A stretch of DNA of 27,067 bases from a virus (IMGVR_UViG_3300005758_000238:1-27067); one strand, 5' to 3'. Positions 1-27,067 are shown, counted from the first letter of the stretch. Program-made: numbers and translations. Notes: generated by a model not told the origin, from the sequence alone.

Positions 1-195
1 GGGGCTATTGCACAGCTTAGCGATGCAGTCATTACACTTGAACGGAACAGTATGGCTGAAAATGAGCAAGAGCGACACAGGACTAAAGTGGCTGTTGCAA
101 AGAACAGGTATTCAGGGGCCACCGGACCCGCCCTCACACTGAGATATGATCTTCATTCAGGGCGTATGATCGAAGAACAAGAAGAAACATTGTAA
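1..195 (+). CDS. Primase/helicase (T7 gp4-like, DnaB family), C-terminal part; 5' truncated
   Basis: Frame 1 reads GAIAQLSDAVITLERN...VAKNRYSGATGPA..., matching SF4 helicase motif H4 (IxQLSD) and the KNR arginine-finger motif; TAA at 193-195. Confidence 0.9.
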   Translation, partial: GAIAQLSDAVITLERNSMAENEQERHRTKVAVAKNRYSGATGPALTLRYDLHSGRMIEEQEETL

Positions 196-220
196 AATAG
201 ACGAGTCAAGGAATTAGCTT

Positions 221-370
221 ATGAAAATGAGTGATGGTGGTAAAGGAGATGCACCACGTAAGCAACAAGATCAGAAGGCTTACGAGGAAGGATGGGAGCG
301 TATATTCCGACAAAGACCTAAAGAGAATCCTATCAAGGATGAACCGTTGACTAAAGAGGAGAACGACTAA
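221..370 (+). CDS. Small hypothetical phage protein (49 aa, MKMSDGGKGDAPRKQQDQKAYEEGWERIF...)
   Basis: Manually translated ORF below the track cutoff; AAGGA upstream; stop overlaps next ATG (TAATG). Confidence 0.7.
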   Translation: MKMSDGGKGDAPRKQQDQKAYEEGWERIFRQRPKENPIKDEPLTKEEND

Positions 371-534
371 TGGCTGATATTACTATGTGTAGGGACGGTA
401 CGTGTCCTAAGAAGGAACAATGCTATCGCTTTACTGCGAACAAAGATGAGTTCTGGCAGAGTTACTTTGTAGCTTCGCCTCGTAAGGATGACGATTGCGA
501 GTATTACTGGCCTTTGGAGGATGATGAATCGTGA
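370..534 (+). CDS. Small Cys-rich hypothetical protein (54 aa, MADITMCRDGTCPKKEQCYRF...)
   Basis: Manual ORF; GAGGAG RBS; four Cys; coupled to neighbours by TAATG and GTGA overlaps. Confidence 0.75.
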   Translation: MADITMCRDGTCPKKEQCYRFTANKDEFWQSYFVASPRKDDDCEYYWPLEDDES

Positions 535-680
535 GTGTAGAGCATGTGATTGTAGGAGCCACAGGTATAGGCTATGCTATTGTCGGTGTGCTTCAGTGGA
601 GCAAAGGTGAAGTCTCTAACGGAATGATCTGGACAGGATATGCCTTTGCACAGATTGGTCTTTGGTTAAACATTAAATAA
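531..680 (+). CDS. Small membrane protein (49 aa, two hydrophobic segments)
   Basis: Manual ORF from GTG with GGAGG RBS: MSVEHVIVGATGIGYAIVGVLQWSKGEVSNGMIWTGYAFAQIGLWLNIK. Confidence 0.7.
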   Translation: MSVEHVIVGATGIGYAIVGVLQWSKGEVSNGMIWTGYAFAQIGLWLNIK

Positions 681-684
681 ATGT

Positions 685-867
685 ATGTGGACACTTGACA
701 ACATCGCAGGAAGACTGCTAGAATTGGAGGAACAATACTATGACTTGCAAGACAAGTATCAGTTGTTGATCCACCAGTATGAAACTTTGAAGGCAGACCA
801 TGAAAAGATTAGTGCTCGACATCGAGACAAATCTAACACAGACCAAGATTTGGGTAGTAGTAACTAA
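685..867 (+). CDS. Hypothetical coiled-coil protein (60 aa)
   Basis: ORF track; heptad-like LLELEEQYYDLQDKYQLL; fills the gap before the polymerase. Confidence 0.55.
   Translation: MWTLDNIAGRLLELEEQYYDLQDKYQLLIHQYETLKADHEKISARHRDKSNTDQDLGSSN
695..724 (+). promoter_or_regulatory. Candidate sigma70 promoter upstream of the DNA polymerase
   Basis: TTGACA (695-700), 18 nt spacer, TGn extended -10, TAGAAT (719-724); lies within ORF 685-867. Confidence 0.5.
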
Positions 868-1648
868 AGACATTGACACAGGTGAAACAAGATTATGGAA
901 AGCAGCAAAGCCCCTTCAGGAGTATTTAAAGGACACTTCCTTGATAGTCGGGCACAATCTCATCGCCTTCGACGCCTATCACTTGAACAGGCTATGGAAT
1001 TTGAGGATACGTTTGAGTCAAGTCTTCGATACGCTAGTGGTAAGCAGGCTACTCGATCCGAGCAGACCAGAGGGCCACAGTCTGGAAAGTTGGGGAAAGA
1101 CTCTCGGGATCGGGAAGATTGACTATGCAGGTGTATGGCAGTGGCTAAACAATAAACGACAGGACTATGATGGGCAGTGCTTTGATGAACCCCATGAGCC
1201 TCTTATGGATCATTATTGTGTTAGGGACGTTGAAGTATCTACTCGACTGTATCTTAAACTATGCAATGATCTTAATGAGAAACAGTTTTCACAAGATAGT
1301 GTTGACTTGGAACACAAAGTAGCAGCTATCATAGCGGAGCAAGAACGTAATGGATTCAAACTCGATGTGCCCTATGCAGTTTCCCTCCTTACTGAGATCA
1401 AAGGAAAGTTGGCTGTCATCTATGAGCAAATGCAAGAGAGATGGCCTCCATACGAGGTGCCTAGAGTGTCCGCTAAGACAGGAAAGCAACTTAAACCTGA
1501 GACCATCACGTTTAATCCCGGCTCTCGTAAGCAGATTGGAGAAAAGCTGATAGAATTGGGATGGAAGCCTAAACAGTTCACAGAAACTGGACAGCCGATA
1601 ATTGATGAGTCTGTACTAGATCAAATTATTAAGGAGTGCGACAAATGA
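800..1648 (+). CDS. DNA polymerase family A, N-terminal part (3'-5' exonuclease plus first half of thumb)
   Basis: ExoI LDIET, ExoII GHNLIAFD, ExoIII YCVRD; thumb motifs EQERNGFKLD and FNPGSRKQI; ends just after DESVL. Confidence 0.93.
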   Translation: MKRLVLDIETNLTQTKIWVVVTKDIDTGETRLWKAAKPLQEYLKDTSLIVGHNLIAFDAYHLNRLWNLRIRLSQVFDTLVVSRLLDPSRPEGHSLESWGKTLGIGKIDYAGVWQWLNNKRQDYDGQCFDEPHEPLMDHYCVRDVEVSTRLYLKLCNDLNEKQFSQDSVDLEHKVAAIIAEQERNGFKLDVPYAVSLLTEIKGKLAVIYEQMQERWPPYEVPRVSAKTGKQLKPETITFNPGSRKQIGEKLIELGWKPKQFTETGQPIIDESVLDQIIKECDK

Positions 1649-2373
1649 GCACACCCACAAGACAGTGTGATGAGTGCTTACATTTTACTTATCCTGATTG
1701 GCCTCATTGCGATAAGGGACATAAACCTAAATTTTTCTCTCCTACTATTGCTGTTGACACGAAGTCGTGGGGTTACAAACGTAAATGTGATGATTTTAAG
1801 GAGAAAGTAATGAATGTAGACGATCTTTTTGGTGAGGTGCTTTATACAGGTCAACCGATTCCTGAAATCGAGCAGAGAAATAAAGAAACCATGACCGCGC
1901 TGCTGCCTGCCGGGTGCATTAATTTTAACCCTGATTGGCTAAAACCGGGAGCTTTGGTGGAAGTAACTATGGATAACATACGCGCTTATCACAAAGAAGT
2001 TTACCGACTTACGGAACTTGCTAAACAACAGTCTCAGACTATCACCAACATGCAGAATGCTATCACACATTGGGACGAACAAGAAGAAGGTAGTGAAGGT
2101 ACAAGAGCGTACCAAGCATGGAGAAGGTCTGAGGCTTACGCTGTTCCTGTTACCGATAAAGGCGCAGAAGCAGCAGAGCAAAGACGTAAGCAGTTCAATA
2201 AAGGTTTCTATGCTGGTTTGCGACACGCTGCTTTGGTGTTAGAACTAGAGCACAAGAAAGTCAAAGATCACGGAGGACATCACAATTACTATGGCGTAGC
2301 CTCTCAAATTGTTCGTAAAGTTTACATGGAAGATTTGTCCGAACAATGTACACAAACAACAAACAAGAGTTAA
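1645..2373 (+). CDS. Hypothetical protein between the two polymerase halves (242 aa; N-terminal Cys/His module)
   Basis: AAGGAG at 1631-1636 and ATG 1645 overlapping the pol-N stop (ATGA); second in-frame AAGGAG/ATG at 1798-1812. Confidence 0.75.
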   Translation: MSTPTRQCDECLHFTYPDWPHCDKGHKPKFFSPTIAVDTKSWGYKRKCDDFKEKVMNVDDLFGEVLYTGQPIPEIEQRNKETMTALLPAGCINFNPDWLKPGALVEVTMDNIRAYHKEVYRLTELAKQQSQTITNMQNAITHWDEQEEGSEGTRAYQAWRRSEAYAVPVTDKGAEAAEQRRKQFNKGFYAGLRHAALVLELEHKKVKDHGGHHNYYGVASQIVRKVYMEDLSEQCTQTTNKS

Positions 2374-3257
2374 AAGAAGTAGCCACACTGATCCGAAACT
2401 ATCTGATGCTCCAAAAGCGTGTGGCCCAGATCGAAAGCTGGTTAGAGGCTGTGAAGGATGACGGCAGGGTACACGGTAAGGTCATTACCAACGGGGCAGT
2501 GACAGGCAGGATGACGCACAGCGGCCCTAACATGGCTCAGATTCCTAATGCAGGTTCTGTCTATGGACATAAGTGTCGTGAGTGTTGGTCTGTTGAAGAT
2601 GGTAATGTCTTGGTAGGCTGTGATGCTTCAGGTCTGGAGCTTCGTATGCTTGCTCACTATATGAAAGATGATGACTATGTCAGAACAGTTACAGAAGGTA
2701 GCTCTAAAGATGGTACAGATGTACACACGGTCAACCAACGAGCTGCTGGATTGGCTACCCGAGATAGTGCCAAAACTTTCATCTATGCCTTTCTCTACGG
2801 AGCTGGAGATGCTAAAATTGGAAGCATCGTTGGAGGAACTGCTAAAGATGGTGAAAGACTTAAACGAAAATTCCTCCAACAAACTCCAGCCCTTGCCTCC
2901 CTCCTTAAAAGAGTGGCCTCCCAATCCTCTAAAGGGTGGGTTCCCGGACTTGACGGAAGACGTATCTGGGTGCGAAGTGAACACGCAGCACTTAACAGCC
3001 TCTTACAAGGAGCAGGCGCTATCGTAATGAAGAAAGCATTGTGTATCTTCTACGACAAGATCAAGGCTAATAAGTGGCCTGTGAAGCTAGTCGCTAATGT
3101 ACACGATGAATTCCAGTTCGAGTGTCCTCCTGAGATCGCTGAAGAGGCAGGGAAAGCTGCTAGAATGTCAATCATTGAAGCAGGAGAATACTTCAAGCTA
3201 CGGTGTCCTCTTGATGGAGAGTACAAGATAGGTAAGTCATGGAAAGAAACCCATTGA
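2346..3257 (+). CDS. DNA polymerase family A, C-terminal part (rest of thumb, palm, fingers)
   Basis: GAVTGRMTHSGPNMAQIP, motif A DASGLELR, motif B RDSAKTFIYAFLYG, motif C VHDE; T7 gp5-like. Confidence 0.95.
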   Translation: MYTNNKQELKEVATLIRNYLMLQKRVAQIESWLEAVKDDGRVHGKVITNGAVTGRMTHSGPNMAQIPNAGSVYGHKCRECWSVEDGNVLVGCDASGLELRMLAHYMKDDDYVRTVTEGSSKDGTDVHTVNQRAAGLATRDSAKTFIYAFLYGAGDAKIGSIVGGTAKDGERLKRKFLQQTPALASLLKRVASQSSKGWVPGLDGRRIWVRSEHAALNSLLQGAGAIVMKKALCIFYDKIKANKWPVKLVANVHDEFQFECPPEIAEEAGKAARMSIIEAGEYFKLRCPLDGEYKIGKSWKETH

Positions 3258-3281
3258 CAAACCTAGAAAGTGTGCTACAAT
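3254..3281 (+). promoter_or_regulatory. sigma70-type promoter for tRNA/HNH/ssb
   Basis: TTGACA (3254-3259, contains the pol stop TGA), 16 nt spacer, TGn, TACAAT (3276-3281); 17 nt before the tRNA. Confidence 0.75.
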
Positions 3282-3298
3282 ATTAGGTATAGATTAAC

Positions 3299-3382
3299 GA
3301 GACTGTGGCGTAATCGGTAGCCGCAGCAGACTTAAAATCTGCCGCCTTGTGCGTGAGGGTTCGAGTCCCTCCAGTCTCACCA
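3299..3382 (+). tRNA. tRNA-Leu, anticodon TAA
   Basis: Acceptor GAGACTG/CAGTCTC, anticodon arm GCAGA-CTTAAAA-TCTGC, long variable arm, T arm GAGGG-TTCGAGT-CCCTC, discriminator A, encoded CCA. Confidence 0.95.
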
Positions 3383-3498
3383 AGCGTTCACTAACGCTGC
3401 ATTAACAAACGGCCTTGACTGCTATGGGGTTCTTTTTGATAGACAATCAGTGACACTCTGGAGAGACAGAGATTTAATTTAACACAAAGGAAAATGAA

Positions 3499-3957
3499 AT
3501 GGACTTAACACAGCAAGAGCTGAAAAGGTTAGTCACGTATAATCCTAAAACAGGTATTTTTACGTGCAACAAAGAAGGAGCAATAGGAGGAAGAAAAGAA
3601 GGACAAATTCTTGGCTCTCCTAACTCAAGGGGCTATTTATGTCTAAGGGTTGCAGGAAAGAAATATCTAGCTCATCGACTAGCTTGGTTATTCATGAAAG
3701 GAAAATTTCCTGAAAAGCTAGTAGACCACATCAACAGAAATAAACAGGATAATAGATGGAACAACCTTAGAGAAGCGGATCATCTGAGCAACGCTCAAAA
3801 CAATGGAAAACCTTGTGTAGATTTTAGAAAAGGTAAATATCGTGCTAGAATCTGTGTAAACTATAAAGAAGTTTTTATAGGTGCTTTTGATACTTACCAA
3901 GAAGCAGAAGACGCTTACTACACAGCAAAACAGCATTATCGCGTATTTAAGGAATAA
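3499..3957 (+). CDS. Free-standing HNH homing endonuclease with AP2-like C-terminal DNA-binding domain
   Basis: AHRLAW...VDHINRNKQDNRWNNLR HNH motif; C-terminal KYRARI...IGAFDTYQEAEDAY. Confidence 0.9.
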   Translation: MDLTQQELKRLVTYNPKTGIFTCNKEGAIGGRKEGQILGSPNSRGYLCLRVAGKKYLAHRLAWLFMKGKFPEKLVDHINRNKQDNRWNNLREADHLSNAQNNGKPCVDFRKGKYRARICVNYKEVFIGAFDTYQEAEDAYYTAKQHYRVFKE

Positions 3958-3959
3958 AC

Positions 3960-4382
3960 ATGGACAATAAACCCGTTAAAATTGCAGGTCAGCTCTTCTG
4001 GGCTAACTGGATGAAAGAGTTCAATACCAAGTTCAACGATGACAACACCAAGTATGAGTGCACCATCGGCAACTTGAGTGACAAAGCAGCCGAAGCCTTG
4101 AAAGAGCTTGGCATTAACATCAAGAACAAAGACATTATGGGTAACTATATCGTAGCCAAGTCCAAGTTTGTCTTTGAACCTGTGGACAGTGATGGTAATC
4201 CTGTGTCGATTGACAAGATCGGTAACGGCACTAAAGTGCAAGCCTTGATTAGCAGCTACCGTCACAAGATGTCTTCTAAGTTCGGTGCTGCTCCGTCTGT
4301 GAAGAAACTTATCATCACTGAGCTTGTGGAATACAATCCTGAAGGCTCCGGTGCTGATGACGAAGATGACGACATCCTCTGA
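3960..4382 (+). CDS. Single-stranded DNA-binding protein (T7 gp2.5-like)
   Basis: Position between pol and exonuclease; IGNGTKV motif; acidic C-terminal tail DDEDDDIL. Confidence 0.75.
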   Translation: MDNKPVKIAGQLFWANWMKEFNTKFNDDNTKYECTIGNLSDKAAEALKELGINIKNKDIMGNYIVAKSKFVFEPVDSDGNPVSIDKIGNGTKVQALISSYRHKMSSKFGAAPSVKKLIITELVEYNPEGSGADDEDDDIL

Positions 4383-5109
4383 AGTTAAATTAGATTACGC
4401 CTTAGTCGATGCTGACGTGATGGTGTACAGGGTTGGCTTCACTACAGAAGAAGAACCATTACAGATCGCAAAGGCACGGCTAACAGAGTGGCTTGAAGAC
4501 TTCCTGTTCATTAACTTGAAAGTGGATGACTATCAAGCCTATCTGACAGGCAAAGGTAACTTCAGAGAAGAAGTAGCAGTCACTGTTCCGTACAAAGGTA
4601 ACAGGGTTGATCTTAAGAGGCCTATACACTATGAGGCACTTAGAGAGCACCTTGTTAAACGACACGGAGCAGTGATTACAGACGGTGAAGAGGCAGACGA
4701 TGCTGTAGCAATACAGTCCGTTGAAAGACTTGATAAGTGCTGGATTGTGCATGTAGACAAAGACCTAGATCAGCTTCAAGGGTGGCACTACAATCCAGTC
4801 AAAGATGAGAGATATTATGTATCCGAGTTTGAAGGGCTTAGGAACTTTTACAAGCAAATCCTTACGGGTGACAGGATCGACAACATCCAAGGATTGCACG
4901 GTATTGGGCCTAAAAAGGCTGAGAAGGCTCTTCAAGATTGTAAAACTGAACAGGAACTATACGAGGCTGTATGCGAAATGTACAACAAACACGAGCAGGA
5001 GTTGTCACGGGTAATCGAAAACGGACAGCTCCTGTGGTTACGAAGGAAACAGAACCAACTCTGGTGTCCACCTTCAACCTCTCAGGATGTGAGTGGCAAG
5101 TCCACATGA
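4366..5109 (+). CDS. 5'-3' exonuclease (T7 gp6-like)
   Basis: VDAD, YKGNR, EADD, DKDLDQ, GDRIDNIQGLHGIGPKKA (H3TH) motifs; exact start uncertain. Confidence 0.92.
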   Translation: MTTSSEVKLDYALVDADVMVYRVGFTTEEEPLQIAKARLTEWLEDFLFINLKVDDYQAYLTGKGNFREEVAVTVPYKGNRVDLKRPIHYEALREHLVKRHGAVITDGEEADDAVAIQSVERLDKCWIVHVDKDLDQLQGWHYNPVKDERYYVSEFEGLRNFYKQILTGDRIDNIQGLHGIGPKKAEKALQDCKTEQELYEAVCEMYNKHEQELSRVIENGQLLWLRRKQNQLWCPPSTSQDVSGKST

Positions 5110-5345
5110 GTGAAGACATCAGTGATCTAGGTCACTGTGATGTCATGGCTTATAAGATTCTGATTAAGGCGGGAATGACACCACAGGCAACTGAGGTTAC
5201 TTTCTACCACGAGCTTGTTCATGCAATCTTGTTTGCTATGGGTAAGATGCAGCATGACGAGGAGTTTGTAGAAAACTTTGGTAACCTGCTACATCAGTTC
5301 AATAAGACTGTTAAAGATTTGTCAGACAATGGCACCGAAGGCTAA
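5064..5345 (+). CDS. Small HExxH zinc metallopeptidase-like protein
   Basis: TFYHELVHAIL followed by HDEEFV; start uncertain (GTG 5064 chosen within ORF 4971-5345). Confidence 0.7.
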   Translation: MSTFNLSGCEWQVHMSEDISDLGHCDVMAYKILIKAGMTPQATEVTFYHELVHAILFAMGKMQHDEEFVENFGNLLHQFNKTVKDLSDNGTEG

Positions 5346-5736
5346 GCTGTCCAAGGAACAGGTAGCTAAGAAGTACGGGTTTAGGAGTGGCTTGGAAGAG
5401 CGACTGGCAGAGCAGCTTAATAAAGCTAAAGTTGAGTACACCTATGAAGAGTACAAGATTAACTACATCAGGCCAGCATCCAAGCACACCTATACTCCCG
5501 ACTTCGTACTTGCTAACGGCATCATTGTGGAGTCAAAAGGCAGGTTCTTAGTAGCTGATAGACAAAAGCATCTATGGATCAAGGAACAACACCCTGAACT
5601 GGATATTAGGTTTGTCTTCAGTAACTCCAAAGCGCGTATCAGTAAGACTTCTAGGACAACCTATGCCGACTGGTGTCGTAAACATGGCTTTAAGTTTGCT
5701 GATAAGGTAATTCCTAATGAATGGATTAAGGAGTAG
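5329..5736 (+). CDS. Endonuclease I / Holliday junction resolvase (T7 gp3-like)
   Basis: FRSGLEE, YTPDF, IIVESKGRF, HPELDIRFVFSNS motifs. Confidence 0.95.
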   Translation: MAPKAKLSKEQVAKKYGFRSGLEERLAEQLNKAKVEYTYEEYKINYIRPASKHTYTPDFVLANGIIVESKGRFLVADRQKHLWIKEQHPELDIRFVFSNSKARISKTSRTTYADWCRKHGFKFADKVIPNEWIKE

Positions 5737-5740
5737 AATC

Positions 5741-5917
5741 ATGGACGTTAAGCTATTACATGAAAACGAAGATGGCAGTGCTTGCTATGCTTTTGACTTG
5801 ACCTCTGAAGAAGTACAAGCATTACTTAGCTTTGGTATCATGGAAGCCCTCAAAGCGGCTGTGCGAGAAGGTGAGAAGCTAACCTGTAACGGAGAAGACA
5901 TTAAAGATGAAAGTTAA
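5741..5917 (+). CDS. Hypothetical protein (58 aa)
   Basis: AAGGAG RBS before ATG 5741; overlaps thyX start. Confidence 0.7.
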   Translation: MDVKLLHENEDGSACYAFDLTSEEVQALLSFGIMEALKAAVREGEKLTCNGEDIKDES

Positions 5918-6539
5918 TCTAGTATGGGCAACTCCTGATATTGAGGAGAAAGTTGCCTACTGTGCTCGGGTAAGTAACCCAGAGAATCAACACAATCACG
6001 ATACTGCTGGTAAGCTATTGAAGTATCTTGTTAAGCATAAGCATTGGTCACCTTTTGAGATGGCTAATGTGTGTATGGAGATCGAGACTACTCGTGATAT
6101 TGCACGACAGATTCTCCGTCACCGTAGCTTCAGCTTCCAAGAGTTCTCTCAACGATACGCCGTAGCTACTGAATTCGCTGTTCGAGAATGCCGAATGCAG
6201 GATACTAAGAATCGTCAGAACAGTCTTGACACTGATGACCAGTATCTGAATCATTGGTGGAACGCTGCTCAGTGGCGCATTCAAGCTGAAGCTGAGCAGG
6301 TCTACAAAATGGCTCTTGAGAAAGGTATCGCTAAAGAGCAAGCCCGTGCATTGCTTCCAGAAGGCTTGACGATGAGTAGGATGTACATGAACGGTACGCT
6401 GCGTAGTTGGCTACATTACATCGAGATTCGTACTGATCCTAGCACTCAGAAGGAGCATCGTGAAGTTGCGTTAGAGTGTAAGAAAGTACTTGCTGAGATT
6501 TGTCCTAACATAATGAGTATGCTAAATGGAACTGAATGA
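5907..6539 (+). CDS. thyX: Flavin-dependent thymidylate synthase
   Basis: HWSPFE, signature RHRSFSFQEFSQRY, ARALLP, TQKEHR. Confidence 0.96.
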   Translation: MKVNLVWATPDIEEKVAYCARVSNPENQHNHDTAGKLLKYLVKHKHWSPFEMANVCMEIETTRDIARQILRHRSFSFQEFSQRYAVATEFAVRECRMQDTKNRQNSLDTDDQYLNHWWNAAQWRIQAEAEQVYKMALEKGIAKEQARALLPEGLTMSRMYMNGTLRSWLHYIEIRTDPSTQKEHREVALECKKVLAEICPNIMSMLNGTE

Positions 6540-6834
6540 ATATCAAGAAAAAGCCATGAGCTTTGCCTTACCTACCGCTAAGACAGCCCCTTATATGCTG
6601 CTTGGGCTGTCTAGCGAAGTAGGTGAACTGCACAGTCTCTTTGCTAAGTTTGAACGTGATGGTAAGATTGACTTTGAATTTGTAAAGAAAGAGACCGGTG
6701 ATGTCTTGTGGTTCGTAGCAGGTGTTGCTAATCACTTCGGTTTTAAGCTTGATGACATTGCACAAATGAACATTGATAAACTTGAAAGCCGTAAGCAGCG
6801 GAATACAATTCAAGGCTCTGGCGATAACCGTTGA
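6526..6834 (+). CDS. MazG-like nucleoside triphosphate pyrophosphohydrolase
   Basis: GLSSEVGEL...KETGDVLWF...NIDKLESRKQRNTIQGSGDNR. Confidence 0.9.
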   Translation: MELNEYQEKAMSFALPTAKTAPYMLLGLSSEVGELHSLFAKFERDGKIDFEFVKKETGDVLWFVAGVANHFGFKLDDIAQMNIDKLESRKQRNTIQGSGDNR

Positions 6835-6845
6835 AAGGAACAATC

Positions 6846-7133
6846 ATGGTAGAATCTGGTGATAAAGAATATTACGGGTTTGAGTACAAGGACTGTGAAG
6901 GTAAAGTGTACAAGACACACATCGAGACTTCAGAGCATACGTGGGATGAAATCCTGAATGACTTTGTTAAGTTCCTTGAAGGTGTCTATGGCTATCCGAT
7001 CATGGACAGGATCAAGGTGCAAGAGCCTGTGTGGTTGCACTTAGATGATGCAGAAGAACTGTGGAAGTGGCGCGGCCCTCGTTGGAAAAAGGACGAAGAT
7101 GAGAATACTGATAATCCCGGACTGTCAGATTAA
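6846..7133 (+). CDS. Hypothetical protein
   Basis: ORF track; AAAGGA before ATG 6846; in operon. Confidence 0.7.
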   Translation: MVESGDKEYYGFEYKDCEGKVYKTHIETSEHTWDEILNDFVKFLEGVYGYPIMDRIKVQEPVWLHLDDAEELWKWRGPRWKKDEDENTDNPGLSD

Positions 7134-7875
7134 AGAGGGTGTCCCTACTGAGCATCTTGAATGGGCAGGGCAGGCTATCTGCGACTACAAGCCTGATGTT
7201 GTAGTTAACATAGGGGACTTTGCTGACATGCCTAGCCTATCCAGTCACGATGTCAAAGGCTCTAAATACTTTGAAGGCTTGCGTTACAAGACCGACATTC
7301 AAGTAGCTAAGGAAGCAATGAAGAAACTACTAGCTCCTCTACGTGGCTTGCAGTCTAAGCAGCGTAAGAACAAGGAAAAGGTTTACAAGCCTCGTATGGT
7401 TCTGACGCTTGGTAATCATGAGCATAGGATCGATAGAGCCGTTAACAACAATCCTACACTTGAGGGGTTGATTTCTACAAAGGACTTGGAGTATGAGAAA
7501 GATTGGGAAGTTTATCCTTTTCTGCACCCTGTGTTCATTAATGGTGTGGGCTTTAATCACTACTGGCCCGTAGGCGCTATGGGTAGACCTGCTGGTTCCG
7601 CTGCAGCTATCATTAACAAGTTGCATATGAGTTGCGTAGCAGGTCACCAACAAGGAAAACAGGTAGCATATGGCAAAAGAGCCGATGGTAAGCCTATTTG
7701 TGCTATTATCGCGGGTAGCTATTATCTTCACGATGAGAGTTATATGGATCAGCTTAGTAATAGGCATTGGCGTGGTCTTGTTATCCTGAATGAGGTACAA
7801 GGTGGTCACTTCGATGAACTGTTCTTGAGCATTGAATATCTACAGAGGAAATATGCAAACAAAAACCAAAGTTAA
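7099..7875 (+). CDS. Calcineurin-like metallophosphoesterase
   Basis: PDCQ, GDFAD, GNHE, NH and GH motifs. Confidence 0.88.
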   Translation: MRILIIPDCQIKEGVPTEHLEWAGQAICDYKPDVVVNIGDFADMPSLSSHDVKGSKYFEGLRYKTDIQVAKEAMKKLLAPLRGLQSKQRKNKEKVYKPRMVLTLGNHEHRIDRAVNNNPTLEGLISTKDLEYEKDWEVYPFLHPVFINGVGFNHYWPVGAMGRPAGSAAAIINKLHMSCVAGHQQGKQVAYGKRADGKPICAIIAGSYYLHDESYMDQLSNRHWRGLVILNEVQGGHFDELFLSIEYLQRKYANKNQS

Positions 7876-8203
7876 AAGTATCCACAGCCGTACCTTTTTG
7901 AATAAAGACCGTGGATTAGCGGCTATCGATATTTCTTTCGATATTTGGCCCTACGGAGGTGGTTTTTATAGCGAAGTCATTATCAGCGATTGTAATCGTT
8001 CAGTTACTTTAGACTTTAACGTAAGCACTAAAAAACAATTTGATGAGCGTTATAAGAAGCTTGATCTGTTGATCCGAGAGCTTAAAAAACTACAAGATCA
8101 TATGGCAACAAATGCTGAGGCAATTAAGCAAGAGATGGACGAACGTAATTCCCGGCCAAAGAAAAACAAGTTATCAATTCTTGAAGATTTGCTTGAGGAC
8201 TGA
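7853..8203 (+). CDS. Hypothetical protein
   Basis: GAGGA RBS before ATG 7853; ORF track. Confidence 0.7.
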   Translation: MQTKTKVKSIHSRTFLNKDRGLAAIDISFDIWPYGGGFYSEVIISDCNRSVTLDFNVSTKKQFDERYKKLDLLIRELKKLQDHMATNAEAIKQEMDERNSRPKKNKLSILEDLLED

Positions 8204-8204
8204 T

Positions 8205-8663
8205 ATGGAACAAACAATCCATAAATGTAACTCGTGCTTCTATAAGTACTATGACAAAGACAGAGAACACCCTTGTAAGCTCTGTGAGAACTACAAGAAC
8301 TTTGTTCCTTGGAATATGTATAGTGATGAGCCGGACAACTCTGTTCCTGAGTGGAAACCTGTTCATGAAGCTGTCAAGTCTTGGCATGAAGGTGTTAATG
8401 GCATGACAGGTGAAGACTATGACGTTGTGTCTAAGCCTAAGCATTACATGCTTTTTGAAGAGTGCGGCATTGAAGTACGCGATGTCATTGAACGGCTGGT
8501 AGACAAGATTAGCTCTCAAAGCTCCGGTATGTTTATTTCAGACTACGTACAAATGATGCAGTACCTGATGCGCTTCATGGACAAGAATGGTGTAGAAGAC
8601 CTAAAGAAAGCGCGCTGGTATTTAGATAAGTTGTGTGAAGCCTATGAGCAGCCTCACGTTTGA
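8205..8663 (+). CDS. DUF3310 / T7 gp1.7-like protein (putative nucleotide kinase) with N-terminal CxxC-CxxC module
   Basis: DVVSKPKHY...YLMRFMDKNGVEDLKKARWYL; N-terminal CNSC and CKLC. Confidence 0.8.
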   Translation: MEQTIHKCNSCFYKYYDKDREHPCKLCENYKNFVPWNMYSDEPDNSVPEWKPVHEAVKSWHEGVNGMTGEDYDVVSKPKHYMLFEECGIEVRDVIERLVDKISSQSSGMFISDYVQMMQYLMRFMDKNGVEDLKKARWYLDKLCEAYEQPHV

Positions 8664-8811
8664 AGAACTAAAAGAGAAGCTTATAATGCTCGATGAGGTG
8701 ACTTTATTAGAAATACTTAATATCTCTAGTGAAGACCTCGTTGAGCGTTTTGAAGATATTGTAGAAGACAAACAAGAGAAACTAGAAAGGTTAATTAATG
8801 AGCAGTTTTAG
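8644..8811 (+). CDS. Small acidic hypothetical protein (55 aa)
   Basis: Manual ORF MSSLTFEELKEKLIMLDEVTLLEILNISSEDLVERFEDIVEDKQEKLERLINEQF fills the gap before RNR. Confidence 0.75.
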   Translation: MSSLTFEELKEKLIMLDEVTLLEILNISSEDLVERFEDIVEDKQEKLERLINEQF

Positions 8812-8873
8812 GTGTACTTATGCCACATGCTGATATGGCTTGCAAAAGCTAAAAAATATTTAACGGAGAAATA

Positions 8874-10799
8874 ATGACTGAACTTATGAAATACGAAACA
8901 CCTTTTAGCTCTGTTGGTTACATTACGTACAAGCGTACATACGCCCGCCGCTTGGACGAGGCAGACCCTAACAGTGCCACAGAAGAATTTGAGGATACTG
9001 TTAATCGTGTCGTTAACGCATCAAATACTCAATTAGGTGTTGGGTTTACTCCTGAAGAACAACAGCGTCTTAAGAAGTACTTGATGGAGCTTAAGGGGAC
9101 TGTTGCAGGACGCTTTTTGTGGCAGCTTGGGACAGACACTGTGGGTCGCCTAGGTGGTGCTAGTCTTCAAAACTGTGCTTTTAAAGTTGTTGACCAGCCG
9201 GTTGAGCCATTTACGTGGGCAATGGATTTGCTTATGCTTGGCTCCGGTGTTGGTTATAATATTCAAAAGGCTAATGTTGAAAAACTTCCTCCAGTCAATG
9301 TGGATTTTAAGTGTCCTGTTCGTTCTGATGTTCCCGATGCTGATTTCATTGTCCCTGATAGTCGTGAGGGATGGGTTGCCCTTCTTGGTAAGACGCTTAA
9401 AGCTGCTTTCTTGGCTCACGAGTCTGGTAAGCAATCGTTTACCTATTCGACACAGTTAATTCGCTCTAAAGGTGCCCCTATTAAAGGATTCGGAGGTACT
9501 GCCAGTGGCCCTGAAGACCTTGTGTGGGGTATTGGAAAGATCGGAGAAATCCTAGAAAAGCGGGCAGGTAAGAAACTTCGTCCTGTGGATTGTCTTGACA
9601 TCATGAATATTATCGGTGCTGTTGTTGTTGCTGGTAATGTTCGCCGCAGTGCTCAAATTGCTATTGGAGACCCTGACGATGTGGAATATTTGCTTGCTAA
9701 ACGATGGGACTTGGGTAATATCCCGAGCTGGCGAGCCATGTCCAACAACAGCGTTGTTTGTCACGACATTGGAGACCTTCATGAGTTTTTCTGGGATGGA
9801 TATGAAGGAAAAGGAGAGCCTTATGGTCTCATTAACCTCAAACTATCCCGTAAGATTGGACGGCTTGGTGAAACCGAATACCCTGATCCCGATGTACAAG
9901 GTTACAACCCCTGTGCGGAGCAGAGTTTGGCTGACGGGGAAACTTGCTGCCTTGCGGAAATTTATCTTCCAAATATTACTTCTAAAGAGGAAATGCTAGA
10001 TGTTGCCAAGCTTCTCTATCGTGTTAACAAGCACTCGCTCGCTCTTCCGTTCCATCTCAAGATTACTGAAGAGATCGTACATAAAAATATGCGTATGGGT
10101 ATTGGTGTCACGGGCGTCCTACAAGCTACGGAGGAACAAAAAGGATGGTTGAATGATGTGTATAAAGAACTCCGTGTGTTTGATAAGCAGTATTCTGCTG
10201 ATAAAGGCTTTCCTACATCAGTGAAGATTACTACTGTTAAACCCTCCGGGACTTTATCGTTGCTTCCGGGTGTTACTCCGGGATGTCATCCTGCTTATGC
10301 CCGCTACATGATTAGACGTATTCGTATCAGCTCTAACCATCCTCTTGTGCAGACCTGCCGAGATCATGGCTATCCTGTTGAATACCAGCAAAACTTTGAT
10401 GGCTCAGAGGACCGCAGCACTGTTGTTGTGTCCTTCCCGTTCCGTCACCCAGATCATGCAGTATTGGCTAAAGACATGACAGCAATTCAGCAGCTAGAAA
10501 CTGTTAAATGGTTGCAAGAAGTGTGGAGCGATAACTCTGTGTCGTGTACCGTGTACTATCGTAAAGAAGAGCTTACGGAGATTCGTAAGTATCTTAAGAA
10601 GAACTACAAGAACAACCATAAGAGCCTGTCTTTCTTGCTTCACAACGAGCATGGATTCAAGCAAGCTCCTTTGGAAGAGATCACTAAAGAACAGTATGAT
10701 GAGTTGGTTGCTAAGACCCGTCTGATTACTTCTATTGATAGTCTCGACATTGGTCTGGACGATAGTGAATGTGCTTCTGGCGCTTGCCCGATTCGTTAA
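8874..10799 (+). CDS. nrdJ: Class II (adenosylcobalamin-dependent) ribonucleotide reductase, RTPR type
   Basis: SLQNC, GNVRRSA, NPCAEQ, TTVKPSGT, C-terminal CASGACP; no small subunit gene nearby. Confidence 0.92.
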   Translation: MTELMKYETPFSSVGYITYKRTYARRLDEADPNSATEEFEDTVNRVVNASNTQLGVGFTPEEQQRLKKYLMELKGTVAGRFLWQLGTDTVGRLGGASLQNCAFKVVDQPVEPFTWAMDLLMLGSGVGYNIQKANVEKLPPVNVDFKCPVRSDVPDADFIVPDSREGWVALLGKTLKAAFLAHESGKQSFTYSTQLIRSKGAPIKGFGGTASGPEDLVWGIGKIGEILEKRAGKKLRPVDCLDIMNIIGAVVVAGNVRRSAQIAIGDPDDVEYLLAKRWDLGNIPSWRAMSNNSVVCHDIGDLHEFFWDGYEGKGEPYGLINLKLSRKIGRLGETEYPDPDVQGYNPCAEQSLADGETCCLAEIYLPNITSKEEMLDVAKLLYRVNKHSLALPFHLKITEEIVHKNMRMGIGVTGVLQATEEQKGWLNDVYKELRVFDKQYSADKGFPTSVKITTVKPSGTLSLLPGVTPGCHPAYARYMIRRIRISSNHPLVQTCRDHGYPVEYQQNFDGSEDRSTVVVSFPFRHPDHAVLAKDMTAIQQLETVKWLQEVWSDNSVSCTVYYRKEELTEIRKYLKKNYKNNHKSLSFLLHNEHGFKQAPLEEITKEQYDELVAKTRLITSIDSLDIGLDDSECASGACPIR

Positions 10800-10800
10800 T

Positions 10801-10986
10801 ATGAAAGTAGTCTACACTAAGGATGCTTGTCCAGCGTGTGTGACTTTGAAGGCTTCCCTAGCTCAGGCTGGGGAGGCTTTTAAGGAAGTCAAGATTGGAC
10901 GAGACATTACACGAGAAGAGTTCATGGCTAAATATCCTACAGTACGGACTGTCCCGTATGTCGTGGATGATGATAAGGGTGAGTAA
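10801..10986 (+). CDS. Glutaredoxin-like protein
   Basis: YTKDACPAC and RTVP motifs, immediately after RNR. Confidence 0.88.
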   Translation: MKVVYTKDACPACVTLKASLAQAGEAFKEVKIGRDITREEFMAKYPTVRTVPYVVDDDKGE

Positions 10987-11165
10987 TGAAAACTTATTTG
11001 CATATACATTTTTCAGCAAATTCTGTAAAAGAAGCCGTAGATGTTTTAACTGAAATAACACAAAGAGTAGCAAAAGAACTAGATAAAGATTGGGAGTCTT
11101 GTGATTTTATCTATTCTTACGACAAAAGATATGTCGATACTTCTGATTATGATGAAAGTGAATAA
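10986..11165 (+). CDS. Hypothetical protein (59 aa)
   Basis: Manual ORF MKTYLHIHFSANSVKEAVDVL..., TAATG overlaps on both sides; AT-rich. Confidence 0.7.
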   Translation: MKTYLHIHFSANSVKEAVDVLTEITQRVAKELDKDWESCDFIYSYDKRYVDTSDYDESE

Positions 11166-11893
11166 TGACTACGGTACCTGCCAAGAAAGAGACTGCTAAA
11201 GAGAAGCAGTCAAACAGTTTGAAGTTGAAGCTGGATGATATGGCAGTTATCCGACCGAAGACAGACAAACAGAAAGAGTTCTTTGAAGCCTATCAACGTG
11301 GGGACTACTTCGTAGCCCTTCACGGAGTAGCTGGAACAGGTAAGACATACATTGCTTTGTATAAAGCACTTGAAGAGGTCTTGGACAAGGGTAATCCCTT
11401 CTACAAGGTAACCATCATCAGGAGCGCAGTTCAAAGTCGTGATATGGGCTTCCTTCCCGGTGACGTGGATGAGAAAATGGATGTGTACCTCCAGCCGTAT
11501 AAGCAAATCTGTGCAGACTTGTTCAAACGTAAGGATGCTTGGGATCGCTTAGAAGAGCAAGGCCATGTAGAGTTTGTGTCTACCAGCTTCATTCGAGGGA
11601 CTACTTTCACCAATAGTGTCTTGATTGTCGATGAGATGCAGAACCTTACATTTGAGGAACTAGACACTATCATCACACGAGTAGGTGACAAGTCCAAGAT
11701 CATATTCTGTGGTGACTATCGACAGACCGACCTTAAGAAGAAGGATGACAAATCTGGACTGTTAAAGTTCCTAGACATTGCTAGTAAGATGTCAGAGTTC
11801 TCTCGGTTTGAGTTCAGCATTGATGACATTGTACGTAGCTCACTTGTAAAGAACTACATTGTGGCTAAAACTAAATATGAGGATGGTTTATGA
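11165..11893 (+). CDS. phoH: PhoH-like ATPase
   Basis: GVAGTGKT, MGFLPGD, FIRGTTF, DEMQN, GDYRQTD, DIVRS. Confidence 0.95.
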   Translation: MTTVPAKKETAKEKQSNSLKLKLDDMAVIRPKTDKQKEFFEAYQRGDYFVALHGVAGTGKTYIALYKALEEVLDKGNPFYKVTIIRSAVQSRDMGFLPGDVDEKMDVYLQPYKQICADLFKRKDAWDRLEEQGHVEFVSTSFIRGTTFTNSVLIVDEMQNLTFEELDTIITRVGDKSKIIFCGDYRQTDLKKKDDKSGLLKFLDIASKMSEFSRFEFSIDDIVRSSLVKNYIVAKTKYEDGL

Positions 11894-12060
11894 TCTTTGA
11901 TGTACGCATGGCTAAGGGCTTCATAGTAGGTATCTCTCACGATACTGCGCTTATGATCCCTGATGATATCGATGAAGATAAGATGACTGATGACGACATT
12001 GAAGAAAGAGCTTGTATCCACTTGTTCTTAACCTTCTTTGTCCTCACCGTAATCTTTTAA
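11890..12060 (+). CDS. Hypothetical protein (56 aa), acidic centre, hydrophobic C-terminus
   Basis: Manual ORF with ATGA overlap and GAGGA RBS; last gene of the + block. Confidence 0.65.
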   Translation: MIFDVRMAKGFIVGISHDTALMIPDDIDEDKMTDDDIEERACIHLFLTFFVLTVIF

Positions 12061-12067
12061 TAGAAAC

Positions 12068-12101
12068 AAAAAAGCCCCGATGGATCACTCCAAAGGGGCT
12101 T
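12068..12101 (-). terminator. Rho-independent terminator between the convergent blocks (possibly bidirectional)
   Basis: AAGCCCC...GGGGCTT stem with inner TGGA/TCCA; A6 at 12068-12073 gives a U tract on -; T-rich flank on +. Confidence 0.8.
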
Positions 12102-12107
12102 ACTTAT

Positions 12108-12554
12108 TTATGGTTCTAATTGTGCTCTACAAGCTTTTAAGGCTTGTCTGAGGATGTCTGCTTTGGCAGCTTCCCCGATAAGAAATTCAGCATCCTGCCT
12201 ATAAAGTCTGTCTCCAGTGCTTCCTGCTCCTGTGCAGACAGAGGGAGCACTAGGGGCTTCTGTGGCGGGATTGGTAGGTCTTTCTGGACGCTGGCGCAGG
12301 CTGTCAACGATAGAAGCATGACGCTTGTTAAGATTCTTGATAGCATTCTCTTTATCCTTCTGTAAAGACAATATCTTTTGTTTATTGTCCTTCTCTAACT
12401 GCAACAATAATGCCTTTTGAGCATTCTGATACTCCAAGAGCTTAACAGCTTCCTTGTTGGAGCCGTATTTGTATCCGTAGTAGGCACTGACTACACATAA
12501 GATTACACAAAGTGTTACTTTTAGTACAGTTTTATTTAAAATGGCTGTCCACAT
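12108..12554 (-). CDS. Inner-membrane spanin (Rz-like)
   Basis: N-terminal TM helix, coiled coil, follows endolysin, contains a nested lipoprotein ORF. Confidence 0.85.
   Translation of the reverse strand: MWTAILNKTVLKVTLCVILCVVSAYYGYKYGSNKEAVKLLEYQNAQKALLLQLEKDNKQKILSLQKDKENAIKNLNKRHASIVDSLRQRPERPTNPATEAPSAPSVCTGAGSTGDRLYRQDAEFLIGEAAKADILRQALKACRAQLEP
12137..12346 (-). CDS. Outer-membrane spanin lipoprotein (Rz1-like), embedded in Rz
   Basis: Signal peptide with lipobox LTAC, Pro-rich mature region; alternative frame wholly inside Rz. Confidence 0.85.
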   Translation of the reverse strand: MLSRILTSVMLLSLTACASVQKDLPIPPQKPLVLPLSAQEQEALETDFIGRMLNFLSGKLPKQTSSDKP

Positions 12555-13005
12555 TTCCCATACAGAGATTATATTCTCTCTGTCTCCTTAGTGTCAAACC
12601 CTTAAGAGGCTGTCCTTTAAACTTATCCCATCTAAGGATCTCTTTACAAGCTCCTTCATAGTCATAAGTGTTCAGTTTCTTGACAAGAGTAGAATTACAA
12701 AAAGCAGTAGGCCCGATATTGTAGGTGAGAGAGATGTAAGCATCAAACTCATATTGGTACATTGGTACTGGAGCACATCGTTTAACTGCTTGGGTGAATT
12801 TATCTGCGTCATTGAATAGTCTTACAAGTGCCCTTTCCGGGGTTATAGTGTCTCCCTGCTTGACTCCTGAGGTAGTCCCAAATCCGATAGTGGGTACATC
12901 TCCTTTGACTGGTGTGTAAGCTTGGCCTACAAAGCCTTCTTCCACTGCAATGCCTACCAGTACAGCGGCTGTGAGCACTAACGAAGTTGGGACTAACCTA
13001 TTCAT
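12532..13005 (-). CDS. GH24 lysozyme, probable SAR endolysin
   Basis: EG...D..TIGFG catalytic region, FDAYISLTYNIG, GLTLRRQRE; weakly hydrophobic N-terminal anchor. Confidence 0.92.
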   Translation of the reverse strand: MNRLVPTSLVLTAAVLVGIAVEEGFVGQAYTPVKGDVPTIGFGTTSGVKQGDTITPERALVRLFNDADKFTQAVKRCAPVPMYQYEFDAYISLTYNIGPTAFCNSTLVKKLNTYDYEGACKEILRWDKFKGQPLKGLTLRRQREYNLCMGNVDSHFK

Positions 13006-13199
13006 TTCTTACCTGCTACGTCTTTATAGATGTTGTAGATTTTATGAGCAATCATCAGTACCGTGTAGATCAGAGTAGCCCATAAGAGCAACTCCGATAC
13101 TTGGTAACCAGATACTGTGGCAAGAGAGACAGTAACCGGAGCAGCAGCCTTAGCTGCCATTCCAGATACCGTTTCTGTGGTTGACTGTGATAAAGACAT
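13002..13199 (-). CDS. Putative holin/pinholin (65 aa)
   Basis: Small hydrophobic protein directly upstream of endolysin, basic C-terminus; GGAGG RBS before ATG 13199. Confidence 0.65.
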   Translation of the reverse strand: MSLSQSTTETVSGMAAKAAAPVTVSLATVSGYQVSELLLWATLIYTVLMIAHKIYNIYKDVAGKK

Positions 13200-13203
13200 C
13201 TTA

Positions 13204-14700
13204 TCATTCCTCCGGTTGAGCCATAAGCCCAGACAACATCCCTCTCCAAGCCATGTTAGCAGGAACTTGAGGTAAGTTTCCTGTGGCAATGTCCGATATT
13301 AACCTATTGGCTGAACGTTGACGAAGTGCGCTTTGAAGCTTATCTGCAGCAAAACCAGCACCGCTTACAGTAGCTGCCAAAGCGGGATTAGTACCTGCTG
13401 CAAATGCAGTACCTGCAGTAACAAGCTGACTACGTTCAGGGTTAAACCGAGCTAACAAAGACAACAACGGATCAGCTACTGGCCCTGATGCAACACTTTT
13501 AATGGCATTACGCTCACGCTCAGTAAAGAATCTCATTTTGTCTTTACTTGATGCCAGATTGATAAGTTGTCTACGAATTAACTCACCTTCAGAAGCCTTA
13601 GGATCAAGCGCCTTAGCTTCAGCAACATTCAGTGCATCTTCCAGCACAGAAGCGCGGGATAAGTTACGCCAGTCTTTACGAGCAGACTGCACAGCTTTTA
13701 CAGCCTCGCCTAAATTATTCTTACCTGCAATAATATCTTTACCAGATAAACTTGTGATGTAACTATCTAAATCAGCAACCGCTTGACCAGCATATTTTCT
13801 TGTAGCAGCTTCTTTAGAGTTTTTCAATTCATTCAAAGCTGAACGAATCTGTTCAAGTTTCGGAAAAGATACCCGTTGTGTACCAACCATATCCCTAACT
13901 TGTTCAAGAACCTGAGCAACCGGCTTATGGTCATCTAATTTAGGATTAAAATTTTGCTTGACTAACTGATTCTCAATATTATTTAAAGTGTCCAGAACAG
14001 ATTTAGGCTTAACAAACACATTCTGTTCTTCCATCTTTGCATAAGATTGTTGTGCCCTACGTTTAATTTCGTTCAAAGACACCAAAGGCTCTCGCTTAGC
14101 AGTGGCCGAAGATGCTGCCTTAGCAGACAGACCACCAGCAACCGTACCTGCAGCTAATCCAGCAATAACAGCAGCAATAGGATTGTCTGTAGCTTCTTGT
14201 ACAATTTCAGCAGCTTTCTGAGAGGCTGCACCGCCAGCACCTGCTGCAACGGCTTGAGTACCGATGTTTTGACGCAATGGTGCAAGTGCCGCTGATGTAC
14301 CGGACAAAACTGCCTGAGCAGGAACGCCAGCTATTGCCGATGCTCCTGTCTGAACAGCCCGTTCTAAGCTTCCTTCTGGCTGTGGTAGGCCAGCAGCAGT
14401 CATCAGGTTTTGAATCCCTTGACTAGGAAGTTCCATAACCTTACGACCCGCCAATTGATTAGCCACAGCAGCAATGGGATCAGCCATCATTGCAGGAACT
14501 GCAGTTAAGCCTGTAATGCCTGCCCTAGCTGTTAAACCTGCCTGACGGGCAAGGTCTTGTCCTAAAGAACGTTGCTGTGGCTGACCTGCTTGAGCGTAGT
14601 TCTGCTGCACATACGCCAGCACTTGATCTTGTGTAGCTCCTTCTGGTGCAGTTACTTCATATTCTTTTCCATCAGGCGCTGTAACAATATAAGTAGCCAT
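13204..14700 (-). CDS. Putative internal virion / DNA ejection protein (498 aa)
   Basis: Ala/Gly-rich helical protein; position after tail genes as in podoviruses. Confidence 0.6.
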   Translation of the reverse strand: MATYIVTAPDGKEYEVTAPEGATQDQVLAYVQQNYAQAGQPQQRSLGQDLARQAGLTARAGITGLTAVPAMMADPIAAVANQLAGRKVMELPSQGIQNLMTAAGLPQPEGSLERAVQTGASAIAGVPAQAVLSGTSAALAPLRQNIGTQAVAAGAGGAASQKAAEIVQEATDNPIAAVIAGLAAGTVAGGLSAKAASSATAKREPLVSLNEIKRRAQQSYAKMEEQNVFVKPKSVLDTLNNIENQLVKQNFNPKLDDHKPVAQVLEQVRDMVGTQRVSFPKLEQIRSALNELKNSKEAATRKYAGQAVADLDSYITSLSGKDIIAGKNNLGEAVKAVQSARKDWRNLSRASVLEDALNVAEAKALDPKASEGELIRRQLINLASSKDKMRFFTERERNAIKSVASGPVADPLLSLLARFNPERSQLVTAGTAFAAGTNPALAATVSGAGFAADKLQSALRQRSANRLISDIATGNLPQVPANMAWRGMLSGLMAQPEE

Positions 14701-14712
14701 TATTACTTATCC

Positions 14713-15975
14713 TTATTGTTGTTTAGGACGGATAGACCAAGTTCCCGTACCTACTGCTGGTGTAGTTGCTGGCGCTGCTTTAGCAGGCTCTTTAGACTTC
14801 ATGAACTCTTCAAAAGAAATCGGCTGTTCGCCACGAGTAGTCCTAATCCAGTTAGAGTAATGATGTTCAATCTTGTTCAAGTTTTTTTGTAATTCTTTTC
14901 TGTCTTGACCAAGCTCTAACGAACCAACAGTAGCCTGCAATGCGTTCAATTCTTGCACAGCAACTTGACCCAAAGCACCGCCTGTAGGACTAGCATCACG
15001 CATTTGCTGCAGACGATCAAAACCAAGGTTAGCTTTAATGGTTAACAGTCGCTGGTTAAGGTTATATGCGTCTGTACCCGGAACAAACGACTGAGCCTTG
15101 CCTACTAAACCTGTAGTCATTCCACCAACAAGACTAGAAGCATCGGTAACATCACCAATAACTTTTGTTGCGTGTGTCAGTGCTGCCTGCTGTGCAGCTT
15201 CCTTACGTTCTGCTTTGTCTTGCTGTTTTGATTTTAATTCATCTAACCTTGTTTGAGCAATCTCACGCTGAACATCAGTTAATGCAGAACGATTAGCAGC
15301 CGACAATGCAGCTAATTGCTGTTTAAACTCACGGTCACGTTGTTTCTCAGCAGCATCGCGCTCAGCTTTTTCACGAGCAAGTTCAGCTTTAGCAATACGA
15401 TCAGCTTCAGCTTTTTGACGGCGTTCCAAAGAGGCAAAGATTTTATCAGGGCTGCCAAACTGACGCACTACAGTTTCAACATCTTTATCTGTTGCCTCAG
15501 GAGGTAAACCAGCTAAGGCTTGACGTAAGTTTTCTTCTCTCTGATTCGCTGCAACAATTCTTGCTTCGTCTGCTGCTGTTTTAGCCGCTGTTGCTTGGGC
15601 TTGACCTGTTTGAGCTTCTTGTGTCCGAATCTTCTCACTTTGTAACATCATAGCCTGAGCCTGCTGAGCAGCCTGCACAGCCAACTGAGGGTCAATGTTA
15701 CGCAGAGCCTGTGCATACTGCATCATACCCTCAGCAGTAGTCGTATCAAACTGAGAAGCTAACTGACGAAGCTGCGAAGCCTTCTTCATCGTAGGATCTT
15801 CTACTTCAGCACCTAACAGTCCGGCAACACCACGACCTAAACGATTAACATTACGGTAGATGTTGTATTGCATCTGTTGCTGTGGAGACATCTGAGAGAA
15901 CTGCAGAGCACGAGCTTCTGCCATCTGCTCAGGATCCATTGCAGTGCCAAAGAGACTAGGTAATTGTGTTGCCAT
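14713..15975 (-). CDS. Putative internal virion / DNA ejection protein (420 aa)
   Basis: Gln/Ala-rich coiled coil; C-terminal KANLGFDRLQQMRDASPTGGALGQV; synteny. Confidence 0.6.
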   Translation of the reverse strand: MATQLPSLFGTAMDPEQMAEARALQFSQMSPQQQMQYNIYRNVNRLGRGVAGLLGAEVEDPTMKKASQLRQLASQFDTTTAEGMMQYAQALRNIDPQLAVQAAQQAQAMMLQSEKIRTQEAQTGQAQATAAKTAADEARIVAANQREENLRQALAGLPPEATDKDVETVVRQFGSPDKIFASLERRQKAEADRIAKAELAREKAERDAAEKQRDREFKQQLAALSAANRSALTDVQREIAQTRLDELKSKQQDKAERKEAAQQAALTHATKVIGDVTDASSLVGGMTTGLVGKAQSFVPGTDAYNLNQRLLTIKANLGFDRLQQMRDASPTGGALGQVAVQELNALQATVGSLELGQDRKELQKNLNKIEHHYSNWIRTTRGEQPISFEEFMKSKEPAKAAPATTPAVGTGTWSIRPKQQ

Positions 15976-15987
15976 TTATATTATTCC

Positions 15988-16923
15988 TTAACGAGTCAAA
16001 GCACCGATAAGAGCAGCTACCGGATCTTGTAATCCACCGACAACAGCTTGGTTACGCATAGCAGCTAATTGAGCAGCTTGATTAGCAGCTTGTTGTTGGA
16101 TAGTAGCAGCATTAGTAGCGCCAGCAGTAATAGCACTACCTAAGCCTGTTCCTTGAGTGAGGGCTTGAAGACCCATGTTTTCAATGTTACCAGCACCTGT
16201 AAGATAGTTTGTAAACGGAGCAAGAGCTTGTGTCTGAAGATTATAACCTTGGCCTTGTAAGCCAAGAGCATTGCTTAACAGACCTTGACCAAACTGAGCT
16301 TGCTGCATACCTGCCTGCTGAGCCTGAGCAGCCAACTGAGCATCTTGAGCAGCACGGGCATTGTACAGGGCTGCAAAGCGAGGATTAGAGGCTGCTAAGC
16401 CCGGAGCACCTTCTTGATAACCTGCCTGAGTAGCGCCTACGCCTAAGCCCATCGTACCACGATTGAATTCAGCATTGCTAAAACGTGCAAGCTCTTGTTC
16501 ACGACCCGGAGCAAGTAACTGCTGCTGCTGAGACATGAACTGCTGTGCTGCAGCTTGTGGTGTCTGAGCAACATACTGCTGACCTAAGTTAAATAAACCT
16601 TGAGCAGCTTGACTCACTTGAGGAGCCATAGCCTGAGCCTGTTGAGCCTGCGAGAGTTGACCTCCAGCAAGACCTAACAAGCCTTCACGCATAGCAGCCA
16701 CATCAGGAGCTACTTGATAGCCAGCGCCTACTAATTGACCAGAAGCAGGATCATACTGGAAACCACTACGACCAAAGCGGGTAGTGATACCCACAGGACG
16801 GAACTGAGATGCCTGAGCAGCTTGGCTAGCAGCATCACGGACAGCATTGGCTTGCTGATTAGCAGTATAAATACTACCTGCCGTACCAAGCAAACCTGTA
16901 AAAAGATCAGCTAAACTAGCCAT
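15988..16923 (-). CDS. Putative DNA ejection / pilot protein (311 aa)
   Basis: Very Gln/Ala/Gly-rich with glycine-rich amphipathic N-terminus; synteny with P22 gp7-like genes. Confidence 0.55.
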   Translation of the reverse strand: MASLADLFTGLLGTAGSIYTANQQANAVRDAASQAAQASQFRPVGITTRFGRSGFQYDPASGQLVGAGYQVAPDVAAMREGLLGLAGGQLSQAQQAQAMAPQVSQAAQGLFNLGQQYVAQTPQAAAQQFMSQQQQLLAPGREQELARFSNAEFNRGTMGLGVGATQAGYQEGAPGLAASNPRFAALYNARAAQDAQLAAQAQQAGMQQAQFGQGLLSNALGLQGQGYNLQTQALAPFTNYLTGAGNIENMGLQALTQGTGLGSAITAGATNAATIQQQAANQAAQLAAMRNQAVVGGLQDPVAALIGALTR

Positions 16924-17153
16924 TAGTAAGTCCCTCCGTTCACGGTGGCAGTAAATGTTCCAGATACGGTTAAGTTAACTGCTGTAGCGTTACCTGTCAG
17001 AGCAGAGTTATTAGCATCAGCTTTAGAATTAACAGCAGAAGCAATGTTATTGAACTCAGTGTCAATCTCAGTGCCTTTAATGATCTTATTTGGATTACCT
17101 GTAGTAAGACCATCCTTAACAGCAAAGTTAGTGGCTTTAGTGTAGTTACTCAT
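16923..17153 (-). CDS. Small virion protein resembling a tail-fibre N-terminal anchor (76 aa)
   Basis: IKGTEIDTEFNNIASAVNSKAD motif; coupled to both neighbours. Confidence 0.6.
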   Translation of the reverse strand: MSNYTKATNFAVKDGLTTGNPNKIIKGTEIDTEFNNIASAVNSKADANNSALTGNATAVNLTVSGTFTATVNGGTY

Positions 17154-18688
17154 CGTGTCTTTCCTGTCTTAACATATACATCCAGTTTTTGTATAGATAC
17201 TGGTTTTTGATTGACAATGGTTTCAAAACCTAGCTGAATCACCTTACCAGAGCCTCCGATATTGATAATCTTGTTATCAAACGCAGAGCCACCATATTCA
17301 GCTAATGCATACTCAGCAATGTTATATTCAGCAACTGTAGCATTGGCAAGATTGAACTGACGACTGTTCAAAATGTCACTATAGTCAAATCCAAACTTTA
17401 ACACTACAGGATAGCCTTGACCACCAATCACTGTAATACCTACCTTCTTCATGATCTTTACCACCGTAGGGCTTTGGAAGTCAAAGTAGTTAGTATAGTA
17501 CTTCATTGTGTACGTATTGGCATTATCAAGATAGGTATCGTATTTACCAATATACCCTTCCTTGCCTACCAGTAGCTCTTTGCTACGTGTATAGCAGAAA
17601 GCATAAGGAACTAAACCGTCCCATGTAGTAACCCTGTTTGCACCATTTTGGAGCGTCACTCGTGTATCAAAACAATACACTAACTGACGATCAGGGAAAG
17701 ACAACAAGTAAAAGGCATCTTTGTCAGAATACACTGCTTTAATATCTGCAGGAGTTTCTAGTAATGCTTCTAATACAAGATCATCACGTACGTTGGCACT
17801 AAGATCACGGAGAGGAGCAGACTTCTCTTGAATAGTCCTCATAAGAGACTTGACTCCGGATTCAGACAAGAAGATAATGTCTGAGCCTGTAGGAACAACA
17901 GAGTCTCTAGCAATACAGCCTGTACCTGTAATGGCGTCTGAAAGAGATAAGTTAAAAGGATCTGTTGCATTGGAGTAGATCAGAATCTGCCTACGACCAA
18001 AGATAATCAAGAATCCATTGTGAGCAGCTAGAGCAATAATCTCATCTGAACCTGCAGGCCATATCTCAGTAATATCTAAAGTTCCTGCTGTACCAGTGCT
18101 CAGAACGTGTCCTGCTAACAGATCAGAGAACTGCACCATACTCTTGTGAGCACTGTTGTTAGCACTCCATGTACGACCATAAGCACTGATTACACAGTTG
18201 TTCTGAGACACAGTACCTACATAGCCTGTTTTCTCAGACACCCTACGATACTGTGTTGTGCTGACCGCAGGATCAAACACTAGAGGGTCATGACCAGCTT
18301 GATATAAATACAGACAACCATTCAAAGGAGCCATCTGCCAGTTACTGTCTGTAATCGTAGGAGCTACACCACCGCCACCGTACGTAAGGACAGACAAAGT
18401 ACTTCCAACAAGCTTAAACAGTTTATTGTTACCTGCAGCTAATACATAAGAGTTACCAGCCGCATCTATCAGTTCTCCAATAGTTTTTACATTGGCTGTA
18501 CCTAGATCAGCATTTGATGCATGTGCTGCTGTCCATCCCTTACGAGCACCAATACGACCAAACTTATCAATAACACAGTTATTAGCTACCGTTGCAAAAC
18601 CTGCTTCAAGGGATACAGAGGAGTCCTGTGTATTCAACCCCATGAATCCCGGAGCAGCTATACTTGTCGTAAGTAACTTTGCTACCAT
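17150..18688 (-). CDS. Tail nozzle / packaged-DNA stabilisation protein (P22 gp10 / tubular protein B-like)
   Basis: 512 aa, beta-rich, GCIARDSV motif; follows the adaptor gene. Confidence 0.7.
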   Translation of the reverse strand: MVAKLLTTSIAAPGFMGLNTQDSSVSLEAGFATVANNCVIDKFGRIGARKGWTAAHASNADLGTANVKTIGELIDAAGNSYVLAAGNNKLFKLVGSTLSVLTYGGGGVAPTITDSNWQMAPLNGCLYLYQAGHDPLVFDPAVSTTQYRRVSEKTGYVGTVSQNNCVISAYGRTWSANNSAHKSMVQFSDLLAGHVLSTGTAGTLDITEIWPAGSDEIIALAAHNGFLIIFGRRQILIYSNATDPFNLSLSDAITGTGCIARDSVVPTGSDIIFLSESGVKSLMRTIQEKSAPLRDLSANVRDDLVLEALLETPADIKAVYSDKDAFYLLSFPDRQLVYCFDTRVTLQNGANRVTTWDGLVPYAFCYTRSKELLVGKEGYIGKYDTYLDNANTYTMKYYTNYFDFQSPTVVKIMKKVGITVIGGQGYPVVLKFGFDYSDILNSRQFNLANATVAEYNIAEYALAEYGGSAFDNKIINIGGSGKVIQLGFETIVNQKPVSIQKLDVYVKTGKTR

Positions 18689-18690
18689 GT

Positions 18691-19344
18691 TTATACACTT
18701 TCCCAGATAACGTCTTCACCGTATCTGTTACGCTCCAAAGCAATAGCATCAGCTAAGGCAAGTCGATATTGTTGATAAATTTCAGAGAAGTTCATACCCC
18801 CATCTTCACCACGCTCTGCAACTGCTTTAGCATACGCAAGAAGCTGCACAAGATGAACAGGAACTTTAACTGTGTCACTGTTAGCGGATAAATCTAACTG
18901 AGGTACGTTCAGATCGAAGCGTAATGAATATACTCCATCAGGCTGAGGCCAGACATCCACTTGAGTGTCTCCATTTAAATCAACACCACTGTAGTTATAG
19001 TAGATAGGAGCAGCATTCTGTACCTCAGCTAAGTAATACTGACGATCAATCCAGTTACCCGGAGCTTGACGCATTTCAGTATCTTCAGTATCGTTTAATA
19101 CTTGGTTTGTCTTGAATCTTTGACCAGATCCAGTCAAAGTATAATTACGTGTACCAGATACCGTAGGAATTACAATAGTCTGATTTAAAGTTTGCCAGCT
19201 AGTAGCATCTTCTACTTCACGTTTAGCATCGTTAACAAAGACACCAATCAAGGAACTATAAGGAGTATCCCCAACAGAAGATACTTCATTCTCCCTTAAA
19301 CGGATTAGAACATTGTTAACCAGTTGTAAGTACGTTGTAGACAT
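18691..19344 (-). CDS. Head-tail adaptor (tail tubular protein A-like)
   Basis: TYLQLVNNVLIRLRE N-terminus, VWPQPDGVY motif; synteny. Confidence 0.7.
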   Translation of the reverse strand: MSTTYLQLVNNVLIRLRENEVSSVGDTPYSSLIGVFVNDAKREVEDATSWQTLNQTIVIPTVSGTRNYTLTGSGQRFKTNQVLNDTEDTEMRQAPGNWIDRQYYLAEVQNAAPIYYNYSGVDLNGDTQVDVWPQPDGVYSLRFDLNVPQLDLSANSDTVKVPVHLVQLLAYAKAVAERGEDGGMNFSEIYQQYRLALADAIALERNRYGEDVIWESV

Positions 19345-19370
19345 CCTTAAAGTTCCTTATAAACACAAAC

Positions 19371-19399
19371 ATTGTACCATATTTAGTACTGTTTGTCAA
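19371..19399 (-). promoter_or_regulatory. sigma70-type promoter for adaptor/nozzle/ejection/lysis genes
   Basis: Minus strand TTGACA, 17 nt spacer, TGn, TACAAT; -35 contains the upstream TGA stop. Confidence 0.78.
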
Positions 19400-19566
19400 C
19401 TCTTTTTACGTTTATTTTTCTCTGTACGTTCACCGCGCTTAGGCTTAGAGCGACCTGCTTCATTGAGAGCAATAGCAACAGCTTGTTTTTGTGGCTTACC
19501 TTCTTTTACCATCTTAGAGATATTCTCGCTGACAGTTTTATCTGACTTACCTTTTTTGAGAGGCAT
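19396..19566 (-). CDS. Small highly basic protein (56 aa, [34 protein letters not shown]...)
   Basis: Manual ORF with GGAG RBS; fills the gap exactly. Confidence 0.8.
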
Positions 19567-19569
19567 AAT

Positions 19570-20052
19570 TTACTCCGGCTGTGTAGGCCACTGAACTTCC
19601 CAAGGGAAGCCCTCTTGTGCGCTGATGTCGCGCAACGCCTGCCGATACGTAGCCCATGCGGCCTTGTCCACGGGTGCGTCTGCGACTTGTGTCCAGTCAG
19701 AATCGCTCAGGCGCTTGTTGCGGTCATCGCGCACAGCCTTAGCCTGCTCAGCATCCTTCATGGCTTTGTAGGCCGCTTCCTGCTCGGCTGCTGTGGCTTC
19801 TTCGGTGTCGGTGAAAATCGGCCCCAGCATGTACTTGGTGTACCACTTGCCGTTGATCTGCTCCACGCCCTGACGCTGGCTGTACTGGTAGCGATCACCG
19901 CCAGACGCCTGCGGGCCTTCAAAGACCACATCAGCACCAAAGTCGTTGAGCAGTGCCTCAGACAATTGCAGTGGCATCGAGGTGTTGCGGTGCATGGCGC
20001 GGAATTCAGATTCCGTCACCACCTGCCCAGATTTACGAATATAGATTTCCAT
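19570..20052 (-). CDS. Phage tail (fibre) assembly chaperone
   Basis: C-terminal RDDRNKRLSDSDWTQVAD...WATYRQALRDI...WPTQP motif. Confidence 0.85.
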   Translation of the reverse strand: MEIYIRKSGQVVTESEFRAMHRNTSMPLQLSEALLNDFGADVVFEGPQASGGDRYQYSQRQGVEQINGKWYTKYMLGPIFTDTEEATAAEQEAAYKAMKDAEQAKAVRDDRNKRLSDSDWTQVADAPVDKAAWATYRQALRDISAQEGFPWEVQWPTQPE

Positions 20053-20064
20053 GTGTTACTCCAA

Positions 20065-22047
20065 TCAGGCTATCGCCAAGAAAATGAAGGTCCCGCCGTT
20101 GGCATTGATTGCAGCAGGCGCGAAGCTGCTGATCTCAAACCCTTGCGCGTAGGTGTCAACGTAGTCGGTGTTTGTCACTTCAGCCGCTGTGCTGTTGAGC
20201 AGCAGATATGGGTCGTTACCAGCCACTATGCCACGGGCAGAATCCCAGACGTACCAATCACCTGTGCTGTCAGTGCGCTTGATCAGCACGAACCGAGCAC
20301 CCGCTGTAAAGCCACAGTTGATCTGCTGTGTCGTGCCAGTGCCTGTGTAGCTCCCTACCTTGCTCACGCCGGGGCAGGAGGCAAAGAGGTAGGCGACAAA
20401 CGTAGCCGTATTACCATTCACGTCATCATTGGTGCCTACAGTAAAGACGCTGGATGTGGGGCTGGTGTCGTTCCAAATTGTATTGTTATCAACCGTTGCA
20501 GCAGTGGTGTTTAATACCAAATAATCGGTGTTGTCGTTGTTGGCATAAACAATCCATGCATCAGCGGCGCTGCGCTTTTTCACAATCATCAACTCAGGCG
20601 CAACACCCAAGTTATGCGCCACCGTCCTTGCAACACCCGTCCCCGTGTAGCACACCTCATCAAAGAAGCCGGGGGCGCGGCGGAAGTTCCAGTAAATAGA
20701 ATTGAAGCCTCCATTGTTTGGTGGTATTTGAAACCCCGTGCTATTCCAGAATAGAGTGGCTCCAGAATCAGATGCTTCGATGGAGGTGCTGTTGCTGTAC
20801 AACAAGAGGCCAGAACTTGTGGTATTCGTGCTAACGCTCCGCAAGCGATCAGAAAAGGCTCGGTTTGATGTCGTCCCCGGCCTCACCCTTACCTGAAGAT
20901 CGACAGGAAAGTTTGTAGTTTGCTGGGTGCCTTGAGCGTCGCTAGACAAGATAGGACTAAACACACTCGTCCCCGTTGTCGGCGTCTTCATCGGGCCGCG
21001 ACGGATGGCGATGTAGATGTAGGTGGATGCGTTGGTGTTTACTTCAGAGCTTGTTGAGACAACTTGGAATCCTGTGGCTGTTGGGCTAACGTAATCAACA
21101 GATGATTCAGCGTTGCTCAAGTTTGCTTGCAGCGCTGCATCAGCCGAGCCAACAGGCATACCCCTCATGTTGTCAATGATCTGCCAGTTGCCAGTGCCGC
21201 TGGCATTCTTGATCATAAGCCACTGCGGTTCATAGCCGAGCGAAACTGTTGGACCAGTTGTAGAGCCATTGCCTGTGTACGACCCACACGAAATCACATT
21301 GTCCGTGCCAGTCAGGCCAAAGCCTCCTGCGTCGTGGGCGAAGAGGTAGGCGACGTAGGTGTATCCGGTTTCGTTTGTGGTATTGAATCCGTTGTGACTG
21401 ACGGTGAATGTCGTAGACGTGGGAGCGCCATTAAGCAAGTTTGTGTAGTAAGCACTCAAAAACGAACCAGTGGCGTTCAGTTCGCCTGCCTGTGTGGGGA
21501 GCGAGTTATGCCAAACAATCCAGCTATTATTTCCGTTTATTATTTTGATAATGATGCAGCCGGGAGTAGCGCCGAGGCTGTGGCTAATCTGTCGGTTGTT
21601 GGTAGAGTCCCCCGTATAAGTCACCACATCAAAGAACTTCGGCTGCTTGCGGAAGGTCCATGAGGCGTAGGTCTGGCCTCCGGCGTTTGCAATTTCATTC
21701 GCTATTCCGGGGTCAACAACAGTGAATCCGGATGCAGTAAAGGCTGACAAGTAATCGCTGTTTGCGGAAGGAAGACTTGCAAGACCTTGTGCATCAGTCA
21801 GGTTAGACGACAACGCCCTGTTCGATGCAGTAGCGCTCCCAGTTCCAGCGCCTCGCACTGTGTCCCACCAGCCGTGTGAGTTGGCACTGTTCCTGTTCTT
21901 GATCCAAACCAACCCACCTTTACCATCCAGATCAATCCCGTTGTTGATCGTCTGCGTAGAGTCGTTGCCGGTGTAGAGCCAAGTGCTGAAGACGTCTTCG
22001 ATGTAGGTGGCGTCAGAGGACACCTGTGAAGTATTACTTGAAAACAT
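20065..22047 (-). CDS. Tail fibre-associated / receptor-binding protein with tandem beta-rich domains
   Basis: Repeated YTG...(P)xxxxIK...W units; AAGGAG before ATG 22047; followed by chaperone. Confidence 0.72.
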   Translation of the reverse strand: MFSSNTSQVSSDATYIEDVFSTWLYTGNDSTQTINNGIDLDGKGGLVWIKNRNSANSHGWWDTVRGAGTGSATASNRALSSNLTDAQGLASLPSANSDYLSAFTASGFTVVDPGIANEIANAGGQTYASWTFRKQPKFFDVVTYTGDSTNNRQISHSLGATPGCIIIKIINGNNSWIVWHNSLPTQAGELNATGSFLSAYYTNLLNGAPTSTTFTVSHNGFNTTNETGYTYVAYLFAHDAGGFGLTGTDNVISCGSYTGNGSTTGPTVSLGYEPQWLMIKNASGTGNWQIIDNMRGMPVGSADAALQANLSNAESSVDYVSPTATGFQVVSTSSEVNTNASTYIYIAIRRGPMKTPTTGTSVFSPILSSDAQGTQQTTNFPVDLQVRVRPGTTSNRAFSDRLRSVSTNTTSSGLLLYSNSTSIEASDSGATLFWNSTGFQIPPNNGGFNSIYWNFRRAPGFFDEVCYTGTGVARTVAHNLGVAPELMIVKKRSAADAWIVYANNDNTDYLVLNTTAATVDNNTIWNDTSPTSSVFTVGTNDDVNGNTATFVAYLFASCPGVSKVGSYTGTGTTQQINCGFTAGARFVLIKRTDSTGDWYVWDSARGIVAGNDPYLLLNSTAAEVTNTDYVDTYAQGFEISSFAPAAINANGGTFIFLAIA

Positions 22048-22056
22048 CAAGTCTCC

Positions 22057-23661
22057 TTAAACTGTGTAGTTCTGGCCAGCATTGCTTCCAAGCCAATTCG
22101 TGCCATCAGCAGTGAAGATGTATTTGTCAGCCTTAGATGCTGTGCTGGTGATCGTAGGAGCAGTACCTCCGGGCCACTTCACAGCAGCAGGCCAAGTCAC
22201 GGTACGAGAACCTGTACCGTCTTGCTTCAGGATCATGATGAAGCTACGACCAGCTGTGGCTGTGGGGAAAGTGAAGGTGCAGTTGCCAGTCAAAGTAAGA
22301 ATCTGAACAGAACCGTTAGCCAAGTCGATGGTGTAGGACGTAGAAGTGCTAGCCGTAGCAACCTCTTCCGTGTAGCCGTTAGTGAATGTTCCTGCTTCAA
22401 TGGTCTTGTTCGTCAGTGTCTCAGTGCCTGCCAGAGTAGCAAAACTACCAGCAGTCAGAGCAGCCTGTGACCATGCAGAACCGGTCCATACCCACAACGT
22501 ATTGCTCGTAGAGTTCCAGTAGATAGCTCCAGTCAGCAGAGCATTACCGTCATTGTCCACGGTAGGTGCAGAAGACTTAGCACCTAAGTAACGATCATCA
22601 AAGCTGTCATAGCTGGCTGCTGCAGCACTGGCAGAGTTGGCTGCATCAGTAGCACTGGAGGCCGCTGCAGTGGCAGAGTTGGCTGCGTTTGTCTCAGAAG
22701 TAGCAGCAGCAGCAGCACTAGCAGCCGCTGAAGTAGCGGAACCTAGAATGCTATCCACATAACCTTTACGGGTCAGATCATCGTCACTGGTAGGCGTAGC
22801 AGTACTAGTTACTTTATTAGCGCCCATGACAATGCCGCCTGTCATAGTACCGCCAGACAAGTTCAGCTTTAGTGCATCAGCAGTGTCAACATAGCCCTTG
22901 GTAGCTGCATCGGTAGAAGCAGTAGGCGCACCTAAACCGGTGATCTTGTTAGTGCCCATAGCCAGAGCACCAGACATGGTATCACCAGACTTAGACACTT
23001 TAGTGGCGATAGAGGCCGTTAACGTGGCTGCTAAGTTAGCATCATCGTTAAGCGCATCAGCAATCTCACCTAACGTATCCAGAGTAGCAGGAGCAGTTCC
23101 AATCAGGTTGCTAATAGCCGTATCTACATAGCCTTTGTTAGCAGCGTCTGTAGAACCGCTAGGGGTAGCCAGACCAGTGATAGTACCTGCAGAACCGGAG
23201 TTCATGTCCAGAGTACCGTTAATGGTCACATTGTTAAAAGTAGAGGTACCACTAGAAGCAGTCACGTTACCTGTTAAGTCACCTGTCACGTTACCTGTGA
23301 CATTGCCTGTAACATTACCTGTGACGTTACCCGTAACGTTGCCAGTCAAATCACCAGTAAAACCAGTGGTAGCTGTCACAGTAGTGCCACGAACGGTAGA
23401 AGCTGTAGTGGCACCAATAGGAGTATTGTTTATCGTGCCACCAGTAATAGCAACACCAGACTCTGTGCCTCCGGTAATAGCTACTGCATTGGCTTCTTGA
23501 TTACCAAGAGAGCCTACAAGCTTTTGAACCGTACCACCAGAGTCTTTGGTGTACAGTTTCTTATCAGTTACGTTTACAGCTAACTCACCCTGTACGAGTG
23601 AGCCTGCAGCAGGTACTGCAGAAGCTGTAGAACTATTCTTAGTAATGATAGTTGCGCTCAT
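22057..23661 (-). CDS. Tail fibre protein
   Basis: N-terminal GELAVNVTDKKLY, GNVT repeats, DAATKGYVD repeats, APATLDTLGEIADAL, C-terminal QDGTGSRTVTW domain. Confidence 0.85.
   Translation of the reverse strand: MSATIITKNSSTASAVPAAGSLVQGELAVNVTDKKLYTKDSGGTVQKLVGSLGNQEANAVAITGGTESGVAITGGTINNTPIGATTASTVRGTTVTATTGFTGDLTGNVTGNVTGNVTGNVTGNVTGDLTGNVTASSGTSTFNNVTINGTLDMNSGSAGTITGLATPSGSTDAANKGYVDTAISNLIGTAPATLDTLGEIADALNDDANLAATLTASIATKVSKSGDTMSGALAMGTNKITGLGAPTASTDAATKGYVDTADALKLNLSGGTMTGGIVMGANKVTSTATPTSDDDLTRKGYVDSILGSATSAAASAAAAATSETNAANSATAAASSATDAANSASAAAASYDSFDDRYLGAKSSAPTVDNDGNALLTGAIYWNSTSNTLWVWTGSAWSQAALTAGSFATLAGTETLTNKTIEAGTFTNGYTEEVATASTSTSYTIDLANGSVQILTLTGNCTFTFPTATAGRSFIMILKQDGTGSRTVTWPAAVKWPGGTAPTITSTASKADKYIFTADGTNWLGSNAGQNYTV
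23260..23355 (-). repeat. 8 x 12-nt coding tandem repeat (GNVT/GDLT)
   Basis: GDLT-(GNVT)5-GDLT-GNVT with synonymous variation. Confidence 0.9.
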
Positions 23662-25518
23662 TTAAGCTCCAAATTTAGATTCATACCATTGTTGTAAAGG
23701 CGTTGCAACATCACGAGGCACTGCAGGAAGATAAGCGTCATAATACCGTTGAATAGCATTATAATAATCGCTAGAATACTGAGGAACACCTTGTGTAGGA
23801 GGAACAAAAGTACCAGTTCCTTGTCCACCTCCTCCGCCACCAACTCCTAAACCACCACCTAATAAGCCTAAAGAACTAATTATTTTTAGTAGGTCAGACA
23901 ATGTAAGATTAGAATTATCTGATACAATTTCAGGAATCTCTATTTTTGAGATATCTGTAATAGGTGATTGTACAGGAACTTCTGTAATAGGGGTATATGG
24001 AATAGTAGGTTTAGATTCCTTTTTGTCCACTATTTCAACCTTTTCACCTGCTCCGGGTAATTCAGATGTAGGAGGAACGGTTGGCGTAACAGAAGGTATT
24101 GACGGAATAATAGGAATTACAGGCGTGGTTGGTCTATTATTCACTACTTCCACTCTTTCACCTGCTCCGGGTAACTGAGATGTAGGAGGAGTAGTAGGTG
24201 TCAATAACCCCGGTGTAGTAGGAGGTACTGACGGAATAACAGGAATTACAGGTGCAGGAGTCTGTGGACGTGTATCTGTAACCTGTAAATTTCTATCTAA
24301 TGCTGTGTTTATTTCTTCATCAGTGACGCCATACTCATTTTTAGCAGCTTCAATCTGTGCTTGAGTAGCGTTAGGATTTGCAGCAAACCAATTACGAATA
24401 TTATTGTAATATTGAGCAGCTGTCATCCCATTTGCAAGAGCATACTCAATACCTGTTAACGGACGAGACCCTGTAACTAAAACATTTTGAGAAGGAGGTG
24501 TTGAAGGTTGTTCAACAGGTTGAGTTACCTGAGAAGTTACCGGAGGCTGAGGAGCAACAGGTGTCACAACTGGAGTAGATGTAAGCAATCCTCCTACAGC
24601 ACCGGCAGGATTAGCAACAGGAAGAGTAGGAGCAGTAACCACAACACCATTAGTAGGCAAAGGTCCTAAAGAACCAAGAGCACGGTTAACTATGGCCTCG
24701 TTAAATCCTGATGCAGCCAATACATCTGCAATTTGAGCCTGTGAAAGACCAGCATCGGCTAACTGTTTAGCATCAGCAATAGCCATTTGACGATCAGTAA
24801 TCTGTGTAGAGCCTGTAGCACCTTCTCCTCCAAACAAAGAAGCACCGCCGTAAGACAAGCCACCCGCTAAAGCTGCATTCCTGAGAGCATCTTCAAATGA
24901 ACCACCAGACAGCAAAGTTCCGCCGCCTGCTGTGGTTGCGCCCGTCAGACCTGCAACCGCAGCCTGACTAAGTGATGGGAACAAAGAAGCAAAAGCAGAA
25001 CTCAAACCCGGAGCAGCCGCCATAGCAATGATCGGGGCAAGCTGCTGGCCTGTTTCGGTCAAGAAGCCACCTAAACCACTTCTACGCTCACCGGGAATAA
25101 ACCCTTTATACTCTCCGGTAGGCGAATAAACGAACTCACCGCCTGCTTGATCGTCATAAACAACATAATCATTTTGGACAAGAGGTCCCATAGATGATTC
25201 TGTCATTGGGGCTAAGTCCCATCGCTCCGTATAAGTAGGAGCATCAACAGGAATATCAGTGCCCCTGACAAAGAACTCAGATCGAGTTCCTTCGCCCATA
25301 TCAACGATGCGTTCTTCAACGCCCGGCAAAAAAGACGCACCCGGCACAAAAGACGTAGGAGCAGAAATTACCCCTGTAGATAAAGCAGCATCAATCTGAG
25401 AAGCAGGGATACCTAAACTAGAAGCAGCCCTTACAGCATCCTCATAAGAAAGCGTACCGCCTGCGGCTGCTGCGGCTTCTTGAACTAATTGATTAACCCA
25501 ATCTTGCGAATAAGCCAT
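23662..25518 (-). CDS. Pro/Thr-rich hypothetical protein in the structural module
   Basis: GGAG before ATG 25518; Gly/Ala hydrophobic segments and long Pro-rich linkers. Confidence 0.75.
   Translation of the reverse strand: MAYSQDWVNQLVQEAAAAAGGTLSYEDAVRAASSLGIPASQIDAALSTGVISAPTSFVPGASFLPGVEERIVDMGEGTRSEFFVRGTDIPVDAPTYTERWDLAPMTESSMGPLVQNDYVVYDDQAGGEFVYSPTGEYKGFIPGERRSGLGGFLTETGQQLAPIIAMAAAPGLSSAFASLFPSLSQAAVAGLTGATTAGGGTLLSGGSFEDALRNAALAGGLSYGGASLFGGEGATGSTQITDRQMAIADAKQLADAGLSQAQIADVLAASGFNEAIVNRALGSLGPLPTNGVVVTAPTLPVANPAGAVGGLLTSTPVVTPVAPQPPVTSQVTQPVEQPSTPPSQNVLVTGSRPLTGIEYALANGMTAAQYYNNIRNWFAANPNATQAQIEAAKNEYGVTDEEINTALDRNLQVTDTRPQTPAPVIPVIPSVPPTTPGLLTPTTPPTSQLPGAGERVEVVNNRPTTPVIPIIPSIPSVTPTVPPTSELPGAGEKVEIVDKKESKPTIPYTPITEVPVQSPITDISKIEIPEIVSDNSNLTLSDLLKIISSLGLLGGGLGVGGGGGGQGTGTFVPPTQGVPQYSSDYYNAIQRYYDAYLPAVPRDVATPLQQWYESKFGA
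24042..24252 (-). repeat. Imperfect internal tandem duplication (period 114-129 nt)
   Basis: tttcacctgctccgggtaa.t.agatgtaggagga at 24042 and 24156; tgacggaataa.aggaattacagg at 24100 and 24229. Confidence 0.85.
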
Positions 25519-25563
25519 CTTAAACTCCAATGTTTATAGAATATGTTTTCAAAGCCGCAATAA

Positions 25564-25890
25564 TTATTTACGGATTAATTCAACAGTATTGAGGATGCTC
25601 ATATCAGACGCTAGTTCTGAAGTAGCTCGGATTTCATCGCCTTCTTCTAATACTACATAAGCCCCACCATCAAACTTTACAAACTGCGTAGGACTAAGAA
25701 TATAATTATCCAGTACACGGATTTCAATGTTACTGCTTTTATCGTACCATACAACATCGATGTACTTGTTATTGCCCGAATGGTTAACTACATAGCAAAG
25801 GCTCCACTTGGCATAGTATCCAGTAGGTACAGTATAACAAGTAGTTTTTACAGTAGCTGTTAGGTTATGACCTACTGAGAACTCACGCAT
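25564..25890 (-). CDS. Hypothetical beta-rich protein, possibly virion-associated
   Basis: ORF track; YTVP and VLEEGDEI motifs; AAGGA RBS. Confidence 0.7.
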   Translation of the reverse strand: MREFSVGHNLTATVKTTCYTVPTGYYAKWSLCYVVNHSGNNKYIDVVWYDKSSNIEIRVLDNYILSPTQFVKFDGGAYVVLEEGDEIRATSELASDMSILNTVELIRK

Positions 25891-25895
25891 AGTGT

Positions 25896-26087
25896 TTATT
25901 CCTTAACTTTACGAGGCCTACCAAGTTTCTTTTCTGTTTGCGCTTCAACTGGCTCCGCCTTTTCCTGTTCTTTAACGAAAATGTAGTTTACTTCTTCGTA
26001 CTCAGGATGCTTACGCATTGCTTGAATATCATGTTCATGTTTGAACTCAAAGATATTACCTGAGCTTGTGCATTTGAATAACGCCAT
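25896..26087 (-). CDS. Hypothetical protein (63 aa) with C-terminal GRPRK
   Basis: ORF track; AAAGGA RBS; directly after capsid. Confidence 0.75.
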   Translation of the reverse strand: MALFKCTSSGNIFEFKHEHDIQAMRKHPEYEEVNYIFVKEQEKAEPVEAQTEKKLGRPRKVKE

Positions 26088-26123
26088 CTATTGTTCCTTT
26101 ATTGTTGGAGTAGATACACAGAA

Positions 26124-26151
26124 GCCCCCTCAGAGGAATCTCCGAAGGGGC
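26124..26151 (-). terminator. Hairpin after major capsid gene (probable leaky terminator)
   Basis: Minus-strand GCCCCUUCGGAG-AUUC-CUCUGAGGGGGC, a 12-bp stem with two G-U pairs, followed by weak UUCUGU tract. Confidence 0.7.
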
Positions 26152-26167
26152 AACTATTTAGCTACGC

Positions 26168-27067
26168 TTAAGCCGGAACAGCCAGAGCCACAGCAGAGCC
26201 GTCACGCAGTTCTTTCACGCCATACAGCATGTCAGAGGTGAACAGCGTACCGAGGTACTCTTGCTTGTACTGAGTCTGCGAACGAACACCCATTTGCTCT
26301 ACCAGAACAGCGAAGTCCTTGTGAGCCAGCAAGCAGATACGGTCACCATCGGTAGCAGCGTCAGCGTTAGAGGTCACGAACACGGGGATGCCGTACACGT
26401 TACCAATTTCACCGTTGCGGATGGTGTTAGCGCCACCGACTTCACCAACAAAGGCTTGCTCGGTAAAGCGAGCGATACCCATCAGGGTGTTACGGGTGCT
26501 AGGGGGAACGATCAGGAAACGATTGTCCATAGGAACATCGTTGTCGTCCAGACGCTGAATCGAGCGGCGGATAGCGGCATCGGTCAGAGCGCCAGCGGTG
26601 CCGGTGTAAGCAGTAGTGCCGTCAGCGCCAGAGAAAGCGCCAGTGTAAGCAGCAGTGCCGTCACCGCCGTTAACGCCACGACCCAGACGAACCAGATCGG
26701 TGTCAACTTGGCGAGCCAGAGCGTAACCAGCGTCATCAGTGTAGAACTGACGCAGCGAAGCCAGAGCTTGAGCTTCAACGATGTCCTCGATCAGACGCGA
26801 GTACTCGTAGTGCTTGTCGATGTTCACAACGACTTCGCTCTCGGTAGCGGCGATCAGGGTCACCTGAGTTTGAGCAGATTTAACAGAAGCGTTACCACGG
26901 GTCGGCGAAGGAATGTGAATCGAGTCACCTTTCTTGCCCTTGAAGTTCATCTTCTTAACGAGGTTTGCAGCAACGAGGTTCTTCTTGTAGCTGGCGATAA
27001 TTTCGTCACTCCAAATTTCCGGAATAAAGGTATTCGCGGTGGTGGTAGTAACGTGAGCGGTACCTAA
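26168..27067 (-). CDS. Major capsid protein (HK97 fold), start just outside the window
   Basis: Open frame to the window edge: LGTAHVTTTTANTFIPEIWSDEII...KGDSIHIP...DMLYGVKELR; strong codon bias; downstream hairpin. Confidence 0.92.
   Translation of the reverse strand, partial: LGTAHVTTTTANTFIPEIWSDEIIASYKKNLVAANLVKKMNFKGKKGDSIHIPSPTRGNASVKSAQTQVTLIAATESEVVVNIDKHYEYSRLIEDIVEAQALASLRQFYTDDAGYALARQVDTDLVRLGRGVNGGDGTAAYTGAFSGADGTTAYTGTAGALTDAAIRRSIQRLDDNDVPMDNRFLIVPPSTRNTLMGIARFTEQAFVGEVGGANTIRNGEIGNVYGIPVFVTSNADAATDGDRICLLAHKDFAVLVEQMGVRSQTQYKQEYLGTLFTSDMLYGVKELRDGSAVALAVPA

What the first reader, a model, noticed from the sequence alone, without database searches (positions are those of the whole stretch)
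800..3257. Family A DNA polymerase split inside the thumb into two intact genes, with a passenger gene between and no intron or intein
Seen: pol-N (800-1648) holds all three exonuclease motifs and half the thumb, ending ...GQPIIDESVLDQIIKECDK*. Pol-C (2346-3257) starts MYTNNKQELKEVATLIRNYLMLQKR and holds motifs A, B and C intact. The roughly 700 nt between them is fully occupied by an ORF overlapping both halves, and the three ORFs are in three different frames. Known: in T7 gp5/Pol I-type enzymes the 'DExVL' and 'LIxxYLxxQKR' segments are only a few residues apart in one chain (thumb helices H2 and I). Phage pol interruptions are usually group I introns or inteins carrying homing endonucleases. 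Here there is no non-coding room for a ribozyme, no intein termini and no nuclease motif. Inference: a naturally two-chain PolA whose thumb reassembles non-covalently, with the short extra helical ends as a possible docking interface, or an unrecognised rejoining mechanism. The split site could act as a protected slot for cargo genes.
Basis: partly seen in the sequence, partly recalled or inferred. Interest (0 to 1): 0.85.

Follow-up and report, generated by a model that had tools for sequence, protein, structure and literature searches.

The report
Split phage polymerase with swappable cargo
An uncultured aquatic phage encodes its DNA-copying enzyme as two genes whose proteins likely join up without splicing, and related phages carry at least 16 different passenger gene families in the same gap, which appears to move between cut and uncut copies of the gene by recombination.

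Summary
Contigs from two other runs bridge both junctions. The T7-type PolA is cut in a thumb loop (T7 gp5 ~372-380).

The same break occurs in 60 fetched loci (41 junction types), with at least 16 cargo families: HNH, EndoVII, C5 and N6/N4 methyltransferases, PAPS-reductase-like, Mom-like and hypotheticals. No intron, intein or ribosome-hop signature was found.

Both halves gained new amphipathic helical ends. One Leu in the pol-C leader is invariant across all six Leu codons. The pol-N tail also encodes the cargo's ribosome-binding site, and pol-C always starts inside the cargo's 3′ end, usually without a site of its own.

Split and uncut alleles are interleaved on both half-trees, and one split/uncut pair is ~99% identical on both flanks, so the junction likely travels by recombination. 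One re-fused protein is on record.

Best reading (0.8): a translationally coupled two-chain polymerase with an exchangeable cargo slot. Binding is untested (complex tool unavailable). Split phage enzymes, including PolA at other sites, are published, and this scan has noted thumb-split PolAs in other genomes. Verdict: new variant of a known kind.

The parts
695..724 (+). sigma-70-like promoter (11/12 match, extended -10) upstream of pol-N; none on the + strand inside the slot
   Evidence: consensus match only; 5 sites found vs 4.5 in shuffles
800..1648 (+). pol-N: 3'-5' exonuclease plus N-terminal part of the thumb, 282 aa
1619..1645 (+). split-specific tail DQIIKECDK; predicted end of helix 270-281, amphipathic
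1630..1636 (+). Shine-Dalgarno TAAGGAG for the cargo, encoded by the tail's I-K-E codons (Lys is AAG in 39 of 41 junction types)
1645..2373 (+). cargo gene, 242 aa, function unassigned; mosaic of a Cys-rich module (1-55) and a second module whose residues 156-227 match stand-alone small genes upstream of pol in relatives; dN 0.029 vs dS 0.32 against L140
1796..1812 (+). second Shine-Dalgarno and in-frame ATG (M56) inside the cargo; probable second, shorter product
   Evidence: inferred
2346..2381 (+). split-specific pol-C leader MYTNNKQELKEV, overlapping the cargo's 3' end; Leu9 invariant; predicted N-terminal extension of the long thumb helix (6-35)
2346..3257 (+). pol-C: rest of thumb, palm and fingers, motifs A, B (Tyr type) and C intact, 303 aa

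Best explanation
The phage encodes a T7-type family A DNA polymerase as two genes cut in a thumb loop; the two proteins are likely translated separately from one message and likely reassemble non-covalently, with no splicing. SHOWN: the break site is fixed, both halves are intact, both have new conserved ends, and the gap holds many unrelated genes in relatives. INFERRED (translation): ribosomes finish pol-N, start the cargo at a Shine-Dalgarno site built into the pol-N tail, and re-initiate on pol-C inside the cargo's last codons, so pol-C output would depend on the cargo frame being read to its end. INFERRED (assembly): the halves associate through the native thumb and exonuclease-palm interfaces, and the two new amphipathic helical ends likely replace the lost covalent loop. 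INFERRED (spread): tail, cargo and leader move as a cassette between related polA alleles by homologous recombination in the flanking polymerase sequence, and can occasionally re-fuse. The window's cargo is a replaceable passenger, not a subunit. A homing endonuclease insertion is the likeliest origin (about even odds).
For: Same break: 60 of 131 scored loci (45 distinct slot sequences, 41 junction types; the set was enriched by a junction pattern). 109 of the 120 best pol-N hits of 155-494 aa stop 12-25 residues after the conserved Asp, 107 of them with Ile at each of the two tail positions. 63 of the 120 best pol-C hits are stand-alone and all carry Leu(-10). Protein-level selection: Leu(-10) is present in 41 of 41 junction types and uses all six codons, while uncut alleles have mostly K, D, N or S there. 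Hydrophobic moment is 1.76 (tail) and 1.87 (leader) vs 0.73 and 0.58 at the same positions uncut. Own start: an in-frame start for pol-C in 41 of 41 types (ATG/GTG in 40, 14 expected), and zero non-coding nt in 40 of 41. Selection on the halves: dN/dS of split pairs is like that of uncut pairs in four regions (0.05-0.22 vs 0.09-0.21). Cargo: 15 families among 68 cargo ORFs plus a PAPS-reductase-like one. Mobility: the split label needs 16 and 20 changes on the pol-C and pol-N trees; one clade is rejected for pol-N (p-AU 4.5e-5); split L145 and uncut L029 differ at 5 of 700 nt upstream and 7 of ~635 nt downstream. Re-fusion: P0145 carries both tail and leader in one chain. Precedent: split gp43A/B co-purify and are active (PMC2988022, passages), and the NrdA tails are essential (PMC3045599, abstract and discussion).
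Against: There is no RNA, protein or activity data. Flank dN/dS partly reflects time spent in uncut alleles, because the flanks recombine. The tail statistics from DNA loci are biased by my search pattern (the protein counts are not). Part of the tail's conservation is explained by the Shine-Dalgarno site. Pol-C starts mostly lack a Shine-Dalgarno site (median -2.8 kcal/mol vs background -3.8), and the nearest start overlaps the cargo end by up to 53 nt, long for re-initiation. Split alleles are a minority: 6 of 78 informative loci found with pol-C. Trees of recombining genes show mosaicism but not direction. P0145 is a single record. HNH homologues are also common outside the slot, so they may be ordinary cargo.
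Confidence: 0.8

Rival explanations
1. The halves are rejoined at the RNA or ribosome level (an unrecognised intron, or a T4 gene 60-like hop over the cargo) into one chain.
For: Almost no polymerase sequence is missing. Pol-C mostly lacks its own Shine-Dalgarno site. 31 of 41 junction types keep both halves in the same frame. The MEP401 authors raised an intron for their split (PMC10580990, passages).
Against: No Rfam intron in the window or in 20 split loci. The gap is fully coding in 40 of 41 types and varies from 273 to 1110 nt with unrelated content; all three phases occur. Matched take-off/landing codons occur in 24 of 41 types vs 25.3 when permuted. No unusual RNA structure at either junction (z -0.3 and +1.3). 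The invariant leader Leu uses six codons, and in-frame starts are far above chance.
Confidence: 0.05
2. Two chains are made and associate through the native interfaces only; the new ends are kept for translation signals and local folding, not for docking.
For: The tail's Lys-Glu codons are a Shine-Dalgarno site. In the S-SBP1 split PolA model the new termini are simply solvent-exposed (PMC10201439, passages). The Aeh1 NrdA tails were not needed for heterodimer formation (PMC3045599, discussion).
Against: Ile-Ile and Leu(-10) are conserved as residues with synonymous variation, and they lie on hydrophobic helix faces absent from uncut alleles. Leader residues -12/-11 are unconstrained (pN/pS 0.89) while -10 to -7 are constrained (0.35).
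Confidence: 0.1
3. Split alleles are transient, partly defective products of insertion, kept up by homing drive or by complementation in co-infection; only pol-C works well.
For: Split alleles are a minority among close relatives. Re-fused and long-linker single chains exist (P0145, P0246, L026). Nucleases sit in 8 of 41 junction types.
Against: 33 of 41 junction types have no recognisable nuclease yet keep the ends. The ends are under protein-level constraint across halves 55-93% identical. Stand-alone halves occur on contigs of 30-40 kb.
Confidence: 0.04
4. Assembly chimera or sequencing error.
For: The window is a metagenomic virus record.
Against: Contigs from runs X4 and X5 bridge both junctions. 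The same cargo sits at the same site in L140, whose pol-N is only 65% identical.
Confidence: 0.01

Closest known systems
Genes-in-pieces phage enzymes: Aeh1 nrdA-a/mobE/nrdA-b, Aeromonas phage 25/44RR gene 43A/43B (family B pol), T4 gene 39/mobA/60 (PMC2988022 passages; PMC3045599 abstract and discussion)
   Same: An essential gene is cut in two by an intervening gene with no splicing element; new terminal tails; overlapping starts and stops; endonucleases in some cases.
   Different: Family A polymerase thumb. The ends here are short amphipathic helices rather than oppositely charged tails. The gap content turns over among at least 16 families, and split and uncut alleles are intermixed among near-identical relatives.
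S-SBP1-like split T7-type PolA (Czernecki et al. 2023, PMC10201439, passages)
   Same: A T7-like PolA encoded as two genes, predicted to form a complex.
   Different: Cut between the exonuclease and polymerase domains by a frameshift, with overlapping genes and no cargo. Here the cut is inside the thumb, about 110 residues after the exonuclease domain.
Methylophilales phages MEP401/MEP402 split DNAP (PMC10580990, passages; records OP830906/7)
   Same: PolA in two ORFs with a small unknown ORF tightly packed between them.
   Different: About 24% identity; the cut lies just before motif A (387 + 236 aa), so it is an independent split. The authors suggested an intron and did not resolve it.
Fractured genes with split inteins and free-standing endonucleases (Dassa et al. 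2009, PMC2677866, passages)
   Same: Two gene halves flank a free-standing gene in aquatic phage metagenomes.
   Different: No intein sequence here; the added ends total only about 20 residues.
Pelagibacter phage HTVC103P polymerase (MN698242)
   Same: Closest cultured polymerase found (60% to pol-C, 35% to pol-N).
   Different: One uncut gene.

Membership tests
T7-like family A DNA polymerase | Exonuclease motifs I-III and polymerase motifs A, B (Tyr), C | tested here: met
Genes-in-pieces (splicing-free split enzyme) | Two intact ORFs that together cover the whole ancestral protein | tested here: met
   phrog_17 670-924 and 929-1233; uncut relatives
Genes-in-pieces (splicing-free split enzyme) | Each piece has its own start and stop | tested here: met
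   In-frame start in 41 of 41 junction types; sequence evidence only
Genes-in-pieces (splicing-free split enzyme) | Purifying selection on both pieces and on the new ends | tested here: met
   flank values confounded by recombination
Genes-in-pieces (splicing-free split enzyme) | The pieces bind and form an active enzyme | not tested
Group I/II intron | Structured non-coding ribozyme core flanking the ORF | tested here: not met
Split intein (fractured gene) | Intein N- and C-fragments fused to the halves | tested here: not met
   No such Pfam match; added ends of about 9 and 12 residues
Translational bypass (T4 gene 60 type; features recalled) | Matched take-off and landing codons, short gap, hairpin | tested here: not met
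   24 of 41 matches vs 25.3 permuted; gaps of 273-1110 nt
Free-standing homing endonuclease insertion | Nuclease gene in the gap | tested here: not met
   None in the window; present in 8 of 41 junction types of relatives
Free-standing homing endonuclease insertion | Cleavage of the uncut allele and biased inheritance | not testable with these tools
   Only patchy flank exchange is seen; direction unknown
S-SBP1-like or MEP401-like split PolA | Same break position | tested here: not met

The most novel reading that the evidence does not exclude
The thumb junction is a mobile cargo cassette lodged inside an essential gene. It supplies its own ribosome-binding site and two helices that staple the polymerase back together. 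It makes polymerase output depend on translating whatever gene sits in it, and it converts uncut polA alleles by recombination. It would thus be a splicing-free counterpart of a mobile intron that spreads methyltransferases, nucleases and other accessory genes through a phage population.
Probability: 0.35. Interest if true: 0.75.

Novelty: new variant of a known kind. Interest (0 to 1): 0.56.

Why it matters
Known genes-in-pieces are mostly single cases or fixed clades. Here cut, uncut and one re-fused allele of a polymerase coexist among near-identical phages, with dozens of junction variants. That makes two open questions testable: how short new termini rescue a fragmented essential enzyme (posed in PMC2988022 and PMC3045599), and whether a split site shelters accessory genes. 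It also marks a permissive cut site in the T7-type thumb that could serve split-polymerase design. Finally, it warns that polA-based virome surveys will miscount these genes as fragments.

Tried and rejected
(2) Profile search of the cargo against 1.84 billion representatives: still queued when I closed, no result. (3) Cargo function: Pfam, PHROGs and two Atlas searches gave only hypothetical proteins. (4) Direct or inverted repeats bounding the insert (site-specific excision): only short two-copy matches. (5) The idea that the tail's AAGGAGTG..ATG motif is a shared recombination landing pad: 15 hits outside the junction vs 6.2 shuffled, several not gene starts; not supported. (6) A second split in the exonuclease domain, suggested by 455-478 aa database proteins: 75 of 80 fetched loci were whole and 5 were cut by contig ends, so these are probably late start calls. 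That query spans the junction, so its lack of split loci says nothing about frequency. (7) More long-linker uncut alleles in viral contigs: one hit, the L026 contig itself. (8) Expression: no RNA holder listed. Runs X15-X17 are guessed RNA, and X16 and X17 are flagged probably DNA. Joints that skip ~800 nt also occur in DNA runs with 62-71 other letters between, i.e. uncut alleles. (9) Literature: nine searches found no paper on this thumb break or this family; subscription journals and supplements were not searched. (10) Rows dropped: 6 of 25 and 2 of 50 pattern hits were not polymerases; L037, L041, L055 and L066 were not scored (L066 is uncut, L055 looks split); trees used 74 representatives of 104 near-complete loci, and L077 was left out of the AU test.

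Full report
1. Observation. The three ORFs are as described: pol-N 800-1648, a middle ORF 1645-2373 and pol-C 2346-3257, in three frames with 4-nt and 28-nt overlaps. The halves cover phrog_17 positions 670-924 and 929-1233. The window is a 27-kb virus record, about 71% complete, with one PolA match. It also encodes a major head protein, ribonucleotide reductase, thymidylate synthase, PhoH and endolysin. Runs holding the stretch are mostly freshwater or aquatic metagenomes. Contigs of runs X4 and X5 (one study) bridge both junctions with 7 and 13 differences, so this is not a chimera.

2. The break is shared. Of 80 viral loci found with pol-C, 5 are split at this site (one is identical to the window), L055 has a free pol-C with the N half off the contig, 72 are uncut and 2 are uninformative. 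Junction patterns added 19 of 25 viral and 48 of 50 metagenome hits. In all, 60 split and 71 uncut loci had both halves; the 60 reduce to 45 distinct slot sequences and 41 junction types. Protein searches, which did not use my pattern, agree. Among proteins of 155-494 aa, 109 of the best 120 pol-N hits end just after ...DExxL(D/E)(Q/E)IIK(E/D)C. Of the best 120 pol-C hits, 63 are stand-alone chains with short leaders, mostly 15-24 residues before the conserved Tyr. These length-limited searches exclude full-length uncut proteins, so they do not give frequencies.

3. The gap is a slot with changing content. The 68 cargo ORFs fall into 15 families. Named ones are HNH_3, Endonuclease_7, C5 and N6/N4 methyltransferases and a Mom-like protein, plus a PAPS-reductase-like gene in L129/L130. 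Of 41 junction types, 8 carry a nuclease and 9 a methyltransferase. Some slots hold two genes: L140 has a 105-aa gene in front of a 93% copy of the window's cargo. The window's cargo is under purifying selection (dN 0.029, dS 0.32) but has no assigned family. It is modular: residues 1-59 and 156-227 match separate small genes upstream of the polymerase in relatives. Database variants lose or swap N-terminal parts while keeping the C-terminus that overlaps pol-C (clustering favours in-frame variants). It is therefore a passenger, not a fixed subunit.

4. No sign of rejoining. Rfam finds no intron in the window or in 20 split loci. In 40 of 41 junction types there is no non-coding base between the halves; the distance between the anchor residues runs from 273 to 1110 nt (54-57 nt in most uncut alleles), and all three phases occur, 31 of them phase 0. 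The last pol-N codon recurs in the pol-C leader in 24 types vs 25.3 when permuted. Junction RNA folds no better than shuffles. The added ends are too short to be intein halves. Pol-C has an in-frame start in all 41 types, ATG or GTG in 40, against 14 expected by chance.

5. New ends under selection. Uncut alleles read DExxL..I.(I/L)PEA..IAEYL. Split alleles replace the loop with a tail on pol-N and a leader on pol-C. The leader Leu ten residues before the Tyr is present in 41 of 41 types and uses all six Leu codons; uncut alleles have mostly K, D, N or S there. Positions -12/-11 are unconstrained (pN/pS 0.89) and -10 to -7 are constrained (0.35). AlphaFold2 models of the single chains end pol-N in helix 270-281 and start pol-C with helix 6-35 (pLDDT about 60-70 at the extreme ends). 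Both ends are more amphipathic than the uncut loop. I infer that they pack together, but no complex could be computed. The tail has a second job: its Lys codon is AAG in 39 of 41 types, against AAA in 36 of 38 at the leader Lys, which forms a strong Shine-Dalgarno site for the cargo (median -9.1 kcal/mol with a generic anti-SD). Pol-C starts mostly lack one (-2.8; background -3.8) and lie inside the cargo's 3' end. With a promoter-like site at 695-724 and none in the slot, the simplest model is one message with coupled translation. dN/dS in the exonuclease, thumb and pol-C regions is similar in split and uncut pairs, with the caveat in the next paragraph.

6. The junction moves. On trees built without the junction residues, the split label needs 16 changes on pol-C and 20 on pol-N (shuffled mean 23.2; 50 of 500 shuffles were as low for pol-N). 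A single split clade is rejected for pol-N (p-AU 4.5e-5; LG+G4 quick tree). Identical pol-N cores occur in split and uncut loci (L145/L029 and L117/L020). L145, which carries a methyltransferase, differs from uncut L029 at 5 of 700 nt upstream and 7 of about 635 nt downstream. L140 and L020 differ mainly in a patch from -153 to +89 around the slot. The shared tail and leader point to one origin of the junction followed by lateral exchange (inference). These genes are mosaic throughout, so this shows recombination, not homing or direction; it also means that flank dN/dS mixes both states. P0145 holds tail, a short spacer and leader in one chain, which suggests re-fusion (one record). L026 and P0246 have long-linker single chains. 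An endonuclease insertion is a plausible origin by analogy, but nuclease homologues are also common elsewhere in these genomes.

7. Comparison with what is known. Splicing-free split phage enzymes are established. The review PMC2988022 (passages read) reports active split NrdA and gp43A/B, and notes that the gp43 endonuclease may have invaded an existing split. PMC3045599 (abstract and discussion read) shows that the new NrdA tails are essential, though not for heterodimer formation. For PolA, PMC10201439 (passages) describes an exonuclease/polymerase fission, and PMC10580990 (passages) a split with a small ORF between; I checked the latter, and it is a different site in a ~24% identical enzyme. 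PMC2677866, PMC7468147, PMC8351571, PMC10448857 and PMC5418858 (passages) gave background only. Nine searches found no description of this break (listed under Tried and rejected). Earlier notes of this scan report thumb-split PolAs in other genomes and led me to check PMC10201439, which a search in the same turn also returned. No look-alike stretch of this locus was on record.

8. Verdict. Real, and it works like a genes-in-pieces enzyme (0.8). Membership lacks only the test of binding and activity. It is not an intron, intein or bypass, and it differs from the S-SBP1 and MEP401 splits. What is new is the population behaviour: a fixed thumb break with dual-purpose ends, at least 16 cargo families, and exchange with uncut alleles. 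New variant of a known kind; interest 0.56. The boldest reading, a mobile cassette that protects its cargo through coupling, has probability 0.35 and interest 0.75.

Noticed in passing
window 3254-3957: A second strong sigma-70-like site (3254-3281), tRNA-Leu(TAA) at 3299-3382 and a free-standing HNH_3 gene (3499-3957) follow pol-C; tRNAs lie near the polymerase in 5 of 20 split loci scanned.
   Followed up: no
L087 1516-2202 (also L093, L104, L105, L121, L126): The C5 methyltransferase cargo is overlapped along its whole length by a 225-aa open frame. This recalls two-frame methyltransferases such as M.EcoHK31I (recalled, not checked). The second frame has no Pfam hit.
   Followed up: partly
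L094, L104, L107, L118, L153 (pol-C): A divergent palm/fingers allele (~55-59% identity, 14-residue insert before motif B, KTLxYSVLYG) is recombined behind ordinary pol-C N-termini.
   Followed up: no
P0067, P0051, P0073, P0088: Some stand-alone pol-N proteins carry a DnaJ central-domain-like insert in the exonuclease, a trait I recall from HMO-2011-type polymerases.
   Followed up: partly
P0145; L026; P0179/P0246: Single-chain polymerases with long linkers at the break; P0145 keeps both split-specific ends.
   Followed up: partly
L095 2367-3042: Pol-N has a frame change between residues 173 and 232 relative to the near-identical L052; probably an assembly error.
   Followed up: no
window 2307-2347: A local stem pairs over the bases just before the pol-C ATG in the predicted fold; the region as a whole is not unusually stable (z +1.3).
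   Followed up: no
window 19570-22050: The tail-fibre region has higher GC (0.52-0.56 vs ~0.44), suggesting recent acquisition.
   Followed up: no
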